Shown here in pieces: positions 1 through 32,000 of a DNA stretch of 32,000 nucleotides (the stretch's first letter is position 1; the number at the start of each line of letters is the position of its first letter). The stretch comes from Guillardia theta nucleomorph. Its lineage: Eukaryota > Protista > Cryptophyta. The stretch covers positions 60,001 through 92,000 of the forward strand of contig AF083031.2 in assembly GCA_000002975.1 (NCBI GenBank). The letters run 5' to 3'. The notes beneath the pieces were generated by a model that saw only the letters and a program-made list of their open reading frames with translations, searched no databases and had not been told where the DNA came from. The position numbers were made by a program, and so were the translations under genes.

Positions 1-881
1 AAATCTTTAAGTTTTTGTGTGATAAGTGATAATTTTATAATTTTAAATCTAATTTGTTTAAAATTTTTAATTTTAAACATGAATCTACATAATGTATATT
101 TTATGTTTTTTTTAATAAATTGAAAATAAAGATTTATAAAAATTTTGTCATTAATAAATTTATTAAAACTGGATTTAATTGATAAAATTTTTGAAAAATA
201 ATTATAATGTTGACTATCATTTAGTTGATTAAAAATGATTGCTATATTATAATTAGAAATTTCAAAAATTTTTGAATTCAACGCAGTACAAGTAGAGTAA
301 AACATATTTATTAAAGTTGAATTAACTTTATTGCTTTTTTTAGAAAGATTATTAAAAAAAAATTGATTTGTAAACATTTTGGAAAAAAAATAAAATTTAT
401 AAAAGTCAAATAAATATTCTAGGTTTAATAATAAATCACTATTTTTATCGTGACATAAAATTAATTTTTTTTTAAATTTATGGAAATTTTTTTTTTTTTT
501 TTCAAAAAATTTTAATTCAACATTGAATCTATATAATTTAGATCTAAATAAATCAATATTAGTTTGAAATGATAATAAAATTAAATTTGCAAAATACTTT
601 GTTTTTAGCAAGTGATTATTTATTTTTATGAACAATTGTAAAATTGTTTTTTCATAACTATTTTGATTGGAGTATAAATCTCTTAAAATTCCAATAAAAA
701 TAAAACTTTTAATATATTCAAAAATAATGCAAATATTAATAAATAACATAGTTTTTCTATATCCATTGAAGTAATCAAAAAGACTTAAAAATTCTTGTGA
801 CCAAATTAGTGTTGAATTTGATAAATCATAAATATTTAACCAGAGTGTAACTAACAAAAACTCAACTGTATGATTATTCAT
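1..881 (-). CDS. Hypothetical protein (ORFan), 3'-partial, at least 293 aa; begins MNNHTVEFLLVTLWLNIYDLS
   Basis: ATG at 881-879 with an upstream in-frame TAA at 905-903. I checked the frame by hand and it is stop-free to the window edge. It is absent from the ORF track because it has no stop in the window. No motif recognised. Confidence 0.8.
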   Translation of the reverse strand, partial: MNNHTVEFLLVTLWLNIYDLSNSTLIWSQEFLSLFDYFNGYRKTMLFINICIIFEYIKSFIFIGILRDLYSNQNSYEKTILQLFIKINNHLLKTKYFANLILLSFQTNIDLFRSKLYRFNVELKFFEKKKKNFHKFKKKLILCHDKNSDLLLNLEYLFDFYKFYFFSKMFTNQFFFNNLSKKSNKVNSTLINMFYSTCTALNSKIFEISNYNIAIIFNQLNDSQHYNYFSKILSIKSSFNKFINDKIFINLYFQFIKKNIKYTLCRFMFKIKNFKQIRFKIIKLSLITQKLKD

Positions 882-926
882 CCTCAAATGATATTTACCA
901 AATTAATATGTTTATTAGTATATTAT

Positions 927-1450
927 TTATAAAAAACGGCTTTTTTGTACAAAATGTTGTGTTATTGGGTAATTTATCTTTTTACCAAGAAATTGCTTAA
1001 CGTTACTTTTTGATGATTCTATTTCTTTGATTCTTTCAACTCTTAAAATTGTGACATCCTTAGGCTTTATTTTGAACCTTCCACCCAATTCTATATAAAA
1101 TTGTTCAACTGCTCCTGTCATCATGAAATCTCGATATTCTTTAAATAGATTAACATAACCATTCTTAATTTTAACTTTACTCCATATTCCATAAGTTTTG
1201 ACAAAGTTATTTTTTTTTTCATAGATTTTTTGCGCTATGATAATTGATCCATTTTTTTTTTTTAATTTTTGTGTTTTTTTTAAAACACTCCAAAATTTGG
1301 ACTTTGCAGTTATTTTGTTAGGAGAAAAATTCTTCATAAAATAAATTGAATCTGATTTATTAGTGTTATTATTAGCCAAACATAAATATTGTTTCAACCA
1401 GCTCTTTAATTATTTTCTGAACAAACAAAAAAACTATTAATACTTACCAT
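927..1450 (-). CDS. rpl18a: 60S ribosomal protein L18a (eL20), spliced: complement join(927..1403,1448..1450), 159 aa, MSWLKQYLCLA...
   Basis: eL20 motifs F.PN.I.AKSKFW..L....KLKK.NG.I, VKTYGIW and NLFKEYRD....GAVEQ.Y.E. The track start at 1397 is a TTG. The ATG at 1450 plus a 44-nt intron restores an N-terminus that aligns with eL20 (yeast MAHFKEY, recalled). Confidence 0.93.
1404..1447 (-). other. 44-nt spliceosomal intron immediately after the ATG of rpl18a
   Basis: ATG|GTAAGTATTAATAGTTTTTTTGTTTGTTCAGAAAATAATTAAAG|AGC TGG TTG. This is the only AG that gives an in-frame join past the in-frame TAA at 1412-1410. Confidence 0.88.
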
Positions 1451-1514
1451 TTTTACAATTCAACACAATAATATATAAATAATTTTATATATTTAAATAA
1501 TATTTTTAATTTTA

Positions 1515-1931
1515 ATGTTTATCATCAAAGGTAATGATACAAGAAATAAAAAAATTAAAAAAAAACTTAAGAATATAGGCTTAGATATAAAAATTAGAAA
1601 TGAAGGTAAAAACATAAGCTTCATAGATAAAAAATGTCCATTTACCGGCAATATTTCGATTAGAGGTAGGATTATGAAAGGAAAAATAGTTTCCACTAAA
1701 ATGGAAAAAACTGTAATTGTAAGGAGAGATTATTTACACTGGATTCCAAAGTATAAAAGATTTGAAAAGAGACACAAAAACATTCCTTGTCACTGCTCGC
1801 CTTTATTTAGAGTTAAAGAAGGCGATTTTGTAACAATTGGACAATGTAGACCACTTTCTAAAACAGTTAGATTTAATGTTATTCACGTTGAAAAGGATAG
1901 GAGAGCTCGTAATAAAAAAATTTATAGCTAA
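1515..1931 (+). CDS. rps11: 40S ribosomal protein S11 (uS17)
   Basis: [59 protein letters not shown]. Confidence 0.98.
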
Positions 1932-1955
1932 ATAATGAATTTTTAATTTAATTCT

Positions 1956-2294
1956 ATGTCAAACTCAATCACTGGAGTAGTTTATATTGAAAATATTCCC
2001 AAAAAAATAACATATAAAAATCTCATTAAATTTCTGGAGAAATTTGGAAGAGTTAATAGAACTTTTTTTTCTAAAGATTTAAGCATTGAATATAAAATTA
2101 TAGGGTGGATTGAATATTCAAAAAAATGTAGTGCTAAAAAAGTATCCCTTAAAAAAGTACGTGACATTTGGGATAAACATATTACGTTCAATGAAAATTT
2201 TAAAATTTTTTATTTAAAAAGTATAAATTGGAAATCTTTGACATTTGTTAGAAAATCTATTTATAAGTTTGATAAAAAGTGCCCAAACATTTGA
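1956..2294 (+). CDS. esf2: Minimal Esf2/ABT1 pre-rRNA processing factor (RRM core only)
   Basis: TGVVYIENIP...KFGRVNRTF...GWIEYSKKCSAK...IFYLKSINWKSLT matches the Esf2 pattern TGVVY...IP / FG.V.R.F / GW.EF..K..AK / KYL..F.W.DLT. Confidence 0.78.
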   Translation: MSNSITGVVYIENIPKKITYKNLIKFLEKFGRVNRTFFSKDLSIEYKIIGWIEYSKKCSAKKVSLKKVRDIWDKHITFNENFKIFYLKSINWKSLTFVRKSIYKFDKKCPNI

Positions 2295-2306
2295 AATAGT
2301 TTCTGG

Positions 2307-2741
2307 TCAGTAAATAAAAATGATATTTTGTATAAATTTTAAAATTTTTGCAATTAAGAAAATTTGAAATTTTTTGCTTTCATATTTTACTATGTTAAAC
2401 ATATTTTGAAATAATCTTTTAAAATTATGTATTTTTAAATAACAAATCTCTAAAATTTGGTTTTCATCTCTAGAGCTACTATTTATTCTCAGTTCGTTAT
2501 AAACTTTAAAGATAGTACTATAAGATAAATTTTTTTTTATTTCAAATTCTATAGGTTCTAGAATTTTTAGTAAAAATTTATAATTAATCTTTTTATTATT
2601 TTGCAAAAATTTTTGAGTCTTTACTATGATTTTTAAAGGTAATATATTTACTTTTTTTAAAAAAAAAAAAATATATAATTTTTTTTTAAATTTATTTAAT
2701 AGTTTTACAATTAGAATTACTAAAAATAAAACTTGGTTCAT
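2307..2741 (-). CDS. Hypothetical protein, 144 aa
   Basis: Long ORF that tiles the gap without overlap. No motif recognised. Confidence 0.6.
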   Translation of the reverse strand: MNQVLFLVILIVKLLNKFKKKLYIFFFLKKVNILPLKIIVKTQKFLQNNKKINYKFLLKILEPIEFEIKKNLSYSTIFKVYNELRINSSSRDENQILEICYLKIHNFKRLFQNMFNIVKYESKKFQIFLIAKILKFIQNIIFIY

Positions 2742-2784
2742 CTTAAAATTTTAACATAAATAAAATTTATGATTTTAAAAATTA

Positions 2785-2928
2785 ATGTATAAGTGTAAAA
2801 TTTGTAAAATATTCATTGGAAAAAAAAATAAAAAAATACTTGACCAGCACGTGAAAGGGAATCGACATAAGATTAATAAATATAATAAATTAGTTAGCAA
2901 AATTAAATATTTTTTTTTAAATTGTTAA
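2785..2928 (+). CDS. snrpC: U1 snRNP protein C-like matrin-type zinc finger, 47 aa (MYKCKICKIFIGKKNKKILDQHVKGNRHKINKYNKLVSKIKYFFLNC)
   Basis: Translated by hand: ATG 2785, TAA 2926-2928. C-x2-C-x14-H-x2-G-x2-H-K-x-N has the same spacing as U1-C. It is below the ORF-track size cut-off. Confidence 0.8.
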   Translation: MYKCKICKIFIGKKNKKILDQHVKGNRHKINKYNKLVSKIKYFFLNC

Positions 2929-2977
2929 CGATATCTATAAAAAGTAATTATAATAAATAATTAATTCTTTAATTAGT

Positions 2978-3622
2978 ATGAAGTTAAAACTTCAAGGTAA
3001 AAAATTTTCAATTTCAAACATATGTTTCTCGTTTTCTATAAACAAAAAAAAAAAAAATTTTTATATTTCTAAAAAAAATTCTTCACCCGATAGAGAACTT
3101 TTCGATAAAAGAAAAATCATTTATGATAATGAAAAAATTTTATCAATTTCATTCGTAAAAAGTTCATATTTCTTTTTAAGTAAATTTTGGGGATTTATAG
3201 AAAAATTTATTTATAATACAACTACTTCTTATACTAAGTATAACTTATTGTATTTTTTAAATAACAGATGTGTAAGAAAAATTTTAAAATTTTCTGAATT
3301 AGAATTATTCGATTTGTTTATATATTTATTTTTACATTTGAAATTTTATTTTATAGACAGACATAAATTTCAATTTTTTCTAAGAAAATCTAATTGTTGG
3401 GTTGTCAAAAAAAAAAATTCTTATCTGTATTTGATAATTAATTTTTTAAGTCAAAAATTTTTAAATTTTCCAATTTATTTATATCAAATGTCATTTAGAA
3501 TAAAACCAGTTGGCTTAAAATTTTGTTTTTTTAACAACAACACAATTCTACTTTACAATATTCATCCGAATATCTTGATTAATCCTCCAATATCAGAAAA
3601 GATAAAATGTTCTTATAGATAA
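2978..3622 (+). CDS. Hypothetical protein, 214 aa
   Basis: Long ORF that tiles the gap. No motif recognised. Confidence 0.65.
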   Translation: MKLKLQGKKFSISNICFSFSINKKKKNFYISKKNSSPDRELFDKRKIIYDNEKILSISFVKSSYFFLSKFWGFIEKFIYNTTTSYTKYNLLYFLNNRCVRKILKFSELELFDLFIYLFLHLKFYFIDRHKFQFFLRKSNCWVVKKKNSYLYLIINFLSQKFLNFPIYLYQMSFRIKPVGLKFCFFNNNTILLYNIHPNILINPPISEKIKCSYR

Positions 3623-3634
3623 GTTATATGTAAT

Positions 3635-4039
3635 TTAAAAATCTAATTTTTTTTTTCTGTCAATCATATATAACAAAGCTTTATTATATGATGAATGAAA
3701 TTTTAACTCAATAATTTGGTTTTCAATACTATTTTTGAATGAAGTTTTAGGATGATTTTTTATTTCATTTTCTTTTTTTATAATAAGTACTCCCTCTATT
3801 TCCATTGAACTACACTCGATTTTTTGATTTATGAACCAAATCCTTCTGTTAGGCAATCCCATTAAGATACCTTGAAATGTGTAAGAATTTATATTCAAAA
3901 AAATTTTAGAATTATTTAAAATTTTCAATTTTAATGATAGATTTTTTTTATAAATATTTTCTTTTAAACTTTTTTTTTCAGTATTTAATTTAAGGATTCT
4001 TCCTAAAAACAATGTTGGAATTGTAATCAGATTAATCAT
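3635..4039 (-). CDS. Hypothetical protein, 134 aa; possibly an eroded TFIID subunit Taf7 N-terminal domain
   Basis: The ORF is clear. Taf7 resemblance is weak but ordered: LITIP ~ FILRLP, GILMGLP ~ KLVDLP, EIEGVLII ~ DI.Q.LV. Confidence 0.6.
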   Translation of the reverse strand: MINLITIPTLFLGRILKLNTEKKSLKENIYKKNLSLKLKILNNSKIFLNINSYTFQGILMGLPNRRIWFINQKIECSSMEIEGVLIIKKENEIKNHPKTSFKNSIENQIIELKFHSSYNKALLYMIDRKKKLDF

Positions 4040-4081
4040 TCAAAAAAAATTAATATAATTTATAAATTTTTTAATTAAGAG

Positions 4082-4325
4082 ATGGTTTTTTTGACTGCTT
4101 GTCTAGCAATTAGAGGGTAAGTAAATATTAATGAAAAAGTAAAAAAAAGATTTTAACTTAAGAGATAAAAATCTTTTGAGATTTTTTCAATTAATAGAAT
4201 CACAGGGGTGTAGAGTTAGGATTATAGAGGAAATATTAGAAGATAATATATTATTATTTAAGCCTTGGTCTAAAAAATTTCTAATCTTTGGATTAAAGAG
4301 ACTTTCTAGGTTTCTCACAAGGTAG
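4082..4325 (+). CDS. tfb5: TFIIH subunit Tfb5/p8/TTDA, spliced: join(4082..4116,4163..4325), 65 aa
   Basis: Product is MVFLTACLAIRGDKNLLRFFQLIESQGCRVRIIEEILEDNILLFKPWSKKFLIFGLKRLSRFLTR. M1, V2, I10, D13 and F19 are in register with human p8. LEDNILLFKPWSKKFLIFGLKRL aligns without gaps to yeast Tfb5 LDDTHLLVNPSKVEFVKHELNRL (recalled). Confidence 0.82.
4117..4162 (+). other. 46-nt phase-2 spliceosomal intron in tfb5
   Basis: GG|GTAAGTAAATATTAATGAAAAAGTAAAAAAAAGATTTTAACTTAAG|A GAT. Removing it bypasses the TAA at 4118-4120 and joins an ATG-less open frame. Confidence 0.82.
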
Positions 4326-4397
4326 AAATCAGGAGTTTATTGTAAGATGGTATATTTTTCAATATAAAAAGCATACAATATATTATTATAGATAAGG

Positions 4398-4979
4398 ATG
4401 TTAGCAATGATCAATAATTCAATAATTAAAAATATAAAATCTACTCAACATAATAAAAATTGCCTTAGTTACATAAAAAAAAAAATTAACAAAAAAAACA
4501 AAAAAACTAATAAACTAATTAATTTTTTCCTTTCATTAACTTTATTTTGGGGAAGCGCGTCTGTTAGCTGTAAAAAATCTTTAAATCTAGCTTCAATAAT
4601 TATTGATGGATCTGTTTTTGACCTAAAGCAAGAAAAGATTATTAATGAAAATTTCCTATTCAGTGATAAAACTACTATAAAGTCAGAAGTTGAAACTGAA
4701 ATAGATGATTTAGATGACGATGAATATAGATATAGTATGTGGAAAAATACTCAAGTTGGGTTGACAGTCGGGGGATCTGCATTAGGTATTTGGTTTTGTT
4801 ATAAAGGTTTAAACAGGTGGGAAAATTGGATGAAAGAGCAGGAACAAAAAGATATAGATGAAGAAATTGAAATGACTGGAACATATATAAATCCGGGTGC
4901 AAATAATGTAGAAACATCTATTGATCCTAAGACTGGGAAAAAAATTGAGATCAAAAAAGAATCAGAAGAAAATAAATAA
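4398..4979 (+). CDS. Hypothetical membrane protein, probably plastid-targeted
   Basis: Basic K/N-rich N-terminal ~40 aa, a hydrophobic segment (FFLSLTLFWGSASVS), an acidic linker, one TM helix (VGLTVGGSALGIWFCY) and a compositionally normal acidic C-terminus. Confidence 0.85.
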   Translation: MLAMINNSIIKNIKSTQHNKNCLSYIKKKINKKNKKTNKLINFFLSLTLFWGSASVSCKKSLNLASIIIDGSVFDLKQEKIINENFLFSDKTTIKSEVETEIDDLDDDEYRYSMWKNTQVGLTVGGSALGIWFCYKGLNRWENWMKEQEQKDIDEEIEMTGTYINPGANNVETSIDPKTGKKIEIKKESEENK

Positions 4980-5019
4980 TGAAAAAATAAATAATTAAAT
5001 AATATATTTATTAATATTT

Positions 5020-6615
5020 ATGTGTGCAAATCTATCTAATAATGAAGACAAAATAAATTCTGTCAAGGAATGTGGTATTAATCAGATTATCTTTATTTCT
5101 GAAAGTATTAAATCATCTTATGGACCTTTTAGTCATGATAAAATGATTTTAAACGATTCAGGAGAAATAACAATAACAAACGATGGTGCAACAATTTTTA
5201 AATCGATTATATTTTCTAATCCTTTGGTAAATATATTTTCTCAGCTTTCACTACAACAAGATAAAGAGATAGGAGATGGGACAACTGGAGTTGTAATATT
5301 TTGTTCAGAATTGTTAAAAAATGCTATGAAGCTTATAAAAAAAAAAATTCATCCTTCTTTGATAATTTTTTCCTATAGATTGGCTTTATGTTATTCGCTA
5401 TCTCAAATAAAAAATTTTTTATCTAAAACTTACGTTAGAATTAACCTATCAGAAATTATTCAAATTGCAAAAACTTCAATATCCGGAAAAGTTTGTAATT
5501 TAAATATTACCAAATTTTCTTTAATATGTTATCAAGTATCTAGATCCATATGTATATTTGATAAAAATTTAGAAAAACTAAAATGTCAAAAAAATTTGTT
5601 GAATTTTTTAAAAATTCAAGGAAATAGTATACATCAAACGAGATTGGTAGATGGAATTTCTATCTTTAATCAAACATCAGTGTTAGATTACCAAAAAAAA
5701 ATCGTTAGTCCAGCCAGAATTTTTTGTATATCAAAGGATTTACAATTCCCAAAAATTAATCTAAATTATAAATTTATTTACAAAAAAATAGAAAAAATTC
5801 GGGATATAAGTAACATGAACAACAATTTCTTTTTAAATATTATCGAAAAATTACTAATATATAATTCAAATTTTGTCATAACTAACAAAAATGTTGATAA
5901 TAATTTGGGAAATTTCTTAAAAAAATTTGGAATAATTTCTTTAAAAAGAGTTTCGGATGAAGACTTTAAAAAAATTTGCATAGTTACTGGGTGTAAGTTA
6001 AAAGTTAATCTTAATATTATAGATGATATTTCTAAATATTGTGTGGGCAAATCAGAAGAAATATTTGAGCAATCAATCAACACGAAAATAATTCTTACAA
6101 TACGAGGTTGTAGATTTTGTCGTGGCAATACAATTGTAATCAGAGGCCCTTCTAATTACATGCTTGACGAATTGTCAAGAGGTTTATGGGATTCGATTTC
6201 GATTATAAAAAAATCATTTGAAGGTGATAAATTTGTAATAGGAGGGGGTTCTTTGGAAATTTTTCTAAGTGTATTAATAGAAAAATTCGCTTGCTTATTA
6301 AAATCTAAAGAACAGATAGCAACTTTAGAATTTTCAAATTCTTTATTAGAGATTCCCAAAATTTTGTTCAGAAATTCATGTCTTAATGAAATCGATTTGA
6401 TAAATAAAATTAGAACTATTTACAATTCATGTCTATTAACAAAAAATTTTGATTTAAAAGACATCGGAGTTGATTTAAAAACGGGATTAATTCAAAATAA
6501 TTTTTATAAAGGTATAATAGAACCACGAATGAGTAAAGTCAAATCCTATCAGATAGCAACTGAAGTTGTAATTTCTCTTTTAAGAATTGATGATGTAATT
6601 TCGAATAAATCTTGA
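5020..6615 (+). CDS. tcp1: CCT/TRiC chaperonin subunit alpha
   Basis: KSSYGP...DKM......ITITNDGATI, QQDKEIGDGTTGVV, IHP, GGGSLE and GIIEP..SKVKS..ATE....LRIDD. The SS.GP/QD.EIGDGTT/SKVKS pattern favours alpha. Confidence 0.92.
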   Translation: MCANLSNNEDKINSVKECGINQIIFISESIKSSYGPFSHDKMILNDSGEITITNDGATIFKSIIFSNPLVNIFSQLSLQQDKEIGDGTTGVVIFCSELLKNAMKLIKKKIHPSLIIFSYRLALCYSLSQIKNFLSKTYVRINLSEIIQIAKTSISGKVCNLNITKFSLICYQVSRSICIFDKNLEKLKCQKNLLNFLKIQGNSIHQTRLVDGISIFNQTSVLDYQKKIVSPARIFCISKDLQFPKINLNYKFIYKKIEKIRDISNMNNNFFLNIIEKLLIYNSNFVITNKNVDNNLGNFLKKFGIISLKRVSDEDFKKICIVTGCKLKVNLNIIDDISKYCVGKSEEIFEQSINTKIILTIRGCRFCRGNTIVIRGPSNYMLDELSRGLWDSISIIKKSFEGDKFVIGGGSLEIFLSVLIEKFACLLKSKEQIATLEFSNSLLEIPKILFRNSCLNEIDLINKIRTIYNSCLLTKNFDLKDIGVDLKTGLIQNNFYKGIIEPRMSKVKSYQIATEVVISLLRIDDVISNKS

Positions 6616-6702
6616 TTTTTATCAATTTATAATTGTTCTAAGTATTGTTAAATCAATTTACGACTAAATAACATCATAATTAAATATTAACCAAATTTAT
6701 TT

Positions 6703-7266
6703 ATGAATAGATTATGCACAGAATTAGAAACATTAATTTTAATAACCAATAAAAGAAATTTTAGATTAACTCATACATATCATATTTTAGAACATCACAA
6801 TTTCAAAGAATTTGTTAGACTTTCCAAAGGACTTGTTAGAGATTCAAATTCTACACATGAGATCGATAAAAAATATATAGGAATAAAAAATTTTAATTTT
6901 AAATTTGATAATTTAAAGAAAAACTCTAACTGCAATATCAATAATTTTATCTCATATAATATTGAAAATAACGAAGAATCAATATTATACGATAAAAATT
7001 TTGATTACAGAGATAAATTATCAATATGTGATTATTTTTTGACTTATGAATTAAAAAATTATAAACATTTATTTAAGACAAAATATTCATCTGAATACAT
7101 TATATTTAAATTGTACTTTGATAAAAATTGCTTTAATTTCTACTCAATTACTACCAAAAACTTTTATATTAAAAAGGTAAAATCATTCATATACTCTTTA
7201 TTAGGTTGTAAAATGATATACTCTTTCATAAAAGTTTCAAAAAACAATGAAAAAATAAACTTTTAA
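6703..7266 (+). CDS. Hypothetical protein, 187 aa
   Basis: Long ORF that tiles the gap. No motif recognised. Confidence 0.7.
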   Translation: MNRLCTELETLILITNKRNFRLTHTYHILEHHNFKEFVRLSKGLVRDSNSTHEIDKKYIGIKNFNFKFDNLKKNSNCNINNFISYNIENNEESILYDKNFDYRDKLSICDYFLTYELKNYKHLFKTKYSSEYIIFKLYFDKNCFNFYSITTKNFYIKKVKSFIYSLLGCKMIYSFIKVSKNNEKINF

Positions 7267-7278
7267 TTTGGATTATTT

Positions 7279-7812
7279 TCAATAATATTGACTATGCGAA
7301 ACCATTTTAATCTTAAAATTACTGCTATTTAATAAGCAAACAGATGAATATCGAAGTGTCACCAATCCAAACAAAAATAGATTTTGCATAATATTAGAGA
7401 AAGTGCAAAAATGAATTGAAATTAAAAATTTTTTCAAAAACAGTTTCCTTTCTCTTGAATTAATAATTCCACAATACTTAAAAGATAAATTGGAGAAACA
7501 AATGTTTTTGATTTTTTCTCTTATCATTTCAATACTATAAAAAATTTCAGTAAAATTTTTAGTGTTGATTTTATTCAAAATCAAATAAATGTAAATTTTA
7601 AATTCACTTTGAATATTACTAGTAATATTTTTAAAATTTTTCTTTAAAAATAATTTGGTAGCATGTTTCAAGTGGTGAGATTTTTTATCTTCAATTGAAC
7701 TTTTGAATAATAAATGTATAAAAATTTCATTGCAAAATTTACAAGCTTTTTGTTTATTAAATAGACATACGTTTAAAATGAAGTTGCTTGTGTAACAAGT
7801 AAGCAATTTCAT
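7279..7812 (-). CDS. Hypothetical protein, 177 aa
   Basis: Long ORF that tiles the gap. No motif recognised. Confidence 0.7.
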   Translation of the reverse strand: MKLLTCYTSNFILNVCLFNKQKACKFCNEIFIHLLFKSSIEDKKSHHLKHATKLFLKKNFKNITSNIQSEFKIYIYLILNKINTKNFTEIFYSIEMIREKIKNICFSNLSFKYCGIINSRERKLFLKKFLISIHFCTFSNIMQNLFLFGLVTLRYSSVCLLNSSNFKIKMVSHSQYY

Positions 7813-7847
7813 CTGAATTATGTTAGAATATTTATGGATTTATTTTA

Positions 7848-8867
7848 TTAAATTTTAAAATTAACATCGCTTTTAAAATTTTTAATCACATTCTCAAGAC
7901 AAAGTTCAGATTTGCCTATCAATAGATCAATTGCTCTTTTGAATAAATTTTCAGGAGATGATACACCAGTACTTTCTATTATCAAATTGATTTTGATTTT
8001 GTTTCTTCCGATTTTTATTATACATTTCGATTTAAAATTCATTTTTATGCATTCTTTACAAAATGTACAAAATTTTGAATTTTTGACATAAATTCTGCTT
8101 AGGTTTCCTAATTTTTCCACCTCAAAAACACCAGTAGGGCAAATTTTTAAAAATGAACTAGAATCAAAGGATATTATTTCTTTTAATATTTTTACATAAG
8201 GTTCCATGCGATAGAAAATAGTGCCTACTGGAGAAAATTTAGCATGATTTAAACCTGAATTAATTAAACAGTGACATTCACAATGAATCTCTTGACCAGG
8301 GTTAATTTTTAAAATTAATATATCTCTATATACAGGAAATATAAGTTGGTTTTTGTAAAGATCAAATTCAATACTTTTGTACATCAGATTTAACATTTCA
8401 GAAAAAATAGATATTTTCGTTTTATTATAAATATTATTGTTGATATCTAAATTGATTATAATATTTGGATCATTTTTTGCTCTATTTTCATATATTCTTA
8501 AAAGTTCAGTGCTTATAAAAATTGGAACCAATCCTAATCGATGAGAGATTATTTCATCACCAAAAACAGTTGAATTCTTATAAATATAAACTTTTTCAAT
8601 ACTTAATGTTTTGACATCTGCCATGATTGTTCTACGTATTGAATTAATAATTAAAGATGAAATTCCTTTTAAATTAATTTTACAATCATTCAATGATTTT
8701 TTCTTGTAATTAAGCTCTAAACTATATTTCAAATCTATCGTGCATTCTACATATTGTATTTCATTTTTAGAGCTATTATCTAAACTTTTTTTTCCTTCAT
8801 AAGTTTTTTTTTTATTTCCTTTTTTATTATCTTTCAAGTTATTAATCGTATCAAAAATTTTATACAT
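7848..8867 (-). CDS. rpc40: RNA polymerase I/III subunit AC40 (RPAC1)
   Basis: NSIRRTIMADV, NSTVFGDEIISHRLGLVPI, DILILKINPGQEI and HAKFSPVGT. The ferredoxin-like insert CPTGVF...CTFCKEC keeps four Cys. Confidence 0.95.
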   Translation of the reverse strand: MYKIFDTINNLKDNKKGNKKKTYEGKKSLDNSSKNEIQYVECTIDLKYSLELNYKKKSLNDCKINLKGISSLIINSIRRTIMADVKTLSIEKVYIYKNSTVFGDEIISHRLGLVPIFISTELLRIYENRAKNDPNIIINLDINNNIYNKTKISIFSEMLNLMYKSIEFDLYKNQLIFPVYRDILILKINPGQEIHCECHCLINSGLNHAKFSPVGTIFYRMEPYVKILKEIISFDSSSFLKICPTGVFEVEKLGNLSRIYVKNSKFCTFCKECIKMNFKSKCIIKIGRNKIKINLIIESTGVSSPENLFKRAIDLLIGKSELCLENVIKNFKSDVNFKI

Positions 8868-8923
8868 AATAATTGATATATTTCTATTTTTAATTTTTTT
8901 TTAAAAATTTATAACAGCAATTT

Positions 8924-9367
8924 ATGAGAATTCAATCTAAACTGCGCCTTATAAAAGAATTTAAAGAAATTAAAAAAAATTCTGCGGAAGATTTAATTTG
9001 CTATCCTCTCAAAGAAAATATTTTTATGTGGTGCGCAACCATCATAGGACCTGTAAATAGTCCTTATAGTGGAATTTTAGTCAAAGTTCAAATTAATTTT
9101 TCAGAAAATTATCCATATGATCCTCCTACTATCTACATTAGAAATAGACATATTATTCATCCAAACATTTATAGTAACGGAAAGGTATGCATAGATATAT
9201 TAAATAAAAAATGGAGTCCAGTATATTCTAATATAACTTTATTGTTAAGTTTAAAGATATTGCTTGAATTTCCTAATTCTGATAGTCCTGCAAATTTAAG
9301 AGCGACAAATTTGTTCATTAGAAAAAAAAAATTATACAACAAGTGCAATACTCTGAAAACTTTATAA
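8924..9367 (+). CDS. ubc2: Ubiquitin-conjugating enzyme E2, Rad6/Ubc2-like
   Basis: RLIKEFK, W.A.I.GP..SPY.G, YPYDPP, HPNIYSNGKVCIDIL..KWSPVY (active-site Cys present), PNSDSPAN. Confidence 0.88.
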   Translation: MRIQSKLRLIKEFKEIKKNSAEDLICYPLKENIFMWCATIIGPVNSPYSGILVKVQINFSENYPYDPPTIYIRNRHIIHPNIYSNGKVCIDILNKKWSPVYSNITLLLSLKILLEFPNSDSPANLRATNLFIRKKKLYNKCNTLKTL

Positions 9368-9400
9368 TTGAATAATATTATATTTATCAGTAATTTTATA

Positions 9401-10177
9401 ATGTTAAATAAATCAAATTACCTATGCAACTTTGATGTAATAAATAATCTTAGATTAACGAAATTAAAAAATCATTCATTACAATTCAAAAATTTATCCT
9501 TCAATGGAATTAATTTTATATTATGTATTGGAAACATGCATCAATTTAATTTTATTTTTAAAAATGAAATTTATTCTTTTTTTCCAAAATATTATTTCGA
9601 AGTAGCAATTATTCAAATTTTCTATGATTATTTATTATTATTTCAATTTCCATTAATCAATATCTGCAAAATACCATTGTTAAAATGTATAAATAGTTTA
9701 CATAAAAATTTTTTGTTCGAAGAGACCGCTGATTTTGTTAAAGTAATAATAAACGAAACTCTTCTGAAAAAATGCATTTCCTACCATCCTTCGTTGGCAA
9801 AATGCTGGTTGCATTACACATTAGAAGGAAAGGAAGATTATTTTTTTTGGAAAGAATTTTTTAATTCATGTTATAATTTCATGACTAATTCTAATAACAA
9901 AAAATTTTATGACTTTATGAATTACTACAAAGAATCCAAACAAGACAAAAAAAGAACAAGTTATGAAAAATTTATTATGAAAAATAATATACAAGTTTAT
10001 GCTGGAAAAAACAAAGAAAAATATTTTAGTAGAACTTCAAGTATTCATAAAAAATTGGATAAAGATTTTATAATTAGAAAAAGACATTTTCTCATTTTTA
10101 ATAAAAATAGGAAAAGAAAGATAAATATAATGAGTTTGGGTTTTAAAAAGTTTATTCTTTTGTTTTCGCAATATTAA
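9401..10177 (+). CDS. BSD-domain protein, candidate TFIIH p62/Tfb1
   Basis: The track start at 9368 is a TTG; the first ATG is at 9401. CISYHPSLAKCW...EDYFFWKEFFNS resembles the Tfb1 second BSD domain, IF..YP.V.K.Y......E.EFW.RFF.S. Confidence 0.6.
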   Translation: MLNKSNYLCNFDVINNLRLTKLKNHSLQFKNLSFNGINFILCIGNMHQFNFIFKNEIYSFFPKYYFEVAIIQIFYDYLLLFQFPLINICKIPLLKCINSLHKNFLFEETADFVKVIINETLLKKCISYHPSLAKCWLHYTLEGKEDYFFWKEFFNSCYNFMTNSNNKKFYDFMNYYKESKQDKKRTSYEKFIMKNNIQVYAGKNKEKYFSRTSSIHKKLDKDFIIRKRHFLIFNKNRKRKINIMSLGFKKFILLFSQY

Positions 10178-10202
10178 AAATACTTATAAGAAAAATAATT
10201 AA

Positions 10203-10937
10203 TCAACTATGTATACCTCCAGACTTTACAACTATAAAAAACAGACAAAACATCAATATCGTTATAATACTGAAAGTTATAAAAGGATTCAATAAAAAAT
10301 TCTTTCTGTCTTTTGCCAAATCTCCAAACGGTGAAATTATAAATGGTTTGAAATTATCATATTTACTTATTTTTTGATTACTATTCATATTGGCTTGTAA
10401 ATTTTTACTATTTGAAAAATTAATTTTTTTTCTAGAATTAGAATCTATTTCAGCATTAGTAAGTTCAATATTAAAAATCAGACGTGAGTTAGGAGGAATT
10501 ATAGGAGGTATACCTTTTTTTTTATAGCCATATTCAGGATCGATTGTAATTTCTGCAATTTCTCCAACTTTCATTGATTGTATCCCTATATTCCATCCTT
10601 TAATTACTTTGTCTTCACCTAAAATGAACATATAAGGTTCGTCTCTAATTATTGAAGAATCAAAAATTTGTCCATTTTCAAGTTTTCCTTCATAATTAAT
10701 TTTTACAATCATTCCTTCATTTACCAAGTCTCCAGATCCCTGCTTAAAGATTTTTTTTTTTACACCTTTATCATTAGTTAGATTGATAATTTCAGATTCT
10801 TTGTTTAATGCTTGGATATATGTTAGCTTATTTTTATTAGATACTCTCGAATTTTTTTGAGAATAAATAGAATTTAGTTTACGATTTTTAGTTGTGTATT
10901 TAAAAATTAAAAACGAGTTAACAAAAGCTTTAATCAT
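10203..10937 (-). CDS. fkbp: FKBP-type peptidyl-prolyl isomerase with N-terminal extension and C-terminal TM anchor
   Basis: YEGKLENGQIFDSS, F.LG...VIKGW..G...MKVGE, PEYGY...G.PP.IPPNS.L.F.IEL. The track start at 10958 is a TTG; the ATG at 10937 gives MIKAFVNSF. Confidence 0.93.
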   Translation of the reverse strand: MIKAFVNSFLIFKYTTKNRKLNSIYSQKNSRVSNKNKLTYIQALNKESEIINLTNDKGVKKKIFKQGSGDLVNEGMIVKINYEGKLENGQIFDSSIIRDEPYMFILGEDKVIKGWNIGIQSMKVGEIAEITIDPEYGYKKKGIPPIIPPNSRLIFNIELTNAEIDSNSRKKINFSNSKNLQANMNSNQKISKYDNFKPFIISPFGDLAKDRKNFLLNPFITFSIITILMFCLFFIVVKSGGIHS

Positions 10938-10962
10938 ATTAATAGTTTTATTAAACAACTGT

Positions 10963-11634
10963 CTATATTAGAGTTTTTAAAAATATGCAATTAAATAATG
11001 TAGTAAAACTTTTATTTTTTTTATCAATTAGAAAATTGTAAAATAGTGATTTATTAAAAACACATTTTAAATTAATTTTTGAAGTTTTAATTAAATTATA
11101 AAAGCTCTTTTTAGAATTTAATTTACAGAAATTAGGATTCTTTTTTGTTATCGAAACTGTGTTAAAAAGATTTAACTTCTTATAAATATACGTTTTATCT
11201 AACCTAAAAAACTTCAAAAAATTACACTCGATATCCTTGGTGTCATAAAATTTAATTTTCTGAAAAAAATTTGATGCCAATTTAATGTTAGGAAATCTAA
11301 TCATTACATTTTCAACATCATTGGAACTTTTTTTTTTTTTTATATAATATAAAATTATTTTTTTTCCTAAATTTTTTTTTTTTGAACTTGTTGACAGCAA
11401 ATTAAAAATTATGAAACGTAATAATCTAGACGTTTTATGATAAAACTTATTTTTTAAATTTATACTTTTATTAAATAAAATTATAATATTAGTATATTTT
11501 CCTATGTATTTGACTGATTCTTTAGAGAAAAACGTTTTGCTCTTATAAAAATTCAACTTATCAATTGCCTTTTTCTCTTTGAGCTTTTTATTCTTTAAAT
11601 TAAATTTTATTTTCCTATAAAAATTTATTTTCAT
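10963..11634 (-). CDS. Hypothetical basic protein, 223 aa
   Basis: Long ORF that tiles the gap. No confident motif. Confidence 0.65.
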   Translation of the reverse strand: MKINFYRKIKFNLKNKKLKEKKAIDKLNFYKSKTFFSKESVKYIGKYTNIIILFNKSINLKNKFYHKTSRLLRFIIFNLLSTSSKKKNLGKKIILYYIKKKKSSNDVENVMIRFPNIKLASNFFQKIKFYDTKDIECNFLKFFRLDKTYIYKKLNLFNTVSITKKNPNFCKLNSKKSFYNLIKTSKINLKCVFNKSLFYNFLIDKKNKSFTTLFNCIFLKTLI

Positions 11635-11658
11635 ATATCATTAAACGTAACTAATTTA

Positions 11659-12798
11659 TTACAATACATAAATTAAAAAATTTTTTGTGTCATAATTAAA
11701 ATAAATATTATACTCATTTATGTAAAAAAGCCAATGGTAGAAATCTATTAAATCAATGCCGATTAGTTTTGATAAATTTACAAATTTTAAAAGCATCTTA
11801 TTCCTTTTCAGTTTCCCAAAAAATTTTTCAATTAACTTACATTTAAAAAGAACTTTTAACGATCTTAATGACAACTTTGTGAAAAGATAATTAGTATTGA
11901 TCTCTTCGGAGTATTTTTTGAAAGCATTCCATGTCAATAAAAAAGATTTTTTTGTTAGATAAGACGTTCTATATAATAATTTATAAGGATTGATCTTCAA
12001 ATTAAAGTGTAATTTTACTAATTTAAATAGTCTAGGAGAAGGTAAATCGCTAAAATCCAAAAAAATTTTTGAAATAATAAACTCTAATGTTTTTTTTCCT
12101 TCATTAATTTTGTTATTTAAAAAACTTATATATATAAAAAAATACATTTTTGAAATCTGTAAAAAATTTTTTTCAATAATATATATTAATATCAAAGATT
12201 CAATTATTGCAATTTTTGAAAAAATTGAGATATTTGACCAGGACTCTTTAATCATAAATATTTTATTGAGATAAAAGCATGTTCTGAAATAATTTTTCAG
12301 ATCAATGAATAATCTAGTTAAATAAATTTCTATTTCAATATTTCTTGAAACCATGATATTTTTTTCACAATATTCAATAGTTTTTTTGGAATTATTTAAA
12401 TTTCCTACAGATTCATTTAAAGATGTTGAAATTAAACAACATCTAACATTATGATTTGAAAACGAAATATTGTTATTGTAAAGAAAAATTTTATTCGAGA
12501 AAAAAAGAATTAGATCGTCAAATAAAAAATTCTTCTTTTCCTCAAAAAAATTGTTGTATTTAAGACTAGTAATCTCATCAAAGGATTGTCTCACTAAAGT
12601 CATATAAAACAACAGCTCTTGGAAATGCATAGGGCTCGTGATTTCTAATAATTCGCTTAAAATAATATAATTTAAAACTTCTAATAATTCAATTGAAAAT
12701 TTTTTTCTAACCAAATTAATTTTTTTTTTAAAAATATCTATAAGTTTACAATTTTCATATTTGATAAACTTTAGCTCTAGGCTAGAATTAATTGTCAT
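11659..12798 (-). CDS. PCI-domain protein, candidate proteasome lid subunit Rpn5/PSMD12
   Basis: [20 protein letters not shown] ~ [33 protein letters not shown] ~ SYLSICKHYRAIY, and a C-terminal winged-helix-like [13 protein letters not shown]. Confidence 0.62.
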   Translation of the reverse strand: [379 protein letters not shown]

Positions 12799-12886
12799 AA
12801 TATTTATGAATTATTTAAAATGTGATTTTATTAATATTAAATATTTCAATCATAATATTTAAGAATTTCATAGAAATTTAAAATTA

Positions 12887-14764
12887 TTAAAAGTGTTTGT
12901 GTAAATTAAATCTGCATTTAAAATTACAGTTATTGAATTTCAATTTTGTCTTAAAAATAAATTTTTTTATTTTTGAAATAGAATTTATAATTTTTTTATA
13001 CTTATCCAATAGATTAATTATAAAATATTTGTAATCATTAAAAATATTATGAGATTTATTACAGAAGAATTTTAAATAATCTTTGTTAATAATATGACAT
13101 AATGTAAAATACTTCATGTTGAATTCATGAAGCAAAAAATAATTCTTATTTGAAAAAAGATAATCATTTTTCATGTTTAAATACTCATTAGTGTTTTCTA
13201 TTTTTAAATTAAAATCCGAAATATTAATAGATAGATTTTTTTTATTCAAATAATAAATATTATTTATTGAATTATAAACTGAATTATCCATCAAAACATT
13301 AAATTTTTTAGATCTTATTTTTTTCAGTTCGTAAAAAGTATATAATGATAAAATGCTACAACTACAAAAAAGCAATAAAAGTTTTTTACTAGGTAAAATG
13401 TCGAATTCTTTTATTATACAATTATTACCATGAAAGATACTATGATTTGTGAAAAGAATTAAATCTAAAATCTTTGAATATTTAAATAAATAAATAGAGT
13501 TATCTTCATATACTACCACAAACGTCTTAATTATTTTATAAAATTTAAAAGAAACAATTTTTTTTGTTACATTTGAATATATATTTTTTTTTATTATTAA
13601 ATTCTGTAAGTATTGATTTTTACCAAAAAAAAAAATTGGCTGAGTAAAATTATAAAAGATAAATACAAACATATATGAATCTTTTTGTTTAGATAGAATT
13701 TGACAATAAAAATTTTTTAATATTAAATTATTTTTATTAAGTAACGTTTTTATTTTTCTTAAAATATTGAGAAGAAAATTTCTAAAATTATTCTTGAATT
13801 TTTTGTGATGATGGTTAAAATACATTTTCATTAGGAAATTACAATTTTGATTGTTTTTTTTTAAATAAAAAGAAATTGTCTGGTTGTTATAAATTTTTGA
13901 TTTTAAAAATTTTTGTTTAATTTTTATAAATAATTCTGCAATCAACTTTTTTTCAGAAAAAATATTTTTGCATAATTTTTTACTTGTTATCGAAACTACT
14001 GCTGTTTTTTTGCAAAATAAAATAATTGAAATAAAAAATTTTTTGCTCATTAATAGAATCTTACTATCGATTAAATTTCTGCTCAAAATTTTTTGAGTTG
14101 AAAATTGAAATATAAAACTGTTATAAAACAATAAATAGTTAGTTTTTGGTTTAAATTTTTTTGCTAATATTTTAAAATTTCCATTTTTTTTCTTTTTTCC
14201 AATGCACAAATAATTCAGTATTGAAAATAAAAAATTATTTTCATTTAGAAAATGAAATTTTTCTCTCCCATTGTTGTTTTTTATGATGATAGTGAATAAG
14301 ATTGAATTTGTATTTAGATCAATAAATTCAAAAATATTTTTGATTTTAGAAATAATAAGAAGATTACATGACTCTTCTCTATATAAAAAATTTATATCTA
14401 TTACATCTTTATTATAAAAAAACACATATCTTATTTTTAGAGAGGAAGGATCGTAGTGAAATATTTTACTATTTTTGTACCAGATTATTAGATTCGTTTT
14501 ATCTAATAATACTTTGTTTATATCGAATTTATTTATTTTTATTCTACAAATAGGAATTAGCTTAAAAAAAATTAACAAACAATTTCCATAAAAAATATAA
14601 ATTTTAGATTCTATAAATTTAATATCTATAAATTTTTTTTTGAGGTAAAAAATATCAATTTTCTTCACATTAAATAGATATTTTTTAGATTCGTTAAAAA
14701 AAAAGTTTTGGAAAAAAATTTCATTTTTTTTTTTTATTATTAAATAATTTTTGTAGTTTCTCAT
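12887..14764 (-). CDS. Degenerate WD40-repeat protein, candidate Utp21/WDR36
   Basis: FVVVYEDNSIYLF followed by FHGNNCIIKEFDILPSKKLL resembles Utp21 FALALDDLSIVVI...F.GH.N.IT..DFSP.GRWI (recalled). Beta-strand-rich throughout. Confidence 0.55.
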   Translation of the reverse strand: MRNYKNYLIIKKKNEIFFQNFFFNESKKYLFNVKKIDIFYLKKKFIDIKFIESKIYIFYGNCLLIFFKLIPICRIKINKFDINKVLLDKTNLIIWYKNSKIFHYDPSSLKIRYVFFYNKDVIDINFLYREESCNLLIISKIKNIFEFIDLNTNSILFTIIIKNNNGREKFHFLNENNFLFSILNYLCIGKKKKNGNFKILAKKFKPKTNYLLFYNSFIFQFSTQKILSRNLIDSKILLMSKKFFISIILFCKKTAVVSITSKKLCKNIFSEKKLIAELFIKIKQKFLKSKIYNNQTISFYLKKNNQNCNFLMKMYFNHHHKKFKNNFRNFLLNILRKIKTLLNKNNLILKNFYCQILSKQKDSYMFVFIFYNFTQPIFFFGKNQYLQNLIIKKNIYSNVTKKIVSFKFYKIIKTFVVVYEDNSIYLFKYSKILDLILFTNHSIFHGNNCIIKEFDILPSKKLLLLFCSCSILSLYTFYELKKIRSKKFNVLMDNSVYNSINNIYYLNKKNLSINISDFNLKIENTNEYLNMKNDYLFSNKNYFLLHEFNMKYFTLCHIINKDYLKFFCNKSHNIFNDYKYFIINLLDKYKKIINSISKIKKFIFKTKLKFNNCNFKCRFNLHKHF

Positions 14765-14798
14765 TTGATAACAATAAAACTTCTATAACTGAACTATA

Positions 14799-17700
14799 AT
14801 GAATTTTAATTGCATTAAGCGTTTACAATCTCTACTGAAAATTCATTTGAATTCTTATAACCAAATTATATCACAAGGCTTTTATTTTTTGAGGCAAAAA
14901 TATTTTATTACAAAAAATTTCAAAGAATATAATTCATTTAAAGGACTAACTTCAATTGATTTTTATTTATCAAATCCAATCTATCAATTTGGAACTTTGA
15001 TACATAAGATATTACCAAGGCAAAGCAAAGAACTTAAAATAACATATCAAGGTGAATTTATAATAAGTATAAACATTCAAAATAATGAAAAAAATTTTAA
15101 TTTGGTTTACAAAGAAGGAGATTTTCCTATTATGATAAAAAGTTTAAAATGTAATTTGTTTGGATTAAAACCACATCAGCTAACTGAAATTGATGAAGAA
15201 GAATTCGAAAATGGAGGATATTTTATAACAAATGGAACAGAAAAACTTATAAGATTAATTATTGTTCCAAGAAGAAATTATATTTTTACGTCCTCAAAAA
15301 TTTCAAATACTCTCAGAGGTAAAAATTTTAGTTCATTTGCCTGTTCTATCAGATGTGTCAACAGATATGGATTATCTCGTACTTTCCATTTGCACTATCT
15401 TACTAATGGAAGCATATTATGTAGATTTATCATCAGAAATCAAGAATTTTTTTTTCCAGTAGTCATTATATTAAAAGCGATAAAAGATGTATCAGATACT
15501 GAAATTTTCAAAGATATTACAAATAATCTACATGATAATAATATGTTTAAAGAAGTTGCAATTAAACTAATCTCAGACTCGTATAATTATATTAAAAGTA
15601 ATTTTAGAGATAACTACCTTGAATATATAGGAAAATTATTTAAAATATTCGAAAAGAAAATTCATTTAAATAATCTTGAAACTGGAAAAAATTTAATTGA
15701 AAACAATTTATTTATTCATGTTGAAAACGACATGAATCAAAAATATTTATTACTGATTTATATGATTCAAAAACTTATCAAATCAAGAATGGGTTTGAAT
15801 CTTGGTGAAAATCCTGATTCGATAGAATTTCAAGAAATACTTTTATCTGGTAACCTCATTGGGTCAATATTAGAAAAAAAATTATCAGCAAATTTTGATT
15901 TAATCAAAATTGATGAATTTATGAACATTGAAAACTCACCCATTCGAAAAACAAAATTAATAATGAAAGTGTTCTCAAATTTTTCAGTAGGTATAAGATA
16001 TCTGATATCATCTGGGAATGTACCATTGATAGTAAATTTTGAAATTCCTCAAACAAGTGGATTTAATATATCCATAGAAAGAAATAATTATTCAAGATTT
16101 CTATCTTTTTTTAGAAGCATCCATAGGGGTAAATATTTTACAACTCTTAAAACTACCTCAGGTAGAAAACTTATGCCATCTAACTGGGGATATCTATGTC
16201 CTATACATACACCAGACGGTTCTTTATGTGGAATATTAAATCATTTAACTATTTCTTCTATCACATCAGTTGTTAATCCGATCGAGAGAATAAATTTTTT
16301 GAAATATTTTAAAAAGCACAAAACTATTTTTGATAGATTATCTTTTAAAAATAGAACTTCTATAATTTTGCTTGATGGAAAGATCATTGGTTTTTCTACT
16401 GAAATTTTTTTAAAATGGTTTACTGATAAAATAAGATGCGAAAAGGTTTCTGATTTTGGAATTTTTTCAAACTCAATCGAAATTGTTTGCTTAAAAAATG
16501 AAAACATACTTAATTTATTTGAACTTAAAATATATTCAAGTGAGGCAAGACTTCTTAGACCTGTTAGGTGGAATTCGTTTAATTCCAATTTTAACAAAAC
16601 TAATAGTAAAAATGAAAGTTCTTTTACATATAATTTTCATACAATTGAACTAATAGGATCACTTGAACAATCTTATCTTAATATTCATCAATCAATTTTT
16701 ACTAAAAAAGGAGAGATTTGTTTACTATACACTCATTATGAAATTGATAATTTAAATATTTTTTCAATTGTACCCGGATGCACTCCTTTTTTTGATATGA
16801 ATCAATCGCCAAGAAATATGTATCAGTGTCAAATGGCAAAACAATCTATAGGAATTCCTTTTCATAATATCTGGAGAAAAATGGATTCTAAAATTTATTT
16901 TTTATTTTCAGTTCAGATTCCGATATGTAGAAATAAAATTAATCAAGATGGTTTAGGTTTAGACAATTTCATTAATGGCTTCAATGCAGTTGTAGGAGTT
17001 CTATCTTACTCAAGTTTTGATATGGAAGATGCTGTTGTGTTCAATAAATCATCCATAGAAAGAGGACTAGGAATGTCTTATATTTATAATACTTCGAATT
17101 TTGATGTTAATTTATCTATGATAAAAAATTTAAACAAAAACTATTCAACCTTGCATTATAATTGTTTAGATGGAATATGTAATGTTGGTAATGCTCTCAA
17201 AAAAAAAGATATTATTCTTTTAAATAATAAATTAGTAAATAATAAATTAGTAAGAGAAACGACGATTAATTATAATAATGATGAAATTGCTTCAGTTGAT
17301 TGTGTTAAAATTTTAAAAAATTATTCAAAAATACAAAGTAAGCATAATGTTATGATAAGACTAAAATCAAAAAGGAAACCAATTGAAGGTGATAAATTTG
17401 CATCGAGACATGGTCAAAAAGGTATATTATCATTTAAATATGAAGTTGAAAATTTACCTTTCTCTGAAACTGGAATTATACCTGATATTTTATTCAATCC
17501 TCATGGTTTCCCTTCTAGAATGACTATAGGAATGGTGATTGAAAGTTTATCAGGTAAATCAGGAGCTTTAAATGGAAACTTTAATGATTCTTCTCCTTTC
17601 ACTAGTTTTTTAAATTGTAATAAGTCATACATATTCGGAGAATTCCTGAGAGAGAATGGTTTTGAATTTTATGGTAAAGAAATGTTTTATTCAGGTTTTG

Positions 17701-18128
17701 TTGGATTGCCACTTCAAACTGATGTTTTCGTTGGGGTAATTCATTATCAGCGATTAAAACACATGATTTTAGACAAATTTCAAGTTTCAAATAATAGTGC
17801 AAGAAATCATCTTACGAGACAACCTATTAAAGGAAGAAAATTAGGAGGATCTATAAGATTGGGTGAGATGGAAAGAGATGCATTATTAGGACATGGGTGT
17901 ATATTTCTTTTGCATGAAAAAATGCAAAAGTCAAGCGATCTACATGGGGTCTTTATAGAAAATACAAATTCCGACATAAAAGACTTATTTTTTAACAAAT
18001 ATAATTACAACTCTAAATTTCTATCAACTATTAAAAGTTATCCTAGAAAGATATTTGTACCTTATGTACTTAGATATTTAATTTGTGAATTGTCTGTTCT
18101 TAATCTCAACTTAAATATATTTTTGTAG
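14799..18128 (+). CDS. rpa2: RNA polymerase I second-largest subunit
   Basis: GGYFITNGTEKLIR..I.PRRN, FRSIHRG, WGYLCPIHTPDGSLCG, NQSPRNMYQCQM, GDKFASRHGQKG, FNPHGFPSRMTIG, RLGEMERD. Confidence 0.98.
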   Translation: MNFNCIKRLQSLLKIHLNSYNQIISQGFYFLRQKYFITKNFKEYNSFKGLTSIDFYLSNPIYQFGTLIHKILPRQSKELKITYQGEFIISINIQNNEKNFNLVYKEGDFPIMIKSLKCNLFGLKPHQLTEIDEEEFENGGYFITNGTEKLIRLIIVPRRNYIFTSSKISNTLRGKNFSSFACSIRCVNRYGLSRTFHLHYLTNGSILCRFIIRNQEFFFPVVIILKAIKDVSDTEIFKDITNNLHDNNMFKEVAIKLISDSYNYIKSNFRDNYLEYIGKLFKIFEKKIHLNNLETGKNLIENNLFIHVENDMNQKYLLLIYMIQKLIKSRMGLNLGENPDSIEFQEILLSGNLIGSILEKKLSANFDLIKIDEFMNIENSPIRKTKLIMKVFSNFSVGIRYLISSGNVPLIVNFEIPQTSGFNISIERNNYSRFLSFFRSIHRGKYFTTLKTTSGRKLMPSNWGYLCPIHTPDGSLCGILNHLTISSITSVVNPIERINFLKYFKKHKTIFDRLSFKNRTSIILLDGKIIGFSTEIFLKWFTDKIRCEKVSDFGIFSNSIEIVCLKNENILNLFELKIYSSEARLLRPVRWNSFNSNFNKTNSKNESSFTYNFHTIELIGSLEQSYLNIHQSIFTKKGEICLLYTHYEIDNLNIFSIVPGCTPFFDMNQSPRNMYQCQMAKQSIGIPFHNIWRKMDSKIYFLFSVQIPICRNKINQDGLGLDNFINGFNAVVGVLSYSSFDMEDAVVFNKSSIERGLGMSYIYNTSNFDVNLSMIKNLNKNYSTLHYNCLDGICNVGNALKKKDIILLNNKLVNNKLVRETTINYNNDEIASVDCVKILKNYSKIQSKHNVMIRLKSKRKPIEGDKFASRHGQKGILSFKYEVENLPFSETGIIPDILFNPHGFPSRMTIGMVIESLSGKSGALNGNFNDSSPFTSFLNCNKSYIFGEFLRENGFEFYGKEMFYSGFVGLPLQTDVFVGVIHYQRLKHMILDKFQVSNNSARNHLTRQPIKGRKLGGSIRLGEMERDALLGHGCIFLLHEKMQKSSDLHGVFIENTNSDIKDLFFNKYNYNSKFLSTIKSYPRKIFVPYVLRYLICELSVLNLNLNIFL

Positions 18129-18199
18129 CCATCTTGGCGTAAAGGTAACGCGTTGGTCTTGTAAACCAAAGTTTATCAGTTCGATTCTGATAGTTGGCA
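18128..18199 (+). tRNA. trnT(UGU): tRNA-Thr(UGU), intronless
   Basis: Acceptor GCCATCT/AGTTGGC (one U.U), D arm GCGT/ACGC, anticodon arm TTGGT-CTTGTAA-ACCAA, T arm ATCAG-TTCGATT-CTGAT, discriminator A. Confidence 0.96.
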
Positions 18200-18205
18200 A
18201 AAATC

Positions 18206-18210
18206 TTTTT
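18206..18210 (+). terminator. Probable RNA polymerase III terminator (T5) for the tRNA
   Basis: TTTTT 6 nt downstream of the discriminator. T runs are common in this DNA, so the support is positional only. Confidence 0.55.
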
Positions 18211-18251
18211 GACAAAAAAATGTTTATAAATTTTAATTTAAATTATTTCTG

Positions 18252-18917
18252 ATGAATACAAAAAACGTTATGAACAATGATAACTGGTTACCTGTAACAA
18301 AATTAGGAAGACTTGTAAAACAAAAAAAAATTAAGTCAATTGAAGAGATTTTCTATTTCTCTATTCCTATCAAAGAACATCAGATTATTGATTTTTTAAT
18401 TAAAAACCTAAGCGATGATGTATTAAAAGTTATGCCTGTTCAGAAACAAACAAGAGCAGGACAAAGAACAAAATTTAAAGCTATTGTTGCTGTCGGAAAT
18501 TATGATGGAATATTGGGTTTAGGAGTTAAATCATCTAAAGAAGCAGGTAACGCCATAAAAGGTGCAATAATCACTGCAAAAATGGCAGTAGTCCCAGCCA
18601 AAAAAGGTCATTGGAATATTGATAAAGGAATTCCTTATACGATACCGGTAAAAGTAACTGGAAAATCTGGATCAGTTAGACTTAGGTGTATTCCAGCACC
18701 GAAGGGTTCAGGTATAGTTGCTGGTAAAATTCCTAAAAAATTATTATCAATGGCTGGTTATAAGGATATTTTTACTTCATCGCGAGGTCACACAAGAACA
18801 ATAGGTAATTTTGCAAAAGCGACGTACAATGCAGTGTATTTAAGTTATTGTTTCAATGCTCCTGAATATTGGATAAAACATCGACTAATTAAGAATCCGT
18901 TAGCTGATGTAGAATAA
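18252..18917 (+). CDS. rps2: 40S ribosomal protein S2 (uS5)
   Basis: [55 protein letters not shown]. Confidence 0.98.
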
Positions 18918-18927
18918 TTTACCTACC

Positions 18928-19161
18928 TTATCTTAATTCAATTTTGGAAGGAAGAACCATTATTCTAATATTATTAAATCTTATGGAAAGATTTCCTTTA
19001 AAAAACTTTTGTCCATCAATATCTATATCACTAATATTTGAAACTTTCAAATTCATATTTTTGTCAACATTAACTATAACACCCATTATAATTATATTAT
19101 TTTTTAATTCAATTATTATTTCTTCTCCTTTTAACTGTTTTATAAAATTGTATATTTTCAT
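18928..19161 (-). CDS. snrpD1: snRNP core protein Sm D1 (Lsm2 not excluded)
   Basis: Sm1 motif IELKN....G.I..VD.NMN. Sm2 motif LSIRFNNIR..VLP ~ SmD1 LSIRGNNIRYFILP. Confidence 0.8.
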   Translation of the reverse strand: MKIYNFIKQLKGEEIIIELKNNIIIMGVIVNVDKNMNLKVSNISDIDIDGQKFFKGNLSIRFNNIRIMVLPSKIELR

Positions 19162-19215
19162 AAAATTTTTTTTTAAAATACAATTTTATTATTTTAATAC
19201 TAAATTAATAATTTT

Positions 19216-19959
19216 TTAGTAATTTATTAAATTTGAAGTCCTTACAATACCATTTATTAATACGAAGATTGTTGGATTTATATCATAAATGATAAAATTA
19301 AAAAGTTTTGCACCACTAAAAATTGAATAAAAACGAATATTTTTAGAAAATTTAATTCTATTCTTAAAAATCAAATGAATGAAAAGTAAAAGGAGAGACA
19401 ATTCGAAATAATGAAGAAATGGAGTTTTTGAAAAATTAAAACACATTTTAATGATAAAAAATAAAATTATAATACACCCTTGAGTCATAAAATGTTCTTG
19501 ATTTTTAATGAAAATTTTTTTGAATATTTCAAAAAATGATAAATTGAGATTTTTAATCTGTTTATCGGAATAATCAGATTTTCTATAATTATTAAACTTT
19601 TTTTCAAAGTAGTATTCAAACTTTAGTAATTTACCAACACTATTTTCCAAAAATTCTTTATTTAAATTTAAATCTTTGAAATTTTTTTTTTTAGAATATG
19701 TTTTTGAAGGTTTTTTGATAGGAAAAAAATATAGAAGGTTACTAGCATTTTCAATTTTTTTAAAATATTCAAAGTTTTTTTTTAAAATAAAAATTCTATT
19801 TTCTATCTTTTTTAAGCAAAAATTATCAAAAGGATATCCTGGTAAACATAATGAAATTATATCAGAATGATTTTTATTAAGTGTATTGGAATCTTTGATT
19901 TCAAGAAAATTAAATTTAGAATCAACGTATATTCTAATGTTACTATCATTATTGTACAT
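19216..19959 (-). CDS. Hypothetical protein, 247 aa, hydrophobic C-terminal third
   Basis: Long ORF that tiles the gap. No motif recognised. Confidence 0.7.
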   Translation of the reverse strand: MYNNDSNIRIYVDSKFNFLEIKDSNTLNKNHSDIISLCLPGYPFDNFCLKKIENRIFILKKNFEYFKKIENASNLLYFFPIKKPSKTYSKKKNFKDLNLNKEFLENSVGKLLKFEYYFEKKFNNYRKSDYSDKQIKNLNLSFFEIFKKIFIKNQEHFMTQGCIIILFFIIKMCFNFSKTPFLHYFELSLLLLFIHLIFKNRIKFSKNIRFYSIFSGAKLFNFIIYDINPTIFVLINGIVRTSNLINY

Positions 19960-19973
19960 TTTTAATATATTTA

Positions 19974-20450
19974 ATGAGGGCGAAATTTATCTTATTATAT
20001 ATAATACTATTTAAATATATGGATCCAATATTTCTGATTATCTTAATATCAATTTCAAATTTATGTTTCAATAACTTTAATATAAATGAATATTTTATTG
20101 ATGAATATTTCTACAAATATGAATCAATTAAAAAAAGGCAAAAGGCTATGTTATACTTTTATAAGTTGATTCTAAATTATAAAAAATTAAACATAAATTT
20201 TTATTTAAAATTCGGAGGTAATTTTATTAACTTTTCAAAATGGAATAAGAAGAATGTATTATTTAGATTAGAAAAAGGATTTAAAATCTTAAAAACAAAT
20301 TTAATTAAGCAAAATTTTGTAATAAATCTTGAAGATAAATTTTTATGTAATAGTTTAAATAAAATTGTTAAAAAAGTTATTTTAAAAACAAATGAAAAAT
20401 TATACAATTTATATTATTCAAAAAACAAAATAAATGTAAACTCTTTTTAA
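19974..20450 (+). CDS. Hypothetical protein, up to 158 aa (true start may be the second Met, MDPIF)
   Basis: ORF fills the gap. The first ATG is only 14 nt from the divergent gene's ATG. Confidence 0.6.
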   Translation: MRAKFILLYIILFKYMDPIFLIILISISNLCFNNFNINEYFIDEYFYKYESIKKRQKAMLYFYKLILNYKKLNINFYLKFGGNFINFSKWNKKNVLFRLEKGFKILKTNLIKQNFVINLEDKFLCNSLNKIVKKVILKTNEKLYNLYYSKNKINVNSF

Positions 20451-20596
20451 CATCTAATTTATGTAAATCATGTGTGTATTAAAAAATTTTTATTCAAATA
20501 ATTTATTAAAATTTATTAAATTCTTATAATGATACAGAGAAAGATAGAAAAATACATTAATTATATATATTATAAAATATTTCTATAATAATAGTA

Positions 20597-22369
20597 ATGT
20601 ACAAAACTGATTACCTCAACTTAAGAAATTTATTAAGTGTATATTCTAGATGCAATTTTTTTACAATATTTGTGGATTTAAAAAAAATTTTTAATTTTTT
20701 GATTCAATTATTAAATATTTCTAATTTTTTTTCTGAAAAATTAATTTTGATATTTCAAAATAAATTTCATTTGATTCATTATATAAATAGAATAAATGAA
20801 GAATTACAATTTGAAAAAGAGAATGAAATTAATTTTGAAAAAAATGATAATTATTACAAATCAAAATCATTTAATCTAATGATTTCTCTCTTTGACATAT
20901 TTATAAATGAAGAAAACTTTGGTATTTTGTTCAACTCAAAAAGTATTTTGATTTTTATTTTAGATAATAAGTATATTTTATCAAATTTTAAAATTTGGTT
21001 ATTAAAAAATAATTTTTTATTTAAATTCAATTTAAAAATTTTAATTATAACTACGGAATCTTTTTCAAATCAGTTTAGTTTAAGTTATTTTCAATTTTGT
21101 AATTTCGCAATTGGCAGTAAAATTATTAATTTTCAATTTTATTTGAAAAGAATAATTAAAAATGAATTTTTGAGCATTTCTGATGCTTTAAGTGTTTTTT
21201 TTAATGTAAAAAAAGATGGATTAATTTTGATTTTAATAAATTTTAAATTTGACATTAATGAACTAATAAATAGTATATACCATATCTCAAAAATTAAAAA
21301 GAAAAAAATTTTTTTTTTCCCAATCATAAATTTTATAATGCCCGATTTTGTCTTAAATAAAATTATAAGATTAAGAAAAAATTATATTAAAGTTTTAATT
21401 TGTCGAGAAACTTATAGTAAAAATTTTAGTTTAATTTTTGATTTAATCGTAGAACTTTTTAAATCTAATGAAAAATATTTTAAAAAAATCAACTATAAAA
21501 CTCATGAAAATTTATTAAATACTAAAAACAAATTTTTAAAATTTAATCTCATAACCTTTAAAACTTATACTAAGTGGACATTGAGAAATGAATTAAAAGG
21601 TAAAATTTCTATTATTACAGAAACCTTTGATTTAAAAAATCTTCTTTTACTTCTAAATTTGAATTCATCAAAAAACACTCTTGTATATTTATCTAGTATA
21701 AGTATAAATTATCATAGTGTTCTTATACATATAAAGAATCTATATTTACTAGGTACTGTCGATAAATTCTTAAATATTACATATATAGGAAAAAAAATAA
21801 TATCTTTAAATATTTCATTATTTCTGGGAAAAACTATTATTTTAAGTAGAATATTCGAGTGCAGTAAAGAAACAATTATAATTACTTCAATTCTTTTTTT
21901 ATCAAGAGAGGTGATTGGAATTTTATTCAAAAAATTTTCTAAATTGATAAATATTATTAAAAGCGAACATCTCGCTTGTATTGATATATTTAAAATTTTA
22001 AAATATAATTTTATAAATGGGAAATCAAATGATCTTTTTTTTCTTAGTGTATTAAAAAAATTAATTACAATGATTAAAATTTTTGAACATAAAATCAAAT
22101 GCAATTATAAAAATATTAGATTTCGTTTGTCTAAAAAAAAAAGAATCATGAAATGTTTATTCGGAGGTTTTTTTTTGAATTCATTCTACAAAACAAAACA
22201 AAGATTTTTCAAAATGATTTTTGAAATAAACTTTACTAGATTAGAGCCATGTAGTTATCTATGCGTGAAAAGTCTAAAAGAAAAAAAAATATTATTTTTT
22301 AGTTTTTACAGAAAAACCAATATTATAGAAGCATATATAATATCTTTTATTCATTGTATTGATTTTTAG
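20597..22369 (+). CDS. Degenerate DEAH-box RNA helicase-like protein (Prp2/16/22/43 family C-terminal domains)
   Basis: HA2-like LYLLGTVD..LNITYIGKKI.......LGKTII.S..F.CS.E.I.I.SIL, then SEHL and I.KCL.GGFF.N. No GxxGSGKT, DEAH, SAT or QRxGRAGR motif. Confidence 0.8.
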   Translation: MYKTDYLNLRNLLSVYSRCNFFTIFVDLKKIFNFLIQLLNISNFFSEKLILIFQNKFHLIHYINRINEELQFEKENEINFEKNDNYYKSKSFNLMISLFDIFINEENFGILFNSKSILIFILDNKYILSNFKIWLLKNNFLFKFNLKILIITTESFSNQFSLSYFQFCNFAIGSKIINFQFYLKRIIKNEFLSISDALSVFFNVKKDGLILILINFKFDINELINSIYHISKIKKKKIFFFPIINFIMPDFVLNKIIRLRKNYIKVLICRETYSKNFSLIFDLIVELFKSNEKYFKKINYKTHENLLNTKNKFLKFNLITFKTYTKWTLRNELKGKISIITETFDLKNLLLLLNLNSSKNTLVYLSSISINYHSVLIHIKNLYLLGTVDKFLNITYIGKKIISLNISLFLGKTIILSRIFECSKETIIITSILFLSREVIGILFKKFSKLINIIKSEHLACIDIFKILKYNFINGKSNDLFFLSVLKKLITMIKIFEHKIKCNYKNIRFRLSKKKRIMKCLFGGFFLNSFYKTKQRFFKMIFEINFTRLEPCSYLCVKSLKEKKILFFSFYRKTNIIEAYIISFIHCIDF

Positions 22370-22407
22370 ACTTTTTATTAATAATCAACAAATTATCTAT
22401 TTAGATT

Positions 22408-23556
22408 ATGTCTAAGAATGATTTTCAAATCACCAGAATGAATGATTTAGTATGTATTGAATTTAATTCAAATGGGATTTCAAGGTTGAGAAAAATATCC
22501 AGAAAAAAAATCATTACAGAATCTAGAACATTTCCTAAAAATTATTTCCAAAAATTATTTGATTTATATTTTGAATATTCATATGCTAAAGAGTTTAAAA
22601 AATTTCCTATAAATTTAATTAATGAAAAAGACAAAAGACAGATAAAAAAATTCTTGGATGATTCGATTCAATTACGAGATATTAGACAAGTAGATCCCTA
22701 TTTTGAATCTAAGCCAACTTTTTGGATTAGAAACAATGCAATACTATTGTCATTAGAACAAATAAGAGCTATTGTTCTATTTAATAAATTATTTCTATTT
22801 GATCCAGATAACCCCAAAGTCCAACGTGCTGGAAAAATAATTTCTGAGAAATTAGAAAAATTTCAAGAAGATTCGGTTGAGGACAGGAAGACTCCTTTTG
22901 AATTTAAAGCTTTAGAGGGTATTTTTGTTAACATATGTATGAATTTGGAAAAAGATTTTTCATATCTTGAACCGACTATCTTAGAAAATCTTGATGATTT
23001 GCCAACAAAATTGACCAGTAGAATGCTTGAAGAACTACGATCTTTTAAACAAAGATTGAGTCAATTTTCAATTAGATCACAGGAGGTTCAACGGATTTTA
23101 CAAGAAACACTAGAAAATGAAAATAATTTACCAAATCACTATTTATCAATTAACAATAATAATAAAAAAATTAAACTCAAAACCACATCAGATTATTATG
23201 CAATTGAAATAATTTCCGAAGGTTTTCTCCAAGTAGTTGAACATTTAACTCATCGTGCTGAATTACTTGACAATGCAATTGATGACACTGAGGATTTGGT
23301 CAATATACGTCTAGATACCATTCGCAATAAAATTTTATTTGTAGAACTTTCACTAAACATTGTAAGCTTGACTTTATCAGCAGGCGGATTGGTTGCAGGG
23401 TTGATGGGTATGAATCTAGGAATTCCGATTTTCAAGGAGGAAAACTCGTCAACAACATTTTTCATTTTAGTAAGTTTCTTAATAATTTTCTCATCATTAA
23501 CTCTATATTTGTGGTTACTGAATTGGTGCAGAATAAAGGGTTTATATAGCATTTGA
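22408..23556 (+). CDS. mrs2: CorA/Mrs2-family Mg2+ transporter
   Basis: LRDIRQVDP, PFEFKALE, IDDTED.VNI.LD..RN, and a GMN signature (GLMGMNL) between two C-terminal TM helices. Confidence 0.95.
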   Translation: MSKNDFQITRMNDLVCIEFNSNGISRLRKISRKKIITESRTFPKNYFQKLFDLYFEYSYAKEFKKFPINLINEKDKRQIKKFLDDSIQLRDIRQVDPYFESKPTFWIRNNAILLSLEQIRAIVLFNKLFLFDPDNPKVQRAGKIISEKLEKFQEDSVEDRKTPFEFKALEGIFVNICMNLEKDFSYLEPTILENLDDLPTKLTSRMLEELRSFKQRLSQFSIRSQEVQRILQETLENENNLPNHYLSINNNNKKIKLKTTSDYYAIEIISEGFLQVVEHLTHRAELLDNAIDDTEDLVNIRLDTIRNKILFVELSLNIVSLTLSAGGLVAGLMGMNLGIPIFKEENSSTTFFILVSFLIIFSSLTLYLWLLNWCRIKGLYSI

Positions 23557-23589
23557 GAAAGAAAATTTCACGTATCATTGTTAATTTAT

Positions 23590-23721
23590 GGTTATACAAG
23601 TATTAGGCATCAAATAACTAAGATTGTAATACCAATGTAAAAACTTAATTTATCTTCTAATATTTACACCAATTTTAAAATAGTATAAGCATGCTTCAAT
23701 TAACAAAATCTTAGTAAGTAA
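23590..23721 (-). ncRNA. Candidate structured ncRNA, U1 snRNA-like (ends approximate)
   Basis: 5' UACUUAC, a closing helix (23707-23715 with 23617-23625) enclosing three hairpins that need G.U pairs on this strand, then an Sm-like UAUUUG. Confidence 0.4.
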
Positions 23722-23840
23722 TTAAAAACAATTTTTAAATTAAAATTTTCAATTCACTAAGCTGTATTATTCACGAGTAATTGAAAATGTATTAACTGAA
23801 ATGAAAACACATAAATTGAAACGTGGATGTTTAAAATATT

Positions 23841-24734
23841 ATGAAATTGAATTGTTCTCAAAGTAAATCCCTTGTCTTCAAGAAATTCAATTTTTTATTT
23901 TCTAAATTTTCCAGGTTGATAGTTGTTAAAATAGAAAATCTTAATTCTGAACAAATAAAAAAATGCAAAAGATTATTAAACAATACTTCAATATTGATTA
24001 CTGGTAAAAATACTTTAATTAAAAAAGTACTCAGAGATAGATTGAAGAACTCAACACTGAGCAACGAAATTTTAACGAAAATTAATGGAAATGTAAGTTT
24101 TATTTTCACAAATGAGGATCCTTTTTTTATCCAAGAAATTTTGAAGAACAACTCTCTACCTACTGCTGCCAAGATTGGTCAAGTTGCACAATCAGATGTT
24201 TACTTAAGCCAGGGATTAACAAATATTTCTCCAGATGGCATTGGTATATTTCAATCATTAAATATACCTACCAAAATTCTTAAAGGACAAATAGAAATTA
24301 TAACAAATTTTAAAGTTTTAGAAAAAGGTAAAAAAATAAATGAAGCAGAAGCTACATTATTACAAAAACTTAATATATTACCCTTTTATAATGAGATTAA
24401 AATCATATCATTTTATGAAAATGGAAAATCATATGATCCCTCAGTGCTTAACTTTAATGAAAGTATGTTCGATAAAAGCTTTAAAGACTGTTTATCTTCA
24501 ATTGAATCATTATTAGAAAAAATATGCTTTCTTCATGAAGATGTGATTAAAAGGTTCATATTAAATACTAAAAGAAATATCAAATTAATATATAATTATA
24601 CAAAATTTCCTTTATTTGATAATCAAATTATGGAGAACAATCGTTTTCAAAATAATATCGTGCTCGATAAAATTACAGAAAAAAATGAAGAAAAATCTTC
24701 GAGCTCGGAATTAGTTTTAGATCTATTTAATTAA
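23841..24734 (+). CDS. rla0: 60S acidic ribosomal protein P0 (uL10)
   Basis: GKNTLIKK, GNVSFIFT, AAKIGQVA, FQSLNIPTKILKGQIEI, EATLLQKLNILPF. Confidence 0.96.
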   Translation: MKLNCSQSKSLVFKKFNFLFSKFSRLIVVKIENLNSEQIKKCKRLLNNTSILITGKNTLIKKVLRDRLKNSTLSNEILTKINGNVSFIFTNEDPFFIQEILKNNSLPTAAKIGQVAQSDVYLSQGLTNISPDGIGIFQSLNIPTKILKGQIEIITNFKVLEKGKKINEAEATLLQKLNILPFYNEIKIISFYENGKSYDPSVLNFNESMFDKSFKDCLSSIESLLEKICFLHEDVIKRFILNTKRNIKLIYNYTKFPLFDNQIMENNRFQNNIVLDKITEKNEEKSSSSELVLDLFN

Positions 24735-24811
24735 ATAATAAATAAATTTTAATATTTATTGAACCGTGGCTTTTTTTGAATAATCATATATTCATATATT
24801 TTAGTTTAAAT

Positions 24812-25480
24812 ATGGTTGTGGTTGAGTACATAGGTACTTTTATTCCAAACAAATTGATTATGTCGGACTCGAGTTATACCCATCTTGGACCTTCTAAGAA
24901 TAAAAAAAAACATTTATCGGTTATTCCAAATCCCAATACAAAATTTAATGATTACGATTTAGGTAAGATGATTTTCCTACTTTTAATACTGTTGAACTCA
25001 ATCAGTATTTTGAGAGTGATGGAGAATCAATTGTATTTTAAAATGTTTTTTTCTAATGAAATGCATTGTCCTGCTTTTGGGAGTTTAAAAAGATGTAGGA
25101 TCATTATAATCTATGCAAAAGTTTCTATCATTTGTTGTGTAATCAATGCAATCTATAGCTACTTAATCATGATCAACTATCATTTTTTCCATAGATTTGC
25201 TCTAAAGTGTTTTGCATATTACGAAAGTCCTTTCTGGTTCTTTGTCGGACTCGAATGGTTCAAATTGTACCATGAAGTATGGAGGTGGACAGATGATACT
25301 GGAGCTTCAGGTGAATTCACAGCTGATGTAATAGAGCGAATAGATGCTAATTTCGGATTATACCTTACAATGAGTGCATTTTCAGCTGCTGAATACCAAA
25401 AGATAGTGTTTTTGGCGCCTTTATTTGTAATTTCGAGGGAAGTCTACGCTTTGGTTTCTAATTTTTTAGATACCGAATAA
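24812..25480 (+). CDS. Four-TM membrane protein with CPxxGSxxRC loop; MARVEL/synaptogyrin-like; paralog of 27233-27700
   Basis: The track start at 24776 is a TTG; ATGs lie at 24812 and 24860. Four hydrophobic segments and HCPAFGSLKRC. Less AT-biased than its neighbours. Confidence 0.75.
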   Translation: MVVVEYIGTFIPNKLIMSDSSYTHLGPSKNKKKHLSVIPNPNTKFNDYDLGKMIFLLLILLNSISILRVMENQLYFKMFFSNEMHCPAFGSLKRCRIIIIYAKVSIICCVINAIYSYLIMINYHFFHRFALKCFAYYESPFWFFVGLEWFKLYHEVWRWTDDTGASGEFTADVIERIDANFGLYLTMSAFSAAEYQKIVFLAPLFVISREVYALVSNFLDTE

Positions 25481-25753
25481 GAAAAATCTACGGTTAGATC
25501 AACAAAGTTTTCAATATAAAAAATCGAATTGTCTATAGATTAAATTGACAAGTTTATAATTGAAGAATATAAGAAGAAACTTTAGGTAAGGAATAACTAT
25601 TTTTCTAAAATTATTAAATGTTTAAATTGAATTCTAGGCTATATATTTTAATCTTTTTAAGTAAAATTATAATCTTGATTATTTAATTTTAATGATTGTA
25701 GATCTATCATATTCTAAAATTCACATGTTGTCTTTGAAAAAAAATGATAGAAA

Positions 25754-27193
25754 TCAAACCATAAATGATTGTGTTTTAATTTTATTGGAATTTTCAAAAA
25801 TATTACTTAAAATTACAATATAAAAATGAACATAAATGAACTCATATATTCCGATATATTTTCTTAATGTTTTATTATAAAAAAAAACACTTTTCAAAAA
25901 CTTATTTTCTTTTTTTGAATATATTATTTTTTTACAATCTAAAAATTCATAGGATAACTGATAAACCTTATTAATATATGTTTTATTTGATGAATTTAAG
26001 ATTTTTGAATAAATAATATTTTTAGTTTTAAATAATGAAGATAATATAATGTTTTTTTGTCCATTCATAATTTCGTTACAAAATTTAATAGATATCTTAA
26101 AATAGTAAGTAGAATAAAATATTCTGGCAAAAAAAAAACTGAAAGTCTCATTAAAATAATTAATAGATTTTTGGTGTGGAATACTCATGATAATATATTC
26201 CATATGCTTATTAATTCTTATGAAATGAATTACTATCAAAAAAAATTTCAAATATTCCATTTTAAAAATTTTTATTAACCATGATTTATCAATTTTTATT
26301 TCTTTTATTTCTAATATTTTTATAATTGTAAAATTATTAGTTTTTATATTATCTAAAAATGTGTTTTTTATTTTTTTAGCATTGATAAAACTAAATTTTC
26401 GATTGATACATAATTTTATATGTTTTTTAAAACTAAAGTCATTTCTTAAAATATTTAATTTTATCATATTTTTACTTTTTTTAAATTCATAATTTTTTTC
26501 TTCAGTTTTAGTATGAATAGAAATTCTAAGCTTATAATTACAAGTTTGAAATATATTGAATTGAAGCAATTCTTCATAAATTAATAGTTGTTGGTTATAA
26601 TTAATCATAAATGACCAAATTATGGAAAAAAAATTTTCATATTTACTTCCTTTAGTTAAAAAACATCTGTAACTTAATTCAAAATAATTCCATATAGCAT
26701 TTTTTTCTTTTAAATTACAAAAAAATTGTCTTATTTTTATATCATATCTAATTAATTCAGTTAACCATATTAAAGATGTTATAACCGACAAAACAGTTCT
26801 GGAATTTAATTTTGAAGAAAATGAAAATATTGACATCTCAAATGGATAACCTAAAGTTTTTAATATTTTATAATAATCGAATGCGAGATTTGTACTCAAA
26901 TTACAATTATAATCTAGTATCATAATCATTTTTATAATTATAATTTTTAAACCTATATTTTTTTCATATCTAAACATTTTTTTATCGATTTTAATATTGT
27001 AACAAAATCTCTTAAGAAAATTATCAATTTTTTTTAAAGACTTGGATATAAAATTTTCTTCATTAGTCTTTTTTGAATCGTATTTTTTAAAGCCTGATAA
27101 TATAAGTTTAGATTTAAGTCTAAAATTATCTTCATTTAAATGATATTTATGATTAGGTAAAATTGAAATTCGACCTTGTTTGATTTTATTCAT
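25754..27193 (-). CDS. ndc80: Kinetochore protein Ndc80/Hec1-like (calponin-homology head)
   Basis: FISKSLKKIDNFL ~ FIQQCIRQLCEFL, ILKTLGYPFEMS...SLIWLTELI ~ IFKDLGYPFALS...ALVWLIDCI, WNYFELSYRCFL ~ LDYTIKCYESFM (human, recalled). Confidence 0.78.
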   Translation of the reverse strand: MNKIKQGRISILPNHKYHLNEDNFRLKSKLILSGFKKYDSKKTNEENFISKSLKKIDNFLKRFCYNIKIDKKMFRYEKNIGLKIIIIKMIMILDYNCNLSTNLAFDYYKILKTLGYPFEMSIFSFSSKLNSRTVLSVITSLIWLTELIRYDIKIRQFFCNLKEKNAIWNYFELSYRCFLTKGSKYENFFSIIWSFMINYNQQLLIYEELLQFNIFQTCNYKLRISIHTKTEEKNYEFKKSKNMIKLNILRNDFSFKKHIKLCINRKFSFINAKKIKNTFLDNIKTNNFTIIKILEIKEIKIDKSWLIKIFKMEYLKFFLIVIHFIRINKHMEYIIMSIPHQKSINYFNETFSFFFARIFYSTYYFKISIKFCNEIMNGQKNIILSSLFKTKNIIYSKILNSSNKTYINKVYQLSYEFLDCKKIIYSKKENKFLKSVFFYNKTLRKYIGIYEFIYVHFYIVILSNIFENSNKIKTQSFMV

Positions 27194-27232
27194 TTTTTAG
27201 AGTACAAAAATTATGTAATGCATATTTATAAA

Positions 27233-27700
27233 ATGGTTATAACCAAGATAACTGTGACTAGATGGATTGTAGCGATTGGAATAATGATGAACTCTATAAG
27301 GCTTTACAATTATATTAATTTTCATTTTATATTCCCCGTTCTATACAAAATTATGTGTCCAATACTTGGTTCAACGTTAAGATGCGATTCGGTGAACTCA
27401 TTAAACAAATCTGCTTTTATATCAGGACTATTGTTCTTAATACTTGATATGTTCACTTCACTTAGCGGTGAAAATTATTCAAAAATCTTTTTAAAGTTAT
27501 TACCTAAAGTATGTAGTGCTCAGTTGATTTTACATCTAATTGCAGTCTATTACATTAGTATTTGGTCAAAAGAAATTGGTTCTTTTGGACATAATAGATT
27601 AACTAGTTATCTTTTTCAAAGTGCAGTTAATATGTGTTTTTTTGCAGTATCCTGGATATTGTCTATTCTAGACTCAAATTTGTATATTTCCAATGAATAA
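27233..27700 (+). CDS. Four-TM membrane protein with CPxxGSxxRC loop; MARVEL/synaptogyrin-like
   Basis: The track start at 27176 is a TTG overlapping ndc80; ATGs lie at 27218 and 27233. MCPILGSTLRC is followed by AFISGLLFLILDMF. Confidence 0.75.
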   Translation: MVITKITVTRWIVAIGIMMNSIRLYNYINFHFIFPVLYKIMCPILGSTLRCDSVNSLNKSAFISGLLFLILDMFTSLSGENYSKIFLKLLPKVCSAQLILHLIAVYYISIWSKEIGSFGHNRLTSYLFQSAVNMCFFAVSWILSILDSNLYISNE

Positions 27701-27811
27701 AAACTTATTTGGAATTTTTGTATATTTTTTTTAACTTATATATATTATATTTATTATTTTTTAATAGGTTTTTTGATTTTACTACAATCAGATAACCAAG
27801 ATAACTAGAAA

Positions 27812-28837
27812 ATGAAGATAGAAGTAAATGTCCTTCCATTTTTCAATAAAGAAAAGGTTTTATATAAATTCTTGACATTCATATATTATTTCATCAGGCT
27901 TTTTCTAAAAAAAAGAAATCTAGATATTATTGAGAATGAAAAAATTATCTTAATAACTTTATTAAAATCGAATATTAAAGCACAAATTCTAAAATTGTCT
28001 TCAATTTATTCTTTTATTGATAAAATAAAAAAATTAATTTTAAGTTTTTATAAATTATGTTTGTTATTAACTTTCTTAAAACTAAAATCAATTTCATTAA
28101 AAAAATTTTTTCTTTTAATAAAAAAAGAAATATTAAACTCTATATTAGAAAGTTTTAGATTTTCAAAGTCTATCACCAAGAATATCATTTTTCCTCTTAA
28201 TTCCTTAAAAATAATTTTTTTAAAGTTTTACAAATCAAAAAAAAAAAATCCAAAAAACAAAATACGATCATTCGAAAAATTTAAAGTTGATAATTTAGAA
28301 TCGACTTATAAATATCAATGTAAAGAGTATTTACTTAATGGAATATCAATTTTAAATATTTTAAGAATTTGGATCATATTCTTACAGAATTATAAAATTA
28401 GTTGTTTTAATTTAAAAAAATCAACAAATACTGGAAAAAAAATAGAAAACACACTATTTGACATTTTTTTAAACTATAATTCAAAATTAAACAAGGTTGT
28501 AAGAATAATCAATTATATATCATATTTTTTTTATTCTCAAACATATAGTCTTTTACTAAATCTAATCTCGAAAAAGTTCAAAATATTAAATTTTTTCTTC
28601 TCATTCGAAAATTTATCTATATTTTTTGCAAGATTAGTTTTTTTCAAAAACAAAATCATTTATGAAAATAAAATAAAAACTTACTTTGTAGTTTTTAACG
28701 AAAATCATCAGAAACTTATTTTGAAAAAATTTAAACCAAAAAAAGCTATTCAGAAAACATTTTATACTAGAAAAACCCAGATTTTTGTTAGGAGCTTTAG
28801 TCTAAATTATTCTTTTAGACCATTTGTATTTGTATAA
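27812..28837 (+). CDS. Hypothetical protein, 341 aa
   Basis: Long ORF. No motif recognised. Confidence 0.75.
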   Translation: MKIEVNVLPFFNKEKVLYKFLTFIYYFIRLFLKKRNLDIIENEKIILITLLKSNIKAQILKLSSIYSFIDKIKKLILSFYKLCLLLTFLKLKSISLKKFFLLIKKEILNSILESFRFSKSITKNIIFPLNSLKIIFLKFYKSKKKNPKNKIRSFEKFKVDNLESTYKYQCKEYLLNGISILNILRIWIIFLQNYKISCFNLKKSTNTGKKIENTLFDIFLNYNSKLNKVVRIINYISYFFYSQTYSLLLNLISKKFKILNFFFSFENLSIFFARLVFFKNKIIYENKIKTYFVVFNENHQKLILKKFKPKKAIQKTFYTRKTQIFVRSFSLNYSFRPFVFV

Positions 28838-28867
28838 GATAATTTATAAATTCTCCAAAGATTATTA

Positions 28868-30118
28868 ATGTGTAAAATTATGAAATATTCTATAAAAGGT
28901 ATACCCAAAAAATACTCATATTGGATAAAATATGTCTATGGAATTCAACCTATTATTAATAGGAGGTTTAAAAAAGAAAATTGTTTGACTAATTCAGATC
29001 TTTTTAAAAGTTATTACATTACAAAATTAAAAAAATTTATAAAATACAAGAAAATGTTAAAGAATAATAAATTCAATTATTATAAAAATATTTTGAGTAG
29101 TTTTAAATTTCATGATATAAATTTTAGTAAAATATCATTTCATAGATTATTCTTTTTTTCAGAAGCAATAAAGTTTCTAATCGGCATCTTTCCAATTTTT
29201 ATTATTATAAGATTACAAGACACAATGACTAATTTTCTAAATATATCAAAGAAAAAAGAAAAGTATTTTAATTATTTATTTAATTTTATCAGTCAAAAAT
29301 TTGAATCTGTTTATGTTATTAATTTTAATTCTTTCTTTTTTGTTAAAATTTTTTTTAGAAAAAAAAAATTTTTTTTCATATATTTAAAATTTACAAGTTT
29401 TAATAGAAATCATATTAATTTTATCAAAACGTCAGTTGGTTTTTATTTACAGATTTTAACAAATATTTACAATAAATTGCATAAACAAAAAAATATGAAA
29501 AAAATAAACATAAATGGTAAAATAGAACTAATGTTTGAAATAAATTTTTTTGATAAGCTACGAAAATCTATAAAAACTAAAGAATTTAAAAATACAATTT
29601 TTCATTTTAATGAAAGAAATTTATTATTTATCAAGTTTGAAGAAATTGGCATTAGCATAAATGCATGGTTAAATCTTATTAAGCAATCAGTAAGTTTACA
29701 TTTTAGGCAGAAATTTATTCTCGGAAAAAAAAAAATATATTATTTAGACAAAAATTATTTTATACAAATTCCTATATTTTCACTTGCTAGAAATTATTTT
29801 AATCAATTCCAGGATTCCTCTAATTATAACTTTTTGATTTTTAGATCATTTAATTATAAGTTCTCAATTCTCTCGTCAAACATTTTCCTAAATTTATTTT
29901 TGACAACAAACAGAATAGATTTAGATTTGCCTATTATTTCGAAACATGAAATTCAATCGTTCAGATGTTATCCAAAAAAAAAAAAAATAATTAGCTTTTT
30001 GTCGAAAACATCTAAAATAAAAATGTTCGGTTCTGATAATACACTTAGTTTTATTGAAAAAACTTTTTCTATTAATAATAGAAATAATTTAGCTATCTGT
30101 TTATTTTTATTTGTTTAA
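28868..30118 (+). CDS. Hypothetical protein, 416 aa
   Basis: Long ORF. No motif recognised. Confidence 0.75.
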   Translation: MCKIMKYSIKGIPKKYSYWIKYVYGIQPIINRRFKKENCLTNSDLFKSYYITKLKKFIKYKKMLKNNKFNYYKNILSSFKFHDINFSKISFHRLFFFSEAIKFLIGIFPIFIIIRLQDTMTNFLNISKKKEKYFNYLFNFISQKFESVYVINFNSFFFVKIFFRKKKFFFIYLKFTSFNRNHINFIKTSVGFYLQILTNIYNKLHKQKNMKKININGKIELMFEINFFDKLRKSIKTKEFKNTIFHFNERNLLFIKFEEIGISINAWLNLIKQSVSLHFRQKFILGKKKIYYLDKNYFIQIPIFSLARNYFNQFQDSSNYNFLIFRSFNYKFSILSSNIFLNLFLTTNRIDLDLPIISKHEIQSFRCYPKKKKIISFLSKTSKIKMFGSDNTLSFIEKTFSINNRNNLAICLFLFV

Positions 30119-30151
30119 TTATATACATATATTTTAATTTTATTGATTTGG

Positions 30152-32000
30152 ATGGTAAATTTTACAATTGATCAAATTCATGCAATAATGAGTAAGAAAA
30201 ATAACATAAGAAATATTTCAGTTATCGCTCATGTAGATCATGGTAAATCGACTTTAACAGATTCACTCGTTGCCTCTGCAGGAATAATTTCCTTAGATTC
30301 TGCTGGAGAGGCAAGATTAACTGATACGAGGGCAGATGAACAAGAAAGAGGTATAACCATAAAATCTACAGGAATTAGTTTATATTTTGACATTCAAAAC
30401 GATATTGATTTACCTTCTGATTGCGAAGGGAAAGAATTTTTAGTAAATTTGATCGATTCTCCTGGTCATGTAGATTTTTCATCTGAAGTTACAGCAGCTC
30501 TCCGTGTCACAGATGGTGCTTTGGTTGTAGTAGATTGCATAGAAGGCGTTTGTGTGCAAACAGAAACTGTTTTAAGACAAGCTCTTCTTGAAAGAATCAA
30601 ACCTGTTCTGACAATTAACAAGCTAGATAGAGCATTTCTTGAATTGCAATGTGAAAACGAAGAAATGTATCGTACATTTTATAAGGTTATTGAAAATGTA
30701 AATGTTATAATGGTAACTTATCAGGATGATTTGTTAGGAGATGTTCAGGTTTCTCCAGAAGTAGGAAATGTTGCATTTTCTGCAGGTTTACACGGTTGGG
30801 CATTCACATTAAGTCAATTTGCTAGAATGTATGCAAAAAAATGGAAAATTGAAGGCGAAAAATTAAATGAATTTACAAAAAAATTAACTTTAAAACTATG
30901 GGGTGATAACTTTTTTGATCCATCGTCTAAAAAATGGACAAAGAAAGAAGATAACTCTATAGAAAGGTCATTTTCTCATTTTATACTTAACCCAATTAAA
31001 AAGATAATAAATTATGCAATGTCAGATAAAGTTGATGAAATTGTGAAAGCAATGGAAGGATTTTCGATTAAAATAACAAACGACGATAAATCATTAAAAC
31101 AAAAAAACCTTATGAAAAGAGTTCTTCAGAAGTGGTTACCGGCTGACCAAGCATTGAAAGAGATGATAATACATCATTTACCATCACCTGCCAGGGCACA
31201 ATTTTATAGAGTAGGGAATTTATATGAAGGTCCATTAAATGATGAATTCGCTGAATCTATTAAAAAATGTGATTCAAATGGACCTTTGATGGTTTACATA
31301 TCAAAAATGATTCCATCGAGTGACAAAGGAAGATTTATTGCATTTGGTAGAGTATTTTCGGGTACTATTAAAACAGGGCAAAAAATTAGAATAATGGGTT
31401 CTAACTACATACCAGGTAAAAAAACCGATTTGTCTATTAAAAATGTACAAAGAGTTCTATTGATGATGGGTAGAAAAGTCGAAATCATAGATAATTTACC
31501 TGCAGGTAACACTGTTGGAATAGTAGGAATTGATCAATGTCTTGTTAAATCAGGGACAATTTCTGATTCTGAGAATGCCTATCCAATGAAAAACATGAAA
31601 TATTCTGTTTCGGCTGTTGTTAGAGTTGCAGTAGAGCCTAAAAATCCTAGTGATTTACCAAAATTAATAGAAGGATTAAAAAGACTATCAAAATCAGACC
31701 CCTTGGTTCAATGCATGACAGAAGAATCAGGTGAGCATATTGTTGCCGGAGCAGGGGAGTTGCATTTAGAAATATGTTTAAAAGATTTGCAAGATGACTT
31801 TATGAATGGGGCTGAACTTAAAATATCACAACCTATTGTAAGTTATCGTGAAACTGTAGAAGGAGTTATAAATCCAGAAGAAACTGCGGTTTGTTTATCT
31901 AAATCTCCTAATAAACATAATAGAATCTATTGTTATGCAGAACCATTACCAGAAGGACTTTCCGAAGCAATTGATGATGGAAAAATAAAATCAAGTGATG
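30152..32000 (+). CDS. eef2: Translation elongation factor 2, 3'-partial
   Basis: ATG 30152: [40 protein letters not shown]...[16 protein letters not shown]...[25 protein letters not shown]. Runs off the window end, so it is absent from the track. Confidence 0.98.

Follow-up and report, generated by a model that had tools for sequence, protein, structure and literature searches.

The window analysed here is a 32,000-nucleotide stretch (C3:60001-92000) of chromosome 3 (C3, 174,133 bp), one of the three contigs that make up the 551,264-bp nucleomorph genome of Guillardia theta. The GC content is about 20%, and there are eukaryotic rRNA genes at the end of the contig as well as a U6 gene. Between the start of orf144 on the minus strand and that of orf214 on the plus strand lies a gap of exactly 236 nucleotides (2742-2977). 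The original prediction had this gap occupied by an open reading frame, and its coordinates and translation agree with ours. The frame, which we call ORF47, can start only at the ATG at 2785, because the nearest upstream stop in the same frame is at 2776-2778. A short spacer on each side completes the gap (Table 1), and the one shared with orf144 is presumed to be a promoter region for both genes. This head-to-head layout is also found in four other nucleomorph contigs (L021, L023, L025 and L031, identified below). The sequence GTAAGT, searched for within 2785-2977, does not occur there, so there is no hint of an intron or of a downstream exon for ORF47. The ORF47 family is represented by a single copy in the 551-kb genome.

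Table 1. Features of the ORF47 locus, in window coordinates.
Feature	Position	Strand	Description
rps11	1515-1931	+	Synteny anchor; Pfam Ribosomal_S17
112-aa RRM protein	1956-2294	+	Synteny anchor; Pfam RRM_1
orf144	2307..2741	-	Synteny anchor; ORFs of 334-437 aa hold this position in other nucleomorphs
Spacer, 43 nt	2742..2784		Between the divergent starts of orf144 (-) and ORF47 (+)
ORF47	2785..2928	+	47 codons, ATG start, TAA stop; very likely a miniature U1-C (snRNP C) orthologue (ORF listing; orthologue profile)
Zinc-finger core	2794..2868	+	C4-x2-C7-x14-H22-x5-H28; the invariant GNRHK block is residues 25-29
Predicted long helix, residues 26-46	2860..2922	+	Counterpart of U1-C helix B; AlphaFold2 model
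Spacer, 49 nt	2929..2977		From the ORF47 stop to the orf214 ATG
orf214	2978..3622	+	Synteny anchor on the downstream side; its orthologues in L021, L023 and L031 have 238-252 aa

The zinc-finger motif CKIC-x14-HVKGNRH, which had been read in ORF47 before, is reproduced from the letters, with the codons of the putative zinc ligands at 2794-2796 (C4), 2803-2805 (C7), 2848-2850 (H22) and 2866-2868 (H28). A search of all six frames of the 174-kb chromosome 3 for the relaxed, stop-free pattern C..C.{10,16}H.{5}H finds it once, in ORF47. Such a pattern is expected 0.10-0.135 times per chromosome by chance (0.013-0.025 times for the x14 spacing alone), so the motif alone is suggestive at most. Searched against Pfam as a single sequence, ORF47 has zf-U1 as its best family (15.2 bits, E 0.018, under the cut-off of 22 bits) and aligns its core without gaps to positions 4-35 of that family, while zf-met and jaz score E 1.1 and E 1.3. 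A single-sequence phmmer search of ORF47 against the PDB gives no match, and NCBIfam gives none. The exhaustive phmmer search of 1.8 billion representatives returns 11 matches, all of them multi-finger zf-met/jaz proteins, and no self match. We do not accept these proteins as relatives: their alignments need a 2-3-residue deletion and their scores come from summed repeats. Taken by itself, the ORF47 sequence is suggestive.

For the metagenome scan, which takes queries of at least 48 residues, ORF47 was lengthened by two in-frame upstream codons (2779-2925). The sole match, KILDHYVKGNRHKIN (L020:6001-6063, plus strand), has 67% identity with residues 15-35 of ORF47 (residues 17-37 of the query). 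The ORF around it has 991 aa, resembles a bacterial amidohydrolase and belongs to a 265-kb metagenome contig with 44% GC; the stretch itself has no zinc-ligand context and is rejected as a chance match. This match illustrates how little a short identity means at the size of ORF47.

It is conceivable, then, that ORF47 is a chance open frame in an AT-rich spacer that happens to spell a C2H2 motif. The motif alone would be expected about a tenth of a time per chromosome, the single-sequence Pfam E-value is just 0.018, and gene callers had not called the frame. The comparison with other nucleomorphs contradicts this reading. Using rps11 as an anchor leads to nucleomorph contigs of other cryptophytes: Chroomonas mesostigmatica CP003681 (L021), two Logan assemblies (L023 and L031), and a 158-kb metagenome scaffold (L025) whose rps11 falls into one cluster, at 90% or more, with that of Cryptomonas curvata. 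All four contigs have the gene order rpl18a(-), rps11(+), RRM(+), long ORF(-), small ORF(+) in common, and an orthologue of orf214 comes next after the small ORF in three of them (L021, L023 and L031). The small ORF has 57 aa in C. mesostigmatica, 54 aa in each of the Logan contigs and 48 aa in the C. curvata-like scaffold, and it always begins with M-[YF]-x-C and has the x14/x5 spacing of ORF47. The syntenic counterpart that had been expected elsewhere is therefore present in Chroomonas mesostigmatica, in Cryptomonas and in two Logan nucleomorph contigs. Two further rps11 matches (P0084 and P0064) are rejected as nucleomorph loci, their contexts being nuclear and non-nucleomorph. With the RRM neighbour as query, the one relative obtained (89% identical) is on a 1.1-kb contig, which ends before the position of ORF47.

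An alignment of nine sequences was made from ORF47, the four contig ORFs and four further Cryptomonas database proteins. Ten residues (M1, C4, C7, I9, H22, G25, N26, R27, H28 and K29) are invariant in all nine, and the spacing CxxC-x14-H-x5-H is identical throughout, as it is in human U1-C. The first cysteine is residue 4 in every orthologue and residue 6 in human and yeast U1-C. A profile of the eight orthologues, made without the G. theta sequence, finds ORF47 among the 4128 six-frame ORFs of chromosome 3 with an E-value of 1.7e-13 (48.1 bits). The runner-up (C3:115099-115185, minus strand, E 4e-4) is a chance match, antisense inside a CDK-like kinase gene.

The conservation is that of a coding sequence. 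Aligned with its orthologues, ORF47 reaches about 2.1 BLOSUM units per residue, which is the level of rpl18a and 3-5 times that of the orphan neighbours; orf214 is 23-29% identical to its orthologues, and orf144 reaches a local identity of just 27-32% with its counterparts. Two Cryptomonas copies share 88% identity in the coding sequence and 58-62% in the flanks, and over codons 1-32 the values are dN 0.05 and dS 0.30, a dN/dS of about 0.17. Between genera the synonymous sites are saturated (pS 0.5-1.0), with pN of 0.22-0.42. The ORF47 family is under purifying selection and is not a chance frame. With position, length, spacing and ten residues conserved in at least four other nucleomorph lineages, where the flanking spacers and orphan genes barely align, and with the independent profile match given above, a chance frame is highly improbable, and ORF47 is almost certainly a real, conserved gene.

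A marine nucleomorph-like contig from TARA (L035:10904-11205 and L036) presents a different arrangement. It keeps rpl18a with its intron, rps11 and the RRM gene, and has no U1-C-like ORF within 15 kb; a GPN-type GTPase gene stands where the long ORF and U1-C pair stand elsewhere. In this lineage the U1-C ORF has either moved or been lost. The rpl18a intron means that the lineage is not intron-free, so nothing follows from the absence of the U1-C-like ORF there.

To which family of zinc fingers does the small protein belong? The only zinc-finger family that Pfam gives for the orthologues is zf-U1, at 35.3, 22.8 and 20.8 bits against the cut-off of 22; the proposed Pfam check therefore leaves ORF47 alone below the cut-off and takes its orthologues up to 35.3 bits. 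When all PDB sequences are searched with the nine-sequence profile, the five best matches are all U1-C: human U1-C at E 3.3e-8, 3.5e-7 and 1.1e-6, another U1-C at 5.4e-5 and yeast Yhc1 at 0.57. With U1-C the profile aligns ungapped from residue 2 to about residue 44, at an offset of +2, and the alignment reaches into the helix beyond the finger. Grouping with another matrin/C2H2 family, the outcome that the original prediction had named as telling against it, is not what the profile gives, as it ranks U1-C first and WBP4 next, at E 1.6.

A predicted structure points in the same direction. The AlphaFold2 model (mean pLDDT 86), a prediction that rests on the nine-sequence alignment, has a beta hairpin (strands 2-3 and 10-11) and helices at residues 16-24 and 26-46, the latter of 21 residues. 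In a Foldseek search with this model the best five matches are all Yhc1/U1-C chains with TMq of 0.67-0.90 (Yhc1 0.85-0.90 with an rmsd of 0.8-1.2 A, human 4pjo 0.67); their E-values are not significant, which is to be expected with 47 residues.

These results also bear on the possibility that ORF47 is a zf-U1-type protein of another descent, acting at another splicing step: from WBP4/FBP21 (a B-complex factor), ZMAT5 (U11/U12-20K), Snu23/ZMAT2 or SF3a66. The GxxHKxN helix is common to all these U1-like fingers, the profile search of the PDB does bring up WBP4, Foldseek brings up a U11 snRNP chain, and the exhaustive single-sequence search gave zf-met/jaz proteins only. WBP4, however, scores 11.7 bits against 36.3 bits for U1-C and has to be aligned with a one-residue deletion, because its spacer has 13 residues and not 14; the 13-residue spacer that the original prediction gave for this finger is thereby seen in the alignment. 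The U11 chain is at rank 10 in Foldseek with a TMq of 0.53. Chains of SF3a, Snu23 and ZMAT2 occur in PDB spliceosome entries, and no chain of SF3a, Snu23/ZMAT2, ZMAT5 or Bud20 type is found at E<=10 in the profile search of PDB sequences. The finger of ORF47 is at the extreme N-terminus, as in U1-C, and the reported nucleomorph introns are all GUAAGU and of U2 type (PMC6461891). Descent from one of these other proteins is accordingly given only a slim chance, and ORF47 is very likely an orthologue of U1-C. The claim of a zinc-finger-only U1-C holds, because every orthologue has 47-57 aa. As an overall explanation, we consider it likely that ORF47 is a real, unannotated gene for a U1-C/Yhc1 orthologue that consists of the finger and part of the long helix.

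We turn to transcription at the locus, using one stranded raw-read RNA-seq run of which about 6% was read. The strand rule comes from the two flanking minus-strand genes, for both of which the first mate maps to the plus strand. Over ORF47 the sense coverage is 0.3-2.1x and the antisense coverage 2-8x, and there are no splice joints or defined transcript ends over it in that run. The ORF47 region is transcribed, and antisense dominates. Of the RNA-seq evidence anticipated for the gene, the sense reads are there, at a low level that stays below the antisense, and the defined transcript ends are not. From 2740 to 3010 the minus-type coverage (2-8x) exceeds the sense coverage over both ORF47 and the start of orf214, which suggests that minus-strand transcription starting at about 3010-3060 runs across ORF47 into orf144. 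The reads also touch on the reference sequence itself: in the A-run at 2316, three codons before the orf144 stop, one base fewer is found in 10 of 21 raw reads and in the covering contig of all three contig runs. This may be a homopolymer-length error in the reference or a strain difference.

The excess of antisense over sense coverage is what one might expect if a U1-C-derived ORF47 were decaying or repurposed in G. theta, with the locus acting chiefly as promoter or 5' region for its minus-strand neighbour. That neighbour itself does not reach half the size of its counterparts, and G. theta is the most divergent member of the family in the loop that contacts RNA and SmD3 (R21>L, K22>D, T11>I and T14>G). 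Yet the frame is intact, and all four zinc ligands and all ten family-invariant residues are kept. The pN of ORF47 against other genera (0.28-0.36, at saturated synonymous sites) is not above that of other lineages (0.22-0.42), and sense reads do exist. Overlapping and antisense transcription is, moreover, usual in nucleomorphs. We therefore judge decay or repurposing to be unlikely.

ORF47 appears to be unannotated. The exact protein is not found among about 15 billion predicted proteins, which do include the products of the neighbouring rps11 and RRM genes, and this fits the description of the frame as uncalled in the original prediction, along with its remark that so small a gene easily escapes annotation. 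Two orthologues are already deposited. The 48-aa C. curvata protein (UXY87799.1) carries the name "U1 small nuclear ribonucleoprotein C", and CMESO_235 of C. mesostigmatica, deposited as a "hypothetical protein", stands in UniRef as a "U1-C C2H2-type zinc finger domain-containing protein". ORF47 therefore joins a known family and is not a new type of protein. Among the papers searched, none describes a nucleomorph U1-C.

The splicing inventory published for G. theta has 15 spliceosomal proteins and a U1 snRNA, with no nucleomorph gene for U1A or U1-70K, and the small-RNA study is silent on U1-C (PMC6461891). The U1 snRNA, reported from small-RNA sequencing, is divergent: it has ACUUAC and is without stem-loop IV (PMC6461891). 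Our searches of the genome with Rfam U1 (RF00003) and with U1-70K (PF12220) give no match, both being insensitive, as a similar search with PF06220 missed ORF47 itself. The genome has eight Sm/LSm genes, with SmD3 clear at C2:75896-76135. One of the eight is a 77-aa Sm-fold ORF in the window (18928-19161, minus strand, the same as L042:1474-1707; Pfam LSM 51 bits), which we presume to resemble SmD1. The GUAAGU introns, the reported U1 snRNA and SmD3 together lead us to propose ORF47 as the U1-C subunit of a nucleomorph U1 snRNP.

Several observations on splicing come from the same neighbourhood. The first exon of rpl18a (window about 1398-1450, minus strand) consists of the start codon only, ATG|GTAAGT, and the same arrangement is found in L021 (about 9871-9873, Chroomonas mesostigmatica), L023, L031 and L035. 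In the Cryptomonas-like L025 the rpl18a ATG is contiguous with the ORF and the start-codon-only exon is absent. The C. mesostigmatica counterpart of orf214 (L021:12523-13337, plus strand) is annotated with 252 aa from 815 nucleotides, and its direct translation has 27 stops, so it evidently has an intron; G. theta orf214 seems to need no such intron. The counterparts of orf144, all on the minus strand, are at L021:11148-12245, L023:7142-8155, L031:10999-12003 and L025:11109-12422. Those of L021, L023 and L025 begin with the motif FEK.L..N...IWL.Y.YFEIKN, and that of L023 has sub-threshold HAT matches (HAT_Syf1_CNRKL1_N E 6.2e-5, HAT_PRP39_C 0.0064). It is possible, on these sequence matches, that the long ORF is a Syf1/Clf1/Prp39-like splicing factor paired with U1-C. 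G. theta orf144, at its reduced size, is without the FEK motif. A tblastn search of window 1900-4300 with the long neighbour ORFs yields low-complexity noise and nothing else.

How would a protein of 47 residues act? The finger of human U1-C sits on SmD3, held by the N-terminus of U1-70K, and touches nothing but the backbone in the duplex that the 5' splice site forms with the 5' end of U1; its binding to U1 snRNP requires the U1-70K N-terminus (PMC4383343). Ten residues of the human protein touch RNA or SmD3 or are near the phosphate backbone: T11, Y12, T14, H15, S19, R21, K22, H24, R28 and K29 (PMC4383343). G. theta keeps one of the ten, H24, which is a zinc ligand. At the other nine positions, in the same order without H24, it has I, F, G, K, K, L, D, N and R, three of these changes being conservative (Y12>F, H15>K and K29>R). 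The Cryptomonas orthologues retain S17, R21 and K22, whereas the G. theta loop reads GKKNKK. R21 makes a salt bridge to SmD3 and is the most sensitive position in yeast (PMC3985668). Single alanine changes at the contact positions of U1-C are viable in yeast (PMC4383343, PMC3985668). Residues 134-151 of yeast Yhc1 are essential (PMC3985668), so a finger-only protein would fall short in yeast. A predicted complex of ORF47 with the nucleomorph SmD3 scores 0.00 without controls and is evidence neither way.

By analogy with the human and yeast U1 snRNP structures, ORF47 would bind one zinc ion through C4, C7, H22 and H28 and rest beside SmD3 on the Sm ring of the U1 snRNP in the nucleomorph. From there it could touch the sugar-phosphate backbone of the duplex formed by the 5' end of U1 snRNA (ACUUAC) and the GUAAGU 5' splice sites, and so make 5' splice-site recognition more stable without reading bases. 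The lysine-rich GKKNKK loop would stand where human U1-C has RNA-contacting residues, and any RNA contact there, the loop being lysine-rich in G. theta, may thus be mostly electrostatic. A role of ORF47 in 5' splice-site recognition is, by this reasoning, probable. A wider picture is put forward more tentatively, as a joint proposal that we regard as possible but doubtful as a whole: cryptophyte nucleomorphs would have a minimal U1 snRNP in which a finger-only U1-C of 47-57 aa is the sole organelle-encoded U1-specific protein, there is no nucleomorph U1-70K, and G. theta has a lysine-rich loop in place of the hydrogen-bonding and SmD3 salt-bridge residues. If it is true, ORF47 would be the smallest natural U1-C and would dock in another way onto both the Sm ring and the duplex at the 5' splice site.

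G. theta is the reference nucleomorph genome. ORF47 closes a gap in its annotation and adds a nucleomorph-encoded U1-specific protein to the published splicing inventory. The location of the gene means that the red-alga-derived compartment itself keeps part of the U1 protein set; to our knowledge, Cyanidioschyzon merolae, a red alga, is, in contrast, without U1 snRNP. The family of 47-57 aa is a natural minimal U1-C and can be useful for finding the parts of U1-C that are needed in 5' splice-site stabilisation. More generally, genes of fewer than 60 codons escape annotation in compact eukaryotic genomes, and they can be recovered through synteny across nucleomorphs.

The closest known proteins are those of Cryptomonas curvata (UXY87799.1, 48 aa) and Chroomonas mesostigmatica (CMESO_235, AFP65408.1, 57 aa), which share with ORF47 the locus, the spacing and the GNRHK block. 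The overall identity is 36-45%, and locally it is 49-59% over about the first 31-37 residues. ORF47 differs from the Cryptomonas proteins by being without their S..[IV]RK.H loop and NVSIY[FY] helix start, the features that resemble canonical U1-C; it has the lysine-rich loop instead, and an apparent deletion of three residues after residue 32.

Among the single fingers and finger arrays at greater distance, the zf-met/zf-C2H2_jaz dsRNA-binding fingers have a 12-residue spacer and usually stand in tandem arrays, unlike ORF47 with its 14-residue spacer and one finger. The finger of WBP4/FBP21 (PDB accession code: 5o9z, chain Q) is likewise a U1-type C2H2 finger near the N-terminus, with the similar patterns CK.[WF]I and GxxHKEN. 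It differs in its 13-residue spacer, its length of 376 aa and its score against the family profile (11.7 bits, E 1.6). WBP4 also has WW domains downstream of the finger, for which ORF47 is too short. ZMAT5 (U11/U12-20K) is a paralogue of U1-C with the same role in the minor spliceosome. Its N-terminal U1-type finger in the U11 snRNP (PDB accession code: 8r7n) is like that of ORF47, the structural match being weak (TMq 0.53), and it belongs to the minor spliceosome, whereas every reported nucleomorph intron is of the major, GUAAGU type (PMC6461891).

Human U1-C (SNRPC; PDB accession codes: 2vrd, 4pjo, 3cw1) and yeast Yhc1 (5zwn, 6n7p, 6g90) have the same N-terminal C2H2 finger with 14/5 spacers. 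Core positions are shared as well, namely the Y/F before the first cysteine, F10 with Y12, I11 with L13, I18 with V20 and G25 with G27, together with the HK after the finger. The modelled ORF47 has the predicted bb-alpha fold followed by a long helix, as in U1-C and Yhc1. They differ in extent: ORF47 has 47 aa where human U1-C has 159 and yeast Yhc1 231, and it is without both the C-terminal Pro/Arg-rich segment of U1-C and the essential segment that is specific to yeast.

Follow-up and report, generated by a model that had tools for sequence, protein, structure and literature searches.

A missed, probably intron-containing gene for the TFIIH subunit Tfb5 in the nucleomorph genome of Guillardia theta

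Introduction

Tfb5, also called p8 or TTDA and encoded by GTF2H5 in human, is a small subunit of TFIIH of about 65 aa with a beta-alpha-beta-beta-alpha fold. Its described roles in other organisms are the stimulation of XPB, the stability of TFIIH and excision repair (PMC7708078, PMC3630102, PMC8617094). Tfb2 and further TFIIH core genes are kept in the nucleomorph (PMC6559170). Tfb2 and Tfb4 were reported in nucleomorphs by Zauner in 2019, in a paper whose main text does not mention Tfb5, and our literature search found no description of a nucleomorph Tfb5 gene.

[quoted passage not shown] The known introns are 42-52 nt long and share a donor consensus, and the ACUUAC sequence of the nucleomorph U1 pairs with the GUAAGU donor (PMC6461891). 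Splicing amounts to about 60% on average and to less than 20% for rfC (PMC6009652). Most of the annotated introns are listed in ribosomal-protein genes, whereas the intron described here lies outside the annotated set and in a gene for a general transcription factor.

Among annotated cryptophyte nucleomorph genes, the closest counterpart is HAN_2g233 of Hemiselmis andersenii (ABW98059.1, UniRef100_A9BKQ4), which is called hypothetical at NCBI and TFB5 in UniRef, by an automatic label; because that label already exists, the novelty of our assignment is reduced. Chroomonas mesostigmatica, a sister lineage of Hemiselmis, has an orf65 (65 aa, by its name) with an intron verified by RNA-seq, to which the accessible part of the paper's text assigns no function (PMC3514955); this may be the same gene as the one we describe in G. 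theta. In Cryptomonas curvata, a protein homologous to the second exon of our gene, Cry52Nrm1_p091 (UXY88115.1), is annotated as a 49-aa hypothetical protein that lacks exon 1, and its locus tag adjoins that of p092, the orthologue of G. theta ORF193. Published Cryptomonas intron lists do not include the intron in question (PMC9548191), and the same intron seems to have been missed in other nucleomorph annotations too, the truncated C. curvata call being an example.

Results

A split gene model in a gap between ORF134 and ORF193

The stretch of DNA analysed here (the window) comprises 32,000 nt of record AF083031.2, which is G. theta nucleomorph chromosome 3; a record position equals the window position plus 60000. 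A first-pass annotation had drawn attention to an apparently empty 358-nt gap, and GenBank indeed places no gene call in 4040-4397, which is flanked by the minus-strand ORF134 and the plus-strand ORF193. It had further proposed that the gap contains a spliced tfb5 gene, and on re-reading we found every part of that layout again. The features relevant to the analysis are as follows.

1404..1447, minus strand: rpl18a intron, 44 nt, right after the ATG; spliced in run X1 and used as positive control
3635..4039, minus strand: ORF134, upstream neighbour, head-to-head with tfb5 and separated from its ATG by a 42-nt spacer
4082..4116, plus strand: tfb5 exon 1, 35 nt from the ATG (11 codons plus 2 nt, phase 2)
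4117..4162, plus strand: tfb5 intron, 46 nt, phase 2, GTAAGT donor and AAG acceptor
4153..4157, plus strand: putative branch-point-like TTAAC, its last base 5 nt before the end of the intron
4163..4325, plus strand: tfb5 exon 2, 163 nt (1 nt plus 53 codons), with TAG at 4323-4325
4398..4979, plus strand: ORF193, downstream neighbour outside tfb5, used as synteny anchor

The predicted joined model has 12 + 53 = 65 codons, counted by adding the lengths, and a conserved Asp is the first of the 53 codons of exon 2. Read without splicing, the frame stops after 12 codons, as the first-pass annotation had pointed out. The ATG at 4082 is the sole ATG in the 60 nt 5' of the donor, and the AG at 4162 is the sole AG located 42-52 nt from the donor that preserves the long frame. 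Other ways of reading the gap were tried and rejected. The acceptor AG at 4164 breaks the frame and yields a 12-codon product; an alternative exon-1 frame that reads D-G-F-F, comparable to the N-G-F-L of the orthologues, has no ATG and contains a stop; and, as to a 43-aa ORF on the minus strand (4187-4318), the orthologues align in the plus-strand frame instead.

When the 358-nt gap was shuffled with its dinucleotide composition retained, models of at least 60 aa arose in none of 3000 shuffles, and a model of any length in 1.9%. The exons are richer in GC (exon 1, 0.37; exon 2, 0.27) than the intron (0.15) and the 5' flank (0.07). Over the whole gap, G. theta RNA contigs show no difference from the reference, which excludes a sequencing artefact there. 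Taken with the comparative evidence presented below, the gap holds a real, well-supported gene that had been missed. For the head-to-head neighbour ORF134, a Pfam search gave no match, and ORF134 shows no likeness to the head-to-head ORF of the orthologous locus L006.

Exon 2 behaves as coding sequence

Compared with its orthologues, exon 2 scored 70.7, with a shuffle maximum of 17.9, and it was by far the best among 9427 open 53-aa windows in the stretch, the runner-up reaching 17.6. Against an orthologue profile built without the G. theta sequence, hhalign gave a probability of 97% and an E-value of 1e-10 over 50 ungapped columns; BLASTP gave an E-value of 5e-6. Between 11 and 18 of the 53 residues are identical to those of a given orthologue, and D, F, Q, K, W, KK and R are invariant in the alignment. 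Codon position 2 is conserved most and position 3 nearly always least, which is the pattern of coding sequence. The G. theta protein is the most divergent member of the family, with 26% identity to the Hemiselmis protein over exon 2 as opposed to 36-53% for the others.

Used alone as a query, exon 2 matched nothing in Pfam, in the PDB sequences or in the ESM Atlas, nor in searches of 5.8 billion proteins and 1.84 billion representatives. These blanks are not evidence of absence, because 53 aa taken from a divergent protein have little power as a query. Searches treated the two exons of the model separately, and exon 1 is too short for a Pfam scan.

Exon 1 carries the predicted first beta strand. 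Its peptide is no closer to the exon-1 peptides of the orthologues than shuffled sequences are (p 0.25) and does not have their G-aromatic/N-L-V pattern. In length, exon 1 equals that of locus L017 and the corresponding 35 nt at the start of the Hemiselmis gene, which is intronless, and it ends with the same beginning of a Gly codon as in the orthologues.

Orthologous loci share the position of the gene and of its intron

Orthologous loci were located by way of the downstream anchor ORF193, which has 43 homologues and belongs to a strongly conserved nucleomorph family with a variable N-terminus, one hydrophobic segment and an acidic C-terminal half; ORF193 has no named Pfam domain. Wherever a locus includes enough flanking sequence, the gene immediately upstream of the ORF193 orthologue is tfb5-like. 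In H. andersenii this gene is HAN_2g233, which resembles the G. theta gene in synteny, in its length of 65 aa and in its region homologous to exon 2, but is continuous.

An exon-intron-exon layout was found in seven more loci (L004, L006, L008, L010, L015, L017 and L021), which are metagenome and transcriptome-type contigs counted after duplicates had been left out. In each, an ATG exon of 32-50 nt is followed by a phase-2 intron of 47-66 nt at the G. theta position, with GTAAGT, GTATGT or GTAAGC as donor and AG as acceptor. The second exon comprises exactly 53 codons from the Asp in six of these loci and in the corresponding part of the Hemiselmis gene, and 54 in L021, and the second exons of G. 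theta and the orthologous loci align without gaps. Contig L019 is near-identical to L015, minus exactly the 52-nt intron, and L020 is another continuous form, of 63 aa. Whether L019 and L020 are spliced transcripts or genes that have lost the intron, they mark the same boundaries. By sequence and synteny, the G. theta gene is orthologous to this family.

The surroundings of the anchor vary among the loci. In L002, L004, L020 and L021, the ORF193 orthologue and the TCP-1 gene are separated by a cks gene; it is missing from that spot in G. theta (window 4980-5019), L006, L007, L015 and L017. ORF187 (window 6703-7266), which has no Pfam match, follows the TCP-1 gene where L002, L004 and L017 have Sen15.

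The family is identified as Tfb5 through the Hemiselmis orthologue

The first-pass annotation had named the gene from its length and the register of its residues and had suggested a comparison with the Pfam Tfb5 profile. The Hemiselmis protein passes that comparison (PF06331; 29.7 bits against a cut-off of 23.5, E 6.5e-7), its residues 1-64 covering positions 1-63 of the profile in register, whereas exon 2 of G. theta alone does not match. Among the nine members of the alignment, Hemiselmis is the only one to exceed the cut-off; the continuous relatives P0045 and L020 gave no Pfam Tfb5 match, and searches with sequence profiles of the nucleomorph family did not recover a solved Tfb5.

An AlphaFold model of the Hemiselmis protein, computed from a 17-row alignment that included G. 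theta exon 2 (pLDDT 76), has the order beta1-alpha1-beta2-beta3-alpha2. In a Foldseek search with this model, the top 14 rows were all TFIIH/Tfb5 chains of p8 length, with probabilities of 0.98-1.00 and TM scores of 0.65-0.74 but E-values of just 0.013-0.3. An independent VIA search placed three p8 chains first, in register, with Z scores of 8.3, 7.3 and 7.2, followed by the paralogous C-terminal domain of Tfb2 (Z 5.1, 9% identity). The model superposes on yeast, human and Chaetomium p8, with 17-28% identity to solved p8 chains (up to 28% in the Foldseek rows). Two earlier products were set aside, namely a model computed from the single Hemiselmis sequence, which was one long helix, and the Atlas structure matches of the low-confidence Hemiselmis model, which were helical repeats. 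The nucleomorph family differs from other Tfb5 proteins in being very divergent and in having a C-terminal helix that is basic, not acidic.

One might propose instead that a real, spliced gene is present but that its product is a small nucleomorph-specific protein that merely shares the fold of p8 and the Tfb2 C-terminal domain and is no TFIIH subunit, a view to which the single passing Pfam member and the profiles that found no solved Tfb5 would lend themselves. We give it a very slender chance, given that the Hemiselmis match spans nearly the whole Pfam profile in register, that the structure matches favour p8 (Z 8.3, up to 28% identity) over the Tfb2 domain (Z 5.1, 9%), and that the nucleomorph retains other TFIIH core genes (PMC6559170). 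The sequence comparisons and the predicted fold thus support the identification of the orthologue family as Tfb5, to which the G. theta gene belongs by orthology. The name tfb5 for the G. theta gene follows because its syntenic Hemiselmis orthologue is Tfb5 and because its exon 2 matches the orthologue profile; on these grounds the identity put forward in the first-pass annotation is supported.

The intron and its transcripts

With 46 nt, GTAAGT..AG borders and a 5' location, the intron falls within the length range and the donor consensus of the nucleomorph class. The putative TTAAC element lies at the same distance from the intron end as ATAAT does in the annotated rpl18a intron. For nucleomorph introns, DURAU has been published as the branch motif, at a distance of 2-6 nt from the 3' splice site (PMC6461891); TTAAC is of the classical YURAC type, not DURAU, and constitutes a weak signal in such AT-rich sequence, and its position is not conserved across the orthologous introns.

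Splicing was checked on window 900-5100 with RNA data from four runs, one as raw reads and three as contig sets. A joint 4116^4163, the junction that the first-pass annotation had proposed to look for, was found in none of the four G. theta runs, at a raw depth of 1-2x and read lengths up to 60 nt, and the intron is retained in contigs from three runs. The control joint of rpl18a was itself seen in only one of the four runs. Because the raw depth is low, the reads are short, contigs drop minor forms and the control was detected once in four, this is a weak test, by which splicing was neither confirmed nor refuted. The depth in the raw run is 1-3x at the tfb5 locus versus 280x at the 3' end of ORF193, and transcripts of neighbouring genes overlap in this nucleomorph. 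In run X9, at window 4143-4202, a contig with a depth of about 360 starts inside the intron at a run of A, and the contig upstream of it has a mean depth of 28. This step may reflect transcription starts within the intron, such as those of long ORF193 leaders, or else a fork at the homopolymer.

The existence of the intron is supported by comparison among the loci, through its conserved position in seven of them and through the L015/L019 pair, which differs by exactly the intron, and it is probably the 18th intron of the G. theta nucleomorph. According to the first-pass annotation, both a gene and an intron may be added to this genome; the missed gene is well supported, and the intron, of which no junction was seen, is to be counted as probable.

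The dominance of unspliced contigs and the depth step near 4143 in X9 could also be taken to mean that a product is made from intron-retaining transcripts, with a TTG start at 4176 in exon 2 leading to a 49-aa, N-terminally truncated p8. The C. curvata annotation has a 49-aa form (Cry52Nrm1_p091), and TTDA lacking 16 N-terminal residues is partly functional when overexpressed (PMC3630102). We nevertheless consider such a start highly improbable. Exon 2 of G. theta has no ATG, every intron-bearing locus has conserved the ATG exon and the splice sites, full-length continuous forms are known (L002, L019 and L020), and exon 1 is predicted by the model to contain beta strand 1, which is part of the p52 interface (PMC7708078).

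A different question is whether tfb5 is decaying in G. theta. The missing junction, the exon-1 peptide that is not conserved, the position of G. theta as the most divergent member (26%) and the depth of 1-3x in the raw run would all fit a gene in decay, and Tfb5 is non-essential in C. elegans (PMC8617094). On the other hand, donor, acceptor and frame are perfect, the exact 35 + 46 + 163 layout has survived in an AT-rich genome, the frame of exon 2 is open and shows its invariant residues and a codon-position bias, and G. theta nucleomorph genes are generally more divergent anyway (PMC3514955). Decay is accordingly an unlikely explanation, and we return below to tfb5 as a functional gene.

Other features of the window

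Several observations were made elsewhere in the window. At 2316, close to the 3' end of the minus-strand ORF144 (2307-2741), a base of the reference is missing from all four RNA runs (from 10 of 21 raw reads and, in three runs, from the contigs), and an extra base in the reference may alter the C-terminus of ORF144. At 3579-3860, plus-strand raw reads of up to 37x outweigh those of the minus-strand ORF134, as if ORF214 transcripts read through as antisense. A contig joint from 1491 to 2904 that skips 1412 nt, with the ends TT..AT and a side of 22 nt, occurs in two runs and is probably a short-repeat artefact. An uncalled 47-aa ORF at 2785-2928 has a weak Pfam zf-U1 match (E 0.018, under the cut-off) and is a candidate U1-C. 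A GTAAGT at 23714-23719, between an MRS2-like gene and the P0 ribosomal-protein gene, leads to no useful spliced ORF; on the minus strand it is ACTTAC, which resembles the 5' end of U1 snRNA, and Rfam found no U1 in the window. Rfam did identify a tRNA gene at 18128-18199, directly after an RNA polymerase subunit ORF.

Discussion

We think it quite likely that the gap between ORF134 and ORF193 holds the functional G. theta nucleomorph gene for Tfb5. The nucleomorph spliceosome would remove the 46-nt intron from a part of the transcripts, and retention would be common, as it is for other nucleomorph introns; retaining transcripts would be unproductive, with translation stopping after 12 codons, and the spliced mRNA would give a 65-aa protein of beta-alpha-beta-beta-alpha fold. 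By analogy with p8 elsewhere, its three beta strands may pair with the C-terminal domain of the nucleomorph-encoded Tfb2/p52, and p8 may thereby stabilise a miniature TFIIH core and tune the ATPase of XPB in promoter opening (PMC7708078). A role in nucleomorph excision repair would likewise be expected, if excision repair has been retained.

The presumed partner is encoded on the same chromosome:

L024 589-1131, record about 104650-105200, minus strand: ORF180, Tfb2; ORF141 lies upstream, with a 380-nt gap between

ORF180 matches Pfam Tfb2 with an E-value of 3.8e-10 and corresponds to the C-terminal third of p52. Its match to human p52 covers residues 307-420, reaching into the p8-binding domain, which appears to be shortened; a comparison with the isolated Tfb2 C-terminal domain gave an E-value of 0.3, and there was no Pfam match for the C-terminal domain. 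The nucleomorph pair may differ from described p8/p52 pairs in this shortened domain on the side of the partner.

As to the age of the intron, the sequence comparison indicates that the shared ancestor of the cryptophyte nucleomorphs sampled here already had it, and that it was precisely removed in H. andersenii, whose nucleomorph is intron-free. A much greater age was suggested by the first-pass annotation, according to which the coding intron of human GTF2H5 presumably also lies after nt 35. In mouse Ttda, exon 3 makes up 83% of the coding sequence (PMC3630102), which places a junction near nt 34-37 if Ttda has about 71 aa, as assumed from the human protein; this is compatible with the G. 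theta position, the phase being unproven. In C. elegans, the loss of exon 2 removes the "C-terminal half" of the protein (PMC8617094), which suggests that the single intron there is at another position, nearer the middle. One could envision that the nucleomorph intron is the ancient intron of mammalian GTF2H5, and that near-total intron loss spared it, from the red-algal ancestor onwards, because of a function, namely that it is mostly retained in transcripts and that its splicing sets the amount of p8. We regard this as unlikely; if it were true, splicing of tfb5 would set the capacity of nucleomorph TFIIH for repair or initiation, for example after UV.

The protein family itself is well known, and our finding corrects and extends what is known without introducing a new kind of system; it should be of use to those who work on nucleomorphs or on TFIIH. 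The G. theta nucleomorph is a textbook example of a minimal eukaryotic genome, and a missed gene together with a probable missed intron corrects its inventory. At this locus, moreover, a single intron can be followed cleanly through the cryptophyte lineages that have kept it to its exact loss in Hemiselmis. Finally, with this gene the TFIIH set encoded by the relic nucleus would gain its smallest and most dispensable core subunit, which bears on the minimal needs of TFIIH and on whether nucleomorphs still perform excision repair.

Follow-up and report, generated by a model that had tools for sequence, protein, structure and literature searches.

Genes A and B, which lie on the same strand of the 32-kb window (the whole stretch of DNA that was analysed), are probably paralogues that are expressed and under selection; they would represent a small eukaryotic family of membrane proteins with four helices (tetraspan) that has not been described before. 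We tentatively favour for it a non-enzymatic scaffold role in the periplastidal compartment and give this reading as a whole a probability of roughly 0.6. Gene A (P0001; 24812..25480, + strand) encodes 222 residues and is supported by its ORF, an orthologue (P0002), an AF2 model and RNA, and gene B (27218..27700, + strand) encodes 160 residues and is supported by its ORF, P0003 and P0004, an AF2 model, dN/dS and RNA. Between them, on the minus strand, lies ndc80 (25754..27193; Pfam Ndc80_HEC, 26 bits; given for context only, and called Gt3_479 in PMC6559170), convergent with gene A and divergent from gene B, with a spacer of 24 bp on the gene B side. The two same-strand genes on either side of ndc80 are therefore placed as the initial annotation had them, and the milder AT bias that it ascribed to both was found again, with GC contents of 32.7% for gene A and 28.4% for gene B versus 17.3% for ndc80 and 18.2% for orf341.

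Neither gene contains introns. The ATG of gene A is the same start as in its orthologue P0002, which is 55% identical, and for gene B, which had first been taken from the upstream TTG of its ORF at 27176, the start is best read at 27218, where the protein begins MHIYKM like its 89%-identical relative P0004. RNA reads span gene A, and the depth over gene B is 7-38x versus 0.5-2.7x over ndc80. Gene B is under purifying selection (dN/dS of 0.23 against a close relative), and both A and B are real, transcribed genes. Gene A is not the published orf222 (Gt1_222, a CpeT/CpcT bilin lyase; PMC2408579), a different gene of equal length; the sole match of the DUF1001/CpeT profile (PF06206) is on chromosome 1, at C1:136344-136883, and gene A has no Pfam match. 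A transit peptide at the N-terminus of gene A was also rejected, since the stretch directly before helix 1 aligns with the conserved PGxYAEIDK of the non-nucleomorph relatives, the N-terminus of the orthologue is acidic, and the N-terminal extension is nearly absent in gene B.

Both proteins carry NSI in helix 1 and, in loop 1, the motif C-P-x-x-G-S-x-x-R-C, present as CPAFGSLKRC in gene A (25067..25096, + strand) and CPILGSTLRC in gene B (27356..27385, + strand), just as first noted. A second shared motif, W-x-x-[ED]-x-G-x-x-G, which had been overlooked, is located in the turn that joins helix 3 to helix 4, as WTDDTGASG in gene A (25286..25312, + strand) and WSKEIGSFG in gene B (27563..27589, + strand). 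The six-frame translation of 228 kb (chromosome 1 and the window) contains CP..GS..RC at three places only, namely gene A, the copy of gene A on chromosome 1, and gene B. W..[ED].G..G is found at these three places and nowhere else, where it follows the first motif in the same order, 69-73 residues further on.

That this likeness arose by chance between AT-biased hydrophobic ORFs, or that one of the two is not a gene, would agree with the pairwise BLASTP comparison of A and B, which is weak and covers just 37 residues (E 0.003), and with the first two-by-two profile comparison, where the probability was only 45%. The comparison became stronger after three further relatives were found: the family profile aligned with B over 119 columns at a probability of 92-94% (hhalign, E 2e-7 to 5e-7), and the controls were clean, with a real score of 47.9 versus 22.6 for the best of 200 column-shuffled versions of B and 11.9 for reversed B, and a probability of 0.2% for cornichon (hhalign against the family alignment A6), an unrelated protein of 160 aa and several helices, encoded by this genome, that served as negative control. 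The second common motif in register, the conserved orthologues and RNA coverage of both genes, and the low dN/dS of B speak against chance as well, which leaves that explanation with a negligible probability; we regard it as refuted by the profile comparison, the shuffle and cornichon controls, and dN/dS. The paralogy put forward in the initial annotation is borne out by these alignment statistics, and judging from the profiles A and B are true, distantly related paralogues, whose identity of 17% in the family alignment indicates an old split.

Word-index protein searches and a full HMMER search with a two-sequence profile retrieved four relatives in total, and six family members were compared (P0001-P0005 and P0007). 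Relatives exist in another cryptophyte nucleomorph and in two transcripts. The latter, P0005 and P0007, contain VCPAFGSxxRCE and W..EV..G, have an ordinary GC content (46-50%) and lack a targeting presequence. The C, P, G, S, R and C of the loop-1 motif are invariant in 6/6 members, C-x8-C is likewise present in all six, and the W and last G of the second motif are invariant. Across the genome (551 kb) a family HMM detected three loci and no more. The full HMMER search, with the two-sequence profile only, found no orthologues in other sequenced cryptophyte nucleomorph proteomes; no match of this search or of the word-index searches bore the label of the Hemiselmis, Cryptomonas or Chroomonas nucleomorphs, and scans of metagenomes and viral contigs returned no relatives. 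Pfam gave nothing relevant for any of the six members at E<=10, and sequence searches of the PDB with profiles A5, A6 and A2 gave only a chance match to MrpG (E 0.09-0.15). By these searches, A and B belong to a family that has no Pfam model, and we found them mentioned nowhere in the main text of PMC6559170, the re-annotation paper of 2019. The description of the family as undescribed holds to this extent, while the MARVEL membership attached to it is not established. At a guess, the family might represent an ancestral endomembrane protein.

The AF2 models, which rest on alignments of just 4-6 sequences, contain four long helices and a small hairpin ahead of the cysteine pair, in line with the four transmembrane helices that had been assigned to each protein and that are predicted for both. 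The helices comprise residues 47-74, 92-124, 128-163 and 168-221 in gene A (pLDDT 67 overall, 70-86 in the helices) and residues 10-33, 53-81, 85-119 and 122-159 in gene B (pLDDT 80). In both models loop 1 has about 18-20 residues with a single two-strand hairpin, and along the chain the family signature has helix 1 and a short beta-hairpin ahead of C-P-x-x-G-S-x-x-R-C, then helix 2, linked by a short basic loop to helix 3, and finally W-x-x-[ED]-x-G-x-x-G ahead of helix 4. The N-terminus of gene A contains 7 K/R, its loop 3 is net acidic, and the C-terminal tails of P0005 and P0007 are K/R/E-rich; from the distribution of basic residues (positive-inside rule), we infer that both protein ends face the periplastidal cytosol. 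In that case loop 1, which contains the invariant cysteine pair, and loop 3, which contains the W/G turn, would meet on the opposite, lumenal face of the membrane, and the cysteines could form a disulfide-stapled cap there. The invariant pair could equally serve in metal binding or redox chemistry. A complex prediction of A (residues 45-222) with B scored 0.00, which is no verdict and evidence neither way.

Two invariant cysteines in a structured loop would also be expected of a thiol-redox or metal-binding membrane protein like VKOR/DsbB, in which the loop cysteines carry out chemistry on the far side, and VKOR has a comparable Cys pair in the loop between helices 1 and 2. We consider such an identity very unlikely for the family, in which there is no conserved CxxC and no further invariant cysteine (P0005 has just two loop cysteines), no Pfam VKOR or DsbB match, and no thioredoxin-like partner domain.

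The initial annotation called the proteins MARVEL/synaptogyrin-like. In Foldseek the top match of both models was synaptogyrin 8a6m (E 0.017 and 0.006, identity 11% and 15%), and in structure searches of the ESM Atlas synaptogyrin clusters came first and CASP-like clusters, a family related to MARVEL, second for both models; with language-model features, a MARVEL cluster had rank 5 for gene B. The TM values of the synaptogyrin matches in Foldseek and the Atlas are 0.51-0.67, weak scores with E-values that are not significant. Claudin is also among the Atlas matches, and the structural matches do not set MARVEL apart from other four-helix bundles. Pfam MARVEL (PF01284) had no match at E<=10 by hmmscan in P0001-P0005 and P0007, or in the six-frame genome (0 matches at E<=10), and the profiles A5, A6 and A2 retrieved no MARVEL chain from the PDB at E<=10. 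According to the initial annotation, synaptogyrins have a C-x8-C loop followed by AFLTCLLYLALDVY, which would be close to the sequence of the proteins here. Literature searches for nucleomorph and MARVEL, for this peptide and for synaptogyrin loop cysteines found no papers, and we know of no MARVEL protein for which CPxxGSxxRC or W..[ED].G..G has been recognised as a feature.

These results bear on the view that A and B are true, highly diverged MARVEL members (synaptogyrin/synaptophysin/CASP-like), which came from the red-algal endosymbiont and would shape or organise periplastidal vesicle-like membranes. The leading position of synaptogyrin in the structure searches, the MARVEL cluster among the language-model features of B and the same putative topology, with four helices, cytosolic ends and a loop-1 Cys pair, are in its favour, but the four structure and feature searches are not independent, their inputs being homologous, the Foldseek E-values are not significant, and PF01284 failed to match even the two members of normal composition. 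We hold this origin to be doubtful, though it deserves consideration. What stands of the earlier claim is synaptogyrin as the top structural match; the scores are weak and the profile match is missing, so that the kinship appears to amount to a weak structural resemblance. Synaptogyrin would be the nearest structural analogue, and as no Pfam family matches, the functional analogy is one of fold class alone.

Gene A is part of a dispersed repeat of 1,058 bp (24729..25786, no strand assigned) that is 99.6% identical to C1:160849-161906 and comprises gene A, the final 11 codons of ndc80 and the 273 bp that separate the two. The junction of this repeat with the chromosome-1 flanks is present in contigs from three independent studies, and a SNP at 25633 is represented in RNA by T and A in a ratio of 145:147; both copies of gene A, on chromosomes 3 and 1, are transcribed. 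Since the rla0-A gene order is kept in another cryptophyte, synteny points to the rla0-side copy as the ancestral one. Gene A has either been copied very recently between the two chromosomes or been held identical by gene conversion. For the nucleomorph cornichon gene, a genome-wide Pfam search revealed three identical copies, and within a comparison of chromosome 1 with the 32-kb window, complemented by this search for the cornichon copies, the near-identical dispersed repeats carry only gene A (two copies) and cornichon (three). The remark that duplicated membrane-protein genes are unexpected in a shrinking genome needs this context: the A/B split is old, yet the dispersed copies of A and cornichon are very recent. 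The near-identical copies imply that ectopic duplication or gene conversion is still active in an otherwise reducing genome.

The cornichon copies are called Gt3_160a-c in PMC6559170, where they are linked to possible periplastidal vesicles. This clash of names led us to consider gene B as a cornichon, a candidate rejected by the PF03311 search, which recovered three loci elsewhere (87.8 bits) but not A or B, and by hhalign. Gene B has only its length and chromosome in common with the cornichon ORFs, and the names are open to confusion. It is rather unlikely, in our estimate, that a synaptogyrin-like vesicle protein of the MARVEL superfamily, inherited from a red alga, survives in A and B as its last recognisable remnants, and that with cornichon they mark a working periplastidal vesicle/endomembrane shuttle; if they did, the repeats of A and cornichon would be explained by concerted evolution of this machinery or by selection on its dosage.

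Under the scaffold reading that we favour, A and B would be non-enzymatic scaffold or organiser proteins of the periplastidal endomembrane, with the nucleomorph envelope, the periplastidal membrane or vesicle-like structures as candidate membranes. MARVEL, tetraspanin and claudin-type proteins work as non-enzymatic scaffolds or organisers, and by this analogy such a role is suggested for A and B with low certainty; a part in periplastidal trafficking may likewise be envisaged. Cryptophyte nucleomorphs retain only a few hundred genes, so the periplastidal compartment presumably needs every conserved and expressed gene of obscure role. Whether this compartment has vesicle or endomembrane traffic of its own is a question raised in PMC6559170 from ORFs for cornichon and for Sey1-like and coatomer-like proteins. 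With its two diverged paralogues and a fresh duplicate, this conserved tetraspan family adds two concrete membrane proteins to localise, and CPxxGSxxRC together with W..[ED].G..G offers a sharp signature for seeking relatives among red algae and further complex algae.

Among known systems, the claudin/PMP22/TARP/MP20 group (PF00822, PF13903) shares with A and B the four-helix bundle and beta structure in loop 1, and many TARP and claudin structural matches were obtained, with an MP20 cluster at TM 0.56/0.69 in the Atlas. The claudin-type fold has two loop-1 cysteines spaced 8-10 residues apart, in a loop of about 50 residues with a five-strand sheet, whereas A and B have the much shorter two-strand loop described above, lack the claudin W-GLW-C-C signature and have no PF00822 or PF13903 match at E<=10. 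Cornichon/Erv14 (PF03311) is similarly a small (160 aa), multi-helix, nucleomorph-encoded membrane protein with raised GC and dispersed identical copies; in contrast to A and B, it has a strong Pfam match (87.5 bits), and the hhalign probability of 0.2% indicates that they are not homologous. Synaptogyrin/synaptophysin (PF01284; 8a6m, 9bra chain s) differs in the absence of a sequence-profile match, in an identity of 11-15% in the structural alignments and in a structural score of A and B that does not exceed the one seen with unrelated four-helix bundles, but resembles them in its four helices of similar length and packing and, given the topology proposed here, in its cytosolic ends and the cysteine pair in the first lumenal loop.

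A conserved family of four-helix membrane proteins, with an invariant cysteine pair and a W/G turn, is represented in the Guillardia theta nucleomorph by a pair of anciently diverged paralogues plus one recent copy, each of them transcribed. The assembly comprises three contigs (551,264 bp), of which the largest, chromosome 1, has 196,216 bp. On chromosome 3, of which the window covers 60001-92000, the genes run mrs2, rla0 (ribosomal P0), gene A, ndc80, gene B, orf341, and orf416, with all positions within the window unless prefixed C1. Gene A (24812-25480, plus strand, 222 aa) has a start that agrees with that of its 55%-identical orthologue P0002 from an MMETSP transcriptome. For gene B (plus strand), the open reading frame recognized initially stands, but its start is moved from the upstream TTG at 27176, giving a preferred reading of 27218-27700 (160 aa) that agrees with the start of P0004, a Logan-assembly protein with 89% identity. 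Between them lies ndc80 (25754-27193, minus strand), whose 479-aa product is named Gt3_479 in PMC6559170. The start codons of the divergent ndc80 and gene B are separated by 24 bp (27194-27217), an arrangement preserved in the close relative (DNA piece L002).

The initial annotation had proposed that A and B are paralogues sharing NSI in helix 1 and a CPxxGSxxRC loop, and both features are indeed present (CPAFGSLKRC in A and CPILGSTLRC in B). A second motif, W..[ED].G..G, had been missed, and is found 73 (A, WTDDTGASG) and 69 (B, WSKEIGSFG) residues downstream of the first. In a six-frame search of all chromosome 1 and the window (228 kb), each motif was confined to three genes, namely A, the chromosome-1 copy of A, and B. 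By BLASTP, A and B share just a 37-residue match (E-value 0.003), and a two-by-two profile comparison gave a probability of 45%. A full HMMER search with the A and P0002 profile yielded one further relative, P0005 (232 aa, E-value 1.6e-6), while a profile word search yielded P0006, whose cluster listing includes the full-length mate P0007 (263 aa, Tara run). P0005 and P0007 derive from transcripts of 46-50% GC, and both contain VCPAFGSxxRCE and a W..EV..G turn. With a four-sequence profile, hhalign matched B with a probability of 92-94% (E-value 2e-7 to 5e-7) over 119 columns, extending from helix 1 through the Cys loop and the next two helices to include the W/G turn. The real score of 47.9 compares with a best of 22.6 among column shuffles of B (100 full and 100 block-wise) and 11.9 for reversed B, and the nucleomorph cornichon, a multi-helix protein of 160 aa and the same composition, gave a probability of 0.2%. 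On the basis of this profile match and its controls, we take the homology of A and B as shown. Across the 551-kb genome, the family HMM recovers three loci and no more: both copies of A, and B.

Conserved orthologues exist for both genes, and the dN/dS of B against the close relative is 0.23, versus 0.27 for the ndc80 N-terminus and 0.38 for orf341. The milder AT bias described earlier is borne out, with a GC content of 32.7% (A) and 28.4% (B) versus 17-18% for ndc80 and orf341. Raw RNA-seq reads from a 2026 run cover gene A at ~11x in its body and up to ~300x at its ends, and gene B at 7-38x versus 0.5-2.7x for ndc80, depths which in this strongly end-biased library demonstrate that the genes are transcribed but not at what relative levels. 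A non-templated poly(A) run ends 28 RNA reads at 24853, 14 codons into gene A, and these are probably rla0 mRNAs polyadenylated inside the next gene. In nucleomorphs, mRNA polyadenylation within the following gene is usual.

Gene A lies in a dispersed repeat of 1,058 bp (24729-25786), 99.6% identical to C1:160849-161906 (6850-7907 of DNA piece L006). The repeat has its left end a few bases upstream of the rla0 stop codon (24732-24734); gene A and a 273-bp 'ORF-less' spacer follow, and its right end takes in the final 11 codons of ndc80. The chromosome-1 copy follows eIF6 (Pfam 169.6 bits), and from its right end a 262-aa ORF, read on the strand opposite to that of ndc80, takes its first ~31 codons. 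The duplication is not an assembly artefact, since contigs from three independent studies connect the repeat to the chromosome-1 flanks; others end at the chromosome-3 flanks. The sole internal difference is a SNP at 25633, where RNA reads are divided 145:147 between T and A, and therefore both gene A copies are transcribed. In another cryptophyte, rla0 and the A orthologue follow each other on one transcript, an order suggesting that the chromosome-3 location is the ancestral one. The spacer after gene A (25481-25850) is where RNA depth peaks locally, reaching 309x, and it shows both SNP alleles as well as 5'-type loose ends at four positions (25483, 25620, 25626, and 25666); it may be the A 3' UTR, the 5' end of the transcript of the 262-aa ORF, or both. 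Apart from its terminal inverted repeat (C1:1-11957 and C1:184260-196216, 11,957 bp, 100% identical), chromosome 1 has no further internal repeat of at least 150 bp, nor any other repeat in common with the window. Three copies of a cornichon/Erv14 gene, listed as Gt3_160a-c in PMC6559170 and encoding a 160-aa protein (Pfam 87.5 bits), lie within repeats of 671-817 bp with 99.9-100% identity; chromosome 1 has one of them (L009 1390-2063, C1:~139359-140032) and chromosome 3 the other two (L010 1228-2043 and L011 1305-2121). Thus, across chromosome 1, the window, and the cornichon loci, dispersed near-identical repeats carry small membrane-protein genes. Gene B and cornichon are unrelated, but both are 160-aa chromosome-3 ORFs, and their names are open to confusion. 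Cornichon identity is ruled out for the family by the hhalign probability of 0.2%, and cornichon sits at separate loci. The published 'orf222' (Gt1_222, CpcT/CpeT bilin lyase; C1:136344-136883), equal in length to gene A and its chromosome-1 copy, is likewise a distinct gene.

AlphaFold2 models, built on small alignments, agree with the four helices noted for each protein: 47-74, 92-124, 128-163, and 168-221 in A (pLDDT 67 on average, with 70-86 across most of the helical region and 27-35 in the first four blocks of ten residues), and 10-33, 53-81, 85-119, and 122-159 in B (pLDDT 80, pTM 0.69). In both, a two-strand hairpin directly precedes the first cysteine. In A, the N-terminus has seven K/R and loop 3 is net acidic; P0005 and P0007 have C-terminal tails rich in K/R/E. 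From this K/R distribution and the positive-inside rule, we infer that both ends face the cytosolic (periplastidal) side, with the Cys loop and the W/G turn together on the opposite one. A transit peptide was rejected for A, as the residues just ahead of its helix 1 can be aligned with PGxYAEIDK, which is conserved in the non-nucleomorph relatives, and B starts only some nine residues before its own helix 1; because of this, both proteins probably enter a membrane that faces the periplastidal cytosol, and do so from that side. The absence of a conserved CxxC speaks against VKOR/DsbB-type chemistry.

The two proteins had also been described as MARVEL/synaptogyrin-like, and structure searches show a weak likeness: synaptogyrin (8a6m) is the top Foldseek PDB match for the models of both A (E-value 0.017, TM 0.51/0.67, 11% identity) and B (E-value 0.006, TM 0.52/0.52, 15% identity), and synaptogyrin clusters lead both Atlas structure searches, with CASP-like, claudin/MP20, and VKOR ranking next. 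However, neither E-value reaches significance, and, with homologous inputs, the searches do not count as independent. In addition, B scores best with a maquette (14.9), LRRC8 (14.6), sarcospan (14.1), PRPH2 (13.5), and an MS4A protein (13.4), all above synaptogyrin (12.6) and synaptophysin (12.5), the Pfam MARVEL model (PF01284) has zero matches at E ≤ 10 in six family members or the six-frame genome, and PDB sequence searches returned no MARVEL chain. The modelled fold class is the tetraspan four-helix bundle, for which MARVEL is the best single analogue, while actual membership is unproven and, in our view, rather doubtful.

No Pfam family covers A or B, and neither was found in the main text of the 2019 re-annotation (PMC6559170), which discusses vesicle-like periplastidal traffic. 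The family should be useful for periplastid biology. Together the Cys and W/G motifs would make up a small cap, stapled by a disulfide, on the non-cytosolic side of the membrane, A and B could possibly form a hetero-oligomer, and they may act jointly with cornichon in vesicle-like traffic. By analogy with other tetraspan families, A and B would organise a periplastidal membrane without acting as enzymes.

Follow-up and report, generated by a model that had tools for sequence, protein, structure and literature searches.

What remains of a chromosome-segregation apparatus in a nucleomorph, and whether it can still grip microtubules, is the question raised by an open reading frame (ORF) of the Guillardia theta nucleomorph that a first-pass annotation took for a homologue of Ndc80/Hec1. 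Ndc80 attaches chromosomes to the fibres of the spindle, and the nucleomorph is a reduced remnant nucleus within the chloroplast of the alga. The window analysed is a stretch of 32,000 nucleotides of AF083031.2 (assembly GCA_000002975.1), which we take to be chromosome 3 of the G. theta nucleomorph; it is gene-dense, with a GC content of 15-33% and many eukaryotic housekeeping genes. Around ndc80 the GC content is ~17%, and the 479 codons of the ORF run from an ATG start without an internal stop or an intron. Its features are listed in Table 1. Elsewhere in the window, a tRNA-Thr(TGT) at 18128-18199 starts on the last base of the stop codon of an rpa2-like ORF, and a Mrs2/CorA magnesium channel lies at 22408-23556 (Pfam MRS2-like, 124 bits), mrs2 being present for all eight nucleomorphs in the gene table of Kim et al. 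2022 (PMC9548191).

Table 1. Features of ndc80 and its neighbour, in positions of the window
Feature	Position	Strand	Evidence or remark
ndc80 ORF (orf479; Gt3_479 of Zauner et al. 2019)	25754..27193	(-)	479 aa, intact
Conserved N-terminal motif M..K.K.GRI, residues 1-10	27164..27193	(-)	Alignment A2
Ndc80 calponin-homology (CH) domain, residues 36-150	26744..27088	(-)	Pfam, PDB and profile matches, model, Foldseek
E46 codon (GAA) at the human K89 position	27056..27058	(-)	K or R in 15/15 other sequences
I122 codon (ATA) at the human K166 position ('toe' lysine)	26828..26830	(-)	Lysine in 15/15 other sequences
Post-CH helical hairpin, residues 164-195 (W168, Y175, F178, L179)	26609..26704	(-)	Alignment, model
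C-terminal 284 residues at the coiled-coil position	25757..26608	(-)	AT-biased composition, not alignable from one nucleomorph-type copy to another
orf160, head-to-head neighbour of ndc80	27218..27700	(+)	24-bp gap

The proposed homology is borne out by five supports, namely Pfam, PDB, exhaustive search, profile and fold. Pfam Ndc80_HEC (PF03801) matched the CH domain with 26.0 bits and an E value of 8.3e-6 when the whole protein was scanned, above the cut-off of 25.1, and residues 30-215 alone scored 29.2 bits against the same cut-off. Only three PDB sequences matched at E<=10, all of them human Hec1/Ndc80. Exhaustive search of 1.84 billion proteins returned 10 non-self matches, nine of which are Ndc80_HEC proteins (62-139 bits); the tenth, P0125, is a repeat artefact and was set aside. 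The profile built with nucleomorph-type orthologues reached an E value of 1.7e-28 against human Ndc80 and about 1e-17 against yeast Ndc80. The structure model computed from a 16-sequence alignment had a pLDDT of 75 overall and about 75-92 over the CH-domain core, and its 13 best Foldseek matches were all Ndc80-complex entries, headed by the Hec1 CH domain 2igp (TM-score 0.77), while other CH domains ranked lower with a probability of at most 0.54. As the alignment behind the model contains canonical Ndc80, the fold evidence is not fully independent and speaks for compatibility. The order of N-terminal tail, CH domain and post-CH helix is that of the family.

An AT-biased orphan ORF could in principle score barely over the Pfam cut-off by chance: the whole-protein margin is only 0.9 bit, word-index searches with the whole protein and with residues 30-215 found the self match only, the ESM Atlas search gave chance-level matches, and a single-sequence AlphaFold model (pLDDT 36) was discarded. 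However, the word searches stayed blank because of divergence, not for want of relatives, the exhaustive search gave nearly only Ndc80 proteins, and the N-terminal motif and the head-to-head neighbour are shared with clear Ndc80 genes (122 Pfam bits). We count chance resemblance as already refuted, with a probability close to nil. Confusion with Nuf2 is unlikely as well, as the profile comparison with nucleomorph-type Nuf2 showed no similarity. The predicted protein is thus almost certainly an Ndc80/Hec1 orthologue.

Full-length orthologues of 517-544 aa occur in gene-dense nucleomorph-type loci with a GC content of 23-25%. In the contexts examined, those of the best matches other than P0124 and P0127, the loci are intronless and tightly packed with a GC content of 23-26%, and genes for TBP, MCM, ribosomal proteins and Hsp90 lie near ndc80; these contigs probably come from cryptophyte nucleomorphs. 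Of the nucleomorph-type copies aligned, that of G. theta diverges most, with 26 bits for Ndc80_HEC against 64-122 for the nucleomorph-type search matches, and it alone is without the K166 and K89 equivalents. A homologue of orf160 is also head-to-head with ndc80 in one other nucleomorph-type lineage (29% identity, E 6e-13); orf160 serves here as a synteny marker, and no functional tie to ndc80 is claimed. In five other nucleomorph-type genomes a synteny walk was started at the adjoining EF2 gene; the gene order upstream of EF2 differs there, and ndc80 was not reached. The best explanation is that ndc80 is the nucleomorph's own, vertically inherited gene; its origin was not drawn from the tree, in which the long G. 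theta branch has no reliable position. In metagenomic nucleomorph-type contigs, a Nuf2 of 332 aa is encoded 7 kb upstream of EF2, at L002:1797-2795 (-) and also in L003 and L004 (Pfam, 36.4 bits).

Several side observations concern these loci. In one lineage (L012:653-2072, L013:2368-3964, L015:99-1694), ndc80 is split in two samples by an extra T in a poly-T run after codon 279 and is intact (531 aa) in the third, and the L014 gene is similarly split; an assembly error, a polymorphism or a slippage-corrected frameshift are possible causes. In the G. theta window, ndc80 is flanked by two small hydrophobic ORFs at 24812-25480 (+) and 27218-27700 (+) for which Pfam gave no match. They have a short motif in common, CP..GS..RC (E 0.012), which also occurs in the one neighbour present in L013 (E 4e-4 and 6e-13 for the two ORFs), and they may be diverged paralogues. 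The segment 24729-25786, which holds orf222 and overlaps the final ~11 codons of ndc80, seems to be present a second time, nearly identical, at another place in the genome: the contigs of three runs cover it and continue into other sequence past 25786, those of two runs also do so before 24729, and roughly half of the raw reads disagree with the window at position 25633.

The hallmarks of the head were largely read correctly in the first-pass annotation. LGYPF (residues 114-118) and L.WL..L (residues 141-147) are both present, and the HTWP motif is indeed lost, with R132-T-V-L135 in its place; it is variably lost across the nucleomorph-type copies, where YTWP, YMWP, GRFP, QGSS or RSHQ is found. 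The downstream aromatic helix is present too, with the spacing Y....Y..F (Y170, Y175, F178), which exceeds the claimed Y...Y..F by one residue; the claimed pattern in its literal form occurs at residue 450 only. In the alignment with Ndc80 homologues, Y175 and F178 fall in conserved columns, and in solved complexes the post-CH region starts the pairing of Ndc80 with Nuf2.

The N-terminal tail is basic as described, with a net charge of +7 in 38 aa, but this is within the background of an AT-rich window in which other ORF starts carry -1 to +12, typically +5; the charge is not diagnostic and was rejected as evidence for Ndc80. The motif M..K.K.GRI is invariant in seven other nucleomorph-type sequences of alignment A2, with L018 as the exception, and the best exhaustive-search matches start with MK.K.GRI like the G. 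theta protein. A Ser after the motif creates an Aurora-type R-x-S site in some copies; the one R-x-S site of G. theta Ndc80 (residues 8-10) lies inside the conserved motif.

The C-terminal part presents a different picture. The reported erosion of the coiled coil agrees with the composition of residues 196-479, in which E+Q account for 8% and F+I+Y for 34%, against 21% and 6% in canonical Ndc80, and with the lack of any heptad window above shuffles, a crude score that was also blank for nucleomorph-type Nuf2 and may be blind at this composition. In all nucleomorph-type copies the E/Q-rich coiled-coil composition is replaced by F/I/Y/K/N, and phmmer gave no positive score between the other nucleomorph-type copies and the G. 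theta C-terminus. Among the nucleomorph-type copies other than G. theta, the C-terminal half shows 17-24% identity by forced alignment and the CH domain 34-62%. A conserved head beside a randomised C-terminal part suggests selection on the head. Loss of HTWP and the apparent erosion of the coiled coil are group-wide features common to other nucleomorphs.

What sets the G. theta copy apart is its charged surface. Residues were compared between G. theta and 15 other aligned sequences, eight of them nucleomorph-type rows (~six independent lineages); P0131, which looks chimeric with an EamA-like N-terminus, was left out. In addition to the two codons of Table 1 (K166 to I122, K89 to E46), K146 is replaced by N102, K123 by I80 and H176 by R132, while K115 is kept as K72. 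The other nucleomorph-type rows keep the lysine at K166 and K89 in 8/8, at K146 in 7/8 and at K123 in 5/8, and in G. theta Ndc80 the 3 positions to either side of the K166, K89 and K146 sites are free of basic residues. As a set, the canonical basic toe and E-hook residues are accordingly not retained in G. theta, K72 apart, but are present in most other nucleomorph-type copies. The codons of I122, E46, N102 and I80 are each one base from AAA, and AT pressure does not favour the loss of AAA codons. Contigs of three independent runs match the window at the K166 and K89 codons, which speaks against a sequencing error there, and this explanation was dismissed. Human cells depend on K166 (PMC3078066), and it is near-universal across eukaryotes (bioRxiv 10.64898/2026.08.18.745565); no paper on its loss in G. 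theta nucleomorph Ndc80 was found in the open-access literature. The loss of the toe lysines in G. theta is a modest, testable addition to published knowledge. The predicted microtubule-binding face of G. theta Ndc80 is remodelled, its charged surface being its particular feature among the nucleomorph-type copies, and the first-pass inference of kinetochore-microtubule attachment is weakened for this species because the canonical microtubule-binding lysines are gone.

These losses also bear on the reading that the gene is a decaying relic, an Ndc80 orthologue under relaxed selection that still folds without coupling to microtubules in a nucleomorph dividing by constriction. G. theta keeps only 3 of 6 conserved basic and 4 of 7 acidic columns, as compared with 5-6 and 6-7 in most of the other nucleomorph-type copies, and its terminal branch is long (2.4 changes per column, the median being 0.26). 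The poly-T split seen in two samples of another lineage, the nuf2 gene reported as a pseudogene for a single strain of C. paramecium and the low read depth over ndc80 point the same way. However, 479 stop-free codons persist in a region of ~17% GC, the hydrophobic core is kept in 30 of 34 conserved columns and the N-terminal motif remains invariant with other copies, while P0127 is also without several conserved basic columns, so that G. theta is not the only copy with charge turnover. Decay is an unlikely account of the gene.

As for expression, a single contig of run X1 spans the whole ORF at a depth of 264, against 1299 for rla0; the contigs are strandless, and the uneven depths led to the guess that this run is RNA. 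Runs X2 and X3 cover the ORF in part. In the raw RNA run X12, plus-side reads accumulate towards the 3' ends of genes on the plus strand; minus-side reads over ndc80 are sparse, with a depth of 0-2 that rises to about 5 at the stop, and fewer than the reads that run the other way. The gene is probably transcribed, at a low level. Minus-direction reads of X12 reach a depth of 17-28 over orf222 (24686-25409), which could reflect a long 3' extension of ndc80 or reads of the duplicate copy.

Both the gene and the first-pass inference had already been published. Douglas et al. 2001 (cited in PMC9252888) proposed that a relict mitotic apparatus exists although no spindle is visible, Zauner et al. 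2019 (PMC6559170) used Phyre2 to assign Gt3_479 and HAN_1g89 to the Ndc80 complex, and Kim et al. 2022 (PMC9548191) entered an NDC80-like ORF for Chroomonas, Hemiselmis and five Cryptomonas nucleomorphs in a table whose G. theta cell is blank. The present ORF is Gt3_479 by name, chromosome (as read from the name) and length, not by accession. Among the partners that the first-pass annotation suggested looking for, nuf2-type ORFs, CENP-A and alpha-, beta- and gamma-tubulin are on record in the last two sources. The supplement of PMC9548191 lists cenp-A, tubA, tubB and tubG in 8/8 cryptophyte nucleomorphs and a gamma-tubulin complex component as well. Kim et al. recorded nuf2 in 6/8 genomes and scored G. 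theta 0, and Zauner et al. (PMC6559170) described Gt2_338, grouped with the ORFs called nuf2 by Kim et al., as a second Ndc80-complex protein. In the portions of the gene tables of PMC9548191 that the analysis covered, no Spc24, Spc25, Mis12 or CENP-C linker is listed.

On balance, the Ndc80 encoded by the ORF probably still works with Nuf2 as the head of a much reduced outer kinetochore, by which CENP-A chromatin would be joined to a small number of short microtubules. The protein would be made and pair with the nucleomorph-encoded Nuf2 through its post-CH helix, the pair would sit at the CENP-A centromeres of the three small chromosomes, and the head would bind short microtubules of nucleomorph alpha/beta-tubulin grown on gamma-tubulin. 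In G. theta this binding may be weaker, or may proceed via K71/K72, K78, R132 and the tail, perhaps matched to divergent tubulins. The retention of K166 and K89 across the group, together with that of all the tubulins, supports microtubule attachment in cryptophytes generally. The case for a working kinetochore is weakened by the spindle that has not been seen in dividing nucleomorphs (PMC9252888), the loss of K166, the missing coiled-coil signal and the lack of a chromatin linker in the gene-table portions covered. For the cryptic kinetochore-microtubule system of the first-pass annotation, the identity of Ndc80 and several partner genes are supported; a working link may persist, less surely in G. 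theta given its lysine loss. More tentatively, the G. theta protein might be maintained and expressed and work without K166, K89 and K146, either on a surface co-evolved with its tubulins or in a partition free of microtubules.

A repurposed, microtubule-independent role has also to be weighed, in which Ndc80-Nuf2 would tether centromeres to the envelope or dock a kinase such as Mps1, and elongation of the envelope would separate the chromosomes. Such a role would suit a fold kept without its toe lysines, a tail motif conserved where the coiled coil is not, the spindle never seen (PMC9252888) and the entry of kin(mps1) for G. theta (PMC9548191). However, K166 and K89 are kept by the other nucleomorph-type copies, three tubulins are retained in 8/8 genomes of the same gene table, and direct evidence for an envelope partner was not found, which leaves this role rather improbable. 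If the more tentative reading of a protein that works without K166, K89 and K146 is right, G. theta Ndc80 would be a natural test case for the least that a kinetochore needs. Nucleomorph chromosomes separate with no spindle in view, and a hidden kinetochore there is best sought with Ndc80 as the marker; the lysine-keeping nucleomorph copies set against the lysine-less model species G. theta offer a testable contrast of both species and residues.

In comparison with known systems, Gt3_479 (PMC6559170) carries the same identity, and the main text of that study gives no residue-level analysis. CMESO_279, HAN_1g89, CPARA_1gp070 and the Cryptomonas copies form an orthologous group of 442-537 codons by the gene lengths listed in PMC9548191. 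The metagenomic nucleomorph-type copies have the N-terminal motif, the CH domain and the eroded C-terminal half in common with G. theta. Human Hec1 and yeast Ndc80 (2igp, 2ve7, 9n9g, 5tcs) show the same order of tail, LGYPF/WL CH domain and post-CH aromatic helix. In contrast to them, G. theta has a tail of about 36 aa instead of about 80, is about 160 aa shorter, and is without a recognisable coiled coil or loop and without an identified Spc24/Spc25 partner; relative to human Hec1/Ndc80 it is also without K89, K123, K146, K166 and HTWP. Naegleria Ndc80 (bioRxiv 10.64898/2026.08.18.745565) provides a precedent, its toe and the tubulins having diverged and K89 and K146 having been lost. K166 is nearly universal in that study, yet it is lost in the G. 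theta nucleomorph Ndc80.
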